Source: a virus (lineage: Duplodnaviria > Caudoviricetes). From it: a stretch of 64,000 nt of DNA. Under the pieces are notes generated by a model, which was given only the letters and a program-made list of their open reading frames with translations, made no database searches and was not told where the DNA came from. The DNA lies in the IMG/VR virus record IMGVR_UViG_3300017917_001910, positions 51,253-115,252 of that record. One strand, given 5' to 3'. The position numbers and the translations under genes are program-made. Each line of letters starts with the position of its first letter. Position 1 is the first letter of the stretch. Positions 1 to 64,000 of the stretch are shown one piece after another.

Positions 1-114
1 TTCTTTTTCTTTAGCGCTTTTACGATCATTATCAATAATCGTTTGTTGTCTGTCAATTTCTAAACGAGTTTCTTCTAATCTATCTTTTACGATATCTTCA
101 CGAGATCTAGCCAT
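1..114 (-). CDS. N-terminus of a gene running off the window edge, possibly the tape measure protein
   Basis: ATG at 114 with an open frame to position 1 (MARSREDIVKDRLEETRLEIDRQQ...), helical character, located downstream of the tail chaperone genes. Confidence 0.45.
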   Translation of the reverse strand, partial: MARSREDIVKDRLEETRLEIDRQQTIIDNDRKSAKEKE

Positions 115-118
115 ATTT

Positions 119-379
119 TTATTTAACTCTTAATTCTTTTTTATGAATAGCAATTTTATTTTTATGAGTTTCTATCGCTTTCTTATATTTCTCAGTTTTT
201 TTAGATGCGCCGTATTTCTTTTCATATGAATCAACAGTTGCCTGGGCTTTTCTACGTTGCTTATCAGCAGCTTTAAGAGCCTTTAACACTTCTGGATCTT
301 TTTTCCATTTATTTTTAGCGTCATGATAATTAGGGCCAAATAATGTTCCTAATACAGTTGCAAATAATCCTCCTAACAT
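119..379 (-). CDS. Hypothetical basic protein
   Basis: 86-aa ORF, preceded by a late-promoter-like motif at about 400-408. Confidence 0.6.
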   Translation of the reverse strand: MLGGLFATVLGTLFGPNYHDAKNKWKKDPEVLKALKAADKQRRKAQATVDSYEKKYGASKKTEKYKKAIETHKNKIAIHKKELRVK

Positions 380-419
380 ACTTTATAGTCTTTTATATTA
401 TTAATTATCGTTATACAGT

Positions 420-444
420 AAAAAAGCCCTTTTTATTAGGGCTT
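420..444 (-). terminator. Rho-independent terminator
   Basis: AGCCCT/AGGGCT stem followed by a T-run on the minus strand. Confidence 0.75.
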
Positions 445-678
445 TCTTTTATTGAAGTTTGGTTTAGAAATCTTCGGCATTTTACTTTTTGCTTCTGAAG
501 TTTGTTTTTCAATTTCTTCATTTTCTTTATTAATAAAGTCATTGATTTGTTTAATATAGAATCTTCGAAGCCACACGGGAAAGGAATACACGCTCTCCCA
601 CGTAAATCCTCCTTTGCCATGATATACCAAGTTAAATATCTCGGTATGCAGAATGGGCCTATAGTTAGGCCCCAGGCC
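436..678 (-). CDS. T4 gp51-like tail/baseplate assembly chaperone segment, probably reached by a +1 frameshift from the upstream gene
   Basis: Frame GLGPNYRPILHTEIFNLVYHGKGGFTWESVYSFPVWLRRFYIKQI has no ATG ahead of this segment (the ORF track uses TTG at 630) and overlaps a T7 run at the end of the upstream gene. Confidence 0.6.
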   Translation of the reverse strand, partial: GLGPNYRPILHTEIFNLVYHGKGGFTWESVYSFPVWLRRFYIKQINDFINKENEEIEKQTSEAKSKMPKISKPNFNKRKP

Positions 679-1519
679 AAAAAAAGTCCACTCCCACAGG
701 TAAATTTACTTTCCCTTCGTAGAAGCACTCTTGACATAAAAAATCAACATTAAAATCTACACCTGGAGATATAGTTTTAATATGTTCTCTTAAAGCCCTT
801 GAATCCTGAGCAAATAATTCACTATCAACAAAATCACTAATATATTTTCTATCGTCATTACCATCAACTGCAATAATAATATATTTTAATCTTGTAGTAA
901 GGTCTTTACTAATACCTGATTTATTTGTCTTTTTAAGATTTTCAAGTTCTAATTGTATTTTCTTTTCATCTCCGTGAGTAAGTAATTTAAATATTACTTC
1001 TCTGTTTGAAGCTGGAAGAATAAATTTGAATTCATTTGCATTAATCATTTCGGCTTTTTCAATATCAAATTCCTTTTCTTTTAATGTATTTAAATCAAAC
1101 GATACTTTAGATTCTTTATCACATTCAGGGCAAGTGCAAGTAGCATCATACATTTTTCCGTATCCTAAAATTCTCGCAGCAATCATAATAGCATCTTTAT
1201 CAGCGCCAATTAAATCATTATACTTAATAGGAGTTACGATTAATGCTTGAAATAATTTGTCTAATACAACACCTTGTTTAATTAATGATTGTGTTGTAAG
1301 AATATCTTCTTCAGCAGCAGTCATATATTTTAATTCAATAGTGCCACTTCTTAATGGAGAATCTTCTGGATATAATAATCCTTTAGATGGTAATGAAATT
1401 ACTTCTGTTGGGAAATTATGTGTTCTAACTTCTTTTTGCTTGTATTCTTGAATAATACTGTTTTTTAAATCTTGGATAGATGATTTATCCATTGGATAAT
1501 TGTCGTTTACTATACTCAT
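665..1519 (-). CDS. T4 gp26-like baseplate hub / tail assembly chaperone
   Basis: LPSKGLLYP and MTAAEEDIL motifs, two CxxC pairs, C-terminal DFFWP. Confidence 0.75.
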   Translation of the reverse strand: MSIVNDNYPMDKSSIQDLKNSIIQEYKQKEVRTHNFPTEVISLPSKGLLYPEDSPLRSGTIELKYMTAAEEDILTTQSLIKQGVVLDKLFQALIVTPIKYNDLIGADKDAIMIAARILGYGKMYDATCTCPECDKESKVSFDLNTLKEKEFDIEKAEMINANEFKFILPASNREVIFKLLTHGDEKKIQLELENLKKTNKSGISKDLTTRLKYIIIAVDGNDDRKYISDFVDSELFAQDSRALREHIKTISPGVDFNVDFLCQECFYEGKVNLPVGVDFFWPGA

Positions 1520-1563
1520 AACGTATTTATTTTATTATAATTATTTAAGATGAAAGATAGTAA

Positions 1564-2160
1564 TTATACTATTTTTTGTGCCATAGCTTGAATTTCTGAT
1601 GCCTTTATACCTAACAATCCGCCTTCACCTGCTAATGTAGCTAATGAATGTATATCTGGTAAGCCAGAAACAGTTGCAATTGCACAGGCAGATAAGATAG
1701 TTAAATATAATCCATGCGCATGTTTGTATAAAAGAGAACTTTTATCCTCCCAATTTTGAAGGCGGTATTTATCTGGAAATGCGGCTTGTAATAATGAAGC
1801 TAATCCAGATATATATGCATCATGTAATTCATGTCCCCATTTTTTAAGCGTATTACCAAACTTAGTCTCTGCATAAGGATCATTTTTTATATATTTTACT
1901 AGATTATTAGTAGCATTTCCTAAAGCTTCTAATATACCTGGTGCGCTAGCAATTGCCCCGAATGTTAATGCTAATCCTTCTTGTAATTCTTCTTCTTGAG
2001 GTTCAATTGTTTTAGCATCTTGTTTAATTGATTGTATAGATTGTTTAAAGGCTTGAATTAAATCTTCAGATTCGCCTTCCATTAATCTATTATATTCACT
2101 TAATGTAATAATTCCAGCTTGTTTTTGAAATCTTAATTTTTCTTTTAATGTTAAGCTCAT
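1564..2160 (-). CDS. Hypothetical protein, putative internal head protein
   Basis: N-terminal RFQKQAGIITLSEY resembles the next gene's N-terminus and the scaffold C-terminus. Confidence 0.6.
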   Translation of the reverse strand: MSLTLKEKLRFQKQAGIITLSEYNRLMEGESEDLIQAFKQSIQSIKQDAKTIEPQEEELQEGLALTFGAIASAPGILEALGNATNNLVKYIKNDPYAETKFGNTLKKWGHELHDAYISGLASLLQAAFPDKYRLQNWEDKSSLLYKHAHGLYLTILSACAIATVSGLPDIHSLATLAGEGGLLGIKASEIQAMAQKIV

Positions 2161-2175
2161 GTTAATATTTATATT

Positions 2176-3594
2176 TTATGCTATATTAGATATGTCTTGT
2201 TGGGTTGGTACTTTTATATTATTTGATGCAATCGTATTCATAAGATCTATAAAATTTTTCTTTTTTTGCTGTTCATTACCTTTTAAAGAATTCATAATAT
2301 CTTGAAAATGTGTATTATCTTTAATTTTATCACTATTCATCATTTTATTATAATCTTTTTCAGTAAAATCACTTTTTCTAGCATCATATATATTTAACTT
2401 TTGTAACAAATATCTTACAGGCTGTAGTCTATTAATAAATTCAGTCGGAGTAGTAACATAATCAAATTCCCTACCACCAGATCTATATTCTTTAGATTGA
2501 TTACCGCCATTAGTATATTTATAAATTTTTTCTTTAGTAGAAGCGGGTATTCTATAACCCCCATCGTCGACTGCATGTCCTAATTCATGCGCTGGTATAG
2601 TCTCATATCCAGGAGTATTAAATCCTTTTTCAATATAAATATTCCCTTGTTTATCGTATTTTTTTTTATTTGAACTTGGCTCGTATTTATTCTTAACCCA
2701 TTTTTGTTGTACATAATCCCATCTTTCTCCTTCATATTTTTTACCTATATACATTCCACTGAAATATCCTGGTTCTTTTCCTATTGCATTAACAAACTGC
2801 GTTTTATTTTTTACGCTTTGTAAATTATTAAGTCTAACATCTCTCTCATTTTCAATCCATTTTTTATCTTTACCAGGAAATTCTTTTTGTAGTCTTTGTA
2901 AATATTGTGGAGATTGAAGATAGGAAAGCCACCAATTATATTGACTTGCTAATTCTTCTTTAGCATTTGGGCTTGTTTTTATTACAGTTTCAATTGCAGG
3001 TTCTTTACGTAAAACGTCTCTCTGCGCAGCGGTTAATGAAGGGCTACCTAATACTGCAGATATAATACCTAAAGTTAACATTCCTTGTTTAGCATATGAT
3101 TTTAATTTATCTAATAAAGTGTTAAATGCTCCTTCATTTAAAGTGCTTAATAAATCATCTACAATTTTTTGTTCTTTATCAGATAATTCATTAGATTTTT
3201 CTTTTTCAAATTCTTTTAAATCTTGTGTTACTGGCATATCATTAATTATTAGATCTGTACCACTCTCAAATCCAACAATATTACCTATCTTTAATATCTT
3301 ACCACGAGAGTCTCTTAACATTAATTTAAGATTACCTTTAGGTTTAACATAATTATCTTGAAAAATTTCTATTATATCATCAACATCCCATTTACCTGTT
3401 ATGGTAGTTGGTTTAGAATCTATATCAAAAGTAACTTCTTTTTTTGTGTTGTTATCAGTAACGGTCAATTGGTAGTCTTTATATGACTTATGTTGACCTT
3501 GTTTGAATTCTTCTAACTTTTGTTTATATTGAGATTCTGTAATGATTCTTGCTGTTCTTTGCAAGTCTAATCGTTCTTTTAAAGTTAAGTTCAT
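2176..3594 (-). CDS. Putative internal head protein with a C-terminal zincin (HExxH) metallopeptidase-like domain
   Basis: N-terminal LQRTARIITESQY; AHELGH motif with a downstream Glu (TPTEF). Confidence 0.55.
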   Translation of the reverse strand: MNLTLKERLDLQRTARIITESQYKQKLEEFKQGQHKSYKDYQLTVTDNNTKKEVTFDIDSKPTTITGKWDVDDIIEIFQDNYVKPKGNLKLMLRDSRGKILKIGNIVGFESGTDLIINDMPVTQDLKEFEKEKSNELSDKEQKIVDDLLSTLNEGAFNTLLDKLKSYAKQGMLTLGIISAVLGSPSLTAAQRDVLRKEPAIETVIKTSPNAKEELASQYNWWLSYLQSPQYLQRLQKEFPGKDKKWIENERDVRLNNLQSVKNKTQFVNAIGKEPGYFSGMYIGKKYEGERWDYVQQKWVKNKYEPSSNKKKYDKQGNIYIEKGFNTPGYETIPAHELGHAVDDGGYRIPASTKEKIYKYTNGGNQSKEYRSGGREFDYVTTPTEFINRLQPVRYLLQKLNIYDARKSDFTEKDYNKMMNSDKIKDNTHFQDIMNSLKGNEQQKKKNFIDLMNTIASNNIKVPTQQDISNIA

Positions 3595-3628
3595 ATTAAA
3601 TGATTTATTATAATTATCTTAAATCATG

Positions 3629-3655
3629 AAAAAAGCCCGCATTTTATTGCGAGCT
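3629..3655 (-). terminator. Rho-independent terminator
   Basis: AGCTCGCA/TGCGGGCT stem plus T-run. Confidence 0.7.
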
Positions 3656-3699
3656 AATTTCGGGGTAACTTCGGGAAAAGTTAATATTGTTATTATTTA

Positions 3700-4041
3700 T
3701 TATAATTCATTATTAGATTGGACTAATCCAGATTTAGCTAACAATCGTATGATATCCTGACCGTTATTAAAAAATCCATTTAAATACTCAGCATTAAAAG
3801 ATTCTGTTGTATCAAAGTCAGGTGCTTGACACCATTCTTGCATACCTAAAAAGAATTCTCTACCCTTCGGAGTAAATATTACATCATTTAAAGTTATTGA
3901 TTCTTTAACTGGTTCTTCTTTTTCTTGTTTAGATTCGTACTCATCCATTACTTCTTGAATAGTAGGTAATGGTTTGCCAGGTTTACGTTCCCATGCATAT
4001 CCTTCTTTAAGAAGTGATTTTAGTTTTATTTGTTTTGACAT
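3700..4041 (-). CDS. Hypothetical protein, putative internal head protein
   Basis: N-terminal IKLKSLLKE propeptide-like motif. Confidence 0.6.
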   Translation of the reverse strand: MSKQIKLKSLLKEGYAWERKPGKPLPTIQEVMDEYESKQEKEEPVKESITLNDVIFTPKGREFFLGMQEWCQAPDFDTTESFNAEYLNGFFNNGQDIIRLLAKSGLVQSNNEL

Positions 4042-4048
4042 TTTTAGT

Positions 4049-4420
4049 TTAACTTAAAAATCTTAATTTATATAATGTGCTTGTTATCAACGTAACAATA
4101 TTATCTATTTCATTTTGAAGGTTTGAATCTTCTTTAACAGAGCCCCTTAAATCTTCAACGGTTTTTAATAATGCTTTAAAATATTTTATAGTATTAGCAG
4201 TATTTTCATAATTATTAAGAGCATAATTTTCATAGCTATTTATAATATCATACTTACCTTGAAACGATTCTACTAACGTATCTACTAATCCAACTATTAA
4301 ATCATAATATTCATTTAATGCTTTATGTTCAGCATATGATTTAGTTTGTAAATGAAATATATGTACCTGCGTAGAAGAATGTAACAGATATGAAATTAAT
4401 TTTATAAATTCTTTGTTCAT
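4049..4420 (-). CDS. Ferritin/Dps-like four-helix protein (DUF5856-like)
   Basis: HIFHLQTKSYAEHKALNEYY...DTLVE pattern resembles Dps ferroxidase ligands. Confidence 0.65.
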   Translation of the reverse strand: MNKEFIKLISYLLHSSTQVHIFHLQTKSYAEHKALNEYYDLIVGLVDTLVESFQGKYDIINSYENYALNNYENTANTIKYFKALLKTVEDLRGSVKEDSNLQNEIDNIVTLITSTLYKLRFLS

Positions 4421-4429
4421 CGTTTATTG

Positions 4430-4461
4430 TAAATATAAATGAAAAATCTCAAAATGCCTAA
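4430..4461 (-). promoter_or_regulatory. Bacteroidota sigma70-type promoter
   Basis: TTAG-N20-TATATTTA. Confidence 0.65.
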
Positions 4462-4491
4462 TGATTTTGTTATTTTTAAATTAAGTAAAAA

Positions 4492-4983
4492 TCAATAGTT
4501 AAGTATAGCATAATCATAGGTAACGGTAACTGTAATAGTAACAGCTTCTCCGTCATTCGCCCAATCCATTTCATTGAAGTTAGCATCTGAACACCAAGCA
4601 CCTTTTAATACCCATTCTTCTACTTTATCACCTACAGGACCTAACATGTTAAATGTAACGTCTTTTTTATAGAAGTCACTATAACCATCACGACCTGTTA
4701 CGCTTTCATGTCCTAGACGAATCCATTCCATTACTGCTTGAGCTCCTGAAGGAACAATTGGGTCATATAAAGTAATAGTGAGATCTTGCCAACGAGACTT
4801 ACCTTTTACTTTTCTGTCTACGTTAATATGATCTAACGTTGTAACAGTTGATGTTAATTGAGGTCTTCCTGCTGCTTTAATAATAAAAGAAGGAATTCCT
4901 TCAATATACATGAAGAATCTATTTGTTTGTTTTGGTTCCCAACTCTGGAACATTATTTCAGCTGGGTCTAAAATTTCTGGCAT
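4492..4983 (-). CDS. Tail tube protein (T4 gp19-like)
   Basis: EPKQTNRF, WQDLTITLYDP, YKKDVTFNMLGPVG..VEEWVLKGAW, YDYA motifs. Confidence 0.9.
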   Translation of the reverse strand: MPEILDPAEIMFQSWEPKQTNRFFMYIEGIPSFIIKAAGRPQLTSTVTTLDHINVDRKVKGKSRWQDLTITLYDPIVPSGAQAVMEWIRLGHESVTGRDGYSDFYKKDVTFNMLGPVGDKVEEWVLKGAWCSDANFNEMDWANDGEAVTITVTVTYDYAILNY

Positions 4984-5045
4984 AGTATTATATGTTTAAA
5001 TTTGTTATTTATTATAATTATTGTTAAGTGTTAAAAACTAATGTA

Positions 5046-5672
5046 TTATTTCTTACGTAAGAACGTATCTAATAAAACGCCTATTTGAGCTGCATGAGTC
5101 TTTAAACTATCATATGCTTCGTCACTTAATTCTTTTTTACGTTTTATTGATTCTGCTGAAAGAACTCCGATCATTTTGCCGTCAATATTCTTAAGAGCAA
5201 ACATATATGAAGATTTACAGTTTGTTTCTTCTGCTAAATATCGTAGTCCGTAAGTAGCTGTTTCTTCATTTTTATAATCAGTGATAGTAATTTTATCATG
5301 ATCTAAAAGTCTATTAATAGATTTACTAAATAAGTTTATTGGTATATTTTGAAAGTTATGTCTTATTGATTCTGCTTCAGCAGTTACTGCTTCGTAAATC
5401 ATTGAAAACTTTTGAATAGATTTACCTGTAGGATAAAAATGTCCTCCATTATGGAATTGAGTTATCCATACACGATCTAAACCCGTTTCATCTAAGATTT
5501 GATCTAATACTTTACAAATAATTTCTCCGTTTGCTGCCGCATCTTTAATAGGGTCTTTAGTTTTTTTATGTTCTTGAAGATAATGCCTTACTATTAATAT
5601 TAATATAGGCCCTAGAACACCGGTTAAGAACGCCGGTAATGAACTAGATATGATATTTAATATACTTTCCAT
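5046..5672 (-). CDS. Membrane-anchored GAF-like protein, candidate T4 gpT-type holin
   Basis: Single N-terminal TM helix followed by a GAF-like pattern (DRVWITQFHNGG...MIGVL...AAQIGVLL). Confidence 0.55.
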   Translation of the reverse strand: MESILNIISSSLPAFLTGVLGPILILIVRHYLQEHKKTKDPIKDAAANGEIICKVLDQILDETGLDRVWITQFHNGGHFYPTGKSIQKFSMIYEAVTAEAESIRHNFQNIPINLFSKSINRLLDHDKITITDYKNEETATYGLRYLAEETNCKSSYMFALKNIDGKMIGVLSAESIKRKKELSDEAYDSLKTHAAQIGVLLDTFLRKK

Positions 5673-5697
5673 TGATTAATAATACAGTTCGTTAGAC

Positions 5698-6363
5698 TTA
5701 AGATATTTTAGTTAGTTGTGGAGTATATTTTGAGATCTTAACTCCTTTTAATTCAGGACGAGCTTTAATATCTTTAGACATTGAAAATGCTCCAGGCCCA
5801 TTTAATTTAAGTATAAGATCATTTGGATTTCCTTTTGATGGAAGCATAGTTACTTTTACTTCTGGAAATTTTTTGCTTTTACCCGTTGTTAAGTTATCTA
5901 ATAAAGCTTTAATGTTTATCATAGCTTCATCTCTATTTCCAGGAACTGTTAAACGATAAGCTACTGCTGTATCATAATCTACTGATTCAGATATTTTTGG
6001 CACTTTACCTTCTTCAGATGCCATTTTTGATATACGATTAAATACATCATGATCTTTTTCATCCCATGTATTTTCTGGCTTCTTAGATAAAAAGAAGTCA
6101 GGCCCCATTAACTGAGCTATAATTTTATGTTTTGGAGTGGTATTAGTTTGTTCTGATATTACTTCTTTAATGACTTCTTGAATCATTTTAGTTAGCTCTG
6201 ATTTTTTCATAGTATTAGTTTTACCTTCATTAGCATTTGCATATAATGCTTTTAGTTGAGCCTCTGCTTTTTTATGAGACATTGGTTCTTTTGAAAATTC
6301 TTTAGATGTTCCTTTTTTGAACACTTTATATCCTTCTCCGGATTTTTTTATTTCGTATGGCAT
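5698..6363 (-). CDS. Hypothetical protein (start re-placed at MPYEIKK)
   Basis: Internal MKKSELTKMIQEVIKEVISE propeptide-like motif; the longer ORF would overlap the neighbouring gene. Confidence 0.6.
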   Translation of the reverse strand: MPYEIKKSGEGYKVFKKGTSKEFSKEPMSHKKAEAQLKALYANANEGKTNTMKKSELTKMIQEVIKEVISEQTNTTPKHKIIAQLMGPDFFLSKKPENTWDEKDHDVFNRISKMASEEGKVPKISESVDYDTAVAYRLTVPGNRDEAMINIKALLDNLTTGKSKKFPEVKVTMLPSKGNPNDLILKLNGPGAFSMSKDIKARPELKGVKISKYTPQLTKIS

Positions 6364-6389
6364 ATTAATTATTTTTATGTTTATTTTTA

Positions 6390-6761
6390 TTACCAAGCTT
6401 TGCAACTCCAGTAGCGTGCTTTCCAACGAGGTCCGGGAGTATCGCACTTATGACGTGCTCTGAATGATTTTCTTCTCGCAGGAATGTTTTTCTTTATTCT
6501 CATATTTGGGTCGCCAAAGTTTACTTTAACAACATTACCTTTATCGTTCTTAACATATACACTACGCTTTTTAGGGCCGCCTGGAGTTAAGAATGGCTTT
6601 CCTAATGATACCTTTCTTCCTTGATATTCAGCTTCTCCAATTATTGGATTGGCTTTAAGCTCTTGAAGAAATTTAATGGCACATGAATTGCACATTGTTT
6701 GCTCAGATTCCATTTCTTCTAAGCATTCTCTTATTAATGATTCAAGTAATAGTTTTTTCAT
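6390..6761 (-). CDS. Conserved phage protein (DUF6321-like)
   Basis: VNFGDPNMRIKK...RRKSFRARHKC...ARYWSCKAW motif. Confidence 0.7.
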   Translation of the reverse strand: MKKLLLESLIRECLEEMESEQTMCNSCAIKFLQELKANPIIGEAEYQGRKVSLGKPFLTPGGPKKRSVYVKNDKGNVVKVNFGDPNMRIKKNIPARRKSFRARHKCDTPGPRWKARYWSCKAW

Positions 6762-6913
6762 CTTCCTTGACCTCTATATGGTTTTTTATAATATTTTGAT
6801 TTTTTATTATTGCTCGTTCTTTTTTTAGAAACAATACCCGAGCGCTTTTTCTTAGCTTTTTTATGAAACGCTTTAATATTAGTTGAAGATTTTTTATCTG
6901 GTTTCTTTGCCAT
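6758..6913 (-). CDS. Small, very basic protein not in the ORF track
   Basis: MAKKPDKKSS...SKYYKKPYRGQGR (51 aa), ATGA overlap with the next gene, late motif upstream. Confidence 0.75.
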   Translation of the reverse strand: MAKKPDKKSSTNIKAFHKKAKKKRSGIVSKKRTSNNKKSKYYKKPYRGQGR

Positions 6914-6941
6914 TGATTTTTATAATAAATATCGTATGTAC

Positions 6942-6977
6942 AAAAAAACAGCCCTATATTTTTTAGATATAGAGCTG
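6942..6977 (-). terminator. Terminator after the sheath gene
   Basis: CAGCTCTATAT/ATATAGGGCTG stem plus T7. Confidence 0.7.
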
Positions 6978-7006
6978 CTCTTGTTAAGTTAGATTTATGT
7001 TATAAA

Positions 7007-9928
7007 TTAAGCAGGAAATTCAGCACCGGTTGGGGTTAGATTAAAGTTAATTACTATAAACTCCGCAGTTTTTGCCGGTTGTAAGTAAATATCACCTACT
7101 AATAAATTTCTGTCAATTACGGCAGGAGTATTATTAGTGTCATCCATTACAACTTTAAATGCATATAATCCTTGTCTTTGTTGGATTGATTCTAAGTAAG
7201 GATTAACGATGCTTAAGAATCTATTTCTTGTTGCTGCGGTATTTTGTTCAAATACTAAGTATCTAGAAGTAGATGCGATATATTTCTTAACAGTTATTAA
7301 TAATCTTCTTACGTTGATTCTATCTAATGCACTAGGCTTTTGTTGTAAGGTTTTTTGACCCCATGCACAAATTCCTTGACTAGGGAAAGAAGCAATTGGA
7401 TTTACTTGATTTTCATATAATGTATCACGCTCTGAATGATTTAATTTTGTTTCAATATTAATAGCATCTGTAATACCACCTCTATTTAAACCTGCAGGTG
7501 CATACCACTCTGCTGCTACTGAATCATTATAAGCTAATACTCCTGGCATTAATACGCTTGGCGGAACCCAAATAGGCTTATTAATAGAAGTATCTAATAC
7601 TTGCATCCAAGGATAATATGTCGCAGCATAATTACTATCCATATTAGCTGTTTGATTTGCTGCTGTTGCAATACTATCTCCTTTAGCTGTATTATCAACG
7701 ATTACAAATGTATCTTGACGTCCTTCTGCTGTTGATATCATATAATTTGCTACATATGGATGTAATCTTCTAATAACACCTGGAGCTAATAACATATTAA
7801 TATCATATTCGTCTTGATTTGAAAGCATATCAAATGCATCTGTATATTTAATACTTCCGTTTGATGTTGCGGTTGATAAGTCATATCCGAATGAATTTGC
7901 GGCAGTAATATCACCACTAGATAATTTAACTCTAGCAGGACTCATACCATCTGAACCACCTTGCATTGGAACTGTAAACTGAACGTTATTAGCAGTTGGG
8001 CCAGTAACACCAGTGATATCAACTCTTGCTTTTAAATCACCTGTATATGTAAATCCTGAATTAATTGGCATTACTAAATTATCAACAACAAAATCTGAAT
8101 TAATTGCTGATACTTCAATTGATGCTGATGTAGGAATTGCTTTTAAATAATTAACATTATCTACTGCTCCAAAATCCCATCCTAAGAATCTATTAGATAC
8201 ATATGATTGATCAGAATCATTTTGAGATACTATATAAGATGCAGGAGGCATATTAGCATTTGTAAATCCAATAAACGTTTGTTTTAGTTTTCTAAATCCT
8301 CTAGGAGATAAAGTTTCGCTTACAGCTTTTGAATCTACTGCAGGATCCATTTCTATTCTTACGTATTTAGAAACGTTATTGTAATTACCATACTCGACAA
8401 CTTTATTTGTTGAAGTAACAAATTCTTTATACTTATCTCCAATTACACGAGCAATATATTGAGGACTATCTGGGTCTAAATTAACGCCTCTATATTGTTC
8501 TAATATACTAGGTCTGTTATCAGTATCGCTATAGCTTCTAACTAATAAATCAAATGTAGAATAACTACCAGAGCTAAATTCTCTTAAGTTAGTAATGCTA
8601 ATTTTAACATCTGTATTAGTATCATTACCGTCACTTAAATGATGAACTTTAAATAAGTTTTGTGTTGTTTTAACACTAAAACCATTAAGACCTGATGTAA
8701 TCCATGGAGTAGAAGCATGATTATAATCAGGGAATGTTACATTATATGATGACGTTAAAACTGTTACTGTTGGTATAAATGATGTAGGCGTGCTACTTCC
8801 AGAAATTACAGGGTATACTACTTTTGTAGGAGTTATTGTTCCTAGGAAAGGTAAGCTAGTTGTATTAATGTTATATGTAGTATTAGAATAACTAGACCAT
8901 ACTATATCACCATTTAAATACATAGTAAATGTACCTGAGCCTGAATTATAAGTAGTTAATGTTGGAATATAATCATAATATGATTCATTTAATATAGCTG
9001 GGTTGGATGTTGTTTCTAATCCAATATTTAAATATTGAGGAGAACCTGTTATAAAGTTAAACGACTCTATTGGCATTGCTGCTTTTATAGATGCTGTTGT
9101 TAACGTAGCTATAAATATTTCAGAATTTAATGCCCAATTTTGAGTAGCAGTCGGAGTAGATGACCATCCGCTTGATGCTGTTAAAAAACTATTACTAGTA
9201 GAGCTAGTTACTGAAAATGCGGTAGTATAGTTATTATTAGCTGTTCCTAATAAAGTAAAGCTACTTGAACCATTACTTACAGATACGCCATATCCATTTG
9301 CTATATTAGTACTAAAATCTTCAAACGTCACATATGAATAAATTCCATTATTATAATTTGTATTACTTATTTTAGTAGAATCTGGAGTGCTTCCAATTAC
9401 TTTACTAATAAAGGTAGTGTTTTGACGATTGATAGATACGGTATAAGTTTTAGCAGTTAAATTACTTCCTGATGCTACTAATGTGAAGTTATTGGAAATA
9501 TTACCGCTTATTGCTGTTGATGCTCTTAAGTCAAAATTAGTACTGGTATTGTTTTTTGCTGGATGTAATCCCGAAACAATTTGATATGTAATTGTTGACC
9601 CCGTTGAAGCAACTGCCACAGCAGCTAATTTATTTGTGTCTGTTGTAAATGTCCAACCGCCATTACCTAAAATACGAACTACCATAGCAGAACTAGCATT
9701 CTTAAGATAATTTTTGATTGCATAAGGTATGTAAGTTTGAGTTGAATCTTCGCCTCCGAACATTACTTGATAGTCTTGAAAGCTTGTTACCTGCATTGGT
9801 ACTAAAGCTGGCCCTTTTAACGTAGGTCCTACGAAGGCTGCTCCTATCTGAGCTATACCAGCGGGAAGAAACGATAGGTCGTTCTCGTTGGTAAATACGC
9901 CTGGGCTAATAATTCTTTCTGTTGCCAT
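7007..9928 (-). CDS. Tail sheath protein (T4 gp18-like)
   Basis: SPGVFTNENDLS N-terminus; WYAPAGLNRG, NPIASFP, WGQKTL and DRINVRRL motifs. Confidence 0.95.
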   Translation of the reverse strand: MATERIISPGVFTNENDLSFLPAGIAQIGAAFVGPTLKGPALVPMQVTSFQDYQVMFGGEDSTQTYIPYAIKNYLKNASSAMVVRILGNGGWTFTTDTNKLAAVAVASTGSTITYQIVSGLHPAKNNTSTNFDLRASTAISGNISNNFTLVASGSNLTAKTYTVSINRQNTTFISKVIGSTPDSTKISNTNYNNGIYSYVTFEDFSTNIANGYGVSVSNGSSSFTLLGTANNNYTTAFSVTSSTSNSFLTASSGWSSTPTATQNWALNSEIFIATLTTASIKAAMPIESFNFITGSPQYLNIGLETTSNPAILNESYYDYIPTLTTYNSGSGTFTMYLNGDIVWSSYSNTTYNINTTSLPFLGTITPTKVVYPVISGSSTPTSFIPTVTVLTSSYNVTFPDYNHASTPWITSGLNGFSVKTTQNLFKVHHLSDGNDTNTDVKISITNLREFSSGSYSTFDLLVRSYSDTDNRPSILEQYRGVNLDPDSPQYIARVIGDKYKEFVTSTNKVVEYGNYNNVSKYVRIEMDPAVDSKAVSETLSPRGFRKLKQTFIGFTNANMPPASYIVSQNDSDQSYVSNRFLGWDFGAVDNVNYLKAIPTSASIEVSAINSDFVVDNLVMPINSGFTYTGDLKARVDITGVTGPTANNVQFTVPMQGGSDGMSPARVKLSSGDITAANSFGYDLSTATSNGSIKYTDAFDMLSNQDEYDINMLLAPGVIRRLHPYVANYMISTAEGRQDTFVIVDNTAKGDSIATAANQTANMDSNYAATYYPWMQVLDTSINKPIWVPPSVLMPGVLAYNDSVAAEWYAPAGLNRGGITDAINIETKLNHSERDTLYENQVNPIASFPSQGICAWGQKTLQQKPSALDRINVRRLLITVKKYIASTSRYLVFEQNTAATRNRFLSIVNPYLESIQQRQGLYAFKVVMDDTNNTPAVIDRNLLVGDIYLQPAKTAEFIVINFNLTPTGAEFPA

Positions 9929-10005
9929 TATTTGTTAAAGTTTATAAATTTTGTTGGTTTGTGTAGAGAGAATCTTTCTACAAATATAATTATAGTATCT
10001 TAAGA

Positions 10006-10281
10006 TCAAACCTCCGAAATAAATTCACCTGACTCTAAATTTACAGTACCTAGACCATATTTTTTAGTAAATGCTTCCTGAACTTTAGATTCTTGCTCTT
10101 TTAATTCTAAAAACACGCCTTGTAATTTAGAAAGCTCATCATCCATACCAGATAATGCTAATGTTAAATTAATCTTCTCTAAGTGTATTTGACCTAGTTG
10201 AGCTGTTAATTCTAAATACTTGTTTTGAATGCTTTTTAATTCATCTAACTCTTCTTGTGTTAGTTTTTTTGTTGTTGTCAT
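10006..10281 (-). CDS. Small coiled-coil hypothetical protein
   Basis: ORF ending in KKYGLGTVNLESGEF. Confidence 0.65.
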   Translation of the reverse strand: MTTTKKLTQEELDELKSIQNKYLELTAQLGQIHLEKINLTLALSGMDDELSKLQGVFLELKEQESKVQEAFTKKYGLGTVNLESGEFISEV

Positions 10282-10282
10282 T

Positions 10283-10681
10283 TTATTGTTTTTCTATTAA
10301 GTTTTGTAATATAAATATATAAGCTTCTTCCGTTTCTATTTTTTCTAGTACTGAAAATGGAATTGGTTTATATTGAAGTTCTTTTTCTTGAGTAAGTAAA
10401 GTACTAAATTCTTGTTGGAATTGCTCAAATTTAGGATTGATGATTTCTTTTTCAGTATCTATATAATATGGTATAATAATATTACCATCTGCATTAGGAG
10501 TGCCGTATGTTTTAATAAGCTCATCTCGTAAAGATTCGATAATAGGTTTAATTTCTTGAACTTGTTTATTAAGTTCTAATAGCCAAAATTTTGTTGATAA
10601 TGAAATCTTTTCATTAAGCAGTTTTGTTAACTCTTCTTCTAGTACGAAGATGTTTGTAAGTTGAATTTTTAATGTTTCCAT
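10283..10681 (-). CDS. Hypothetical protein (DUF1617-like, possible fibre chaperone)
   Basis: RDELIKTYG motif, helical. Confidence 0.55.
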   Translation of the reverse strand: METLKIQLTNIFVLEEELTKLLNEKISLSTKFWLLELNKQVQEIKPIIESLRDELIKTYGTPNADGNIIIPYYIDTEKEIINPKFEQFQQEFSTLLTQEKELQYKPIPFSVLEKIETEEAYIFILQNLIEKQ

Positions 10682-10696
10682 ACGTTATAACTTCTT

Positions 10697-10728
10697 GTAA
10701 TATAATAAATTAAAGTAGTAAGTCCTAA
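10697..10728 (-). promoter_or_regulatory. Bacteroidota-type promoter variant
   Basis: TTAG-N20-TATATTAC. Confidence 0.5.
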
Positions 10729-10736
10729 TTAATTAT

Positions 10737-11561
10737 TTAGTAATTAGAAGAACCGCTAGTGTTTTGAAGTTTTACAGGTTGCAACGGAATAGTTGTTTCA
10801 TTAAAACTAACTACTACTTTATTAGCAGGTATTAATTTTTGAATTGTAGGTCTATTTCTTTCATCTTCATTAATTAAATAAGCTTTAGTAGTAAATTGAA
10901 ACTTTGCTTTTACGAATCTATCACTTCCAATATCATTACTTAATTCAAATGACGGAGATGAAATCATTGTTGGAAATTTTTGAGTATCTCCAAATGCTGT
11001 ACCATTAAAAAACATAATTTGTTCTACTAACTCATTCATTTGTTCTAAGAATTCTGTCCAACAAATTATATCGTATGTTATATGGATATATCTCGGAATA
11101 TCCATTGCATAATATTCTTTAATAGGTTTAGTGTTTGTTAAAACATCAAAGGGAGTATATTTATTTTTTGAAGAATATGTTCTTTCAAATATCCATTGAT
11201 TTCCTTCATTCTTTAATACTTCATTCTTCATGTAATCTTGACGCTGTTCAAATCCAGTTCTGTTAAGAACAATTACAGGTGCCATGATCTTATCATTATT
11301 ATCTCTTAAATATCCTTGAGTTTGAACTCCGCTCCATTTTTCTGGTGTAGCAAATAATACAGGTACTTTTTTAGTTCCTTGATTAGTGTTTATTTGAACT
11401 TGAATAACGTTCTCTAAATGCCATTTAATTGCAGCATCAACATCATACAATCCAATTTTAACTGCACGCAAATTTTCGTTGTTAGCAACTTGATTTACAC
11501 GTACACCCGGATTAATATTATCTCTGTATTGATTTTGTTTTTTTGTAATTTGCTTAGCCAT
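10737..11561 (-). CDS. Tail terminator / sheath stabiliser (T4 gp15-like)
   Basis: KVPVLFATPEKW and EQMNELVEQI motifs; gene order. Confidence 0.7.
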   Translation of the reverse strand: MAKQITKKQNQYRDNINPGVRVNQVANNENLRAVKIGLYDVDAAIKWHLENVIQVQINTNQGTKKVPVLFATPEKWSGVQTQGYLRDNNDKIMAPVIVLNRTGFEQRQDYMKNEVLKNEGNQWIFERTYSSKNKYTPFDVLTNTKPIKEYYAMDIPRYIHITYDIICWTEFLEQMNELVEQIMFFNGTAFGDTQKFPTMISSPSFELSNDIGSDRFVKAKFQFTTKAYLINEDERNRPTIQKLIPANKVVVSFNETTIPLQPVKLQNTSGSSNY

Positions 11562-11565
11562 TTAG

Positions 11566-12090
11566 TTAAATATTTAAAGGTAAATCATAATCTTGATTAT
11601 TGATACCATAGTTTAAATCTAATAATTGAAGTTGCGATTCTCTTACTTGATGCCCATTACACATAAATGATAAACTTCCACCGAAGTTATTACCTTTTAT
11701 CCATGTATCAGGATTTTTTCCAGCAAAGTATTGGTTTTCTGTAGTATTGTCAATCTCGTAATATTTATCGTCCCAATTAATAATGTCGCCAATTTCCGGT
11801 ACGATATTTAATGTTAACATTGTATCTCTTAAAATATAAAACTCAATAGCTACCATTGCATCAATACCGGCATCCGTTTGAACGGCATCATTAGGACTTC
11901 TGCTAATATAAATAGGTGTTCTTACTGGTTGATAATATACTTTAGAAATTCCTTCTCCGTATAAATTAACACGAGATTGATCTAAGACGAATTTATAATA
12001 TCCGACTTCTGTATCTACTAGTTTATAAACAAGCTCTCTGTTAAATTTTGTTACTAAAGAATAATCACGAGCTGAACCAAATAATGACAT
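11566..12090 (-). CDS. Neck protein (T4 gp14-like)
   Basis: NLYGE and PEIGDII...YYEI motifs; gene order. Confidence 0.7.
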   Translation of the reverse strand: MSLFGSARDYSLVTKFNRELVYKLVDTEVGYYKFVLDQSRVNLYGEGISKVYYQPVRTPIYISRSPNDAVQTDAGIDAMVAIEFYILRDTMLTLNIVPEIGDIINWDDKYYEIDNTTENQYFAGKNPDTWIKGNNFGGSLSFMCNGHQVRESQLQLLDLNYGINNQDYDLPLNI

Positions 12091-12091
12091 T

Positions 12092-12454
12092 TTATTTTCT
12101 TTCTATTAATTGTATTGTATCTTCTCTTGCAATAAGACCGACTAGACCATGTACTTTATACTTGCCAGTATCTCCTAATCCTTTTGTTGCCGTTTCTCTA
12201 ATATCATTTAAAGAATCTAAAGGCGTTTCTTTATATGATAAAAACTTTATTTTTAATTGAGCATAATCATATAACTCATTACTTCGTTTCTCAATAAAAT
12301 CAGAATGCTTTGGCTGTGCAGTAACAATATATGGTATTGCTCTTATTTCATCGTATGCATCTGATAATTTAGTTCTTTCCTTTTTTATTTTTACAATTGC
12401 CATACATTCGTAAAAATCTAAAGTTTCTTCTTTAAGTATAATTTTGTGTTTCAT
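12092..12454 (-). CDS. Hypothetical protein
   Basis: ORF with start re-placed at MKHKIILKEE. Confidence 0.6.
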   Translation of the reverse strand: MKHKIILKEETLDFYECMAIVKIKKERTKLSDAYDEIRAIPYIVTAQPKHSDFIEKRSNELYDYAQLKIKFLSYKETPLDSLNDIRETATKGLGDTGKYKVHGLVGLIAREDTIQLIERK

Positions 12455-12455
12455 T

Positions 12456-13619
12456 TTACCCCACATAAATTTTTAATGGTATCTTATTTAATGTTGTTTG
12501 CACAGCATCATTCTCTGCTTGTTGCTTTTCAAGTTGAGCTTGACGCGATACTTTATCTAATGCTCCACGTAAATCAGTAACTAATGTAGTTTGGTTTTCA
12601 CGTCCTTGAGTTACTAAATCAGCTCCGTTCATACGAATCTCTGCATTTGGAATAGGAATTGAATCGTACTTATTACGAACATTACCTAATGTTTCCGTTG
12701 CTAATGCTAACGTATATTTTAAAATCCATTGCTTTCCTACATCATTAACATCTCCGTATTGTATTTTATTAAATGGAGCATTACTCATATCAGAAACTAC
12801 TCCCGATGTAGTAATATTGTCTATAGCATTTCTATCTGATTCTACTATATATTCAAAGTATAGTATAAAATTATAAGTAGGAATAGGAAATAGTTTTAAT
12901 TGATTATTGATTAATTCAAATGAATAAGAAGATCTTCTTATCATATCATTAAATTCAATTGCTTGTAATCTTAATAAATCAGAATACATTGGCATCATTA
13001 AAAATGATACTCCTGGAGAATAACTGCCCCAACCAAAAGATTGAAGCATTTGTTGCGTACCCATACCAGTTCCTACAAACGGGTCAAAGTATCTTACAAT
13101 AGCAGGAGGCCCATCATGAAATATTCTTTTAATCTCAATATCTTCATTAGGATGGACTAAATCTCTAAATAATGTATTAATGTTATAATTTTGTTGCCCT
13201 GAATAACAAGATAAACTTCCTGTTCTCCATGTTATTCTTCCTCCAACGCCAGCTTCGCTTCCATATTCTTTAGATAATTGAAGTGTACGTCCTAAGTTTG
13301 GAGCAATATTCTTTTGAGATAAATTTGAATTAGAATTATAAGCACTTCCTTGAAGATTAATAAAATTATCTACGATATTATATTCGTTAATAATATTTCC
13401 AAATTCCGACGTAGCTTGTTCGAAACAAGCAAAGAAAGACCCAGATTGAAGTTCTACGTCCATCATAGGATATCCTAATCGTCTTGCACAAAAATCTGCT
13501 ACTTTTGGAGCATCAAGTTGAAACTGAAAGTCATAATCAAAATACCCGAAAGGAGTATCTCCGGGAGAAAATGTACAATTACCTGTCCAAATTGGAATAT
13601 CTATTGTTAATCCGTTCAT
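12456..13619 (-). CDS. Neck protein (T4 gp13-like)
   Basis: RRLGYPMMDVEL and WILKYTLALATETLGNVRNKY..IP...MNG motifs. Confidence 0.85.
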   Translation of the reverse strand: MNGLTIDIPIWTGNCTFSPGDTPFGYFDYDFQFQLDAPKVADFCARRLGYPMMDVELQSGSFFACFEQATSEFGNIINEYNIVDNFINLQGSAYNSNSNLSQKNIAPNLGRTLQLSKEYGSEAGVGGRITWRTGSLSCYSGQQNYNINTLFRDLVHPNEDIEIKRIFHDGPPAIVRYFDPFVGTGMGTQQMLQSFGWGSYSPGVSFLMMPMYSDLLRLQAIEFNDMIRRSSYSFELINNQLKLFPIPTYNFILYFEYIVESDRNAIDNITTSGVVSDMSNAPFNKIQYGDVNDVGKQWILKYTLALATETLGNVRNKYDSIPIPNAEIRMNGADLVTQGRENQTTLVTDLRGALDKVSRQAQLEKQQAENDAVQTTLNKIPLKIYVG

Positions 13620-13677
13620 TATTATTCGTCTTTATTATAATTATGTAGGATCACAAGTTGATACTATAATTACGTAC

Positions 13678-13965
13678 TTATATATGTTCGTACGTAGCCT
13701 TTAAATTAAATTCATTAGAATTTTGTAATTCGTTAATCACATATGTTTCTAATGCATCTATTAATTTAGAGTATGGGTCTGTAATTTCTTCTTTGTATAT
13801 TAATGTATTTTTATCAATATCATATCGAAGAATTGTGTGATTACCAATAACCACTTCTAAATTAATTGCTCCTTTATATTCTAAACGAGGAATTAATGTT
13901 ACTGAAGGTGATTCACAAATTAATTCTGATGGGAGTTTATAATATCCCGTTACTTGTATTGCCAT
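13678..13965 (-). CDS. Hypothetical tail-fibre-associated protein
   Basis: Small ORF directly downstream of a fibre gene. Confidence 0.55.
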   Translation of the reverse strand: MAIQVTGYYKLPSELICESPSVTLIPRLEYKGAINLEVVIGNHTILRYDIDKNTLIYKEEITDPYSKLIDALETYVINELQNSNEFNLKATYEHI

Positions 13966-13980
13966 GTTATTTATTATTTA

Positions 13981-15867
13981 TTAAATTAGTCTTTCTATAA
14001 CTACAGACCCACTAGCAGGACCTGCTGTTTGTATAAATGTTGCTCTGTATAATCTTCCTCTATCTTGATCTTGGATATGAGATGTTATTGTATCTCCACC
14101 GCTACCTAACGTTGCTGATGTTAATACTGACCAGCTTCCTGTTGTAAATATAGCGCCTGTATTAACACTACTTGATATAGCAGAACCAGCTACGGAAGAT
14201 ATTGCACTATAAAATACATTTACACTTCCACTTACTGAACTTGCTACCGGATTACCACTAGATGATATTGCTACACGAATATTGTCAAATGATGCTGAGT
14301 TAGTAAATCTTCCTACATTATATCCTGTTGCATTTCTAGTTACTGGTATTGCTCCGTTAATTGTTACAACACCACTTCCGCTTACCTCAAATATACTAGC
14401 AGAACCAGGTGCATCAATTTTAAATAATGAACTACTAGCAACTGTACCGGATATATGTAACCAAGCGCTCGGAGCATTTGTATTTAAACCAAAAAATCCT
14501 TGAGTTGAAAATCTAGCTATTTCACCCGTGCCCCAATTTCCTAAAGCAAATATAATAGGTCTTGTATTTGTTCCTTGAAAACGAATACCAGTTGCAGCTT
14601 CAAATCCAAATTTTCCTCTGTTACCTGCAAAGTCAATATAAGCGTCTGTAGATGTTCCATTACCCATGTTTATTATTTGTCCTGTGCCAAATACATCTAA
14701 TTTTACAGCAGGTGTTGATGTTCCTATACCTACATTTCCACTACTGCTAGCATGTAAAATGTTATTCGATCCAGACATCACAAATAATGAGCCAGTTATT
14801 GTTTGACTACCAACAAATATATTACTTCCTGTAGTTGCAAATGATCTAGTTATATTATTTATTGAGCTTGTAAAGTTATTAATTGAACTAGTAAATGAAT
14901 TAAATGAGCTAGTAGTTGTAAAACTTGATGTACTAGAGTTTAACACATAAGGAGCTAACATTGAACCCGTATTACTTAATAATAAATAATTGGGAGCAAA
15001 TGAAGCTGTTAAAGCATTTTGAGCCCAAGAAGATGTACCAAATAATGATCCTGTAAATTGTCCTGTAAATGAACCACTAAATGATCCTGTATTACTTAGG
15101 AATTGATCTACTCTATTAGCCGTTACTATTACTGAAGGAATCCCTGGAGTACTATTTATAGGTTCAGCATATAATCTCATACCCGTATCAGCTGATACCC
15201 ATATGATCTGATAATAATCATTTGCAGCTGAAGAAACAAACCAGTTCCAAGCTGCTACTACTTTAGTACTATTTCCAGATAATGTTAATTTTGTGGCTGA
15301 ATCTGTAAGATCAATACCATTTTTTCTTAACCAAATTACTATTTCATCAGTACCAGAATCTGTTTTTTCTACTTGTGCAGAAAATTGAATATTATATATA
15401 CCTGCATTTTGTGTCTTAATATAAGTATTAAATGGGCTTGTTGATCCTGATATTGATACTCCATTTGTAATATCTGTTGAATCAAAGGACATTGATCTAG
15501 GTATATTTGCTACTGGGTTTGTTTGAATAGTTGTATCGTAAAACGATCCGTATGATCCTGTCGCAGTATTAAAACTTGTACTCCCGCTTAATGTAGCACT
15601 AACTGTTACTTGCCCTAATCCATTTGTTGGTGATAATGTTACATTTGGTCCTGCTAATAATTGCGTTACTCCACCGTTTAAAGCAAATGATGCACTTACA
15701 GCCCTTGAACTTGATACTGCATTTAATACATAAGATGCGCTTGTTGCTGTTCCATTTAAATTTCCGTATATACTTCCCGTAACAGATAAACTTCCACTAA
15801 TATTAGCATTTAATCCAATATTTAAATTATCTTGTACATCTAAAGTTGTTCGTATATTATATGACAT
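13981..15867 (-). CDS. Tail fibre / whisker-like protein
   Basis: S/T/G-rich; GNVGIGTSTP..KLDV.G repeat typical of phage fibres. Confidence 0.75.
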   Translation of the reverse strand: MSYNIRTTLDVQDNLNIGLNANISGSLSVTGSIYGNLNGTATSASYVLNAVSSSRAVSASFALNGGVTQLLAGPNVTLSPTNGLGQVTVSATLSGSTSFNTATGSYGSFYDTTIQTNPVANIPRSMSFDSTDITNGVSISGSTSPFNTYIKTQNAGIYNIQFSAQVEKTDSGTDEIVIWLRKNGIDLTDSATKLTLSGNSTKVVAAWNWFVSSAANDYYQIIWVSADTGMRLYAEPINSTPGIPSVIVTANRVDQFLSNTGSFSGSFTGQFTGSLFGTSSWAQNALTASFAPNYLLLSNTGSMLAPYVLNSSTSSFTTTSSFNSFTSSINNFTSSINNITRSFATTGSNIFVGSQTITGSLFVMSGSNNILHASSSGNVGIGTSTPAVKLDVFGTGQIINMGNGTSTDAYIDFAGNRGKFGFEAATGIRFQGTNTRPIIFALGNWGTGEIARFSTQGFFGLNTNAPSAWLHISGTVASSSLFKIDAPGSASIFEVSGSGVVTINGAIPVTRNATGYNVGRFTNSASFDNIRVAISSSGNPVASSVSGSVNVFYSAISSVAGSAISSSVNTGAIFTTGSWSVLTSATLGSGGDTITSHIQDQDRGRLYRATFIQTAGPASGSVVIERLI

Positions 15868-15885
15868 ATTATTTGTTTTCTTTTA

Positions 15886-16353
15886 TTATTTTGTAAATCC
15901 ACGTATTATAGTATCTACTGTGTAGCTATCGACGGTGCTTGTATTTCTAGCAACTACTTTTATAATGGGAGATTCTACTTCAGATACTTCTGCAGGGCCA
16001 ATTACTACATTATCTCGTATTTCAGTATTATTATCTGGAAATACTACGTTATCTGTTAATGTAAATGTTGATTGAACACTATTTCCGTCATAATACCCAA
16101 CTACATATGAAGTTAGTATAGAAAATACTTCAGAACTATTATTTTTTACATATACATCTGCTATTACTCCAAAATATTTTGTAGTATCAAATTCAAATAG
16201 TAAAGCTTCATATAGTAGTTCGACATTTGGATTAAACGGATCAGGAATTGATGCAGTCGGTAACGTAACAAACGAGCCAGATTGTGTTTGTAATACGGGA
16301 GAACTAACTATAGGTGTTTTTATTGATGCTGCTGATATAATTGTTTGTGCCAT
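15886..16353 (-). CDS. Hypothetical virion-associated protein
   Basis: Beta-rich ORF within the fibre cluster. Confidence 0.55.
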   Translation of the reverse strand: MAQTIISAASIKTPIVSSPVLQTQSGSFVTLPTASIPDPFNPNVELLYEALLFEFDTTKYFGVIADVYVKNNSSEVFSILTSYVVGYYDGNSVQSTFTLTDNVVFPDNNTEIRDNVVIGPAEVSEVESPIIKVVARNTSTVDSYTVDTIIRGFTK

Positions 16354-16367
16354 TATTGTTATTATTT

Positions 16368-16943
16368 TTAAGAGTTTATAGTTATTTCAGTAGAGGATAT
16401 TACTGTTTCTGCTCCTGATACAGAATCCATAAGTACAAAATCTCCATTTGTCGCTATAGTTATTGTTTTATTGCCTCTAACAATTTGAAATGTTCCGTCA
16501 TTTCCTATGTTAATATATACAGAGCCAGATATAGTTTGATTTCCAATAAATACATTACTTCCTGTAGTTGCAAATGAACCAGTATTACTCAATAATAAAT
16601 AATTAGGAGCAAAAGATGCTGTATTTGCAAATGATGCTGTTCCTTGTAAAGAGCCCGTAAATCCTAATGTTGATATTACAGAACCAGTTATAGTTTGATT
16701 TCCAATGAATACATTACTACCTGTAGTTGCAAATGAACCCGTATCAATTGAAGAACCTCCCCCGCCAGTACCTACCGGACCAACAGGACCTTGAGGACCA
16801 GGTGTATTTACTTGAATTACATTGGTATTTGTTTGAGGAATAGATACAGTAGTATTTTTATTATTATCCGTTACAGATATTTCTTGATTTATATCTTGAA
16901 TTGATACTGTATTGTTTTCTGTATTAATATTTACTGTAGACAT
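16368..16943 (-). CDS. Short fibre-like protein with collagen-like triplets
   Basis: GPQGPVGPVG; duplicated SFATTGSNVFIGNQTI. Confidence 0.65.
   Translation of the reverse strand: MSTVNINTENNTVSIQDINQEISVTDNNKNTTVSIPQTNTNVIQVNTPGPQGPVGPVGTGGGGSSIDTGSFATTGSNVFIGNQTITGSVISTLGFTGSLQGTASFANTASFAPNYLLLSNTGSFATTGSNVFIGNQTISGSVYINIGNDGTFQIVRGNKTITIATNGDFVLMDSVSGAETVISSTEITINS
16531..16739. repeat. 50-bp direct repeat (16531-16580 and 16690-16739); a diverged third copy lies near 14800-14847
   Basis: atagtttgatttccaat.aatacattact.cctgtagttgcaaatgaacc, 2 mismatches between the two copies. Confidence 0.85.
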
Positions 16944-17338
16944 TATACTGTTACTTGTTTACTTAAGTTAACTTGACCCTCTAATAATCTTACCGTGTAC
17001 GGGCAATTACTTCCCGAATAAATTTCTAAATCATATCTTGCTGTTACAAATGTAAGGGCAGAAGAAGTACATGATGCAATATAAATTCCAATAGAACCGC
17101 TTGTAGGTGGTTTAGTGCTTCTGCTGCCACTAAAATTTAAGCCAGTCCCGTCAGAATTTAACGAGCTAGATAGAGTTAAGTATGTAGTAGGAGTATTATC
17201 AGCAAAGTTAGATCTAATCATCATTCTCCCAGAATATCCCGTTAAATCTACGGGTTTATTATTAGAGTCTTTATATTGAATTTCAAAATCTACTGTTGCT
17301 CCTTGTTCTATTGTAAAGTTATATTTACCGGCTGCCAT
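16943..17338 (-). CDS. Conserved phage structural adaptor protein
   Basis: YNFTIEQGAT, PVDLTGY..RM.IR, YDLEI..G...RLLEG.V pattern. Confidence 0.65.
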   Translation of the reverse strand: MAAGKYNFTIEQGATVDFEIQYKDSNNKPVDLTGYSGRMMIRSNFADNTPTTYLTLSSSLNSDGTGLNFSGSRSTKPPTSGSIGIYIASCTSSALTFVTARYDLEIYSGSNCPYTVRLLEGQVNLSKQVTV

Positions 17339-17375
17339 AATTATAGTTTCTTTAATATAATTATGTATATACAGT

Positions 17376-17408
17376 AAAATAGTCCCAATATCACTACTGA
17401 GACTATTC
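17376..17408 (-). terminator. Terminator
   Basis: AATAGTCTCA/TGGGACTATT stem plus a T-rich tail. Confidence 0.55.
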
Positions 17409-17409
17409 T

Positions 17410-17553
17410 TTATTTTTTAATTAATTCTATTGAAGCTGTCGTTTGCGGTATAAATGCTCGTGCATATGGATTAGAATAGACTCTGCCCAACTCAAATCCT
17501 TGACTTTTCATTTCATCTAAAGCTTTTTGAAGCTTTTCATCTGTTATAAACAT
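17410..17553 (-). CDS. Small hypothetical protein not in the ORF track
   Basis: MFITDEKLQKALDEMKSQGFELGRVYSNPYARAFIP... (47 aa), overlaps the upstream small ORF. Confidence 0.55.
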   Translation of the reverse strand: MFITDEKLQKALDEMKSQGFELGRVYSNPYARAFIPQTTASIELIKK

Positions 17554-17714
17554 TCTACTTCTTTTATATAGTTAATGATATATTCTTTATTTTCTCCGGC
17601 AAGATTTTGAAAATACTCATTAATATATTCTAATCCAGGCCTTTGAATCTTTAACATAATTAATCTTCCGTCTATTGTTAGACTAATCTCATACTTTTTA
17701 ATTACCGTACTCAT
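17544..17714 (-). CDS. Small hypothetical protein not in the ORF track
   Basis: MSTVIKKYEISLTIDGRLIMLKIQRPG... (56 aa), fills the gap downstream of phoH. Confidence 0.5.
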   Translation of the reverse strand: MSTVIKKYEISLTIDGRLIMLKIQRPGLEYINEYFQNLAGENKEYIINYIKEVECL

Positions 17715-18366
17715 AATCTAATATCTTACCAACTAAATCACTACGATGATTTTCTTTTAACTTTATCCACTTAATTTCTTCTATTTTTTTAGATAATTCA
17801 ATTGCATAAGTAAGCCCGTTTACTTGACCGTCTGGAGTTCTAATATCGCTTTGCTCATTATCGCCATTTATAACAATTTTACCTGTTTTTCCTAATCTAG
17901 TTAAAAGAGCTAACATTTCTCCTTTAGTTAAGTTTTGAGCTTCTTCAACTATAAGAATATCATCCATTGTTTTGCCTCTTACAAATTGCACAGGCATTGC
18001 TTTTATTTTTTCCTGCTCAATTAATTTTGCTACCTCTGTTTTATCAACGCAACATTTATTTAAGTTTTCTATTAAAGCTTCTAAATACGGGTCAAATTTA
18101 TCTTTTAAATCTCCAGGTAAATATCCAAAAGTTCTTCCAACTTCCACGGCTGCTCTAGTGTTATAAATACATTCGATTTGTTTTTTCTTTAAGAAGTCTA
18201 AAGCAGCTTGAGCACATACTAAACTTTTACCACTACCAGCTCTTCCGGTAACAACTACTATTTGATTTTCTACAATTAATCTTTTAGCTTCTTTTTGCTC
18301 TTCGTTTAATTGAACAGCACTAATTGCTTTAATTTCCGTTTTACGTTGACGATTTGGATCTTTCAT
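17698..18366 (-). CDS. phoH: PhoH-like ATPase
   Basis: GRAGSGKS Walker A, GYLPGDL, FVRG, EEAQN, LTRLG, GDNEQSD and HRS motifs; start placed at MKDPNR. Confidence 0.92.
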   Translation of the reverse strand: MKDPNRQRKTEIKAISAVQLNEEQKEAKRLIVENQIVVVTGRAGSGKSLVCAQAALDFLKKKQIECIYNTRAAVEVGRTFGYLPGDLKDKFDPYLEALIENLNKCCVDKTEVAKLIEQEKIKAMPVQFVRGKTMDDILIVEEAQNLTKGEMLALLTRLGKTGKIVINGDNEQSDIRTPDGQVNGLTYAIELSKKIEEIKWIKLKENHRSDLVGKILDYEYGN

Positions 18367-18510
18367 ATTTATAACTAAATTTAATATAAATATCATTCGT
18401 TGTTAAAAAGTATAAGCACACTTATACACTAATATTTTTCGTACTCTATATAAGAATATTACTTTTAAATAAAAGTTCGTATACGATAAGATTTTGGGGC
18501 GTATGAACAT

Positions 18511-18537
18511 AAAAAAAGACGGAATTTCTTCCGTCTT
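18511..18537 (-). terminator. Terminator after the major capsid gene
   Basis: AAGACGGAA/TTCCGTCTT stem plus T-run. Confidence 0.85.
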
Positions 18538-18560
18538 CTTCTATTTTATTTTATTTAGAA

Positions 18561-20321
18561 TTAGATTCTATTTAAATCCATTATTCTAATTACTCCGTAA
18601 AATTCTGGGCGGACGATCTTCTTAGCGTAACGTGTCATTACACCTTTTCTTGGAGTGAAGTTATTCGGATCGTAAACTAAAGGAGTCATAATCAATGGAA
18701 CATATGGACTATAAACCGCACCTGTTTCTAAGAATTGATTTCCTCTGTAACCCATTAAAATGGTACTTTCTAACATATAAGGGTTTTTGTAAACTTGGAA
18801 ACGATTATTCATCATACCTGTTTTTTGAACACCCATTGCAAATTGCATTTTATCACCATTAGTATCTGCTGCATATCCTGGAATAGATTCTAAGATAGTA
18901 GCAACGTCTGGAGAACAAACTAAGAAGTTCGCACCACCACGCATTGTTTTTTGATGAATTTTGTTAGATACTTTTTGGATTTTAGTTCCTAAAGTTTGGA
19001 ACCAAGTTTGTTGATTGTAGAATGCTCCTGTTGCCGCATCAACGATACCAGCATTTGCACTAGTAGGTAATACTGAAGTAGTAGTTAAGTTAGTATCTAC
19101 TGTACGACCAATTACTGCTGACCATCCCTCAACTGTCACTGCGTTTTGAATTAACATATCTAAAATCTCTAAATCAATTTCTTGAGAGATATACTCAGAT
19201 AACATTGAAGTTAATTCTGCTTCAGCATCAATTGCGTGGTATGCATTTAAATCTTGAGCAAATTCTGGAGTCCAAATAGCTTTTAATTTACGAGTCTTAG
19301 CAACGATTGGCTCAGAACGTAATTCAACGTTTATTTCTGGAATGTTAACGTTAGTATCGATTGATGTAGCATTTGTAGAACTATATCCACCACCATTACC
19401 ATATCCACCAGCTTCAAAATCACCACGACCTGCTGCTGTAGGTTGTAATTCATAGAATATTGTCATACCACCTGTTGCACCTTGATTAAATACTGTTGCA
19501 GCTGACGCAGAAACAACAAATGTAATTTGTGAATTATCTGAATTTACTCTAGTAAACTGCGGGAATGCAGTTATAGTACCAGTTGATGAAGAAATATTAA
19601 ATGCTCTTACGCCTTCTGTGTCAAAGTTAGGAATTGAACTAGATGCAATTATAATAGTTCTCATACAAGTATTTGTAGATGCTGCTAATGAAGCAGAATA
19701 AGTATTAAAGAATCTTGTATCATAATTGTAATCAGATGCTACAATCGAACCGGTTGTATATACACCAGTTGCAGGTGCTGAACCTGACACTAAAGCCGCA
19801 CTAGCTGTAGTAGCAATTGAATAACCAAATCTACCAGCACCATAAAGACCACCTGACGGATCACCAGTTGTACTAGTTACACCAAATACTGAATTAGTTT
19901 GGTAACCTGGCTGACTAGGTAATGCACCAGCAGTATTAGTCGTGCTAAAACCTGCTTGGTTTGTAGTACCATATTTAAAATCTAAATAAAATACTAGACC
20001 TGAAGGTAAAGACATTGGTTGAACTGAAACGAAATCTTTTGCAGCAATTTCACTGAAAATACGTCTTACTAACGGAAGCGCAACACCTGACCATTCTTCT
20101 GATCCTGCTGCTGTACCTGTTCTGCTAGATTCTGTGATTAATTGCTTAGCTTGGTTTTCTAATAAAATTGAGATGCTAGCTCTGTCATATTCGCTATCAA
20201 CTCCTTCTAACAAACCGGTCTTAGACCATTTGTTAACTAAACCTTTAGATTCTTCTAAAAGTTGAAAAGATCTATCTTGTGTAGATGAAACGATCTTTTG
20301 AATTGCATTTAAATTACTCAT
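18561..20321 (-). CDS. Major capsid protein (T4 gp23-like)
   Basis: LPLVRR, VSVQPM..PSGLVF, KTRKLKA.WTPEFAQDL.A.H.IDAEAEL, YVPL and PRKGVMTRY motifs. Confidence 0.97.
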   Translation of the reverse strand: MSNLNAIQKIVSSTQDRSFQLLEESKGLVNKWSKTGLLEGVDSEYDRASISILLENQAKQLITESSRTGTAAGSEEWSGVALPLVRRIFSEIAAKDFVSVQPMSLPSGLVFYLDFKYGTTNQAGFSTTNTAGALPSQPGYQTNSVFGVTSTTGDPSGGLYGAGRFGYSIATTASAALVSGSAPATGVYTTGSIVASDYNYDTRFFNTYSASLAASTNTCMRTIIIASSSIPNFDTEGVRAFNISSSTGTITAFPQFTRVNSDNSQITFVVSASAATVFNQGATGGMTIFYELQPTAAGRGDFEAGGYGNGGGYSSTNATSIDTNVNIPEINVELRSEPIVAKTRKLKAIWTPEFAQDLNAYHAIDAEAELTSMLSEYISQEIDLEILDMLIQNAVTVEGWSAVIGRTVDTNLTTTSVLPTSANAGIVDAATGAFYNQQTWFQTLGTKIQKVSNKIHQKTMRGGANFLVCSPDVATILESIPGYAADTNGDKMQFAMGVQKTGMMNNRFQVYKNPYMLESTILMGYRGNQFLETGAVYSPYVPLIMTPLVYDPNNFTPRKGVMTRYAKKIVRPEFYGVIRIMDLNRI

Positions 20322-20364
20322 AGTAATGTTTATGTTTTTTTGTTTTTAATTGTTAATTATTTAA

Positions 20365-21306
20365 TTATTTTAAACCTGCTAATTTCTTAAATCTGTTCGC
20401 AATTTGTTCGCCTTCAGATAAAATAGTTTGTTTAGGTTTTGTTGATGCAACTGGTTTAGATGCAACTGATTCTTTTACTAATGTTTTTCTGCTTGAGAAA
20501 GATTCAGATAAAGTAGCATATACTAATTTAACTTCTCTAATTGTTCTAGCACGATCGAAAGTATCAATTACTTTAACTTTTTGCGATTCATTTAAAGTAT
20601 GAGCTTTAAATAATTTGTTTGTGAATAAAAGTTTTGCATTAAGCATATTAACTTCATTTAAACTATCTTTCATAGTTTTAATTGCGCTATAAGCTTCTTC
20701 TAACTCTTTTTTCATTTTAGCATTTTCTTTAGCTAATAAAGTATCTTTTGCATCAACTTTACCATCGCCATCGTAATCCATATCGTTATGCTCCATACCA
20801 TATTCATCCATTTCTTCTTCATCGCCCATTAATTCTTCTAATAAAGCATCAATGTCTACTTCTTCTTCAATAGCATCTGGATCTTCGCCTGGGTTTAAAT
20901 CAAACTCGTCCATCTTGTCCATTTCATCTTCTTCGTCTAACTGACGTAAGATTTCTGATAAATCATACTCATCTAATTCTTCTTCTGCTGGCATTTCTTC
21001 TGCTGGCATTTCTTCTGCTTCTACGCCTCTTGACATAATGTCGAATTCATCGAATTGTCCATCACCATCAGTGTCAATTGATAAATCTCCTACGTCCATT
21101 CCGTCATCTTCCATTCCTGGAGTTTCCATTGGCATTTCATCTTCCATTCCTTCTTCATCTTCCATTCCTTCTTCTGCTAAACGAGAAGAAATCATAGATT
21201 GAATTCTTGGGGTGAATGCTTCTTCCAAAGCTAACTTAGCATTAGCAATGGCTGTTTCTTTAACTGCTTTTGCATCAGCAATAGCTTCTTTTAATAAGTC
21301 TTGCAT
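20365..21306 (-). CDS. Prohead scaffolding/core protein (T4 gp22-like)
   Basis: Highly acidic centre and coiled coil, directly upstream of the capsid gene; C-terminal RFKKLAGLK. Confidence 0.8.
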   Translation of the reverse strand: MQDLLKEAIADAKAVKETAIANAKLALEEAFTPRIQSMISSRLAEEGMEDEEGMEDEMPMETPGMEDDGMDVGDLSIDTDGDGQFDEFDIMSRGVEAEEMPAEEMPAEEELDEYDLSEILRQLDEEDEMDKMDEFDLNPGEDPDAIEEEVDIDALLEELMGDEEEMDEYGMEHNDMDYDGDGKVDAKDTLLAKENAKMKKELEEAYSAIKTMKDSLNEVNMLNAKLLFTNKLFKAHTLNESQKVKVIDTFDRARTIREVKLVYATLSESFSSRKTLVKESVASKPVASTKPKQTILSEGEQIANRFKKLAGLK

Positions 21307-21331
21307 TTTTATCTTTATGTGATTTTTTTAT

Positions 21332-21414
21332 CCGCACGAAATAAATCGGTATAGTTATTAGTGAACTATAAAAGCGGTTTAGATATTTTTGTAATCGTAT
21401 ATTAGAAATACGAT
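21332..21414 (-). promoter_or_regulatory. Structured 5' leader with twin hairpins
   Basis: TATAGTT-CACTAAT-AACTATA and ATCGTAT-TTCTAAT-ATACGAT. Confidence 0.55.
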
Positions 21415-21487
21415 ATTGGAATTTATTATATATATTACCGATGTTACAAAAACATTATACTTTTTGATACTTTTTTGTATATTCAGT

Positions 21488-21516
21488 AAAAAAGCCCCAA
21501 TTTCTTAGAGCTTTTT
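21488..21516 (-). terminator. Terminator
   Basis: AAAGCTCTAA/TTGGGGCTTT stem plus T-run. Confidence 0.65.
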
Positions 21517-21525
21517 AAGATTTAA

Positions 21526-22071
21526 TTATTTAATACCTGCTAATCTTTTAAATTTATTAATTTCTCTTTCATTTATTTCATGAGCAATAACACTTCTTCT
21601 ATTCTTTAAATATGAATCTTGTTTGTCTACTTTACCATCATTATTAATATCACTATCTTCATGACCTACTGCATCTAATTCATTTTCGTTTATCTTGTAA
21701 TATTTATTTAATACACTTCCGATATCTTCATAAACGCTTTCTAATCTTTGTTGTAAAGTATTAATTTCACCAGCTGTCTTTTCAAATAATTGCATAGAAC
21801 TTTCTAATGTTTTCATATGACGTCCTACTGTAATACTATCAAAGCTTCCTTCTGTTTCTTGTAAAGTCATATCTTTAGCTTTTTGAATTACATCTTTCAT
21901 TTCATTAGTAATGTTACGTAATTCGTCTGCTCTGTATATATGATTGCCATATTCATTAAACTTGCCAATCATCTCCATGATTTCTTTTTTATCTTTAGGA
22001 GATAATTTTATTTTTTCTGATGCTTCATTTTGCATCCACTTTTCGCTTATAATTCTTTTTAAACTAGTCAT
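21526..22071 (-). CDS. Putative prohead core / internal head protein
   Basis: [10 protein letters not shown]-terminus, [11 protein letters not shown]-hand-like loop, C-terminal KFKRLAGIK. Confidence 0.6.
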
Positions 22072-22075
22072 TGTA

Positions 22076-22537
22076 TTATTCTTTATTAAATGGTTTACCT
22101 TTTTCATCAGAATTAATTTTTTCTACACTTACTCCGATAAATTGTACTGGCTTTCCTATTTTGTCATTAACTACTAAAAAATTAGTCATTGAAGTATTCA
22201 TGATTCTAATAATATAATATTGGCCGGGCTTCCCGTTAAATTCTACTTTAAATCCAGGCTGCACTTTAAAGTTAAGATTTTCTGTTGGCGGAGGAGTAGG
22301 TTTTGGTTCTTCCGGTACATCATTAACAGCAGGTCTTTGCTGTGGTTTTGTAGGTACTGGCGGCTTTGGTTGTGTTCTAGCTGGTTGAGGTGCAGGTCTT
22401 GCAGGAGCTGCTCCGGGTACTCCAGGTTCTTGTTCTTGAAGTCTTTTACGATTCGGATGAGCGTGCGTAACAACTCCCCAAGTACCAAAGGCTTCATTTA
22501 AAAGACCTCTAAGTTTTATTTTATTATCTTTTGCCAT
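22076..22537 (-). CDS. Pro-rich hypothetical head-region protein
   Basis: [10 protein letters not shown]-terminus and a Pro-rich linker. Confidence 0.6.
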
Positions 22538-22544
22538 TTTCTTA

Positions 22545-23150
22545 TTATTTAAAGTCTGTTATTATATCTGTGATAATTTTTTCTACAGAATAATATTTGT
22601 TTGTTATGTTTATTTGACCAGAACCTTCATTAATAGGTCTTAAGTAAGCTCCTTGGGTTGATGGACTAGAAACAAAGTCAAAGCATAATAAATTAAAATC
22701 ATCTTGAACTTGTACATGTCCTTGCTCGTCAATTTGCTTAACTGAACCTAAACCTCTTGAACTAATACCTAATTTAATACCGGCTTGAAATAATGCTTTT
22801 AAAATATTTCCGCTAGGTGTAGGTAATACTTCAACAGTTCCTACTAAATCATCACCGTCCCAATGCATCTCTAAAATATTATGAGAAACATTATTTAAGT
22901 TAATAACTGAAGAATCTGGATGATCTAATTCTCCCAATGCTCTTCTTTCTTTAACTTCTTGTCCAAGATATCTAGAAGCTTCACGCTCTAATATAGGTCT
23001 AGGATAAGTTCTTCCGTTATGATTAAAAGCATCTGCTCGTTGTAAAGTACCTTTAACAATTAAACGACCGCCATTTTGTTCTAGCGATTCATTAATCATT
23101 TGAGGCGTTACTTCAAACGGAAGATAATCTATAAGTAAATTAGTATTCAT
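22545..23150 (-). CDS. Prohead protease (T4 gp21-like)
   Basis: NHNGRTYP, ALGELDHP, GISSRGLGS and DFVSSPS motifs. Confidence 0.95.
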   Translation of the reverse strand: MNTNLLIDYLPFEVTPQMINESLEQNGGRLIVKGTLQRADAFNHNGRTYPRPILEREASRYLGQEVKERRALGELDHPDSSVINLNNVSHNILEMHWDGDDLVGTVEVLPTPSGNILKALFQAGIKLGISSRGLGSVKQIDEQGHVQVQDDFNLLCFDFVSSPSTQGAYLRPINEGSGQINITNKYYSVEKIITDIITDFK

Positions 23151-23159
23151 TTTATATAA

Positions 23160-24446
23160 TTATCTTAAGATGTTCTTTTTAAATGCATCCCAAAGATTAA
23201 AACTTTCTTTTAAGTTAGTTTTCTTTTCTTTACCAGGGACTGACATAGATTTCATTCCTTTAGAAGCTTTAGGTTTCATTGTCATTTCTTTAACGCCTTT
23301 AGGTTTTCCAGAAGCTTTTTCTTTTTTATTTAAAGAATCATTAGCATTTTTCTTAGCAGCATCTTTTTTAGATACTGACATTTCATTTGCTTTATCTTTT
23401 AACTTATCAGATACTTTATTAAGCTTCTTATCTTTTACTTCGGTAGGTACATCTGATCTTTTGCCTTTTGTTTCTTTAACATTAGCAATTAGATTACTGT
23501 AAAACATTGGATCTTTCTTTAATTTCTTAACTGCTTTATCCATTGCTTTTTCGTAATCGTCAGTATCTACCATTTCTATTCTAATTCCTTTTCTTAATTC
23601 GTAAGGATTAACCATATCTACATCAGCAATATCTTTATTGCCGTAGTTAGTTTTATCAGCTTTCTTTTTATCTTTAGGATCGGTTTTAGCTTTTTTAGCT
23701 TCGTTAATAGATTTAACCATTTCAATAGTACTATCATCCCATTCATCTACATCTCCATGTGTTGTACTTCCTTCGCATGTATACTCATTACCATCTTCGT
23801 CTGACCCCATTAATATTATAGCATCAGTATAACCACCGCCATCAACATTTTTCTCTACAACTTCATAATCATCCCAAGTAATAGTTTTTCCATTATACTT
23901 TGATGTTACTGGCTTATTATTGTATGTGCTAAGCTCATTAACAGCATTACTTTCCATAGTTACTGTAACTGGTTCTTTTGTAGTAGGATAAGCTTCATTT
24001 AAATTAGTTTTAAGGTAATCTAAATTAATATCAATAGGTAAACTAATATTTCTATCTTTAGCTAATTGATTATGGGGTGCGATAGTAATTTCATCAGGTT
24101 TAACTCTGCTATCAGAAGCTCTCATACCTGCTTTAACTACTTTCCATTCTTCACCGTCTTTAAATTTAAGAATGTCGCCTACTTTATAATTTTCGATTGA
24201 CATATTAGCTTCATTCATTTCTAAATCTGCAAGATTATTTATCATTACAGCTACTTCATTTCGCTCTTCATCATCCATAATGCCCATTCCTTTCATCATT
24301 TCATCTCTTTCATTAGCATCTGAATTGCCAGAGTTATTATAAATCTCTTTAGCTATTTGTTCTAACTCTCTTCTTCTTTCTGGAGTTACTGCTTCGAAGA
24401 TTTGTAATGTATCACCTTTGATACGAATTTTATTTTTAAGTCTCAT
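23160..24446 (-). CDS. Hypothetical multi-domain head-region protein
   Basis: Repeated (L/I/M)NEA segments between domains; Lys-rich C-terminus. Confidence 0.6.
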   Translation of the reverse strand: MRLKNKIRIKGDTLQIFEAVTPERRRELEQIAKEIYNNSGNSDANERDEMMKGMGIMDDEERNEVAVMINNLADLEMNEANMSIENYKVGDILKFKDGEEWKVVKAGMRASDSRVKPDEITIAPHNQLAKDRNISLPIDINLDYLKTNLNEAYPTTKEPVTVTMESNAVNELSTYNNKPVTSKYNGKTITWDDYEVVEKNVDGGGYTDAIILMGSDEDGNEYTCEGSTTHGDVDEWDDSTIEMVKSINEAKKAKTDPKDKKKADKTNYGNKDIADVDMVNPYELRKGIRIEMVDTDDYEKAMDKAVKKLKKDPMFYSNLIANVKETKGKRSDVPTEVKDKKLNKVSDKLKDKANEMSVSKKDAAKKNANDSLNKKEKASGKPKGVKEMTMKPKASKGMKSMSVPGKEKKTNLKESFNLWDAFKKNILR

Positions 24447-24464
24447 GTTATTTTTATTTTATTA

Positions 24465-25196
24465 TTATGCGCTTAGGTTTTTTAAGTAACTCGAAACTCT
24501 ATTTAATCTTTCAGAAAGCTTAGATAATTTTTCTTTTGTTGATTTCCAATACATTCTATTATCAATATTCATTTCATTTTTAAGTTTCATGTTTCTTGAA
24601 ATAATCTTTTCAATTTCATATAACTTAGTATATACTTCAGCAATTGCGTAGTTTACTTTTTTTTTAGGAGAAACGGCAGGATCATTTTTAATATCATTAT
24701 ACTTACCTTCTTCTATTATACTATACATTTCAGACATCATTGTCTTGTAGTTTGATTCTTTTAATGATTTAGTATTTTTATTGGGCGCGCCTACTTTTTT
24801 CATTCCATATGCCGTGATAGCACTTTCCGGGGCTTCATGACCAAAAGCATTAGGTGTTAAATATCCAGGAACTCCGGCTGATGTAGAAGCTTCTGCTAAT
24901 TCTCCAACATTAGAATCGATAATCTCAATTCCATATTCGTTAAAGATATTAATTAATTCTTCAATAATATTTTCGTCTTTAGATTTATATACATTAGAAC
25001 CATCCATATTTAAAAATGAATCTCTTAAAGCTCTTCTAATGAAAATATTATCATGAGCAACATCCATTGCTTTTTTAGCATCTCTAATAGATATTTCTAG
25101 ATAATATGGTTCTTTAACAATAAAATCATCTTCGACGATATTGTTTATTTCATTAAATTTATCTTCGATTTCTTGTAAAAGTCTTTTGAATGCCAT
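24465..25196 (-). CDS. Hypothetical head-region protein
   Basis: FKRLLQE N-terminus; EASTSAGVPGYLTPNAF motif. Confidence 0.6.
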   Translation of the reverse strand: MAFKRLLQEIEDKFNEINNIVEDDFIVKEPYYLEISIRDAKKAMDVAHDNIFIRRALRDSFLNMDGSNVYKSKDENIIEELINIFNEYGIEIIDSNVGELAEASTSAGVPGYLTPNAFGHEAPESAITAYGMKKVGAPNKNTKSLKESNYKTMMSEMYSIIEEGKYNDIKNDPAVSPKKKVNYAIAEVYTKLYEIEKIISRNMKLKNEMNIDNRMYWKSTKEKLSKLSERLNRVSSYLKNLSA

Positions 25197-25197
25197 A

Positions 25198-26052
25198 TTA
25201 ATTAATTTTTTTAAGTTCTTTTACTAATTCAAAGTATCTTAATAAAGACAATACATGATTATCTTTAATTACTCTAGACTCAGTAATAGTAGTTAATAAA
25301 TTATTTACTTCTGATAGTTTAATTTGAACTACTTGATTATCACATTTTTTAATGTTTTTATCTAAGTCCGTTTTAATTGTTTTAACAGAGCTAATTACAA
25401 ATTCAAATAATTCATTTTGGTTATTTGGAGAATTCGTGATATAGAGCTTTAATAATTGTTTTTGATTAGGATTTAGCTTCTTATACTTATCATTAAATTT
25501 CTCTAATAAAATTTTATATGATAATAATCTAATATCTTTATCTTCTTTGCCAAACTGCGTTTCAATTAAACTTTCTACACTAGGAGTATCTTCTGGTTTT
25601 CTGATTAAGTGTTCAAAAATACAAGATTTAGAATCTACAACATCAACAGGATTATCTGCTTCAGCATATTCAAATAATTTATATACGCTAGCTAATACTT
25701 TGTAATTATTTACTTTATGTTGAAAGAAATCTTCTAATTTATAGCTTTCACGAATTCTTTTAATTAAACGATATTTTAGTTTTTCTAAAGACTGTTCGTC
25801 TAATTTTTTCCTTGATTTAACTACGGCTTCTAATAATTGCTCAGCTTTCCATTCGCTAGAAAGTTTTTCATTAGTTAAAGTTTGATATAGTTTTAGTTCA
25901 TGAGCTAAGCCATTTTTCTTAGAGAAGAATTCCTTTACAATTTGAATTGCTTGTGAGTCTTTATTATTTAAAATATCAGAAGTTATTTGTCTTACTAATA
26001 ATTCAAATATTATACCTGTGTTGCGAAGCTTATTATGCTTAATTTTTTTCAT
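25198..26052 (-). CDS. Conserved hypothetical protein next to the portal gene
   Basis: KIKHNKLRNTGIIFELLVRQ N-terminus; helical. Confidence 0.65.
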   Translation of the reverse strand: MKKIKHNKLRNTGIIFELLVRQITSDILNNKDSQAIQIVKEFFSKKNGLAHELKLYQTLTNEKLSSEWKAEQLLEAVVKSRKKLDEQSLEKLKYRLIKRIRESYKLEDFFQHKVNNYKVLASVYKLFEYAEADNPVDVVDSKSCIFEHLIRKPEDTPSVESLIETQFGKEDKDIRLLSYKILLEKFNDKYKKLNPNQKQLLKLYITNSPNNQNELFEFVISSVKTIKTDLDKNIKKCDNQVVQIKLSEVNNLLTTITESRVIKDNHVLSLLRYFELVKELKKIN

Positions 26053-26107
26053 ACAGTATTGATACTATGTATATATTACATTAATAATTATTTACGATGT
26101 TAATAAA

Positions 26108-27931
26108 TCATTCCGAAATGTTAGATTCATCTAGATAAGTCCCTGCATCAGCGTCTTGTTTTTTACTTGGCTGAATACTTTCCAAAATTAATTTTTTAGA
26201 TGTATTTTTCTTTACATGAACTAATCCTAATCTTTTTGCAGCATCTTTACTTGATGACGTATTTACACCTTCTTTAACAGATAAGTCTATACCTGGTTTA
26301 AATCCTTTAGAACCAATCGGATCTCTTCCTAATGAATGAGCATCAGTTCCATATATAGAACCACCTTTTTTAGGTCTTCCGTTATTTTCTATTTCTGTAT
26401 CACCTCCAGCATTTCTTTTACTTACATGTAAACTAGCAATATCATGAGGCGTACCAAAAGATTCTCCAGTTAATAATGGATCATTCCCTTCTTCCTCGAT
26501 TTGAGTTTGACGGAAATTATTTTTCATGTCATCTAATACTTTATCTCTTTCATTTTGCCATTCATTATCAGATAGTTTAAATATATTTTTATAAATCCAT
26601 TCTTCTGATAATAATTTTGCTTCTTTAATTTCTTTTGCTAATTCAATCTTCTCTTTCCAAAGCGCAATTAATTCTTGCTCGTAAACAATTGATGGAGTAG
26701 TTAATCCAATTTCAAAATTTACTAAATCTTCGTCTTTATATCCTTGAGCGAATAAATGAATAACAGCAATTTTAGTAAGCTCTGAAACTATAATACGTTG
26801 TACACGTTCTATTGTTCTAGCAAAACGAACATCCTCAGCAGCTAATAATGCTTTACCAGCAATACCTTCATCAAATGTTAAAAATGCTTTAGGTATTTTA
26901 AGACCCGCTAACATTCTATTTTTTAAGTATTCGATATCTTCAATGCCTGTAAATTCCATTCCAGATAAAGTATCAATTTCAGTACCAGAAGCACCTCCAC
27001 GAACTGGAAGATAAAAGTCTTCAAGCATATTCATTAAATTGAACTTTAAATCATAGTCTCCCGTTTGTTGGTCAATATATGGCTGCTTTTTCATTTTATT
27101 CATGATTTGCTGCATATAGTTATCGACTTCGTTTGGCGGTATATTACCTACGTCTATTTTAAAAATACGACGCTCCGGGGCTCTCATTACACGATGAATT
27201 AACATCGCATCTTCCATCATTGTTAATTGTTTCCAAACTTTACGAGCTGGTTCTAATATTGATTTACCGTAAGGTAAGAAGTTTGAATCTGTTAATAAAC
27301 GGAAATGAGCAACTTCGTAATTTTTATATTTAATCTTATTATTGCCCATAATAGAAAATTGTACATGATAAGGATTGTTTGGATCTGTTCCTTCTTCTCT
27401 AATTACTTCATAAGCAGAAAGTGGAGTAACATTAACAATACCAATATCTTCTCTAATATCTAAGTATAAATAAAAATCTCCATATTTATTCATACTTCTA
27501 ATCCAAGGCCATAAGTTAAATTCTACATTTAAAATATCGTAAAATAAATTCTCTAATACTTTTTTAATTGTTTCGTCTGAACTTTTAATGGTTAAGATTT
27601 CATCATATTCATTTTTACGGGTTGATTCGTCAGAGTAAATATCTAATGCTGCTGCGATAATAGAATCCATATCCATGATTTCATAATCAGTGTATAGTTC
27701 TGTTCTTGAGCTTTGATAATTGTAGTTATTATTATAAGTAGATATACTCGGCTTAATACCATGTAATCTAGTAAATCTATCTACATATTTTGATTGTTCA
27801 AGATTACCTGCTGATTGTAATCTATCAGTATCAATTACTCTTAATTTTTTACCGCCGACTCTACGTACGATAACGTTATTAGAAAATAATCGACCTAATC
27901 TTGCTCCTAATGATTTATCTATTAATGACAT
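26108..27931 (-). CDS. Portal protein (T4 gp20-like)
   Basis: MEDAMLIHRVMRAPERRIFKIDVGNIP and EDFYLPVRGG..GTEIDTL motifs. Confidence 0.97.
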   Translation of the reverse strand: MSLIDKSLGARLGRLFSNNVIVRRVGGKKLRVIDTDRLQSAGNLEQSKYVDRFTRLHGIKPSISTYNNNYNYQSSRTELYTDYEIMDMDSIIAAALDIYSDESTRKNEYDEILTIKSSDETIKKVLENLFYDILNVEFNLWPWIRSMNKYGDFYLYLDIREDIGIVNVTPLSAYEVIREEGTDPNNPYHVQFSIMGNNKIKYKNYEVAHFRLLTDSNFLPYGKSILEPARKVWKQLTMMEDAMLIHRVMRAPERRIFKIDVGNIPPNEVDNYMQQIMNKMKKQPYIDQQTGDYDLKFNLMNMLEDFYLPVRGGASGTEIDTLSGMEFTGIEDIEYLKNRMLAGLKIPKAFLTFDEGIAGKALLAAEDVRFARTIERVQRIIVSELTKIAVIHLFAQGYKDEDLVNFEIGLTTPSIVYEQELIALWKEKIELAKEIKEAKLLSEEWIYKNIFKLSDNEWQNERDKVLDDMKNNFRQTQIEEEGNDPLLTGESFGTPHDIASLHVSKRNAGGDTEIENNGRPKKGGSIYGTDAHSLGRDPIGSKGFKPGIDLSVKEGVNTSSSKDAAKRLGLVHVKKNTSKKLILESIQPSKKQDADAGTYLDESNISE

Positions 27932-27976
27932 TTATATCTTTATTATAATTATATGTTTTATGGAATAATGATGATT

Positions 27977-29611
27977 TTATAACAACCATGAAATATTTTC
28001 ATCTTGCTTTCCAACTTTCATTGTCCATGGATTTTGTTGTGGTGAATGTGATGATCTAGAATATACAGGTGCAGATTTTCCTATTAAGCCTACTGTCTTT
28101 CTGTGAAGATCTAATCCTTGTTGACGTAATCTTAAAGCAGTATCTCTAACCCAAAGTGCAATAGATAATGACATTACTAAGTCATCATTATATCCATATT
28201 GAGCTTCTGGTCTAGACCCATTCCAAATAAAGTTTTGAAGTTCGTTAATTGTTCGTTTACAATGAATAATAGGAGCTTTATCTCTCATATACTCTACTAG
28301 TTTAGATATGATTAATGGTCTATTTTTTACTGTTTGAGAAAATCCTGGAGTCATTTTAGATTTAGTTGCTAAATCATACCCAGATGCCATTTGTTGTTGA
28401 ATATCTACTACTGTTAAATCTGCACTGCTATAAAATAAATTTCCATATCCTCTATCAATAGCCGGTTGTATTGCGGCCCATCCAATATTCGAATTTTCTA
28501 TTACTAATAAAGCATCGTTATATTCAGTTGCAACTGCTACTAATAAATTTCCATAATCTCTAGGATCTAATTTTCCTTTATATGTAGCGCATTGCTCAAC
28601 GGTTTCAATATCAATAATATGAAATGAAGAATAGTCAGATGCATCACCACGAGAAACGTCAGCTACAACCATATATGATTTAGTTACGTCAGGATATTTC
28701 CATACCCACATATTTCCGTCAAATCCGCGTCTTTCTATAGGATCATATAATAATCCAGATTCTTCCCAATACCATTTTAAAATTGTAGGCTCGATAACTG
28801 TATTACCAGATGTCGTAAAGTCGCAATCACACTCCTGAGCTGCTAATTTTTCTCCTAATTCTGCTGATTGAGCATCTCTCCAGGTTTGATCTCTGTCTGG
28901 GTGTACTGTCCAATGTAATTTAATAGTATGAAAGTTATTATCTCCTTCTTCTGCTCTTTGCCACATTCTGTGGAAAAAGTTACCCATACCATTAGGAGTA
29001 GATAACATAATACATTTACCACCCGTCGCCATCGTTTGTTGCAAACCACCCCAAAGTTCTTCAATTGTATTAGAATCAATAAACGCAGCCTCATCTATAA
29101 TAAGTAATGATACTGCTTCAGAACGACCTGCAGATACTGATGTAGAAGACGCTTTTACTTGAGACCCGTTAGATAATCGTAATGATAATTTATTATCTTC
29201 TGTTGATTGAGCATTTTGCTTTAACCAACTAGGTAAATTATCATACATAACTCTTACCTTAGTTACTAAGTTTCTAGCTACTTCTTGACGCGTTGCAATA
29301 GTTAAGCAGTTTTTATCTTCATGAAAGACCATTAACCATAATGTATATCCTGCAGATAAAGTAGAAATACCTAACTGACGAGACTTTAAAATAATATTTC
29401 TATCATTATCTCTAAAATCATATAAGCACTGCTCTTGAAAAGGATAAAGATCAAAAAGCATTTTGCCTTTCATTGGATGTTGAATATAACAATACTTACG
29501 CATAAAGTATACGGGGTCTTTTGCGCATTTTTTATATTCCTCCCTTATAATATCCTTTACATTTTGTGGAGTTTGAACAACTTTATTTTGATAATCGCTT
29601 ACATCAACCAT
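27977..29611 (-). CDS. Terminase large subunit (T4 gp17-like)
   Basis: KSRQLGIST Walker A, IIDEAAF Walker B, STPNG, ADVSRG..DYS and DDLVMS motifs. Confidence 0.97.
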   Translation of the reverse strand: MVDVSDYQNKVVQTPQNVKDIIREEYKKCAKDPVYFMRKYCYIQHPMKGKMLFDLYPFQEQCLYDFRDNDRNIILKSRQLGISTLSAGYTLWLMVFHEDKNCLTIATRQEVARNLVTKVRVMYDNLPSWLKQNAQSTEDNKLSLRLSNGSQVKASSTSVSAGRSEAVSLLIIDEAAFIDSNTIEELWGGLQQTMATGGKCIMLSTPNGMGNFFHRMWQRAEEGDNNFHTIKLHWTVHPDRDQTWRDAQSAELGEKLAAQECDCDFTTSGNTVIEPTILKWYWEESGLLYDPIERRGFDGNMWVWKYPDVTKSYMVVADVSRGDASDYSSFHIIDIETVEQCATYKGKLDPRDYGNLLVAVATEYNDALLVIENSNIGWAAIQPAIDRGYGNLFYSSADLTVVDIQQQMASGYDLATKSKMTPGFSQTVKNRPLIISKLVEYMRDKAPIIHCKRTINELQNFIWNGSRPEAQYGYNDDLVMSLSIALWVRDTALRLRQQGLDLHRKTVGLIGKSAPVYSRSSHSPQQNPWTMKVGKQDENISWLL

Positions 29612-29612
29612 A

Positions 29613-29987
29613 TTAGAATAATTTAAATAATAACATTGTTAATATTGCGCCAGAAGAAAACATTATCGGTGGCTTTTCATACCACTTTGGTTTTACTGAT
29701 TCGTAAATCTTTTTCCAATCTTTTACATTTTCTTCTAAGTTGGTAATTTGAGCCTTTTGGCTAATAATAGTAATACTATCTAACTCTAATGCTGTTTTAA
29801 AATCTATACATTGAGCTTTGTATTCTTCCATTAATTGGGTATGAATAGAGTCTTTATGTTCTAATACTCTAATATTATTGTAAATATTTATAATCTTTCT
29901 TTTAGAAAAGCATGTATCTGGTACTTGCGCGTTTGCATTTATAGCTAAACCCATACATAAGATTATAAAAAATATTAATTTTTTCAT
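29613..29987 (-). CDS. Exported coiled-coil protein with a C-terminal TM segment (spanin-like candidate)
   Basis: Signal peptide ending ANA|Q, coiled coil, hydrophobic C-terminus. Confidence 0.5.
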   Translation of the reverse strand: MKKLIFFIILCMGLAINANAQVPDTCFSKRKIINIYNNIRVLEHKDSIHTQLMEEYKAQCIDFKTALELDSITIISQKAQITNLEENVKDWKKIYESVKPKWYEKPPIMFSSGAILTMLLFKLF

Positions 29988-29989
29988 TG

Positions 29990-30313
29990 TTAATTTAATT
30001 GTTTATTTCCAAATGCTCGTAAAAATATTACTGCATTTGCTAAACTTGTATCGTATGTCGGTACTGAGTTTAATGATTCTTGTAAATTATTAATAGTTGT
30101 AGTTCTATTGTCAATTCTATTTGTTACTTCTACTTTCTTAACTGCAATACTATCTAATTTTTTTGAGATGCTATCGTTTTGAGCTTCTCTCAATTCAATA
30201 TTATGCTGTAATTGAATTACATTTGTATTTAAGTTTGTTATGTAATACTTAATATAAAAGAAAATTACAATAAAAACAAGTATATAAATAATATTAAGTA
30301 TTGATGATTTCAT
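29990..30313 (-). CDS. Membrane-anchored coiled-coil protein (i-spanin-like candidate)
   Basis: N-terminal TM helix plus coiled coil. Confidence 0.5.
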   Translation of the reverse strand: MKSSILNIIYILVFIVIFFYIKYYITNLNTNVIQLQHNIELREAQNDSISKKLDSIAVKKVEVTNRIDNRTTTINNLQESLNSVPTYDTSLANAVIFLRAFGNKQLN

Positions 30314-30902
30314 TTATTGGTTCTCCTAATAATTGAGACTTTACTTTTTGAAAATCTTTTTCTAATAATTCTTCTAATTCTTGTTCCTTACCTTTCCAAG
30401 GCGAGTCCCATTTTTCAACAGTGCCATCGGAATTAACAAATTCTGCTTTAGTTAAAAGCTCTTTAATAGCACCCATTTCTGCTCTTGCATCTATTAACCA
30501 AGCTTCGATGTTTTTTCTCATTAAATCCTTTTCATATTGTTCATATGTACCATTAAGTCTATGATCATGTTCCATATCAATAACACAATCAAAGCACATT
30601 TTATGAACTTTCCACATTTTCTTGTTATATTGATTATCTTTCATTTCATTATTACATTTAGGGCATGTATTAGGCATCTTTAATGCTTTAATTGCTGCCA
30701 TAACTGCTTCTAATGCCTTTGCTGAACTAACCTTATAACCGTCCTTTTGTTCCCATTGAACTCCGTTATTATCAATCCACTTATCTCCAACATTTCTATC
30801 TTCTTCTTTAGATTGATATCCAACTGTTGTTTTGTTTTGAGACTTATGCGTTCCCGAGAGCATTTGATTTATCGCTCTAATGTTTTGTAATTTTTTTGCC
30901 AT
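30294..30902 (-). CDS. Hypothetical zinc-finger protein
   Basis: CPKC...HKMCFDC. Confidence 0.65.
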   Translation of the reverse strand: MAKKLQNIRAINQMLSGTHKSQNKTTVGYQSKEEDRNVGDKWIDNNGVQWEQKDGYKVSSAKALEAVMAAIKALKMPNTCPKCNNEMKDNQYNKKMWKVHKMCFDCVIDMEHDHRLNGTYEQYEKDLMRKNIEAWLIDARAEMGAIKELLTKAEFVNSDGTVEKWDSPWKGKEQELEELLEKDFQKVKSQLLGEPINEIINT

Positions 30903-30916
30903 AACCTTTTATATAA

Positions 30917-32674
30917 TTATTTTCTAAATTGACTTTCCATGCCTTTTATAATAAATGAGCCAGTTATCTTAAATACATCTGGATATAATCCTCTTACTAC
31001 AATACCCTCTTGATCTTTACTATCTCCCAGATCTGAAGTAATTGATTCTAATACCTCATCACCTAAAAGCATTGTAGATAAGTAAATAAAATATCCATCA
31101 ATTGCTGCTTTATAATCTGCAGGATCTTTTACTATTTCATTAATATTATTATTTCCTGATAACCTCATTAATATTTCTTTAGATACTGCACCAACTGTTT
31201 TATCATCTATTAAAGTTACTTTTTGACCACTAGGTATTGTTTGAATTTCATCTAACCATTGTTTTAATGATTTAGATTCTTTTTTACCATTAATGATAAT
31301 AGTATGTTTTTGATTTAATACTGAACTTAAATTTGCTGGTTTAGATGGTCTAGTAGTAAATTCATGTACCACTTCAAATCCAGATTTTTCTGCAATTGGA
31401 TTCATTTTTGCTACTAAAGATTCTAAAGCTTTTTTATTATATGAAATTTCTTTTGATTCTCTTCTTTTTGGTGTAGCTTGAAATAATTCTAATAATCCAT
31501 GAATAGCTAAAAAGTTTTTAGCATATGATAATACGTTAGTACTTCCAGCAACATATTCGACATTAAACATTATATTTGGATTATCCCACATACCTAATGC
31601 TTTTAATTCTTGTTGAATGCTAGGTAATGAATCATTAAAAATATCTAATACTTTACCACCTGTTTGAATAAACCCATGTCCTTCTCCGAATCTATCTAAT
31701 AAATCTGCTTTAGTAATTCCTTTAACATCTAAAGGTTTCATTGAGCCTCTATCTAAAACAAATTGTCTTTGACCATCTAAAGTAACTAATCTAACAGATG
31801 CATTTACTCCGTCAATTTTTATTGCTGCTGGGTTTGTAGTTAGGTATGTAGCAGAGTCTTCAAAAACATTAATTAAATCTTTACCAGAATTTACTTGAGG
31901 TAAATCAAAAGGGTGTTTCATATGACCGGCTGCACCTCCTTCATTAATAGGTACGCAATTAGGAACTTGCTTCTTTCCCTTTTTCTTCATACCTATCTGC
32001 TTATATCCATCCCAACAATCTTCTTGAAGTAGTTTATTTAACCACCAATCTTTACTAAATTTTTCGGTCATTTTATTTTCTAATTTATCAAATATATAGT
32101 TAGCCATTTTTTCTGAATACCAACCAAATATTGCTTGAAATAATTCTTTTTTCTCTTCTCTTGTTTTTGTAGTATCTCCTAATACCTTTCTTATTTCTGT
32201 CCCAGACATTTCTCCATATCCAGGAACCTTTAAAGAAATATGCGGAGCAGTAATTAAATATCCATGTTTAGATAATGGCTCTAAGTTATTTTCATTTCCT
32301 TTATAGTTTTGAAAAAAGCTAGGACTTCCGTCTTTTTTAGGACCTATTTTAAATCTAGGGTCTTCTCCCATATCTTTTTCTCCAACCATAAATACTACCG
32401 AGGTAGTTTCCGGGTCAAATTGGCTATATAGTTCTGCGGGACTGTACGGATTCTTTACTTCAATAATATGTGATGGGTCAATACCATATAGTTCAATAAT
32501 GGCTTTCTTTTCGTTAAAATTAAAAGGAGATTTTTCTGGGTCTACTTTATTTGATGTTACGATATAAGAGTTATCTTTCCCGAATTTATTTTGAAGCCAC
32601 ATAAATGCAGCTGCATGATGTTTTCCGAAAGGCTGAAATCTCCCGGGGTATATTGCTATTACTTTATTTTTCAT
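30917..32674 (-). CDS. Cytidyltransferase-like (HIGH-family) domain fused to a KxDG ligase/nucleotidyltransferase-like domain
   Basis: YPGRFQPFGKHH and MSGTEIRK in the N-terminal domain; GHMKHPFD...KIDG...NVEY...EGIVV in the C-terminal domain. Confidence 0.65.
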   Translation of the reverse strand: MKNKVIAIYPGRFQPFGKHHAAAFMWLQNKFGKDNSYIVTSNKVDPEKSPFNFNEKKAIIELYGIDPSHIIEVKNPYSPAELYSQFDPETTSVVFMVGEKDMGEDPRFKIGPKKDGSPSFFQNYKGNENNLEPLSKHGYLITAPHISLKVPGYGEMSGTEIRKVLGDTTKTREEKKELFQAIFGWYSEKMANYIFDKLENKMTEKFSKDWWLNKLLQEDCWDGYKQIGMKKKGKKQVPNCVPINEGGAAGHMKHPFDLPQVNSGKDLINVFEDSATYLTTNPAAIKIDGVNASVRLVTLDGQRQFVLDRGSMKPLDVKGITKADLLDRFGEGHGFIQTGGKVLDIFNDSLPSIQQELKALGMWDNPNIMFNVEYVAGSTNVLSYAKNFLAIHGLLELFQATPKRRESKEISYNKKALESLVAKMNPIAEKSGFEVVHEFTTRPSKPANLSSVLNQKHTIIINGKKESKSLKQWLDEIQTIPSGQKVTLIDDKTVGAVSKEILMRLSGNNNINEIVKDPADYKAAIDGYFIYLSTMLLGDEVLESITSDLGDSKDQEGIVVRGLYPDVFKITGSFIIKGMESQFRK

Positions 32675-32686
32675 ATATTATAAATA

Positions 32687-35644
32687 TTAATTTGCTAAAA
32701 GATGCACATTAGATACTCTAACCGTATATACATTCCCGCTAGTAACAGTTGCTACTATTTTTACAGCCGTTATTGAGCTTATATCTGTAGAGAATGTTAT
32801 ATCAGATGGATCTCCTAAGGATGTAATAACGCTGTATGAATCTAAAACACCGCTACTATCAGTTTTTAGTGCTATACTAAAACGAACAAGTTCTAAACGT
32901 GTAGGATCGCCTTCATCTGTTATCATCATATCTCCAAATGCTCCTATATACTTATCTCCATTAAATTGATATAGTGTAGACGGGCTGCCATTTTGAATAC
33001 CAGTAATTTTAATATTACTAATAATAGCAGGATTTTCACCTGTAAATTCTAAAGAACCGCTTATTGTTTGATTTCCACTAAATGTATTACCACCAACAAG
33101 ATTTGCTTTACCTGCTATACTATCAATAGCTGATTGTACACTAGATGTATATGTATTAAATGACGATGTAGTTGTAAATGAGCCTGTTTTATTGTTTATG
33201 CTACTCGTAAAACTATTAAATGATGATGTTGTTACAAATGATCCTGTTTTATTATTAATGGAACTTGTAAAACTATTAAATGATGAAGTAGTTGTGAAAG
33301 AACTTGATATTGCATTAAATGCATCAACAGTTTGAATTTTAGTCCAAGTAGGATAATTAGTTTCAAATAAATTATAAGTAAACCACATATTACTTTCATC
33401 AGATAGTGTAGCAAAATATCCACCATCTATATCTCGTCTACCTATAACATTATAAGCTAAATATCCACTAGCTTCAGACGGAATTCCCGTAGAGCCAGCT
33501 TTAACTACAAATTCTTGATATCCAGAAGGTTTTGAATACGCTAATGAAGATGTAAAAGCTTTACCTCCTGGGTAACCGCTAGTCGTTCCTAAATTAGTAT
33601 CTCTAATAGAAGATGTAAATGTATTAATGCTATTTATAGTACTATTAATACTAGAAGTATATGTATTAAATGAACTAGTTGTTACAAATGAGCCAGTATC
33701 TACAGACGTACCTCCCGTTGCGCCAGATACACTCCCGCTTATTTGTATTTGACCTCCTACTGTTGCCTTTATATAATGATTATATGGTGCGCCTGTTTCA
33801 AAATAAAATCCAGACCCTGGTTGGCTACTTCCACTTATTGTTTGACTTCCAGACCACATTACCCATCCAGTGCTATTATTATAAGTCGTAACTTGATTAT
33901 TTTGCCCGTCTAAATGAATACCTTGTTGTAATGAATTTCCTAGACGCATACATCCAGGTATTAAATTATCACAACCACTTATAAATTGATTACTTCCAGA
34001 TACTTGTATATTTGAAGACCCCGCATTATCAAATTCATAACTATTGATTTGATTGTTATCATCAATAAAATCTACTTTAAAATCATATACATCGTTACGA
34101 TTTTTTACGTTAATTGGAAAATATGAATTAAAGTTTGAAGGATTAAATCCTTGATCAACTCCAGATTTTAAAGAAATATCGCTTATATAAAAACTGCCCG
34201 TTATTATTTTAAACTGCAATCTTCCAGTACCTGTTTGCGGAGCTAAAAAATCAATAGGAAAGTTTAAATATGAAGGGCCAAAGTTTGAAGAATCTAAATA
34301 AAATACTCTTTGACCGTTACCCTCTTTATTTATAAAGGCAGAGCCAGACATATATACTTCTAATATAAAGTTTGTATCCTTTACATAGTTAAAATATAAT
34401 CTGTATGAAGATCCTTTTTGGAAATTAATATCTACATTACTTGTAAATAACACATTATTTAATGTAGTATCTACTAAAGGAGTTAAGTATAATGAATTAA
34501 ATAAACTAGATGTATTAAATGAAGCAGATAAGTATGTATTATTATAGTTCCAGAAACTTTGAAATGAAGATGTATTTAAAAAATATCCTACATTACTTCT
34601 ATCAAATTGTGTATATGAAGCACTATTAATTAATAATTCATTATCTATTGTTTGTGATTCTCCTAATAATTCATATTGGTCTAAACTACCTTGGCTCTTT
34701 CCGTATAATTTTATATATTTTAAGTAACCTGATGCTGGGTCTAAATTAGATATCTTTAAATTTATAAATGATTTAAAGTTATTTATAGGAGTATAATTCG
34801 GTGTTGGATTATATGTTAATGTATAATTTACATTTGCATTATTAACTAATCCAAACGAAGGAGATGAACCTTGACCAAGTATAGATGCTGTCCATGGAAT
34901 ATTTAAAATAGCTACTTGTGAATTATAAATATTAGATATTCTAGAATTAAATATATTAAAACTAGATGTTGTATATCCACTAAAATCAGGTAAAATTGAT
35001 GACCCAGTTAATATTAATGTTCCATTAAGCATATCATTTGTAAATGATTGAGCTTGAGGTAATTCTAATAATGGATAAGATTGTTGATAACGATAAATTC
35101 CACTGCCTGATACTGTTATTGTATCTAATGGACTTAAACTTCTGCTAACATAAGCCGTTCTTGCTTCTGATATTGAAATAGAAGGGTATTGAGAAAATAA
35201 TATTCTGCTTGTATTTTTTTGGAATCGATTAAAATCTACTATCGTAGTATAACGAACGTTATATTTATTTTGAAATTCGCTAGGAATAGGTTCTCCATTT
35301 AATCCTGTCTTTGCATGGCCTATAAAGGTTATTCGTAAAGGCCCATTAGAAATATTATCATAAAGAAATACAGTTAATACTCTAATATTTTCTTCATCTC
35401 TTTGAAAATATTCTGGGGCTTCATGATATACAGTATTTCCATATGAATCAATAATCTCAACATCTACGTTATTGTAAATGTCAAGATTATTTTCGTTTAA
35501 ATTAAATCTAATTGAGTTTTTACCAGGCCCAAATACTTTAGGTATATCTACAATATTAAAATAGTAAGGAGAATTTTGTAAAGTATCTTCAATATATACT
35601 GGAAGCTGGTCTAAACCTCTATAAAACAGTTCTTTTCTGTACAT
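32687..35644 (-). CDS. Large virion / tail-fibre-like protein
   Basis: S/T-rich; 20-aa SFTTTSSFNSFTSSINNKTG repeats. Confidence 0.65.
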   Translation of the reverse strand: MYRKELFYRGLDQLPVYIEDTLQNSPYYFNIVDIPKVFGPGKNSIRFNLNENNLDIYNNVDVEIIDSYGNTVYHEAPEYFQRDEENIRVLTVFLYDNISNGPLRITFIGHAKTGLNGEPIPSEFQNKYNVRYTTIVDFNRFQKNTSRILFSQYPSISISEARTAYVSRSLSPLDTITVSGSGIYRYQQSYPLLELPQAQSFTNDMLNGTLILTGSSILPDFSGYTTSSFNIFNSRISNIYNSQVAILNIPWTASILGQGSSPSFGLVNNANVNYTLTYNPTPNYTPINNFKSFINLKISNLDPASGYLKYIKLYGKSQGSLDQYELLGESQTIDNELLINSASYTQFDRSNVGYFLNTSSFQSFWNYNNTYLSASFNTSSLFNSLYLTPLVDTTLNNVLFTSNVDINFQKGSSYRLYFNYVKDTNFILEVYMSGSAFINKEGNGQRVFYLDSSNFGPSYLNFPIDFLAPQTGTGRLQFKIITGSFYISDISLKSGVDQGFNPSNFNSYFPINVKNRNDVYDFKVDFIDDNNQINSYEFDNAGSSNIQVSGSNQFISGCDNLIPGCMRLGNSLQQGIHLDGQNNQVTTYNNSTGWVMWSGSQTISGSSQPGSGFYFETGAPYNHYIKATVGGQIQISGSVSGATGGTSVDTGSFVTTSSFNTYTSSINSTINSINTFTSSIRDTNLGTTSGYPGGKAFTSSLAYSKPSGYQEFVVKAGSTGIPSEASGYLAYNVIGRRDIDGGYFATLSDESNMWFTYNLFETNYPTWTKIQTVDAFNAISSSFTTTSSFNSFTSSINNKTGSFVTTSSFNSFTSSINNKTGSFTTTSSFNTYTSSVQSAIDSIAGKANLVGGNTFSGNQTISGSLEFTGENPAIISNIKITGIQNGSPSTLYQFNGDKYIGAFGDMMITDEGDPTRLELVRFSIALKTDSSGVLDSYSVITSLGDPSDITFSTDISSITAVKIVATVTSGNVYTVRVSNVHLLAN
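33150..33300. repeat. Tandem ~60-bp coding repeats
   Basis: Recurring attaaatga.ga.gt.gtt units, with related copies near 33660-33690 and 14890-14925. Confidence 0.7.
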
Positions 35645-35673
35645 TATATGATATTTCTATACATATAATTATG

Positions 35674-38600
35674 TTACATAATGGAAACTTTAGAAAATCC
35701 TTGCTCTTTTTTAATATCTATAAAATGTTCCACCATATCTCTCATAACATCTATATGAGAAATAATCATCATAAAATCAAATTGTGTCTTAAGATAATTA
35801 AACAATAAATATACTTGATTCATATTTTCCGAATCTAGTTGCGTAAATCCTTCATCAATAGCAATAAAATTTGGCTTAGGTAAATTAGTGATACTAATTA
35901 ATGAATTTCTTATTGCTAATGAACTAATAAATCTTTCCATTCCAGATGTTAATTCTAATGGCCAATAATTGTCATCGTCATAAACAATATATGCATTAAT
36001 ATTTTTTTCATCTGTTTGAAGCATAATATTAAAATCTACTAATTGCCCTAATACATTATTAATTTCCGTTTCAATTTGAGGCATTACCTTACAAATTAAA
36101 TCATATGGAATTCCGTTACGATTCGTTGCAGATAAATACAATTCATAAAATTTATATTCACGTTCTAATGATCTAAGTTTTTCAATACTATTTAAAGCAT
36201 TAGTTTTATTTTGTTTTTGTAATTCAATGCCAGTTATTAATTTAGACATTTGAGAATTAATAATACTTAGTTCAGATTTATATTGACCTAACTCTTCTTT
36301 AATACGATTAATTTCTTCCGTAAATGATAAGTTATATTCAATAGCTTCTTTATTTTCATTATACTTTGCAATGCTATCAACAGATTCTTTCTTTAAACTT
36401 TCCGCTGCTGCATATCCAACTTTCTTTTGACTTGAAGTTAATTCTAAAGAAGATTTTTTATTTTTAATTTCTTGAATTTCTTTCTTAATATCATTAACTT
36501 CTAAATTTTGAAGAGTATATTGTTCTAAACCACTTATTGCAATTTCAAGAGATTCTTGTTTCTTTAATAAATCTTTAATTTCATTTTCATGAAAAGACAA
36601 CGTTTCTTTAGTTTGAATAGCATCTTTTACAAATACATTATTCATACAAAATGTACAATTTTGGTCATATTCTAAATCTTCTAGTTTTTTCATTTTGTCT
36701 AGAATATGAGAATGTTGTACTTCTTTAACTTTTATATCAGATAGCAGTTTTTTATGTTGCTCGTCATACGATTTTAATTGATCTAACGCACTTTCAATCG
36801 CATCCATATTAAAAGTATTTAATCTATCTGTTAGGGGCTGTATACGCTCATCTAAATTGCTAATTTCATTAGATATATCGGTTATCTCAGATAAAAGTCT
36901 TTCAGATTTTTGGGTTGCTACATCTAAATCAATTTGCAGTTTATTTAAGTCATAACTTACACCTGATAATGGAATAATTTGCTGAGCAATATCTAATAAA
37001 GAAGCTTCATTCTTTGTTATACTTTCTTCTAATATCAAACGTTTACCATCTAATTCTTTATGAGATTTTTCGTTTTCTTTTATAATAGATTCTGCTTCAG
37101 AAATACGACTACCAAAGTCTTGTTTTTGTAAATCTTTTAAAAGAGCATGTACATCTTTAATTTCTTCTGCTGCAATTTTTTGTAAATCATCAAAAATGTT
37201 AATATCCAAAAACTGCGATAATAAATCTTTACGTTCTTTTTGAGTCATTTCAATAAAGCCAGTATTATTATTTTGAGCAATTACTGAGGTTAAGATAAAG
37301 TCCTTATATGTCCCTAAATATGTTCTAATAATAGCATTTGTTTCATCACGCTCTTGCCCGTTTAATGAAACTACTTGACCAGCATCATCTAATGTATAAA
37401 AACTAACAGTTACTCTAACATGTCCAGATTTTTGTTTTGCTCCGGAACGTTCAATAAAGTATTTTTTATTGTTAATTTCTATTTCTAATTTACAAGAAAA
37501 TGAATCTTTTTTATTATTTAAAACATAAGCTGCTTTATCTGTTTTTGTAGACTTATCAAAAATACAATATAATAATGAATCTAATAACGAACTTTTACCA
37601 CTTCTGTTAGAAGCGAATAGTCCATAAATTCCGTTCATTTGACTAAAATCTATAACATTATTTTCTCCGTAACTAAACATATTTGAAAATTCAAATTTCA
37701 TAAGATTATATGTTATATTTTTAGGAATATCCGCACTTTGTAGTTTAGAGTTAATTATCCTGTTAATATGACGTACACCATCTAAAATTTCATCTTCATC
37801 AATATCTAAACGATTTGTTAAATAATCTGTTAGTATTGTATTTTGATATTCTACATCTCTAACATTACCTAAAGATATTTTTGTTGTATTAGAATTATCT
37901 TTATGAAAGTCCTTTACCTTTTGCGTTACGATATCTTGAACATTATATTTAGATTTTAAATCTACTATAATTGTTTTTATTTGAGAAGATGTCGTATTTT
38001 GTATTTTTAATTTAATTCTAGGTTTTTTTGGAAATTTTGCTGGGTATGATGTTATTATACCATTACTAACTTCTAAAGTAACATATCCATAATCATTTTC
38101 TATTTCTACAAACTTTGATTCTTTAGTATTAACATCCCATATCATTAAGCCGTGAAAATCTAAAGTCTCTCCAAAATTTTGTTGAATAAGACTAGAAGCA
38201 TACGCAATAGTTTTGTCAGAGTTTAAGTATTGAAATTTATGTATATCTCCTAATAATGTAATTGCATGGTTTGCAAATGTCTCAGTATTTACGTGGTCAT
38301 TTGTTAATTGAAATCCAACAGCCGTAGAAGCTTGATTTACTGCACCATGATGAAGAGCAATTTTAATTTTGTCATTTGGTATATCTATTCCTTTAATAAA
38401 TGTTACTGGTCTATCAGCTACACCCATTACATTAAAGTATACATTACCTAATTCATAAACACCGGTATTTTTTAAATAAAATAAATTAGGGTGATTAAGA
38501 GCATTAATAATAGGCTCTAACGCATCTAATCTAGTTTTATTGTTTAAATTCATATCATGGTTACCGGTAATTACAATTGTATCTGTAATATCTGCTAATG

Positions 38601-38850
38601 ATCTGAAAAAGTCTTGAATCAAATTAATTTGCTCCGGAGACATATCTGTCTTAGAATGAGCAATATCGCCAGCTACATAAATAATTGTATTTGGATTATT
38701 AGATTTAAAGTTTTTACAATAATCATATAATCTAGAAAATACTGTACGATATTCTTCATGTCGCTTTTGTAAACGAATATGAATATCTGCAATATGAATA
38801 ATATATTGAATATTACTTATTTTATTATTTATTTTATGAATTTTAATCAT
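35674..38850 (-). CDS. Fused SbcD/Mre11 nuclease - SbcC/Rad50 ATPase (T4 gp47-gp46-like)
   Basis: ADIH, GD, GNHD and GDIH phosphoesterase motifs; NRSGKSS Walker A, CTFC hook, TSGME signature, IAIDEGF, ISH. Confidence 0.92.
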   Translation of the reverse strand: MIKIHKINNKISNIQYIIHIADIHIRLQKRHEEYRTVFSRLYDYCKNFKSNNPNTIIYVAGDIAHSKTDMSPEQINLIQDFFRSLADITDTIVITGNHDMNLNNKTRLDALEPIINALNHPNLFYLKNTGVYELGNVYFNVMGVADRPVTFIKGIDIPNDKIKIALHHGAVNQASTAVGFQLTNDHVNTETFANHAITLLGDIHKFQYLNSDKTIAYASSLIQQNFGETLDFHGLMIWDVNTKESKFVEIENDYGYVTLEVSNGIITSYPAKFPKKPRIKLKIQNTTSSQIKTIIVDLKSKYNVQDIVTQKVKDFHKDNSNTTKISLGNVRDVEYQNTILTDYLTNRLDIDEDEILDGVRHINRIINSKLQSADIPKNITYNLMKFEFSNMFSYGENNVIDFSQMNGIYGLFASNRSGKSSLLDSLLYCIFDKSTKTDKAAYVLNNKKDSFSCKLEIEINNKKYFIERSGAKQKSGHVRVTVSFYTLDDAGQVVSLNGQERDETNAIIRTYLGTYKDFILTSVIAQNNNTGFIEMTQKERKDLLSQFLDINIFDDLQKIAAEEIKDVHALLKDLQKQDFGSRISEAESIIKENEKSHKELDGKRLILEESITKNEASLLDIAQQIIPLSGVSYDLNKLQIDLDVATQKSERLLSEITDISNEISNLDERIQPLTDRLNTFNMDAIESALDQLKSYDEQHKKLLSDIKVKEVQHSHILDKMKKLEDLEYDQNCTFCMNNVFVKDAIQTKETLSFHENEIKDLLKKQESLEIAISGLEQYTLQNLEVNDIKKEIQEIKNKKSSLELTSSQKKVGYAAAESLKKESVDSIAKYNENKEAIEYNLSFTEEINRIKEELGQYKSELSIINSQMSKLITGIELQKQNKTNALNSIEKLRSLEREYKFYELYLSATNRNGIPYDLICKVMPQIETEINNVLGQLVDFNIMLQTDEKNINAYIVYDDDNYWPLELTSGMERFISSLAIRNSLISITNLPKPNFIAIDEGFTQLDSENMNQVYLLFNYLKTQFDFMMIISHIDVMRDMVEHFIDIKKEQGFSKVSIM

Positions 38851-39794
38851 ATATTTAATTTATACTTTATCAAATCTGCAAATGATAAAGGTTTTGTTTC
38901 TTTAATAATTTTAATCATTCGTTCAAATCCAATTTCATTCGGATCTTTTTCTTGAAGGTCTACAAAATAAACTATAATACCTTCATCCATAAATTCATTT
39001 GCTACATTTAATGCTTGTTTTTGAGCATCTTTATCTAAACAAATATAAATTTCTTTTACTTTCTTTTCCACTAACCTTTTTCTAAGTTCATCTGGAATGG
39101 TCTTTCCAAATAATGGAATAGCATTTCTTTTAATTGTCATTGCATCAATCGCGCCTTCGACTAATACTACGGGCAAATTCCAGTTGATATATAATTCAAA
39201 CCCAACTATATCTTTACTTACATTTGGATTTTTATGTTTAAAGTTAGACCCGTAAAAATCTCGACCAACAAAGAAATTTAAACTTCCGGATAAATTATAA
39301 CTAGGAATAATAATTTTATGTCTGTATTGTCCTGTTTCGCAAAATCCTAGATGATATTTTATAATATCAAAATTTGTAAATCCGCGATCTTCTCTTAAAT
39401 ATTTTAAAGCATTTCTATAATCTGGAGTATTATCTGCTTCTAAAAAAGACTTATATTCAGTTGGTAATGATAAATGGGTTGATGTATAGTTTGAATATTC
39501 CGTAAATAAACTATTAATATCTTTAGTAACAACTCCTAATGCCTTATTTAGTTCTACAATTTTATCATAACCAGCATTTAATTGTTTATAAAGATTAACT
39601 AATTTTTTTCCCTTTTTTTGACATACCCAACAATTCCAAGGATTTTCTCCTTTAGTATTTGTAATCATTTGTATTTCTAATTTACGTTTATGATGATTAC
39701 AAAATGGACAGTGATATGCTACGTTACCATTAGAGGTTTTTCTGCCTTTACCTAATATTGACTCTACAGAAGAAACTAATTTAGTATTATCCAT
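38847..39794 (-). CDS. DNA primase (Zn finger plus TOPRIM)
   Basis: CPFC...WNCWVC, VEGAIDA, CLDKDA and KDPNE motifs. Confidence 0.9.
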   Translation of the reverse strand: MDNTKLVSSVESILGKGRKTSNGNVAYHCPFCNHHKRKLEIQMITNTKGENPWNCWVCQKKGKKLVNLYKQLNAGYDKIVELNKALGVVTKDINSLFTEYSNYTSTHLSLPTEYKSFLEADNTPDYRNALKYLREDRGFTNFDIIKYHLGFCETGQYRHKIIIPSYNLSGSLNFFVGRDFYGSNFKHKNPNVSKDIVGFELYINWNLPVVLVEGAIDAMTIKRNAIPLFGKTIPDELRKRLVEKKVKEIYICLDKDAQKQALNVANEFMDEGIIVYFVDLQEKDPNEIGFERMIKIIKETKPLSFADLIKYKLNI

Positions 39795-39818
39795 CTAAGA
39801 TAATATAATAAAAATTTT

Positions 39819-40235
39819 CTATTCTTCTAGCCATTTGATAGGAATTTCTTTAGCTGCCCAAAGATATCCATGTTTATCTGCCCAATCTGCATAGGTAGTT
39901 TTAGATGTTTTAATGATTTTGTTGTTTGGAGTTTGAAATAAAAGACGTATATCTAATTCTGGATTAGCTTCTTTTACTAACTTCATCTTTTTTCTATCTG
40001 CCGTGGTAAATCTACCTTTTGTTTCAATATACATTTTACTTCCATCTTTTTTTATTAAAATAAAATCAGGAGTATATGTTGCTATTCTTTCTGGTACAGT
40101 ATATTTTAATTTTTCGGATTCATAACTCCAAGTTTTTCCTGTGAACTTAAGTTGCTCTGATATTTGATCTTCTAATCCAGAACGATATCCATGTTTACGA
40201 GCTAATGCTCTTATTGAAAATTTCTTTTTTGCCAT
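39819..40235 (-). CDS. T7 endonuclease I-like Holliday junction resolvase
   Basis: YRSGLE, YTPDF, IETKGRF, LDIRLLFQ and TYADWA motifs. Confidence 0.9.
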   Translation of the reverse strand: MAKKKFSIRALARKHGYRSGLEDQISEQLKFTGKTWSYESEKLKYTVPERIATYTPDFILIKKDGSKMYIETKGRFTTADRKKMKLVKEANPELDIRLLFQTPNNKIIKTSKTTYADWADKHGYLWAAKEIPIKWLEE

Positions 40236-40251
40236 AACTTATATTTTATTT

Positions 40252-41748
40252 TTATGATCTATCAAATCTTACTTCAAAATTTAGATCAATGTCGTTTCTT
40301 TTTGGTATTGGTGATCCTAATTTTGCAACTGCTACTAAATTATAATTTATATCATATAATCCAATTGTTGTTATATATGGATTAAAATCAGACCCAGTTG
40401 CGAATGAAAGAAGTGACCCTGTAGAATCATATAATGAAGGATTGGTACTTGTATTAAAATCATTCATAGGAACATTGATATAGTATTTTGATTGTTCTAT
40501 ATCTAAACTACTTTTATATGATAAAGTAAAGTCTCTTGTGAATGATGATGAAATTAATTCGTTTTGATAAGGAGAATAAACTGTCATTCCTTGATCATAA
40601 AATATATTTCCAACTTTATTAGTTTGAAGCGCTGAATAATTTGTATCAGTTATTGTAGATAATGATGTTATTTCACTTTGAGTCAATGCTTTACTATAAA
40701 ATCTCACTTCATCTAAACTTCCACTAAATGGTGTTATACCTGCTGTATTTGCTGCTCCTAAATATATACTACTTTTGTTTGATACTTTACCAGTTGTAGT
40801 AGTTATCTCACTAGTGAATAGTACACCATCAGCATAACATTCAATTGAATTACCATTCTTTTGAAAGATAATATGACCCGTGGTTATTCCCGGTATATTA
40901 ACTATATCTGTTTTTACCCCGTCTGTTCTTGTAAATACAAGTTCACTCGATAATCCATCAAATCTTATATCAAATGGATATGCTTGTAATAATGTACCAT
41001 TAAGCCATTTTTTAGATATTACTGATTGGTTATTTATACTATAATTTTGTGCATTTATCCAAAATGATATTGCAAAGTCATTATCAAAAGTATTAAACCA
41101 ATTATCTAAATTATCTTTAACTTGTATATATGATGAAGACCCATTAAAATTAGCTTGATATCCATGAGTGTAATTACTACTACTAATACCCGTAGTATAA
41201 TTTATATCTTTAGAGTAATAGTTATCTGGAATATAACTAGAATCAAATCCATTATTAAATCCTAGATAAATAATGCTATTTGATGCAAAGCTAGATGTAT
41301 TAATTCTAGTATCTATTAATTCGTAATTACCATTATCTTGTAAAGTAATTGTTTCATTAGCTTTTCCAGTTACTGTTAAAGATAAACTACCAGGTTTTAT
41401 TTCATCACCCGTTTTAATTCTCGGAACAGAATATGTTACTAATTCTTTATTTAAATTTCTAGTAAAGCTGCTAACAGGATAACTAATATATCCAAAGTTT
41501 GGATAATAAGAATAGTATAAATGATTAATACCTATATATGTATTTTTCATATAACTTCCGTCAGAATTTTGAAGTTCTCCGATTGCAGATGATGCACTTA
41601 TAGTTACGTAGTTATTTGAATAAATGCCACGCAAATATTTAAATCTTGAGTCAGTAAAAGATTGAGATGTAAAATTCCAGTTCTTATGAGCAGTATATGT
41701 AGTTACATTTGAATCTTGTATTGAACTTATTATTTTATATTCTGCCAT
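40252..41748 (-). CDS. Baseplate/tail protein with a LamG (concanavalin-like) domain
   Basis: FNGSSSY, FAISFWI and FSGSLDEVRFY motifs; C-terminal YITTIGLYD..LVAVAKL. Confidence 0.7.
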   Translation of the reverse strand: MAEYKIISSIQDSNVTTYTAHKNWNFTSQSFTDSRFKYLRGIYSNNYVTISASSAIGELQNSDGSYMKNTYIGINHLYYSYYPNFGYISYPVSSFTRNLNKELVTYSVPRIKTGDEIKPGSLSLTVTGKANETITLQDNGNYELIDTRINTSSFASNSIIYLGFNNGFDSSYIPDNYYSKDINYTTGISSSNYTHGYQANFNGSSSYIQVKDNLDNWFNTFDNDFAISFWINAQNYSINNQSVISKKWLNGTLLQAYPFDIRFDGLSSELVFTRTDGVKTDIVNIPGITTGHIIFQKNGNSIECYADGVLFTSEITTTTGKVSNKSSIYLGAANTAGITPFSGSLDEVRFYSKALTQSEITSLSTITDTNYSALQTNKVGNIFYDQGMTVYSPYQNELISSSFTRDFTLSYKSSLDIEQSKYYINVPMNDFNTSTNPSLYDSTGSLLSFATGSDFNPYITTIGLYDINYNLVAVAKLGSPIPKRNDIDLNFEVRFDRS

Positions 41749-41794
41749 TAATTCTTACCTTTATTATAAATATCGATAAGATAATATATTCAGT

Positions 41795-41819
41795 AAAAAA
41801 GCTCCAATAAAGGAGCTTT
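41795..41819 (-). terminator. Terminator
   Basis: AAAGCTCC/GGAGCTTT stem plus T-run. Confidence 0.8.
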
Positions 41820-41830
41820 CTTCGTATTTC

Positions 41831-42931
41831 TTAGAAATCTAATTTAACTTTAATTAATAATTCTTTATCAAAAGATTTTTGTAAAGGCCTACTCAATTTT
41901 GCTACAGCAACTAAATTATAATTTGAATCATACAATCCAACTGAGGTAATATAAACTTTAGGATCTAGATACATTGTAGGTTGAGCTAATGTATTATTTG
42001 ATCCAGTTACAAATGTCGGATTATTTGAAAAATTATATTCATTATTAAATGCTCTTACAAATACTATTTGTGATTTAATAGATTCTTGGTTTCTAGCAGT
42101 AAATCCGTTCGCTGCACTAATTGCAGCTGCGCCTGAAATAGATGTATATAATTTCCAAGCATTATCTCCGCCCGGTACTGCAGATGAACCAGTTACTGTA
42201 TAAGAAGCCGTTACTGTATTAAATGAAAGTTGAGAATTTAACATATCTCCATTTAATACTAATAATCCTAAATCTGGGTAAACTAAACCATATGCTGATG
42301 CTGAATTTATACTTCCACCAAATATACCATTATTTACTGAACCAGATACTATATTGTATACTTTACCACCATTTCCTGAAGTTAATGTAGATGATGTATT
42401 ACTGTCATCAATTAAATTAATTACTTTATTTGAACTAGATACTTGAACATTACTTCCGGTATATGCTGCATTAGCAAAGCTTCTTCCATTTAATTCTGCT
42501 AAATTTAGTTGCCATGTACCTGCATTTAATCTTTCTTTTAATCTTGCTCTGTTAACGGCAATTACATAAATGTTATTAGAATTAACTCCTCCATAAAATG
42601 TAAATTGTGTATCTGTAGGAGATAATAAAATATTTTTATATTGTGAATAAATAGCTCTTGTAGGAGAATCATTTAATGAACCGCCTCCAGAATAACTTCC
42701 ACTTCCTAATCTATTTCCGTATGTAACTGCAAATTGCCCACTTGCACTAGTACTAGTATCACTAACAACATCATAATAATATTGTTTTTGTGTAGAAGTC
42801 ATTAATGAGCTAGTATAATATGTAGTTAATGTAGCTACATTGTTTGCCCATAATGGTGATGTAACTACTTGATTATTATTAGTTACTATATCATCTGGTG
42901 TATTTAATGGTTTAAATGTTTGATTTATCAT
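41831..42931 (-). CDS. Baseplate/tail structural protein
   Basis: C-terminal YITSVGLYD...VAVAKLSRP, paralogous to the downstream gene. Confidence 0.65.
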   Translation of the reverse strand: MINQTFKPLNTPDDIVTNNNQVVTSPLWANNVATLTTYYTSSLMTSTQKQYYYDVVSDTSTSASGQFAVTYGNRLGSGSYSGGGSLNDSPTRAIYSQYKNILLSPTDTQFTFYGGVNSNNIYVIAVNRARLKERLNAGTWQLNLAELNGRSFANAAYTGSNVQVSSSNKVINLIDDSNTSSTLTSGNGGKVYNIVSGSVNNGIFGGSINSASAYGLVYPDLGLLVLNGDMLNSQLSFNTVTASYTVTGSSAVPGGDNAWKLYTSISGAAAISAANGFTARNQESIKSQIVFVRAFNNEYNFSNNPTFVTGSNNTLAQPTMYLDPKVYITSVGLYDSNYNLVAVAKLSRPLQKSFDKELLIKVKLDF

Positions 42932-42943
42932 TTATATTTTTAA

Positions 42944-43615
42944 TTATGCCCCTTGAGTTGCTACTGTATAAGTTATATTTACTGGTACTGATGATCTTCC
43001 ACCTAATTCATTACCCTCAACAATTATTTGGGTATTAACTGTTGTAGTACTTGTATATGCTACGTCCTTTACTGAAAAAACAAAACTTATTCCTGTTACT
43101 GTTGTAATATTTGGGTTAGAAGTAGATACTTGTGAGTCTCCAATTGCTGACCCTACAATGGTTTGTTTCGATGATGCCGGAGTAGTTGTAACTAGTATAA
43201 GATATCTGTTATCGTATGAAACATTATAACCTAATGTATTATTATTAGCACCATTAGACACACCTGGTGTAAGAGTAAATTGTTTATTTCCTGAATTATT
43301 TAAAATTGCAGGTGGTATATTAGTAATAGATGCTAAAGTTTTAGTATCTTTCGCTAACGTTAATAATTTACTTTTTAAATTTTGCTCCGGAATTGGAGAA
43401 GCTTCTAATATTGGCATATTCTCTATAATAATACCATAGTAATCACTTCCTAATGGATTAGCCGGATTCCATAAATCATAATTTACTTCATCATCTCCTA
43501 ATGCAAAGTATTTAATATCTAAACCGTTAGTATTACCGCCCTGTGATAATAATTCACGGCCTTTTGTAGTTAATATTGCGTCTACAGTTACGCTAGCATT
43601 ATTTAAATATCCCAT
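42944..43615 (-). CDS. Baseplate/tail structural protein
   Basis: VDAILTTKGRELL...FALGDDEVNY motif. Confidence 0.65.
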   Translation of the reverse strand: MGYLNNASVTVDAILTTKGRELLSQGGNTNGLDIKYFALGDDEVNYDLWNPANPLGSDYYGIIIENMPILEASPIPEQNLKSKLLTLAKDTKTLASITNIPPAILNNSGNKQFTLTPGVSNGANNNTLGYNVSYDNRYLILVTTTPASSKQTIVGSAIGDSQVSTSNPNITTVTGISFVFSVKDVAYTSTTTVNTQIIVEGNELGGRSSVPVNITYTVATQGA

Positions 43616-43663
43616 AATGTGTTATCTTCTTATTTTAAATAATTATATGTTAAGACTAATTTT

Positions 43664-46600
43664 TTATCCAATATTAAATCCTTGTGATGAATATCCAACA
43701 CTATTTCTATTATTTGAATTTGGATTTGTTACTGAAATATTACCAGTTTGTCTTGGTATTGGTGATGTTACTACTGATGGATTATTTCTTATCGTGCCTG
43801 GATTAACTATTTTTATAGAAATTACTGGAGAATTATCAGGTAAGTCCGCACTACTAACACCATACCCTGCAGCAGATATTTTTGTTCCTTCAAATGAACT
43901 TCTTCTAAATGCAGTTAATGCATAATTATAATCTTGAACCTCCGCAGCTCTATAATAACTACTTGAATTATATCTTCCGATACTTGCACTTTCCGCAGTT
44001 GAATATATAGGATAAAATGTTTGTCTTGTTAATGATAATGTATTTTGTAATACAATTGTACCTGTAGGTTCAAATCTTACCATCATATCAACAACTCCAG
44101 AACCTGTAAGATATTTACTAGAACTATAGTTATATAATCCTGCTTTTTCTAATTGCTCTGTATAGTCAATGCTTGCGCTATATACTGGATATTCTCCTGT
44201 AAGAATTACATAATCATTAATATTAATTGTCTTATCATACATTGGAGTTGTAGCAACAACATCATCTAAAATAGTAAATTTACTACGCTCCAATACATTT
44301 GGTCTAATCTTAATACTATTATCTAAAGATACACGAGCTGGTAATAATTGCTTTAATTGATCAAAGAAAGAATAATCATATACCGATAAAAGTCTTAATA
44401 GTTCCGGCATATTATTTTTATCTTTATACTTTTTCCAATACTGATATTGTACTGTTCTTAAATCAGTATAATAAGATAAGTTTTGATCTGCTGGGTCTCC
44501 AATATAATCGTCAATATCAAAATATCCTAACTGATTGTAAATATCAGAATCTATCATGTCTTGTGGAGATAAATAAATACCTACTACATTAGTATCTTTT
44601 GGTGTTTGGTCTGATGTAGGAATTTCCGCAGTATATTCTGGATTTAATGAACTAGTTAAAGAATTTGATACTACTCTTATTTTTGTAGAATATAAATTAT
44701 CGCTCCCTAAACTAGGAGTAACTACATATGTTGTATAATCTTCTCCTCCTAAATCTCCATCTTGAAATCCGTTAAATGTTGCTGCTGAAGCTGCACTTGT
44801 AAAACTTGAAATACTTTGATTAGGATGAACTGATGGATAACTTCCTGTTGTAGTTATTAAATACGATAATGGTAATCTAAAACTTAAATAATCATAAGCA
44901 TCTTGATCTGCATTACCTCCGTAAAATAATGGATTCTTAGAATATTGAACCATCGAATCATTATTTAATAAATACGACCAATACCTAAACTCATTTAAAT
45001 TACCATCAAATGCTTTATTAGACGTGCCAAAACTAGCAGACCCTATTATGATATTCGAGGTTAGATTATAGTACAAATTAGACCCGGTTACGGAGCTATA
45101 AGAATTATAAATTATGTTATCATAATTCTTAACAACAGCACCAATTGTAAATGATGATGTAGAATCTAAAGTTATTAAACTACTTATTGTAGATGTTAAA
45201 CAACTTTCTGCTTCTAATGTCCCACCACTACTTGCAACACTTGTTTTAAATGCAGACACATATGATGTTGATGATGTCGGTAAATAAGTTCGTTGAATAC
45301 TAACCGACGTCCAATCTCCATTAAACATTGGTATGTTATTAAGAGATGCACTTACATATGTAGAATCTGGTTGAAGTATATAATATGTTAATTGTCCTTC
45401 TTTAGAATTATAACTACTTGGCTGATCATATGTTATATAAAAATATGGATTACCAGAGTTATTTGTTCTTAATAATGTACGAGGATATAATGCAACGCTA
45501 GTGTCTGGTTTAAATCTAAACTGAACTGTATCTGGTGTTCTATTTGTCGTTGTTAATGTATCCCAAGGAATTGTTATAGACCCTGTATTATTTCCAAATT
45601 CTAAAGAATAAATAAACTTATCTATTTGCCAATCTGGTTGTATATTATTTTTTGTAGGGCCCCCAAATTCTTTAATATTAATAACAGTAGAAGGAATTCC
45701 ATAACAAGACATTAAGGCTTGAATAGAGCGTTTTGTTCCTTTTGTTTTTAATAAGTAAGGTAAGTTATTTACAATACGATTCCAAATTTCTAAGGTATAT
45801 TGTTCCGTAGAAATCGTCGGAGTTAAACTTCCTGTTTGAAGATAATTCCCATCAGAATTTAATCCGGTTACATATCTCCAAAGACTATCTTTCTTTTTAG
45901 AATTAACTAATTTCCATCCAAAAGAGTCTGCAACATCAGTTAATAAACTTTTACTAATACCATCTAAGGGATGTTCTTCTCTAGAATGTATTGAACTTAA
46001 ATGATTAATATATGTATAGATAATATCAAAATGATGACCTATCATATTTACAAATACAAAATATTCTGAGTTACTTTCGTCTAACGTAAGACTCGCCGGT
46101 ATTGTTTTTAATAAAGAACTGATATTATTTTTATCATATTCTCGTAATATTGCTATTGTATCTTCTGCGTATGTTTTTACAATTGTAGATGTAGTACTTT
46201 GTAAGTTATATCCAATATTGGTATTTAATGAACCAGTAGAATAAGTATCGACCCAATAGTTATATGCTTCTAACCAATTTAAACTACCCGTAGTTGTTTT
46301 AGGCCAAGTAGCTATACTTCCGGTATAAAATGTATATAAACTTCCAGATTCAGTACCAAAATATAAATACTTTTCAAAATCATCAAAACCTGTAATTATT
46401 TTATTACGCTTTTTAGTAACGTCAATAATATTTGAAGATTTTATAGATTGATTAATATTGTTAAGAGCAATTAATTGCTTATTATAATCTTCTATTAACT
46501 GTATCTTATAATAAAAGTTATTAAATCTTTCTTCTGCAGAACTATAAAATACAAATTGCTCTGGTTTACTATAATCAATATTTAACTTAATACCTTGTAA

Positions 46601-47506
46601 TGACTCTCCAAAATATGAATCAATAATTTGTTGTGATGTAGATAAATTTACATCTAATAAATCATTCCATGTTTGAAAGCCCGTAGTTGAATTTTTATAA
46701 AAATCTACATCAATATTAAAATTAGGACCTTTAATTTGTATTGTAGGGTCTACAATTTCTACATTTTGAATATATTCTGCTACATCTCCATAACTAAAAT
46801 AAACCTCATCTATTTCACATATTTGTCGAACATCAATATCAATTGGTAGTGGTTCATATAGTTTTACTAATATTTCAAAAGATGGAGATTTACCATATTC
46901 AATATTAATAATTCTAAATAATCTGTTTTGTCCAAAATTAAGAAAGAAATTTCTAAATTGTGATAATCGTGAATCTTTATAATTATAAAGTAAATATTTA
47001 TCAAAATCAGTACGTATTGTATTTGTTTCTTCAACATCTTGCGTCGAACTAGTAACAGCAAAAAGAGCAGCAGTTGGTATTTCTTGTTTACTGTCTAGGG
47101 CTACTGAGGGTTTAGAATTTAAAGATTTTTCCTTATCTCTTATTCTTAATAATCTAATCTCTGTTCTTGTAGACGAAATTTCTTCGACCGCTAAATCAAT
47201 TTCAAATTGATTGTAAGAATTAACTATATAATAATACTTACCAGAATTTAAATTGCTTTGATCAAAATATGTAGATAAGTTAATATCTAAATATTTTCCT
47301 GTTGATGTATCTCTAAATGGATTTTTTGTTTCATTTACATAGCTATCAAGTAATATACCATTAAAAGAATATATATTTACTTCATATTTGCTACTTGAGG
47401 CAGTAGTTATTTTAGTGTTTACTTGACCTGCTATTAATAAATCAGTATTATTAAATCCAGGGTCGTAAATTGGTTTATCTGTTTGAAGTAAATTATCTAT
47501 AAGCAT
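43664..47506 (-). CDS. Large baseplate wedge protein (T4 gp7-like)
   Basis: LPYLLKTKGTKRSI.ALMSCYG motif; LamG-like segment; near the gp6-like gene. Confidence 0.65.
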   Translation of the reverse strand: MLIDNLLQTDKPIYDPGFNNTDLLIAGQVNTKITTASSSKYEVNIYSFNGILLDSYVNETKNPFRDTSTGKYLDINLSTYFDQSNLNSGKYYYIVNSYNQFEIDLAVEEISSTRTEIRLLRIRDKEKSLNSKPSVALDSKQEIPTAALFAVTSSTQDVEETNTIRTDFDKYLLYNYKDSRLSQFRNFFLNFGQNRLFRIINIEYGKSPSFEILVKLYEPLPIDIDVRQICEIDEVYFSYGDVAEYIQNVEIVDPTIQIKGPNFNIDVDFYKNSTTGFQTWNDLLDVNLSTSQQIIDSYFGESLQGIKLNIDYSKPEQFVFYSSAEERFNNFYYKIQLIEDYNKQLIALNNINQSIKSSNIIDVTKKRNKIITGFDDFEKYLYFGTESGSLYTFYTGSIATWPKTTTGSLNWLEAYNYWVDTYSTGSLNTNIGYNLQSTTSTIVKTYAEDTIAILREYDKNNISSLLKTIPASLTLDESNSEYFVFVNMIGHHFDIIYTYINHLSSIHSREEHPLDGISKSLLTDVADSFGWKLVNSKKKDSLWRYVTGLNSDGNYLQTGSLTPTISTEQYTLEIWNRIVNNLPYLLKTKGTKRSIQALMSCYGIPSTVINIKEFGGPTKNNIQPDWQIDKFIYSLEFGNNTGSITIPWDTLTTTNRTPDTVQFRFKPDTSVALYPRTLLRTNNSGNPYFYITYDQPSSYNSKEGQLTYYILQPDSTYVSASLNNIPMFNGDWTSVSIQRTYLPTSSTSYVSAFKTSVASSGGTLEAESCLTSTISSLITLDSTSSFTIGAVVKNYDNIIYNSYSSVTGSNLYYNLTSNIIIGSASFGTSNKAFDGNLNEFRYWSYLLNNDSMVQYSKNPLFYGGNADQDAYDYLSFRLPLSYLITTTGSYPSVHPNQSISSFTSAASAATFNGFQDGDLGGEDYTTYVVTPSLGSDNLYSTKIRVVSNSLTSSLNPEYTAEIPTSDQTPKDTNVVGIYLSPQDMIDSDIYNQLGYFDIDDYIGDPADQNLSYYTDLRTVQYQYWKKYKDKNNMPELLRLLSVYDYSFFDQLKQLLPARVSLDNSIKIRPNVLERSKFTILDDVVATTPMYDKTININDYVILTGEYPVYSASIDYTEQLEKAGLYNYSSSKYLTGSGVVDMMVRFEPTGTIVLQNTLSLTRQTFYPIYSTAESASIGRYNSSSYYRAAEVQDYNYALTAFRRSSFEGTKISAAGYGVSSADLPDNSPVISIKIVNPGTIRNNPSVVTSPIPRQTGNISVTNPNSNNRNSVGYSSQGFNIG

Positions 47507-47515
47507 TTAATATAA

Positions 47516-48343
47516 TTATTGAGATAGCATAGAGAATGTAGATCCTGGTAATATTTCCATTATAAAATTTTCAAACCTAATATTAGAAAAACTATATTCA
47601 ACTGGAAGATATATTATATCTGTAAAAATTCCTAATTCTTGATCAGACTTATTTAAATTAATTTCGTATGTGTTCGTAACATCACCTTGTGAGTATGATG
47701 TTTTAATATTACCATCTGGTCCTGTTAATCTTCGATTTAAAGTTACACCATTACCTAAAGTTATAATATTAGATTTACCATCAGTTAACTTAGTTAACTT
47801 CCAAAACTGTAACTTTGTTTGCATATCCGTTACATTAGTAATAGTATTATTTCCAATATATTTAAATCTAAACTTAATATAGGCATTTAAATTATAAAAT
47901 CCTCGAGAATTTGCATCTTGATATACTGTAGCTTCTTTATTAGGTATGCTCCAAAACTTTAATCCGTTTGATTGTACACTATTTAATGTATTATCATCAT
48001 CAAAACCTATATTTTTATATACTGTTTGATTGTTATATGTAATAGCATCAGTTTGATTAACAGGGTATGAATATTGAGGATTAGTTACAGAAACTACAAA
48101 TCCTCCGCTAGCATTTGTAGCTAGTCTATTATTAATTTGATTATTTAATGCGGTAATTTCATTTGTTAATGAATTAATTAAAGCATCTTTATCAATTGTA
48201 GGTGTTAATTCTGTAAATTCTTTATTATCTAATAAAAAAAGATCATACTGAGTTTTTGTGATATATAATTCATCACATTTAATGCTAACAACACTACTAC
48301 CACTTTCTTGAACTATAAACTGCCCTAAACTATTTCTTGCCAT
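47516..48343 (-). CDS. Hypothetical baseplate-region protein
   Basis: ORF within the baseplate operon. Confidence 0.6.
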   Translation of the reverse strand: MARNSLGQFIVQESGSSVVSIKCDELYITKTQYDLFLLDNKEFTELTPTIDKDALINSLTNEITALNNQINNRLATNASGGFVVSVTNPQYSYPVNQTDAITYNNQTVYKNIGFDDDNTLNSVQSNGLKFWSIPNKEATVYQDANSRGFYNLNAYIKFRFKYIGNNTITNVTDMQTKLQFWKLTKLTDGKSNIITLGNGVTLNRRLTGPDGNIKTSYSQGDVTNTYEINLNKSDQELGIFTDIIYLPVEYSFSNIRFENFIMEILPGSTFSMLSQ

Positions 48344-48344
48344 A

Positions 48345-49424
48345 TTATATTACACTAAAAACCTCATCGGTTTTAAAATACTTTGTTAACCCATTATTAT
48401 TTACTTTATAAACAAATCTGTAAAATCTATTTTTTTGAAGTATATTAAAATTAAATTTAAAATAATTGCCTACGCTATCACAGCTTACTTTAGTATAGTC
48501 ACTAAACGGAACTAAAGATTCTCCCGTATAAAAATCTTCTACGCCATAATATGTGGTTCTTGGAAGATATTGCACAATATTATATGCACTTCCCGTTGCA
48601 AATGTTCTAACAGGAAATAATGGTCTTGATATTAATCTTACTATATCAACTGAATTTTCATCATATTGTTTATTAAGATTTTTTGTTATGATTGTATATC
48701 TATCAGTTGATAATGCAGGCAATGAACCCGTTACAAATAAAGAATCGTCCCATGCTAATTCTAATCTAGGAGGATAAACTGTATTTGTTTCATTACTAAA
48801 AAACTGAATAGGCCCGTAAGTTTGAGTATCATATTCTAATGAACCAGATATTTTAATTATAAATCCTTGTTCTTTAATAGAACCACTTAACCAAGAATTT
48901 ACAATATTAGATACATCTAAATTTAGATCTTGTCTTAAAGGAGAATAAGTAAATGTTTGTTTAGATTCTGATACTGTGTACCAATTTCCTCCCATTTTAT
49001 TTACTAAATACGAACCCGTAACACCCGCAGCAAACGAACCAGTTACCCATGGAGTTGACTCTGTTGCATATTGCCAAGAAACTCCATCAGTTAAAAATGG
49101 TATATAACCTACTTTTCCTGTTCCTCTCGTATATGATTGAGATACTGGGTAACAAGCAACGGTATAATCTACTGGTACATCAATAGCTTCTAAACTATAT
49201 AATTTTAATGTAGAAACTAAACTTCCGGTAGAAATCAATCCTTGACTTCTTAAACTAGCAATTGATTGACTAGCATTAAAGTTTATTAAGATTCTAGATA
49301 CTTCAATAATACTAGTACTAGTAACAACTTTTTCTAACTCCAATACTTCGTCTAAACCAGCATTTAATGTTGGTTCTTTTTCGTATATCGTTGCGTCTTG
49401 ATCTGAATATAAATGATAAATCAT
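48345..49424 (-). CDS. Virion protein (DNRLRE/CBM-like)
   Basis: DATIYE..P..NAG.DE.LE, SRILI.F and FFS.ET.T.YPPRLE motifs. Confidence 0.6.
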   Translation of the reverse strand: MIYHLYSDQDATIYEKEPTLNAGLDEVLELEKVVTSTSIIEVSRILINFNASQSIASLRSQGLISTGSLVSTLKLYSLEAIDVPVDYTVACYPVSQSYTRGTGKVGYIPFLTDGVSWQYATESTPWVTGSFAAGVTGSYLVNKMGGNWYTVSESKQTFTYSPLRQDLNLDVSNIVNSWLSGSIKEQGFIIKISGSLEYDTQTYGPIQFFSNETNTVYPPRLELAWDDSLFVTGSLPALSTDRYTIITKNLNKQYDENSVDIVRLISRPLFPVRTFATGSAYNIVQYLPRTTYYGVEDFYTGESLVPFSDYTKVSCDSVGNYFKFNFNILQKNRFYRFVYKVNNNGLTKYFKTDEVFSVI

Positions 49425-49435
49425 TATTTAATTAT

Positions 49436-51307
49436 TTAACTAGTTATTTTACCTTTAATGTCTTTATTTGGATATTTGATTTCAAAAATACAAGGGTCAA
49501 ATGAAGGATAAATTACTCCGTTTCTTGTAGCAGCTGCAATATCATACTTATTATTTGAATATCCTATATCATTACCGGTTAAATTACTAATCGTAATATT
49601 TGACACTGTTTGAACCCCATCAACTCTATCTAATTCTGCATATAATTTTGATAATACGATAGGCTGATTAATTTGCCATTTATTAATATCAAAAATATCT
49701 TTTAATTTAGAAATACATTTTAATAATACTTCATTACTGTTATATCCTGGTAATACTACTATACTAAACTCTAATCCGATATTTACAATATACGCATCTT
49801 TAATATTAATAGCATCTGTAATCATTCTATATTGTTCTAAATATGTAGATAAGTTAGATTTAACAATCATATTTAATGGTGTTAAATTTTTATTTAAATC
49901 ATACCCTAATACATATAAATCCATTGCTAATTGATTAGATGTTACAACACCTTTATCAGTTACCTTATCTTTAGATTGTAAAATGTATGCTTTTGCTGCA
50001 GCTCCAAATCTTTGTGGCATTGCATATACTCTCACAATATAATCTTCAACTGTTACTGCTCTATTTTGAGAAGCAAAATTTGCAATTGCATTAAATCTAA
50101 TTTCATCAATACTTTCTAAGCTCTTTCCGCCAACTGCTGGTATTGGATTATTTACAGCTACTGAATTTTTTATTCTAGTAAATAAAGCTTGATTTAAACC
50201 CGAACCGTCAGAATCAAATGTAACACCAGCAATAGTAGTTAATGTATCTGCTTGAACATTTGATTCAATTCCTCCGCCTGTTGTATATCTTACTGTTAAT
50301 GTAGTATTTGCAGGTGCTAAACCATATGTTTTAGAATATAAGAAATTACTAGGATCAATTGAATAATCAAAATTTGGAGAATATAACGAACTTCCAACTA
50401 ACTCTGGGTTAGGTATTAATTCTTCATCTGCTGATGTGGATACACCTGCTCCAAATTGAATTGTAATTGTATTATCTCCATTAACTCTCGTTTCAAATCT
50501 TCTAGATACTTTTTTAAGTTTTAATAAGTATGGAGCAACGCCATTAGATGATGTATAATTTACATTTGCATATTGGTCATTCTTAACTTCATCAAAAATA
50601 GTATCTTGCGCTAAATAAGGAACTTCATACCAAGTATTTCCATCAGAATCTATAATATCTAAAACTTCAATTATATTAGTATCAGTTAAAATAATTTTAT
50701 CGTATCTTTTTGGAGCTCCAAATGTAAATGTTTGAGTTGTAATTGTCCCAGCAACAGCTTTTACTTGTTTTTTTAGTAAGTAATAAATCGGATTATTGCT
50801 AGAATCTACTTGATATACTGATAAAGAATCTCCACCGGTACTAGTAATCGATGCAGAAGTAAAAACTACTGGTTCAATTGTTCTAAATTGTATATTTGAG
50901 TTTGTAGCTTTAACGATCATTTCTTGATTTATCGATAAAGAATAATTCCAATCAGGATAGTATATAGAACCAGATTGTATTGCTGGTAATAATTGAAATA
51001 CATCTAAATTTACAGTTGCTGGTACAGAATTCTTTGGTTTATATCCACGTTCTTGAGCTAACTGTAATAAGTTCGATCTTTCTTGAGAATATGATAATAA
51101 ACTTTCTTTTAGTTGATTATCTGTATAATAAGAAAGCACATCTCCTACATATGCAGCCATTTCAATAAACATCATACCTGGAGATGTTTCATTAAAATCA
51201 TTATATGTATTTGGAAAGTAGCTTTTTGCAAACTCTATTAGAGATTGTCTAAAGTTACTAAAGTCTTTATTAATATACTTTATATCTTTTCTTGTATTAT
51301 TTGACAT
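49436..51307 (-). CDS. Baseplate wedge subunit (T4 gp6-like)
   Basis: KDFS.FRQ.L, YNDFNETSPG, IQFGAG and QNRAVTVEDY motifs. Confidence 0.9.
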   Translation of the reverse strand: MSNNTRKDIKYINKDFSNFRQSLIEFAKSYFPNTYNDFNETSPGMMFIEMAAYVGDVLSYYTDNQLKESLLSYSQERSNLLQLAQERGYKPKNSVPATVNLDVFQLLPAIQSGSIYYPDWNYSLSINQEMIVKATNSNIQFRTIEPVVFTSASITSTGGDSLSVYQVDSSNNPIYYLLKKQVKAVAGTITTQTFTFGAPKRYDKIILTDTNIIEVLDIIDSDGNTWYEVPYLAQDTIFDEVKNDQYANVNYTSSNGVAPYLLKLKKVSRRFETRVNGDNTITIQFGAGVSTSADEELIPNPELVGSSLYSPNFDYSIDPSNFLYSKTYGLAPANTTLTVRYTTGGGIESNVQADTLTTIAGVTFDSDGSGLNQALFTRIKNSVAVNNPIPAVGGKSLESIDEIRFNAIANFASQNRAVTVEDYIVRVYAMPQRFGAAAKAYILQSKDKVTDKGVVTSNQLAMDLYVLGYDLNKNLTPLNMIVKSNLSTYLEQYRMITDAINIKDAYIVNIGLEFSIVVLPGYNSNEVLLKCISKLKDIFDINKWQINQPIVLSKLYAELDRVDGVQTVSNITISNLTGNDIGYSNNKYDIAAATRNGVIYPSFDPCIFEIKYPNKDIKGKITS

Positions 51308-51762
51308 TATAGTATAGCTATTGTTCCTGATTGATTAATATCGATAATTATAGTTTGATTTGCTCCGTTATTTGTTACACGAAAATTAAGGGTAATTGAT
51401 AACCCATGTTCAGCTTCTGGTCCTAACGAATCTATTTTTTGTTTTATATCAATACTATTTATTATAATATATGGCATCCAAAAAGAAATAGCAGAAGAAA
51501 TTTCATCTTTTAAATTTTCTCCTATTTCTGTTGTATTTGGATCAAATAGTAAGTTTATAATACCTGTTCCAAAATTTGGCAAATATCTACGCTCTCCTTT
51601 ACTAGTTAATAAAAGATTCTTTAAGTTAGATATTGCTTGTTCTTGAGTACTGTATGATGACTGAAATACTCCTTTTGAAGCGTTATTTAATGGAAGCAAA
51701 ACTCCCACTGCTACATCCGGCTCAGTATCAATTACAGGTATTTTACTTAATATTCTTGCCAT
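51307..51762 (-). CDS. Baseplate wedge / sheath initiator (T4 gp25-like)
   Basis: NLKNLLLTSKGER...P.FG...LLF and WMPYI motifs. Confidence 0.9.
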   Translation of the reverse strand: MARILSKIPVIDTEPDVAVGVLLPLNNASKGVFQSSYSTQEQAISNLKNLLLTSKGERRYLPNFGTGIINLLFDPNTTEIGENLKDEISSAISFWMPYIIINSIDIKQKIDSLGPEAEHGLSITLNFRVTNNGANQTIIIDINQSGTIAIL

Positions 51763-51765
51763 TTA

Positions 51766-52278
51766 TTAAGCTCCTTTTTTCTTGTTAATTGCTTTCATTA
51801 ACGCAGAATAATCTCTTGTTAATGCTTGTTCAACTTCCGGTGCTAATTCCGTTACTGGTCTACCATCAATATCCGTTCTAGGGGCTACCGATGCAGCACT
51901 AGGTGCAGAACTCATTCCGATATTAGACATATTTCTCATGGTAGGCCATTCATTAAAATCATCATGTCCTAATTGAACGGGGTTATAATCTTCTTCTAAA
52001 ATACCATGAAAATCTTTGTTAGAAAATCCGCTATTAGCAGTTTCATTTAAAATATCATTAATAAGAGGATTGCTAGAAAATGTTGTTGCTTTTTTAGTAT
52101 TTGCTTTTTTAAATACAGGTTTTGATTCTACTTCGGTAACTACTCTTTGATTAGTAGATGCTCTTTTAGATACTTTATCTAGACTTTCATAGAGATAGTT
52201 CATTTCTTTATGAACTGCCATTTCAACTTCTTCTCTAATGATTTGTCTTAGTTGCTTAAAAAATTTATTATTGTCCAT
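51766..52278 (-). CDS. Hypothetical protein
   Basis: RQIIREEV N-terminus; ALTRDYSALMKA C-terminus. Confidence 0.65.
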   Translation of the reverse strand: MDNNKFFKQLRQIIREEVEMAVHKEMNYLYESLDKVSKRASTNQRVVTEVESKPVFKKANTKKATTFSSNPLINDILNETANSGFSNKDFHGILEEDYNPVQLGHDDFNEWPTMRNMSNIGMSSAPSAASVAPRTDIDGRPVTELAPEVEQALTRDYSALMKAINKKKGA

Positions 52279-52327
52279 ATTGACTCTTTATTATAATTAT
52301 CTAAGTCAATAAAAGATACAGTATTTT

Positions 52328-53377
52328 TTAAAGTTTAACTTTTTTGGATTTATGAAGACCTGAATTAAGTAAGGTTTGTGCAAATGTTGCGAGGCCCGGG
52401 GCGGCAGGGTTAGCATTAACAGCTGATATAATTACTGTTAAAATGTTATCTAATGGTTCTGCATTAACTCCAGAGTATATCGCAGGATATCCTAGATTAA
52501 TTGTCGGGGCATTTAATGTAATTTCATTTGAAGATTCTAATACAATATCTCCTTTACTTGTAATTGAAATACCATTTTTAGATGAAAGAGCTAATTCTTT
52601 TTCTTTTGCATTTAATACAATTCTATCTGAACTCATTATAATTTGTTTTCCAGATAAATTTTGTGTAAATGTTCCTATATTAATATTAGTTACTGTTGTA
52701 GGCCCTGCTAATTTTAATGGTATTCTTTGAGTTGATGTTAAATAAATAGATGAATCGTCTTTATTAATATCTTCAATTCTAAAGCCTTTAGATGAACTAT
52801 TCTTTTTTGTATTAGTTATAATCATTATCGGGTCTCCAGGGTTTCCTAATGTCCATGTAGGTTGTTTAGTAATGCCCGTTAATCCATTAATAGTAGAACT
52901 TAATCTTACTGAGTTGCCACTTCTTCCTTCAATAACTACATCTCCTTCAAATAATTGTAAAGTATTTTGACCATCTAATAGTTTAAATGTTTTCTTTACT
53001 CTGTTTGGTTGAGATTGATTAGGCGAACTTACAACTCCACGTGATGCATCTTGGTAACTTGTAGTATTTGATATTGGTACTTTACCTGATGTTGGTACTC
53101 CATTATAATTTATATTTGACTGAACATTAACATCATTCATATAATAAAATGTGCCTTCGTTTAGTCTAAAATTACCTGCAAATGAAGAAGCTGCATTTAC
53201 AATTAATACTATTTCTCCAGGTACTGGAATTGATTTAACATGAGCATTTAAAGGAAATGCTGTAAGTGTATTTTCGTCGTTGTTGCCGGGACGATTTAAA
53301 AACTTAAATCGTATAGTATAATAATTTGCAATGTCATCTGTTAAAAAAACTTCTATTACTTCTGCAGACTGTAACAT
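52328..53377 (-). CDS. Baseplate hub / spike protein (gp5-like)
   Basis: N-terminal P.PGEIV OB-fold-like motif, EGD...EGR.GNS.RL, beta-helix-like C-terminus. Confidence 0.6.
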   Translation of the reverse strand: MLQSAEVIEVFLTDDIANYYTIRFKFLNRPGNNDENTLTAFPLNAHVKSIPVPGEIVLIVNAASSFAGNFRLNEGTFYYMNDVNVQSNINYNGVPTSGKVPISNTTSYQDASRGVVSSPNQSQPNRVKKTFKLLDGQNTLQLFEGDVVIEGRSGNSVRLSSTINGLTGITKQPTWTLGNPGDPIMIITNTKKNSSSKGFRIEDINKDDSSIYLTSTQRIPLKLAGPTTVTNINIGTFTQNLSGKQIIMSSDRIVLNAKEKELALSSKNGISITSKGDIVLESSNEITLNAPTINLGYPAIYSGVNAEPLDNILTVIISAVNANPAAPGLATFAQTLLNSGLHKSKKVKL

Positions 53378-53766
53378 TATTTAATTGGTTTAACTAATGA
53401 TTCTTCGATATCTTTATTAATTTGATTAATATCTTTTAAATCACTTTGTATTTGTTTTAATTCTTCGGCAGATAATTGCCAGTCACTAATACCAGAATCA
53501 GCCTTTTGTTTTGCTTCAGACGCTAACAGTCGTTGAACGACGGAAGTCATTTTAATTAACTGCTCGTCGTTCTTAACACCCACATCTAAATATTCTTTTA
53601 TTAGTGGTACTACTACAGCAGCATCATTAATACTTTTTACTAATGGAGATAACTGCTGTATTAAATTATCTATTTGTTTATTTTTTTCCTTTTGATTTAC
53701 ATGTATTTCTTTAAATACATCTGCTAAAGAAGTCTTACCGTAAATGGAATCATTTATAGTTGGCAT
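53377..53766 (-). CDS. Conserved hypothetical protein
   Basis: PLIKEYLDVGVKNDEQLIK, helical. Confidence 0.6.
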   Translation of the reverse strand: MPTINDSIYGKTSLADVFKEIHVNQKEKNKQIDNLIQQLSPLVKSINDAAVVVPLIKEYLDVGVKNDEQLIKMTSVVQRLLASEAKQKADSGISDWQLSAEELKQIQSDLKDINQINKDIEESLVKPIK

Positions 53767-53784
53767 AATTATCTTTTAAAATAA

Positions 53785-54537
53785 TTATCTCTTAGCCTTA
53801 ATCTTTTGCATTCTAATTAATTCTTGCAATTTATAAGGCTCTAATCTTATACTATCATTTAATCTAAAATTTTTATACAAGAGCTCATATATTAACTTAA
53901 TATCATTTACTGTTTTAGTTATAATTTGAGTTTTTAAGCCAGTACGCTCTCGTATTAAAATATATAAAGCTTTTTTATTAAAGTTTTCTATATTATCACG
54001 TGTTCTAAATAATTCTAAAACAGAATCAGCAACTGACATTTCTTTTTGAGAATCAAATAAAATAGGCAAATTAGAATCTACATAATTTACAAACTCCTCA
54101 ACAAAATCAAATGTATCTTCTACGAATTCTTTATAAGATTCTTCATTCATTAAATTACGTTCAATATCAATATTTTCGGTATCAACGTTATTTTTTATCT
54201 TTTGATGACTTTTTTTAATGAATAAAATAAGATAATTTCTTGCAATAACAGAAAAATATGAAAATGCTTTTCCATTAGCATGAACGTATTTATTTAAACG
54301 CTCACAAAGAAATGTAATAGTATCATTAGATAAATCTGTATATGAATCTGTATATTTCCAAGCTTGTAATTTAAAAATCCAATTTTCTACTATTTTTTCA
54401 AATGGCTTTTTGATACTAGCATTATAAATTTTATTTTTTTCTGTATAATCTGTAGATTCAATATATCTGCAAATTGCATTTTCTGTTTCCTGAGTAAAAT
54501 ATTGTTTTTTATCTACTACCGCTACTGTCTCTGTCAT
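53785..54537 (-). CDS. Phage sigma factor (T4 gp55-like late sigma)
   Basis: QYFTQETE N-terminus; KAFSYFSVIARNY resembles sigma region 2. Confidence 0.65.
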   Translation of the reverse strand: MTETVAVVDKKQYFTQETENAICRYIESTDYTEKNKIYNASIKKPFEKIVENWIFKLQAWKYTDSYTDLSNDTITFLCERLNKYVHANGKAFSYFSVIARNYLILFIKKSHQKIKNNVDTENIDIERNLMNEESYKEFVEDTFDFVEEFVNYVDSNLPILFDSQKEMSVADSVLELFRTRDNIENFNKKALYILIRERTGLKTQIITKTVNDIKLIYELLYKNFRLNDSIRLEPYKLQELIRMQKIKAKR

Positions 54538-54811
54538 CTTCTTTTATATAATAGTCTAATAAAAATTCGTTATCTTGAATTAAATTCTTTAACATCTCAA
54601 ATGTAACGCCAACTTCATCATCAGATTCAAATATTTTTTTATTATCAATCTCCTTCATTTTATTAGAAATTTCTTGGAATTTAGATAATAATAATTCAAT
54701 ATCTTCTGTTTTTCTTAAAATACGTTCTTCATGTATTTCAACTTTATTAAGTAAATTATATATTATATAACATAATGCTATAATTACTATAATTAATAAT
54801 GTATATATCAT
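54509..54811 (-). CDS. Small membrane-anchored coiled-coil protein
   Basis: N-terminal TM; FESDDEVG motif. Confidence 0.6.
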   Translation of the reverse strand: MIYTLLIIVIIALCYIIYNLLNKVEIHEERILRKTEDIELLLSKFQEISNKMKEIDNKKIFESDDEVGVTFEMLKNLIQDNEFLLDYYIKEDDRDSSGSR

Positions 54812-54814
54812 ATC

Positions 54815-55570
54815 TTATTTCTTAAAAAAGTCACTAAATAAATCATCGATTGAAGTGTCATTTGAAGTTAATGTATCTGCAATCGATGGTTTTGTTGATT
54901 TAACAACTGTAACTGGTATAGAAGCATTTTTAGGTTCTTTATGACCATGCTCAATTCTAGAAGCTAAATGATCTGCATGATGTAATATAAACGTAAGGTT
55001 TGTTTTTAAACCCATTTCTGGTTTAAATGCCATATAATAACTTTTATTAGCATCTGTATACATTCCATCATGTAGTTTAATTCCTAAATATTCGTTTTCT
55101 GATACAGGAATATTAAACTTTTGTAATGTAAATAAACTTCTATCCGGTACTTTCATGAAATGAAGCTTATCATTTAATTCATATAAAGCTCCTTGATTTT
55201 TTCTATGCCAATCTGAAGGATTAGGAATATAATAAGGTTGTTTAATATCTCCAGCTTTTCCTAAATCATGATTTATAGCTGAAAATATTAATTCTTCTTT
55301 TGTAAATCCTGTAATATCTGCTCCTAACTCACCCCATACATCATATAATTTTATTGAGCAATTAACAACACGTATTACGTGATCAATATAACCTCCGATA
55401 AAACAATTATGATAATTTTCATTTCCTGATGCAGGTGCTAACATCAAATCTTCTTGAAATTCTTCATACATTTTAATTAATGAAGTTTTTCTTGGTTCTG
55501 AAATATGATCTTTAATAAGATTAATGAACGTATCCCAATTTTTTAATAATTCTTCTTCTGTAAATTTCAT
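54815..55570 (-). CDS. HD-domain phosphohydrolase
   Basis: APAS...HNC..GGY.DH, HDLGK, LHDG and HHAD motifs; start placed at MKFTEEE. Confidence 0.85.
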   Translation of the reverse strand: MKFTEEELLKNWDTFINLIKDHISEPRKTSLIKMYEEFQEDLMLAPASGNENYHNCFIGGYIDHVIRVVNCSIKLYDVWGELGADITGFTKEELIFSAINHDLGKAGDIKQPYYIPNPSDWHRKNQGALYELNDKLHFMKVPDRSLFTLQKFNIPVSENEYLGIKLHDGMYTDANKSYYMAFKPEMGLKTNLTFILHHADHLASRIEHGHKEPKNASIPVTVVKSTKPSIADTLTSNDTSIDDLFSDFFKK

Positions 55571-55572
55571 AC

Positions 55573-56247
55573 CTATATTATTTTGTCTATTAATTTTAAT
55601 TTTAATGCTTCTTCTGCAGTTATATACCAATCTAGTTTACATTTATCTTTCCAGAAACTAGCTTCGATGCCTGTTTTATCAGCTAACATTTGATAACCTA
55701 ATACTTCTAAATGATTAAAATAATCTAATGAAGATTTCATATTATGAAATTTATCTTGCATTTCATATGTTCCTTCATGAAGCATTAATGTAGAATATTT
55801 ACTCATAGCTCTTACTCCAGTACCACAAGCTAAAATCCAAGCCGCGGCTGAAATTGCTTGACCTCTACAAACTATATTTACTTTAAATGGTAATGAATTA
55901 ATGTAATCTATAATTCCATTCATTTCATATATGTCTCCTCCTGGAGAATTTAATGAAATAGTTATAGGTCTATTTACATCTTCTTCTGTACGATAATGTA
56001 AAAATACATTAATGGCAGTCATTATGCTATATAACGTTTCACCATCTTTAATAGGAGAATGTAAATAAATTATTTCCTGGTTAACATTAAAACCATATTC
56101 AATTTGTTTAAATAAATACTCCGCGGAGTTTATGTCATATTCATATGAATCATCATAAACTGTTTCAGTTTCTTTTTGAATATTTTCTGTTTTAGAATTA
56201 TCTATAGCCTCGCCATAAATATTTTTTCCTGATTTTCTAGGTATCAT
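55573..56247 (-). CDS. clpP: ClpP-like protease subunit
   Basis: LNSPGG, AISAA (catalytic Ser), MLHE (His), DWYITAEEALKLKLID. Confidence 0.85.
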   Translation of the reverse strand: MIPRKSGKNIYGEAIDNSKTENIQKETETVYDDSYEYDINSAEYLFKQIEYGFNVNQEIIYLHSPIKDGETLYSIMTAINVFLHYRTEEDVNRPITISLNSPGGDIYEMNGIIDYINSLPFKVNIVCRGQAISAAAWILACGTGVRAMSKYSTLMLHEGTYEMQDKFHNMKSSLDYFNHLEVLGYQMLADKTGIEASFWKDKCKLDWYITAEEALKLKLIDKII

Positions 56248-56250
56248 AAC

Positions 56251-56282
56251 TAAATATAAAGAAAAATTTGTATATAAACAAA
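56251..56282 (-). promoter_or_regulatory. Bacteroidota sigma70-type promoter
   Basis: TTTG-N20-TATATTTA, 3 nt before the clpP ATG. Confidence 0.7.
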
Positions 56283-56406
56283 TAAATCTCCACTGCTATT
56301 AACAATGAAGATTTAACGTTTTTAATTGATTTAAAATAAGAAAAATTAAATATGGTATTCTTTTATTAAGGTATATTAATCTTTTGTGTACGCCCCTTAA
56401 AAACGT

Positions 56407-56595
56407 CTAATAACCATAATCTAGCGGCTCAAGCTCTATTAAAGAAATAATATTTTCTACTTTACTTCTTACTTGTTGAATTTCAGCAGCAACTTGTGTA
56501 GCAGATAATGTGTGAGTATCTAATCCTTTTACGATTGATAATAATTGATTGTTAACTGCTTCCAGTTTTGTTTGTGTTTGTGCTTTGTATCTCAT
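56407..56595 (-). CDS. Small hypothetical protein
   Basis: 62-aa ORF with a late motif upstream. Confidence 0.55.
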   Translation of the reverse strand: MRYKAQTQTKLEAVNNQLLSIVKGLDTHTLSATQVAAEIQQVRSKVENIISLIELEPLDYGY

Positions 56596-56720
56596 GACTG
56601 ATTTATATTTAATATATTTAATATAATTATATAAATATTATTTATTTAATAATAATATATATTGTGGTTCCAATTCTTATTTTATCCCACTATTATTATA
56701 ATTAGATTTTATCATATTTC

Positions 56721-57641
56721 CTAATCTTTTATAAAATATTTTTTTCTAAACTCTAATAATGCTAACTCTTTAGACTTAGCTTCAATCATTACATCAATGT
56801 TTAAGTCATAACAATTAATAGGACCATTAATTAAGTCACTATGAGCTTGCAGTTTAATTTTCGGGTCATTTAAATGTAATGATTTACTTTCAGAATAATG
56901 AGTTGCTGGAATTACATCTAATGGCCATGTGCTAGAAGCTAATTTAAGAGCATCAAATTCGGATAAGCCGCCTGTACAAAATTGATGATGATGATAATCA
57001 AATACAATAGGGACTCCGCATTCAGAATAAACCATATCATATAAATCTTTAACAGAAAACATCGATGCTTTATCATCATTTTCTACTGTTAATCGAGATC
57101 TAGTATGCATACTTAATCGTTTTTCATTCTTTACCCAAGTCTGCGCTGCAACTTCTTTATTGTTATACGTAGCTCCTATATGTATATTAATCTTGTTATA
57201 TGGAGAATCGGATAAGTTTAATAAATCAAATACTTTGGAGTGATTTTCAAGCTCAATAAGAGTTTTTTTAACTACAGCTTCATTAGGTGATGCTAATAAA
57301 TTAAAAGGACCAGGATGAGCAGTTATTCGGTGTTTATGAGTATGTATATACTTACCAATGCGCTCCATAACTTCTTTAATCTGCGGAAAGTCCGGTAATT
57401 GATTAAATTCATACTCACTACACCATGGAAAAATGTCGCTGCTAATACGAAAAAATTTAATGTCATTAGCTTCATTCCAATGAATAACTTTTTCTAAATC
57501 AATAACATTTTTAAGTGCTAATTCAGACGCATACGGAAGGCCTTTAGCCTTAAACGTAGCTTGTTTCATACCTCGATTAGTAGTAATCTTACTTTTTTGT
57601 AAAGTAGTATTAATACATGCATAACCTAAATTTCTTATCAT
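56721..57641 (-). CDS. uvsE: UV-damage endonuclease
   Basis: LGYACIN, FFRISSDIFP, HPGPF, IHIG, LTVENDD, FDYHHH, HYSES and MIEAKSKE motifs. Confidence 0.93.
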   Translation of the reverse strand: MIRNLGYACINTTLQKSKITTNRGMKQATFKAKGLPYASELALKNVIDLEKVIHWNEANDIKFFRISSDIFPWCSEYEFNQLPDFPQIKEVMERIGKYIHTHKHRITAHPGPFNLLASPNEAVVKKTLIELENHSKVFDLLNLSDSPYNKINIHIGATYNNKEVAAQTWVKNEKRLSMHTRSRLTVENDDKASMFSVKDLYDMVYSECGVPIVFDYHHHQFCTGGLSEFDALKLASSTWPLDVIPATHYSESKSLHLNDPKIKLQAHSDLINGPINCYDLNIDVMIEAKSKELALLEFRKKYFIKD

Positions 57642-57645
57642 ATCA

Positions 57646-57677
57646 TAAAGATAAGGAAAACAATTCAAAAAACCTAA
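57646..57677 (-). promoter_or_regulatory. Bacteroidota sigma70-type promoter
   Basis: TTAG-N20-TATCTTTA. Confidence 0.7.
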
Positions 57678-57688
57678 TTTATTTACAT

Positions 57689-57711
57689 AAAAAAGCCCAT
57701 ACGTTGGGCTT
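57689..57711 (-). terminator. Terminator
   Basis: AAGCCCA/TGGGCTT stem plus T-run. Confidence 0.75.
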
Positions 57712-58168
57712 AATTTAAACTGGTAGGATAAATGATAGAAAGTAATTTATGTACTTCTACATACTTAAAATATGCTTGAAGCTGTTTTACTTCTTTATCT
57801 AATAAATGTTGTACTTCATTATCAATCGTAAAAATATAACCATCATTAAATAAATATTTTTTGGTAGATTCTAATGCAGTTTCTAAATTTCCGGAAATAA
57901 CTAATGCATCAGGTAACATTAATATATGAACATAGTTTTGGTCATAGGAAGCTTGCTCGAGAAATTTTAAAAGTTTATTAGGTAGAAAAACACCATCTTC
58001 TTCATTAATAGTTTCATATTCATCTTCAAATTCTTCATTAAAATTTTCTACTTCTAAACAAAGATCATATAAAAAAATAAGCTTCTCTCTTACCGGTAAG
58101 CCTTGAAAAAACTTATAATCAACTTCATTTAAAAAAATGTTGTCATAAACATAAGATGGTGCTGTCAT
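57710..58168 (-). CDS. Hypothetical protein
   Basis: ORF in a tightly packed operon. Confidence 0.6.
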   Translation of the reverse strand: MTAPSYVYDNIFLNEVDYKFFQGLPVREKLIFLYDLCLEVENFNEEFEDEYETINEEDGVFLPNKLLKFLEQASYDQNYVHILMLPDALVISGNLETALESTKKYLFNDGYIFTIDNEVQHLLDKEVKQLQAYFKYVEVHKLLSIIYPTSLN

Positions 58169-58440
58169 TTAAATTTAGTTTTTAGTGCTATTTCATTAAG
58201 AATATTTTTAGTATCTTCTGATAATGATTTATCATGTACTTCTATATACTCAATTACAAGATCTATTATAGATACATTTGTAATGTCATTTAAATTTTCT
58301 AAGTGAGCTTGTAAGTTATATAACTTATCTAATGTAGATTTTTTTAAAGTATCGCCATTAGGTGATAGTTTATTATAAGATTCGCCCATTTTAGTTTTAA
58401 TATTCAAATCATTAAATACTACCGATAAGTCTATTGCCAT
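58165..58440 (-). CDS. Hypothetical protein
   Basis: ORF with an ATGA-type overlap. Confidence 0.6.
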   Translation of the reverse strand: MAIDLSVVFNDLNIKTKMGESYNKLSPNGDTLKKSTLDKLYNLQAHLENLNDITNVSIIDLVIEYIEVHDKSLSEDTKNILNEIALKTKFK

Positions 58441-58451
58441 TAATAATTCAA

Positions 58452-58793
58452 TTAATCATTAATAAATATCTTTGACTTTAGTTTATTTTGAGCTCGACTC
58501 GTATGTATTTTACTTGCTCTAGTTTTAAGAAGATTATGTTTCCTTTCATCTATTTCATCAAGTCTATCCGGGTGTGTTCTATTAAAGTTTTGAGTAGTCT
58601 TACAACAAAGAAGAGCTTTATTCCATGCTTCTTCTTCTGTTTCGGTAGATTGGATAAAATATTCATCAAATAAATTTATAATAATATCATCCATTGTATC
58701 CGGAATGCCTATGTAATATAATCCTAATTCTTTATAAGATTTCGCCTCCGGGTAGTATTTTTTTACTCGCTTTTTAACTGTTTCTAATTTCAT
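58452..58793 (-). CDS. Hypothetical protein
   Basis: ORF in operon. Confidence 0.6.
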   Translation of the reverse strand: MKLETVKKRVKKYYPEAKSYKELGLYYIGIPDTMDDIIINLFDEYFIQSTETEEEAWNKALLCCKTTQNFNRTHPDRLDEIDERKHNLLKTRASKIHTSRAQNKLKSKIFIND

Positions 58794-58794
58794 A

Positions 58795-59064
58795 CTATTT
58801 TAATGAATTAATAATATCAGCCATTACTCTCAAATCCACGTGACGATTAACTGCATTATTAACTGCTTCCATTAAATCATCATAACGTTGGGTATTTTCA
58901 ATACCTGAATTAATAGATGATTGAGTCATACCTAATTCATCGCATACTGTTTCGAAAATTTCTTGTAAGTCTTTTTCACCGGCACCGCCCGTAATAAAGT
59001 CAATTACATCTTCTAATTCTAGTTCTACATCAACATCGACTTCAACTGTTTTATATGTTCTCAT
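58795..59064 (-). CDS. Hypothetical protein
   Basis: ORF in operon. Confidence 0.6.
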   Translation of the reverse strand: MRTYKTVEVDVDVELELEDVIDFITGGAGEKDLQEIFETVCDELGMTQSSINSGIENTQRYDDLMEAVNNAVNRHVDLRVMADIINSLK

Positions 59065-59131
59065 AATTTTTATTTATTTTTTATTAAATATAAGATGCAC
59101 TTTTCAAATAAAAAAGAAAAAAGGTATAAAA

Positions 59132-59800
59132 TTATAAAAATTCTATACCATTCTCTCTATCATACTTAATCTCAATAGGTTTATTTTTTAAATCATAACG
59201 ATATGTTACACTACTAGCATTTACAAACGTAATCCCTTCATGCTCCTTTACTCCATACCCTTCATGAATATGTCCGAATACGTGAAGTTTAGGTCTTACT
59301 TGTAATACTCTATTGTATAAGTTTAAGCATCCCACGTTCCACATATCCCTCATAGTATAATCTAACATATACATTGGAGGGCCGTGAGTAATAAGTACAT
59401 CAGTGTTATTTGGAATCATTTCCCACTTTTCTTCTAACGCCTTTCCTCTTGGTAAGTTAAACGCCCAATTAAAAAATTCAGGCTGCCATGGCGCACCATA
59501 AAATTTAACTCCATCAACTATTATTTCAGAATCTTCTAAGTAATGTACATTTGTTGGTAATGATTTTATTGCATTTACAACCCATGTACTTTTATATTCA
59601 AAGCACATATCATGATTACCGGCAATAAAAATAACATGCTTGAAATTTTTTGATTGACGTTCTAACCAACCAAAGAACTCTTCTACCTCGTAAGGTTTAC
59701 CTCTTCCAGTAAAATCTCCTGAATGAATTAAAATATCACCTTGAGGTAATACTAAATCTTCATGCATTGTATGTGTATCGCTAATTAATACTAGTTTCAT
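59132..59800 (-). CDS. Calcineurin-like metallophosphoesterase
   Basis: SDTH, HSGD, AGNHD, THGPP and FGHIHE motifs. Confidence 0.92.
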   Translation of the reverse strand: MKLVLISDTHTMHEDLVLPQGDILIHSGDFTGRGKPYEVEEFFGWLERQSKNFKHVIFIAGNHDMCFEYKSTWVVNAIKSLPTNVHYLEDSEIIVDGVKFYGAPWQPEFFNWAFNLPRGKALEEKWEMIPNNTDVLITHGPPMYMLDYTMRDMWNVGCLNLYNRVLQVRPKLHVFGHIHEGYGVKEHEGITFVNASSVTYRYDLKNKPIEIKYDRENGIEFL

Positions 59801-60686
59801 TTTGAATTATCATTAATCGTTTTAAATAAAGTTCTGGAAAATTTATCTCTAAAAATCCAAACTCCGAATGTATATCATTGTATATCGTATCTAATAATTT
59901 TAAAGTTATTGAATCGTAAAATTTTTTAAGCCCCCATATATGTTTAATATATTTTTGTGGCGCTTCTAAAAGATTTAATTCTGGTTTCCATAAATCTTCA
60001 TTAATATTTAAACCAGAGATAAATATATTAGGTATAAATGTCCCGTAATTTAACTTTAATTTTTCGCAAATATATGTAATAGCTCGTTGTTCTATAAACA
60101 AAGTATATACATCTTTTTTATTTTTTGTTTTTACTATTTTATTTAATTTTATAACATTATCTGCATATTTAAACCAATCAAATACCATTTGTTGATTATT
60201 AATATACATAAATGCGCAATTCATTGCCATTAAGTTCCAATCTTTTTCTTTATAATCATCTATAAATGCAGATGGTATAAGATATGGATTATTTTTATTT
60301 TTTAAATCAAAGTTTTCGTAATGAAATGCTAAAAAATCTTTTGAAGTATCCCATTCGAAATAATTTGTAATCCATAAATCAGTATCTAATATACAATATG
60401 TAGTTTCTGATTTCGAAATTTCATTAGCAGCATAAAGTTTAGGTATGCTCCAATATTTAGAAAGTATTTTTGGGCTATATGTAATATTATCTAATATATC
60501 TACATTTATTTCATCATATAATGAATCTAACTTATATAAAGATATTGTTTCTAAAAATTTAGAATTACAGTATAAACGAATCGGCCCAAAATATTTTTTC
60601 CAAAACAATGCAGATGCAAATTGTGAAGAAATATCTACAAAGTTTATTTCATTATTTTTTTGGTAATATATATGATATCCAATCAT
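59781..60686 (-). CDS. Putative glycosyltransferase-like protein (DUF6734-like)
   Basis: WSIPKL, ILDTD (DxD), MNCAFM, IEQ and HIWG motifs. Confidence 0.5.
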   Translation of the reverse strand: MIGYHIYYQKNNEINFVDISSQFASALFWKKYFGPIRLYCNSKFLETISLYKLDSLYDEINVDILDNITYSPKILSKYWSIPKLYAANEISKSETTYCILDTDLWITNYFEWDTSKDFLAFHYENFDLKNKNNPYLIPSAFIDDYKEKDWNLMAMNCAFMYINNQQMVFDWFKYADNVIKLNKIVKTKNKKDVYTLFIEQRAITYICEKLKLNYGTFIPNIFISGLNINEDLWKPELNLLEAPQKYIKHIWGLKKFYDSITLKLLDTIYNDIHSEFGFLEINFPELYLKRLMIIQNETSIN

Positions 60687-60958
60687 TAAAATGCATATAA
60701 GAAAGTACCATCTGCTTTTGATACTCTCGTTATCATAACTCTTGTTATCTCAAAATGATTTTTAGCAATTTCTACAGCTTGCTGAAGCATTTGTGCTGCA
60801 AATGGATTTGCTTGATTAATTATATACTGTAATACTTGTTGATTTACAGAACCTTTTTTCTCTATCATATATTCTGTAATTAAATCTACGGCATCTTGCA
60901 TATTTACTTGACCAGTATACATTTCTAAAATAATCTTTTTTATTCTTTCGTTATCCAT
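60686..60958 (-). CDS. Hypothetical protein
   Basis: ORF with start placed at MDNERI. Confidence 0.6.
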   Translation of the reverse strand: MDNERIKKIILEMYTGQVNMQDAVDLITEYMIEKKGSVNQQVLQYIINQANPFAAQMLQQAVEIAKNHFEITRVMITRVSKADGTFLYAF

Positions 60959-60959
60959 A

Positions 60960-61472
60960 TTAATCGATGTTTTGTTCAATATATTTAATATCTAATAAAG
61001 TTCTTTTTTTGCCTTGTAAATCTAATCCATATCCATAAATCCATTCATCTCCAATTACAAATCCATAATAATCTACAAAATCTTTACTCTCAGGTCGACA
61101 TACCAACGCTACCGTTTTAACATCTGAGGCGCCTAAATCTTTATAAATAGAAGATAAGCTTTTTAAAGTATTACCGGTATCTACAATATCATCTATAAGA
61201 AATACTGTTTTGTTTTTTACATTATTACTTAGTATTGATTTAATAGTTAATCCTTGACTCTCCGTTCCGTTTTCGTAACTTGATACTTGAATAAATTCAA
61301 TATCAACATCAGAATTAAGTTTGCGGACTAAGTCAGAGAAAAATAAAAAAGCGCCACGTAATACGCACACAAACACAAGATTATTATTATTTGAATAGTC
61401 TTTGTTAATTTCATTTGCTAAAGTGTTAATTCTTGATTGAATTTTTTCCTTAGATATAAGTGTTAGCTCCAT
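60960..61472 (-). CDS. hpt: Hypoxanthine phosphoribosyltransferase
   Basis: VLRGAFLFFSDL, VSSY, LIDDIVDTGNTL PRPP motif, GYGLD. Confidence 0.92.
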   Translation of the reverse strand: MELTLISKEKIQSRINTLANEINKDYSNNNNLVFVCVLRGAFLFFSDLVRKLNSDVDIEFIQVSSYENGTESQGLTIKSILSNNVKNKTVFLIDDIVDTGNTLKSLSSIYKDLGASDVKTVALVCRPESKDFVDYYGFVIGDEWIYGYGLDLQGKKRTLLDIKYIEQNID

Positions 61473-61729
61473 TTTTCTACGATAGTTTGAATATCCTTAA
61501 TAGGTTTAATTCCTGTAAACGATTCTACTTTATTAAAATCTTTAACAAATACAAATGTAGGAACGGACTGAACATTGTATAAAGATACTAAGTCAGAGTC
61601 TTGATCAACATCAACTCGTATAATTTTTACTTTAGTAGTGTCTAAAGTTTCTTCAAATTTATCAATTGCTGGCTTCATAGCCCTGCAAGGTCCACACCAC
61701 GGTGCAGAAAAATATAATATATCTAACAT
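61463..61729 (-). CDS. trxA: Thioredoxin
   Basis: WCGPC active site and SVPT. Confidence 0.93.
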   Translation of the reverse strand: MLDILYFSAPWCGPCRAMKPAIDKFEETLDTTKVKIIRVDVDQDSDLVSLYNVQSVPTFVFVKDFNKVESFTGIKPIKDIQTIVEKWS

Positions 61730-61732
61730 ACT

Positions 61733-61764
61733 TAAAGATAAAGAAAATATTTCAAATTTCCTAA
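61733..61764 (-). promoter_or_regulatory. Bacteroidota sigma70-type promoter
   Basis: TTAG-N20-TATCTTTA, 3 nt before the thioredoxin ATG. Confidence 0.7.
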
Positions 61765-61772
61765 TAAAAAAT

Positions 61773-61803
61773 AAAAAAACAGCGATTTTTTAGGTCGCTG
61801 TTT
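61773..61803 (-). terminator. Terminator
   Basis: AAAACAGCGA/TCGCTGTTTT stem plus T-run. Confidence 0.8.
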
Positions 61804-61827
61804 GATTATCAATTAGTTTAAGTTATT

Positions 61828-62418
61828 TTACTTAATATCTGCGCTTTCAATTAATGTATAAGTAAAAGAAGCTCCATGTATTTTTGCTGCTTCTTTTGCA
61901 ATTACCATAAACGAATCGAAATCAGCCGATTTTTTAAATACCTGACAACCTTCTGACCAATTCTCAACATAAGTAGAATCAGCGCCAGCTTTATGAATAT
62001 TAATTCCAAAAACGCCTGTTTCAGTTTTACTTTCATCATAAGTCATATCTTTGTTAGCGTCTCTATATACTTTAACTGGTTTAGCTTGTTTTAAAGCTTC
62101 GTATTTACCTTGGTGTAATCCAATAGTATGTGAGCCTCTGTATTGTCCTTCTACTAAACGAGCAACCCCATTTGCATTATGAAATTCTTTTACTCCTTTT
62201 GTGCCCGGGTCGGTTGTGCAAGGCCATTGTTTAAATACCCATTGACCATTAACTTTGTAAGATACTGTCATAGTATCATCAAAAACGTTAGTAACTTTGT
62301 TACCTGTCGCAGAATTTCTAATTCCTACGATGTTTAAATCATAATCTTTTGCGCCTTCAAACCAAACATATCCTTTTGATTTAACTGCGGCTTCGATTTG
62401 TTCTTTTGTGTATGCCAT
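61828..62418 (-). CDS. YkuD/L,D-transpeptidase-fold peptidoglycan peptidase, candidate endolysin
   Basis: GINIH-x(10)-WSEGCQV His/Cys motif; own late motif and terminator. Confidence 0.6.
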   Translation of the reverse strand: MAYTKEQIEAAVKSKGYVWFEGAKDYDLNIVGIRNSATGNKVTNVFDDTMTVSYKVNGQWVFKQWPCTTDPGTKGVKEFHNANGVARLVEGQYRGSHTIGLHQGKYEALKQAKPVKVYRDANKDMTYDESKTETGVFGINIHKAGADSTYVENWSEGCQVFKKSADFDSFMVIAKEAAKIHGASFTYTLIESADIK

Positions 62419-62468
62419 ATTGTTAAATAAATTTAATATAATTATCTAACAACGTACATTTAAACAGT

Positions 62469-62496
62469 AAAAAAGCCCGAAATAAATCGAGCTTTA
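62469..62496 (-). terminator. Terminator
   Basis: AAAGCTCGA/TCGGGCTTT stem plus T-run. Confidence 0.75.
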
Positions 62497-62502
62497 TTAT
62501 TT

Positions 62503-62697
62503 TTAATTAACTAAAAAGATAATGTCTATTAGACTATCTAAATCATCAGCTTTTGCATATCCTCCTTCAGGAATTGATTCACGATAATCACCGCCAGCAA
62601 AATATGCCGTTATATGTTCGCGCTTAATAGCATACCACATACCTTCATACGTATTATTCCATAATACATAATCATATAAAATATTATTTGTTTCCAT
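62503..62697 (-). CDS. Hypothetical protein
   Basis: 64-aa ORF. Confidence 0.6.
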   Translation of the reverse strand: METNNILYDYVLWNNTYEGMWYAIKREHITAYFAGGDYRESIPEGGYAKADDLDSLIDIIFLVN

Positions 62698-62698
62698 A

Positions 62699-63175
62699 TT
62701 ATTTACAAATTTGATCTGCTACTCTAACACTATACGCATCATGTGGCTTCCATCTAGCTTCATATCCAGAAGCTTCAACATAACCAACTGCTGAACGTAA
62801 AATCGTATTTGATTGGTATTTTGGATCTTCATTAAAATCTAAATCAATATTTTTAATAAATAATCCGCCATCTCTTAACATATTTGAAACTTCAACAGAA
62901 CGTTCAACTTCACCCCATAATCTAGTATATTTATCTTTAATCTTAGGTAAAATTTCTTTTGCGAAGATTACATGAGCACCTTTACCAGAATCATTTTCAT
63001 TAAAGTGCATAACAACAACCGTAGCATATATAGTGCAGCGTTTACCATTTTGCGAGTCAGTACCAACATACAGTTTAGTGTCTGGCTTAAAACGTAATAT
63101 GTTATTGATATATTCTAATATATCCGTTACATTTTCATGCGTACTTAAAGATTTAAATTGTAGGTTCATAACCAA
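62699..63175 (-). CDS. RNase H-like protein (YkuK/DUF458 family)
   Basis: YVGTDSQ, YATVVV, RLWGEVERS, DLDFN and KP.AY..RVAD motifs. Confidence 0.8.
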   Translation of the reverse strand: MVMNLQFKSLSTHENVTDILEYINNILRFKPDTKLYVGTDSQNGKRCTIYATVVVMHFNENDSGKGAHVIFAKEILPKIKDKYTRLWGEVERSVEVSNMLRDGGLFIKNIDLDFNEDPKYQSNTILRSAVGYVEASGYEARWKPHDAYSVRVADQICK

Positions 63176-63202
63176 TCTCCTTTCTTATAATTATTGTTAT
63201 AG

Positions 63203-63277
63203 TGTGTTTAGTCGGATTCGAACCGATCGCTTTATGTACCACAAACATACGTGCTAACCGCTAACACTATAAACACC
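63203..63277 (-). tRNA. tRNA-His(GTG)
   Basis: Cloverleaf with anticodon arm TATGT-TTGTGGT-ACATA, T-loop TTCGAAT and an encoded G-1; no CCA. Confidence 0.85.
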
Positions 63278-63295
63278 ATGTTAATCAACTTAATG

Positions 63296-63368
63296 TGCTC
63301 TCTAAGAGATTCGAACTCCTATCTCTCGGTCCGTAGCCGAGTACTCTAATCCATTGAGCTAAGAAAGC
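63296..63368 (-). tRNA. tRNA-Arg(ACG)
   Basis: Acceptor stem GCTTTCT/AGAGAGC, anticodon arm CTCGG-CTACGGA-CCGAG, T-loop TTCGAAT. Confidence 0.92.
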
Positions 63369-63373
63369 AAATT

Positions 63374-63480
63374 ATTAGGTCACCGATAACACCTAATGTG
63401 AAGGGTAAAGTTTTGTCTAATTTATCTTACGATACATAGTCGCAGGTTCCCTCTTATTCTTTAACCCGAGTCGGTTTTAA
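63374..63480 (-). ncRNA. Candidate structured RNA of unknown type between two tRNAs
   Basis: Non-coding; several complementary stems. Confidence 0.3.
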
Positions 63481-63484
63481 GTTG

Positions 63485-63557
63485 TAATCCTAACAAGATT
63501 CAAACTTGTATCAAACCCTTAGAAGGGGCGTATGCTATTCCGTTGCACCATAGGATT
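63485..63557 (-). tRNA. tRNA-Arg(TCT)
   Basis: Acceptor stem AATCCTA/TAGGATT, anticodon loop CTTCTAA, T arm ACAAG-TTTGAAT-CTTGT. Confidence 0.85.
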
Positions 63558-63562
63558 AATTT

Positions 63563-63762
63563 AAATAAGTTAATAGCCGCGATTTTGTATCTCTTCTATC
63601 ATTTATCTTTGCCACAACCCGATCATTATTAAGAAACCGACACTCTAGATCTGTTTGTGTTGCTGCTTGTGCGGTTATAACGATGGAATTTAATCAACAT
63701 CTCCCGCAGTAGGTTTTGCAGTCGCGAACTTCCTCTGTTCCCAGCGATAGACTCACTTATTT
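63563..63762 (-). ncRNA. rnpB: Minimal RNase P RNA (catalytic domain with a vestigial S-domain)
   Basis: P1 AAAUAAGU/ACUUAUUU; P2 UCUAUC/GAUAGA; P3 CUG-GGAA-CAG; GAGGAAGUUCGCGA pairs with ACAAAAUCGCGGCU (P4 with bulged U); P5 CUGC/GCAG followed by CAA; P6 AAACC/GGUUU; P15 CACAA/UUGUG; AGAUAAAU before P2. Confidence 0.88.
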
Positions 63763-63764
63763 CG

Positions 63765-63851
63765 TACCCCAAGAGAGATTTGAACTCTCACGCTACTATT
63801 ACTTCGCACCCGCTTCTAAGGCGGGCATGACTACCATTCCATCATTGGGGC
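63765..63851 (-). tRNA. tRNA-Leu(TAG)
   Basis: Acceptor stem GCCCCAA/TTGGGGT, anticodon arm CCCGC-CTTAGAA-GCGGG, long variable arm. Confidence 0.92.
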
Positions 63852-63854
63852 ATA

Positions 63855-64000
63855 ATTCCCACCCTGAGACTCCAGATGAGTAGATTTTAACGGTTTAGTT
63901 TTCTTAAAAACAAACACATTAGTGTCTTACCACATGAAAATATAAATCAACACTACTGGGAGAGGGTGTGTCGCTCCTCTTTGTTCCCACGATGTCCCAC
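63855..64000 (-). ncRNA. 3' part of a candidate large structured RNA, truncated by the window edge
   Basis: No ORF in the track, GC-richer ends, long-range stems CACCCT/AGGGTG and CTCCCAG/CTGGAG plus internal hairpins. Confidence 0.4.

What the first reader, a model, noticed from the sequence alone, without database searches (positions are those of the whole stretch)
63563..63762. Phage-encoded minimal (~200 nt) RNase P ribozyme inside the tRNA cluster
Seen in the sequence (minus strand; + strand coordinates): the catalytic-domain elements of bacterial RNase P RNA occur in the correct order and pair with each other. P1 is 63755-62/63563-70. P2 is UCUAUC 63746-51 with GAUAGA 63595-600. P3 is a 3-bp stem with a GGAA tetraloop at 63735-44. 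The CR-I-like GAGGAAGUUCGCGA pairs with the CR-V-like ACAAAAUCGCGGCU (P4, 63722-30/63575-82, with the bulged U). P5 is 63718-21/63663-66, followed by CAA. The P6 pseudoknot is 63712-16/63634-38. P15 is 63655-59/63613-17, with GGU at its 3' junction and a GAUC/GAUC P16. The CR-IV-like AGAUAAAU is at 63601-08. The S-domain shrinks to P7 (UGCGG/CCGCA) plus one small hairpin, and P18 and P19 are absent. Established knowledge: bacterial type A/B RNAs are much longer (E. coli M1 is 377 nt), and a comparable S-domain-less size is known from archaeal type T (Pyrobaculum). Inference: the phage carries its own stripped-down tRNA 5'-processing ribozyme, co-transcribed 2 nt after tRNA-Leu and 5 nt before tRNA-Arg. 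No rnpA-like gene is visible in this window, so it may borrow host RnpA or have a different substrate range.
Basis: partly seen in the sequence, partly recalled or inferred. Interest (0 to 1): 0.95.

Follow-up and report, generated by a model that had tools for sequence, protein, structure and literature searches.

The report
Phage-encoded miniature RNase P RNA
A 200-base gene inside a phage's tRNA gene cluster is a stripped-down relative of RNase P RNA, the ribozyme that trims tRNA precursors, and hundreds of other phages carry similar ones that standard annotation misses.

Summary
Window 63563-63762 (- strand) lies between tRNA-Leu and tRNA-Arg in a T4-like myovirus.

Rfam finds no RNase P there, even at E<=10. 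Homology is shown another way:
- Four pattern scans of viral contigs gave 263 matches. In 237 of them the four unconstrained P4 base pairs are complementary.
- Three larger members pass Rfam RF00010, at 178, 189 and 102 bits.
- A 221-nt version in the cultured Microbacterium phage A3Wally scores 72 bits, E 2.6e-22.
- A covariance model built without the window or its close kin scores the window element 172.7 bits, E 1.3e-49. It also hits the Rfam-positive members.
- On 44 distinct minimal members, 90.6% of cells pair, against 33-44% when partners are slid. 49 of 54 pairs show changes on both sides.

The RNA keeps a type-A catalytic domain: P1-P6, P15-P17, the L15 GGU, and CR-I, CR-IV and CR-V. 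It lacks P18 and the specificity-domain core.

No RnpA gene was found in the window's record or in 5 complete phage genomes that carry the element.

Best reading: a working phage RNase P ribozyme that uses the host's protein. Activity is inferred, not shown. Seven literature searches found no report of a phage RNase P RNA.

The parts
63563..63762 (-). Miniature RNase P RNA, from the P1 5' strand to the P1 3' strand (200 nt)
   Evidence: Leave-out model R2 gives 172.7 bits, E 1.3e-49, over 63555-63767. R1 gives 181.2 bits. Covariation supports the fold.
63755..63762 (-). P1 5' strand. It pairs with 63563-63570.
   Evidence: Sequence. Helix 1 is 87.4% paired, and 8 of 8 pairs change on both sides.
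63746..63751 (-). P2 5' strand (UCUAUC). It pairs with 63595-63600 (GAUAGA).
   Evidence: Helix 2 is 95.5% paired, and 6 of 6 pairs change on both sides.
63735..63744 (-). P3 hairpin: a 3-bp stem with a GGAA loop. It is longer and variable in homologues.
   Evidence: Helix 3 is 97.7% paired.
63721..63735 (-). CR-I block GAGGAAGUUCGCGAC. It contains the P4 5' strand (63722-63730) with the bulged U.
   Evidence: It lines up in register with the Rfam consensus GAGGAAAGUCCGGgC. P4 is 99.4% paired, and 5 of 8 pairs change on both sides, although P4 was not part of the model.
63575..63588 (-). CR-V block ACAAAA (63583-63588) followed by the P4 3' strand UCGCGGCU (63575-63582)
   Evidence: The Rfam consensus here is ACAGAACCCGGCUUA.
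63718..63721 (-). P5 5' strand. It pairs with 63663-63666.
   Evidence: Helix 5 is 100% paired, and 4 of 4 pairs change on both sides.
63712..63716 (-). P6 pseudoknot 5' strand (AAACC). It pairs with GGUUU at 63634-63638 in the P17 loop.
   Evidence: 38 of 44 distinct homologues have at least 5 contiguous bp between these two regions. The mean is 5.5 bp, against 3.8 for shuffled loops.
63670..63708 (-). Remnant of the specificity domain: P7 (63704-08 with 63670-74), GAG, one hairpin (63682-63701) and GUUAUAA
   Evidence: Helix 8 is 86% paired and helix 9 is 82.8% paired. All 8 pairs change on both sides. No CR-II or CR-III motif is present.
63613..63659 (-). The P15-P16-P17 block: P15 (63657-59 with 63613-15), the AAACAG loop, P16 (63648-51 with 63621-24), P17 (63630-46), and L15 GGGUU (63616-20)
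   Evidence: P15 is 98.5% paired, P16 96.5% and P17 78.7%. blastn matches this block to the Microbacterium phage elements.
63601..63608 (-). CR-IV block AGAUAAAU. It comes straight after P15, so there is no P18.
   Evidence: The Rfam consensus is AGAugAAUG. In the A3Wally alignment P18 is missing as a 24-position gap.
63764..63851 (-). tRNA-Leu(tag), directly upstream on the RNA
   Evidence: ARAGORN. Rfam gives 53.7 bits.
63484..63557 (-). tRNA-Arg(tct), 5 nt downstream of P1
63202..63368 (-). tRNA-Arg(acg) and tRNA-His(gtg), the rest of the array held in the window. The array runs off the contig end at 64000.

Best explanation
The element is a true, selectively maintained homologue of bacterial type-A RNase P RNA, carried by a T4-like phage inside its tRNA array. 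It keeps the whole catalytic domain, including the P4 core, the P6 pseudoknot and the L15 GGU. It has lost P18 and the core of the specificity domain.

Most likely mechanism (inferred): it is transcribed with the tRNAs. Maturation of the neighbouring tRNAs' ends releases it: the 3' end of tRNA-Leu, and RNase P cleavage 5 nt after P1 at the 5' end of tRNA-Arg. It then assembles with the host's RnpA protein and removes 5' leaders from the phage's many pre-tRNAs. This adds to, or replaces, host RNase P capacity during infection.

Shown: homology, structure, conservation, genomic context, and absence of a phage rnpA. Inferred: transcription as a discrete RNA, catalysis, and the protein partner.
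For: Family:
- 263 matches in four viral-contig scans. In 237 of them all four free P4 pairs are complementary. These give 182 distinct sequences.

Link to RNase P:
- RF00010 scores L054 at 178.2 bits, L347 at 189.3 and L353 at 102.
- RF00010 scores the 221-nt A3Wally element at 72 bits, E 2.6e-22.
- The mini-RNA models hit all of these: 70.4, 63.1, 61.5 and 23.4 bits with R1, and about the same with R2.
- L347 matches a Salmonella 'RNA component of RNase P' by blastn at 71.5% over 131 nt.

Window membership:
- R2, built without the window or its close kin, gives 172.7 bits, E 1.3e-49.

Structure:
- 90.6% of cells are paired, against 33-44% when partners are slid.
- 49 of 54 pairs change on both sides.
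- 0 of 500 shuffles reach the observed values.
- The plain MAFFT alignment gives 84.3%.
- P4 and P6 were not in the model and still covary.

Context:
- 184 of 237 members have a tRNA within 3 kb, 159 of 237 have three or more, and 94 of 237 abut a tRNA. There are 2540 tRNAs in the 237 loci.

Protein partner:
- No PF00825 in the window's record or in 5 of 5 complete carrier genomes.

Precedent that such a form can work:
- Archaeal type T lacks most of the specificity domain (PMC3579882, passages read).
- The E. coli C-domain alone cleaves, with reduced efficiency (PMC5839562, abstract in the listing).
Against: - No Rfam RNase P model matches the window element, even at E<=10.
- Two CR-I positions that are fixed in the Rfam consensus differ: AAAGUCC has become AAGUUC. 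The changes are compensated on the 3' strand.
- CR-II and CR-III, which help hold the tRNA T-loop in known enzymes (recalled), are absent. Only 4 of 182 distinct members have both motifs by a rough pattern test.
- None of the four tRNAs in the window encodes CCA, so the conserved L15 GGU may have no partner at the time of cleavage.
- There is no expression or activity data.
- The window's record is only 59% complete, so a protein partner could lie in the unseen part.
Confidence: 0.68

Rival explanations
1. Decoy or sponge. The RNA keeps the RnpA-binding face (P2/P3, CR-IV, CR-V) but is a poor catalyst. It soaks up host RnpA, or competes for pre-tRNA, to shut down host tRNA maturation or to tune processing.
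For: The phages carry no rnpA of their own. The specificity-domain core is absent. Two CR-I bases at the active-site helix are changed. One viral RNase P-like RNA, from camelpox, has been reported as inactive (PMC3001073, passages read).
Against: A decoy would not need the L15 GGU, the AAACAG loop, the bulged U of P4 or the P6 pseudoknot. All of these are conserved or covary. A phage that depends on its own tRNA array would be harmed by blocking RNase P. Members with a complete specificity domain exist in the same family.
Confidence: 0.1
2. Ribozyme with a changed substrate or partner. It is catalytically active, but it works alone or with an unrecognised phage protein. Without the specificity domain it acts on a wider or different set of RNAs, such as odd phage tRNAs, tRNA-like structures or host RNAs.
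For: Loss of the T-loop-reading module. No known protein partner in 5 of 5 complete genomes. The type-T literature raises the same open question of a missing specificity component (PMC3579882).
Against: The element sits among ordinary tRNAs that ARAGORN and Rfam call normally. No conserved neighbouring protein gene was identified. The nearest ORFs are an RNaseH_like (PF04308) protein, a thioredoxin and a phosphoribosyltransferase.
Confidence: 0.15
3. Decaying relic. A captured host rnpB gene is being lost and has no present function.
For: It is much shorter than cellular forms and is not recognised by Rfam.
Against: There are 182 distinct sequences with intact helices kept by compensatory changes. 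Blocks are invariant across members with only about 50% mean column identity. The same architecture occurs in complete genomes from many samples.
Confidence: 0.03

Closest known systems
Bacterial RNase P RNA, type A (Rfam RF00010, RNaseP_bact_a)
   Same: It has P1-P2-P3 and the P4 long-range helix with a bulged U. It has P5, the P6 pseudoknot and P15-P16-P17 with the GGU loop. CR-I, CR-IV and CR-V have the same spacing as the consensus. Larger members of the same phage family pass the RF00010 cut-off.
   Different: It is about 200 nt, against a 367-position model. It has no P18. It has no P8, P9, P12-P14, CR-II or CR-III. CR-I reads AAGUUC instead of AAAGUCC. It is encoded by a phage inside a tRNA array. 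It gets no Rfam hit.
[quoted passage not shown]
   Same: It has the same kind of reduction. The catalytic domain is kept and most of the specificity domain is gone. P10 is capped by a small loop and P15 is one pair shorter. It is missed by the standard model of its own domain of life (PMC3579882, passages).
   Different: Type T is archaeal, cellular and GC-rich, has a 3-bp P2 and works with archaeal proteins. The phage RNA derives from bacterial type A, with a 6-bp P2 and the P15-P17/P6 block. No match to any Rfam family other than tRNA reached E<=1. This is convergence, not membership.
Engineered minimal or C-domain-only bacterial RNase P RNAs
   Same: They show that a type-A catalytic domain without the specificity domain still cleaves (PMC5839562, abstract seen in the listing). 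Names such as Min 1 and Micro P are recalled, not checked.
   Different: Those are laboratory constructs with reduced efficiency. This one is natural, conserved and diversified.
[quoted passage not shown]
   Same: It is a virus-encoded RNA with some resemblance to RNase P RNA (PMC3001073, passages).
   Different: It comes from a eukaryotic virus, the resemblance is loose, it was reported inactive on pre-tRNA, and it is not in a tRNA array.
Other stable RNAs inside phage tRNA clusters (GOLLD RNA; the T4 species 1 and 2 RNAs, recalled)
   Same: They are non-tRNA structured RNAs embedded among phage or horizontally transferred tRNA genes. GOLLD lies within a tRNA cluster in PMC6582537 (passages).
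   Different: They are unrelated in sequence and fold, and their functions are unknown.

Membership tests
RNase P RNA, bacterial type A | CR-I, CR-IV and CR-V sequence blocks in the right order and spacing | tested here: met
   The window has GAGGAAGUUCGCGAC, AGAUAAAUGA and ACAAAAUCGCGGCUA. The Rfam consensus blocks appear. Two CR-I bases differ. These blocks are invariant columns in 40 homologues.
RNase P RNA, bacterial type A | P4 long-range helix with a bulged U, joining CR-I and CR-V | tested here: met
   8 bp with a bulged U. 99.4% paired, and 5 of 8 pairs change on both sides. The four free pairs are complementary in 237 of 263 viral matches, against 8 of 56 in prokaryote genomes.
RNase P RNA, bacterial type A | P15-P16-P17 with the L15 GGU loop, and the P6 pseudoknot to L17 (the type-A hallmark) | tested here: met
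   P15 is 98.5% paired and P16 96.5%. P6 has at least 5 bp in 38 of 44 sequences. GGGUU is conserved.
RNase P RNA, bacterial type A | Specificity domain with P8-P14 and the CR-II and CR-III motifs | tested here: not met
   Only P7 plus one hairpin, 29 nt between the P7 strands. No CR-II or CR-III motif. In the A3Wally alignment 140 model positions are replaced by 55 nt.
RNase P RNA, bacterial type A | P18 | tested here: not met
   CR-IV follows P15 after 4 nt. The A3Wally alignment shows a 24-position gap there.
RNase P RNA, bacterial type A | Score at or above the Rfam gathering cut-off (100 bits) | tested here: not met
   No RF00010 match to the window at gathering, at E<=10 on 651 nt, or in the whole record. 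Relatives score 72, 102, 178 and 189 bits.
RNase P RNA, bacterial type A | Cleaves pre-tRNA 5' leaders | not testable with these tools
   This needs an assay. No read data were available.
RNase P RNA, bacterial type A | Works with RnpA (PF00825) | tested here: inconclusive
   No phage-encoded RnpA in the window's record or in 5 of 5 complete carrier genomes. Use of host RnpA cannot be tested here.
[quoted passage not shown] | [quoted passage not shown] | tested here: not met
   No Rfam family other than tRNA reached E<=1. P2 is 6 bp. The features of type T are taken from PMC3579882.
Phage mini-RNase P RNA family defined here (models R1 and R2) | Full-length match to a model built from other members only | tested here: met
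   R2 gives 172.7 bits, E 1.3e-49, covering model positions 1-209.

The most novel reading that the evidence does not exclude
Phages have evolved their own class of RNase P ribozyme. It is a natural bacterial-type RNase P RNA of about 200 nt without a specificity domain. It works without any phage-encoded RnpA, either alone or with an unrecognised partner. It makes maturation of the phage's tRNA array independent of host RNase P, for example when host RNA synthesis is shut off. This would be the first catalytic RNase P known from a virus and a convergent twin of archaeal type T.
Probability: 0.35. Interest if true: 0.92.

Novelty: new variant of a known kind. Interest (0 to 1): 0.85.

Why it matters
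- RNase P RNA is held to be a cellular and organellar housekeeping ribozyme. A large, diversified family of it in phages would add a catalytic RNA to the list of translation-related functions that phages carry.
- The reduced form is a natural experiment on how little of a bacterial RNase P RNA is needed. It parallels archaeal type T.
- It exposes an annotation gap. Most members score below the Rfam cut-off, and the gap between two tRNA genes in cultured Microbacterium phages is unannotated.
- Those phages are in culture, so the question can be tested directly at the bench.
- A compact ribozyme of about 200 nt may also suit structural work.

Tried and rejected
I did not take this as refutation, because relatives link the element to RF00010.
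- Single-sequence folding: z = -0.49, which is uninformative. The minimum-free-energy fold cannot show the P4 and P6 pseudoknots.
- blastn of the region against cultured phages: only tRNA matches.
- A bare 14-mer scan returned mostly chance hits: 116 loci, of which 9 carried a CR-V block at a suitable distance. I replaced it with two-block patterns.
- Two of the 55 hits (L129, L155) are chance matches in coding DNA. I dropped them before the alignments, and R1 does not hit them.
- Most of the 56 genome-contig hits are chance. Only 8 of 56 have a complementary P4, and of those L390, L425 and L426 look like coding DNA. Two (L374, L415) are phage-like tRNA-array contigs. Three (L383, L393, L394) are archaeal RNAs of a different build.
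- My pattern for the J5/15 block was too strict and I abandoned it as a filter.
- I tested whether the 115-nt spacer at 63369-63483 is a partial copy of the element. 73 of 500 shuffles scored as well, so I rejected the idea.
- The closest cultured relatives by capsid protein (Microcystis phage Mel-JY01, Flavobacterium phage immuto, Rhodothermus phage RM378) have no R1 match. 2 of the 5 records searched had one: LR756508.1 and A3Wally.
- No CCA-adding enzyme (PF01743) in the window's record.
- Literature: searches found no paper on a phage-encoded RNase P RNA. The main text of the huge-phage survey PMC7162821 has 0 occurrences of 'RNase P'. PMC6582537 does not report one. Subscription papers, about 1.7 million unsearched PubMed Central articles and all supplementary files were not seen, so an earlier report cannot be excluded.
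- The pair counts are on an alignment fitted to the model's nested helices, which favours them. The MAFFT counts, and P4 and P6 (not in the model), are free of that bias.

Full report
**What is there.** The window is the last 64 kb of a 115-kb viral record that is 59% complete by CheckV. It encodes a tail sheath, a gp23-type major head protein, a portal, a large terminase and baseplate proteins. Its capsid protein is closest to those of Microcystis phage Mel-JY01 (57%) and Flavobacterium phage immuto (53%). It is therefore a T4-like myovirus. At its right end, on the minus strand, lie four tRNA genes: Leu(tag) 63764-63851, Arg(tct) 63484-63557, Arg(acg) 63295-63368 and His 63202-63276. The finding is the 206-nt gap between tRNA-Leu and tRNA-Arg(tct).

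**Check of the observation.** I read the minus strand. Three of its pairs covary. The other two join invariant bases. The element starts 1-2 nt after tRNA-Leu and ends 5 nt before tRNA-Arg.

**Direct database test: negative.** Rfam finds only the four tRNAs in the window at gathering score. A permissive search of 63350-64000 at E<=10 adds only two chance-level hits, at E 6 and 6.4. RF00010 finds nothing in the whole record, although its control rings in 11 of 14 genomes. The single-sequence fold is no better than shuffles (z = -0.49). On these tests alone the claim would fail.

**Homologues.**
- A scan of viral contigs with the 14-mer of CR-I gave 116 loci, mostly chance. Nine of them carried a CR-V block at a fitting distance. 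One (L028) is 87.8% identical over 205 nt.
- I then scanned for the outer parts of CR-I and CR-V, leaving the four inner P4 pairs free, at four spacings. This gave 55, 99, 68 and 41 loci.
- Of the 263 matches, 237 have all four free pairs complementary. Chance would give about 2%.
- The same pattern over 596 Gb of prokaryote genomes gave 56 hits, of which only 8 are complementary. Two of those are tRNA-array contigs and three are archaeal RNAs of another build.
- The family therefore belongs essentially to viruses. It has 182 distinct sequences, on contigs of up to about 500 kb.

**Link to RNase P.**
- Three larger members pass the Rfam cut-off for bacterial type A over the whole model. L054 scores 178.2 bits. 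L347 scores 189.3 bits and L353 scores 102 bits; these were 2 of the 20 loci tested.
- L347 also matches a Salmonella 'RNA component of RNase P' by blastn.
- The window element itself matches unannotated DNA in four cultured Microbacterium phages by blastn (nt 100-164, E down to 3e-5).
- In phage A3Wally that DNA is a 216-nt gap between tRNA-Pro(ccg) and tRNA-Pro(cct), inside a tRNA array. It carries a canonical CR-I and scores 72 bits, E 2.6e-22, against RF00010. The specificity domain is collapsed from 140 model positions to 55 nt, and P18 is missing.
- In the other direction, model R1 was built from 40 minimal members. It hits A3Wally (70.4 bits), L347 (63.1), L353 (61.5) and L054 (23.4).
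- Model R2 was built without the window, L028, L137, L146 or L165. It scores the window element 172.7 bits, E 1.3e-49, end to end. This is the only match in the window at E<=0.01.

**Structure.**
- On a structure-blind MAFFT alignment of 40 distinct minimal members, 84.3% of cells pair, against 35-44% when partners are slid by 1-3 columns. 47 of 54 pairs change on both sides. No shuffle in 500 reaches the observed values.
- On the model-based alignment of 44 distinct sequences the figures are 90.6%, 49 of 54, and a covariation score of 0.689 against at most 0.114. That alignment favours the nested helices.
- P4 and P6 were not in the model. P4 is 99.4% paired. P6 has at least 5 contiguous pairs in 38 of 44 sequences (mean 5.5, against 3.8 for shuffled loops).

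**Anatomy.**
- The RNA has P1, P2 and P3.
- CR-I and P4 follow.
- Next come P5 and the P6 5' strand.
- P7 closes a 29-nt remnant: GAG, one hairpin and GUUAUAA.
- Then come J5/15, a 3-bp P15, the AAACAG loop, P16, and P17 with the P6 3' strand.
- Last come the GGGUU loop, CR-IV directly afterwards (no P18), the P2 3' strand, CR-V with the P4 3' strand, and P1.
- This is a type-A catalytic domain.
- The CR-II and CR-III motifs of the specificity domain are absent here. By a rough pattern test they are both present in only 4 of 182 distinct members. In this phage family the reduced state is the rule.
- CR-I differs from the Rfam consensus at two adjacent bases, and the partner strand carries compensating changes.

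**Context.**
- 184 of 237 members have a tRNA within 3 kb.
- 159 of 237 have three or more.
- 94 of 237 directly abut a tRNA on the same strand.
- The 237 loci hold 2540 tRNAs.
- No RnpA (PF00825) is encoded in the window's record, nor in five carrier genomes that are 98-100% complete.
- The nearest protein genes in the window are an RNaseH_like protein (PF04308), a thioredoxin and a phosphoribosyltransferase.
- None of the four tRNAs encodes CCA, and no CCA-adding enzyme was found in the partial record.

**How it most likely works.**
- Shown: it is a conserved, structured homologue of RNase P RNA with an intact catalytic core, in a phage tRNA array, without a phage rnpA.
- Inferred: it is co-transcribed with the tRNAs and is freed by processing of its neighbours. 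It then joins host RnpA, whose binding region (recalled as P2/P3, CR-IV and CR-V) is kept. The complex cleaves the 5' leaders of phage pre-tRNAs.
- That a catalytic domain can act without a specificity domain is known from archaeal type T (PMC3579882, passages) and from E. coli C-domain constructs (PMC5839562, abstract in the listing).
- I give this about 0.68.
- The rivals are a ribozyme with a new partner or substrate range (0.15), an RnpA decoy (0.10) and a relic (0.03). Covariation argues strongly against the relic.

**Comparison and novelty.**
- It works like RNase P RNA and descends from it.
- It fails three membership features of type A: the specificity-domain core, P18 and the Rfam score. 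It is best filed as a new reduced variant.
- It resembles archaeal type T by convergence, not by descent.
- Seven full-text searches and two papers checked by term gave no report of a phage RNase P RNA.
- The only viral precedent found is the inactive camelpox RNase P-like RNA.
- The library lacks most subscription papers, and supplements were closed, so priority cannot be asserted.

**Verdict.** Function is still to be shown. Interest is 0.85.

Noticed in passing
L383 3622-3849(-), L393 3892-4081(-), L394 4572-4784(-): Contigs of archaeal MAGs (one 'uncultured archaeon', two Micrarchaeota) carry RNase P-like RNAs of about 190-225 nt. They have the same unusual GAGGAAGUUC CR-I. Unlike the phage form, they keep specificity-domain-type motifs and lack the P15-P17 block. 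This is a different route to a small RNase P RNA, and it is probably the cells' own.
   Followed up: partly
L428 2388-2608 (Microbacterium phage A3Wally, MZ150783.1 93852-94072): Cultured phages A3Wally, Zooman, Big4 and one record shown with a masked name hold an unannotated 221-nt mini RNase P RNA with canonical CR-I, between two tRNA genes. An RNA ligase gene lies at the end of the same array.
   Followed up: yes
window 63369-63483 (-): A 115-nt spacer between tRNA-Arg(tct) and tRNA-Arg(acg) is conserved in the related contig L028. It has no tRNA call and no Rfam hit, and it resembles the RNase P-like element no more than chance would give. It may be another small RNA.
   Followed up: partly
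window 62699-63175 (-): A 158-aa protein of family PF04308 (RNaseH_like, E 1.2e-19) is encoded immediately after the tRNA array. A thioredoxin and a phosphoribosyltransferase follow.
   Followed up: no
L366 4702-4784 (+): A short tmRNA match (61.5 bits, above the Rfam cut-off) lies next to a family member and tRNAs on a viral contig.
   Followed up: no
L433 1501-1729 (LR756508.1 76008-76238): A 484-kb uncultured 'huge phage' record whose capsid protein is 51% identical to the window's also carries a family member (86-88 bits). The record has no annotation.
   Followed up: partly
L137, L146, L165: The window's element recurs on viral contigs from three other samples. It is identical in L146 and L165 and differs at two bases in L137. 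The phage therefore recurs across samples.
   Followed up: no
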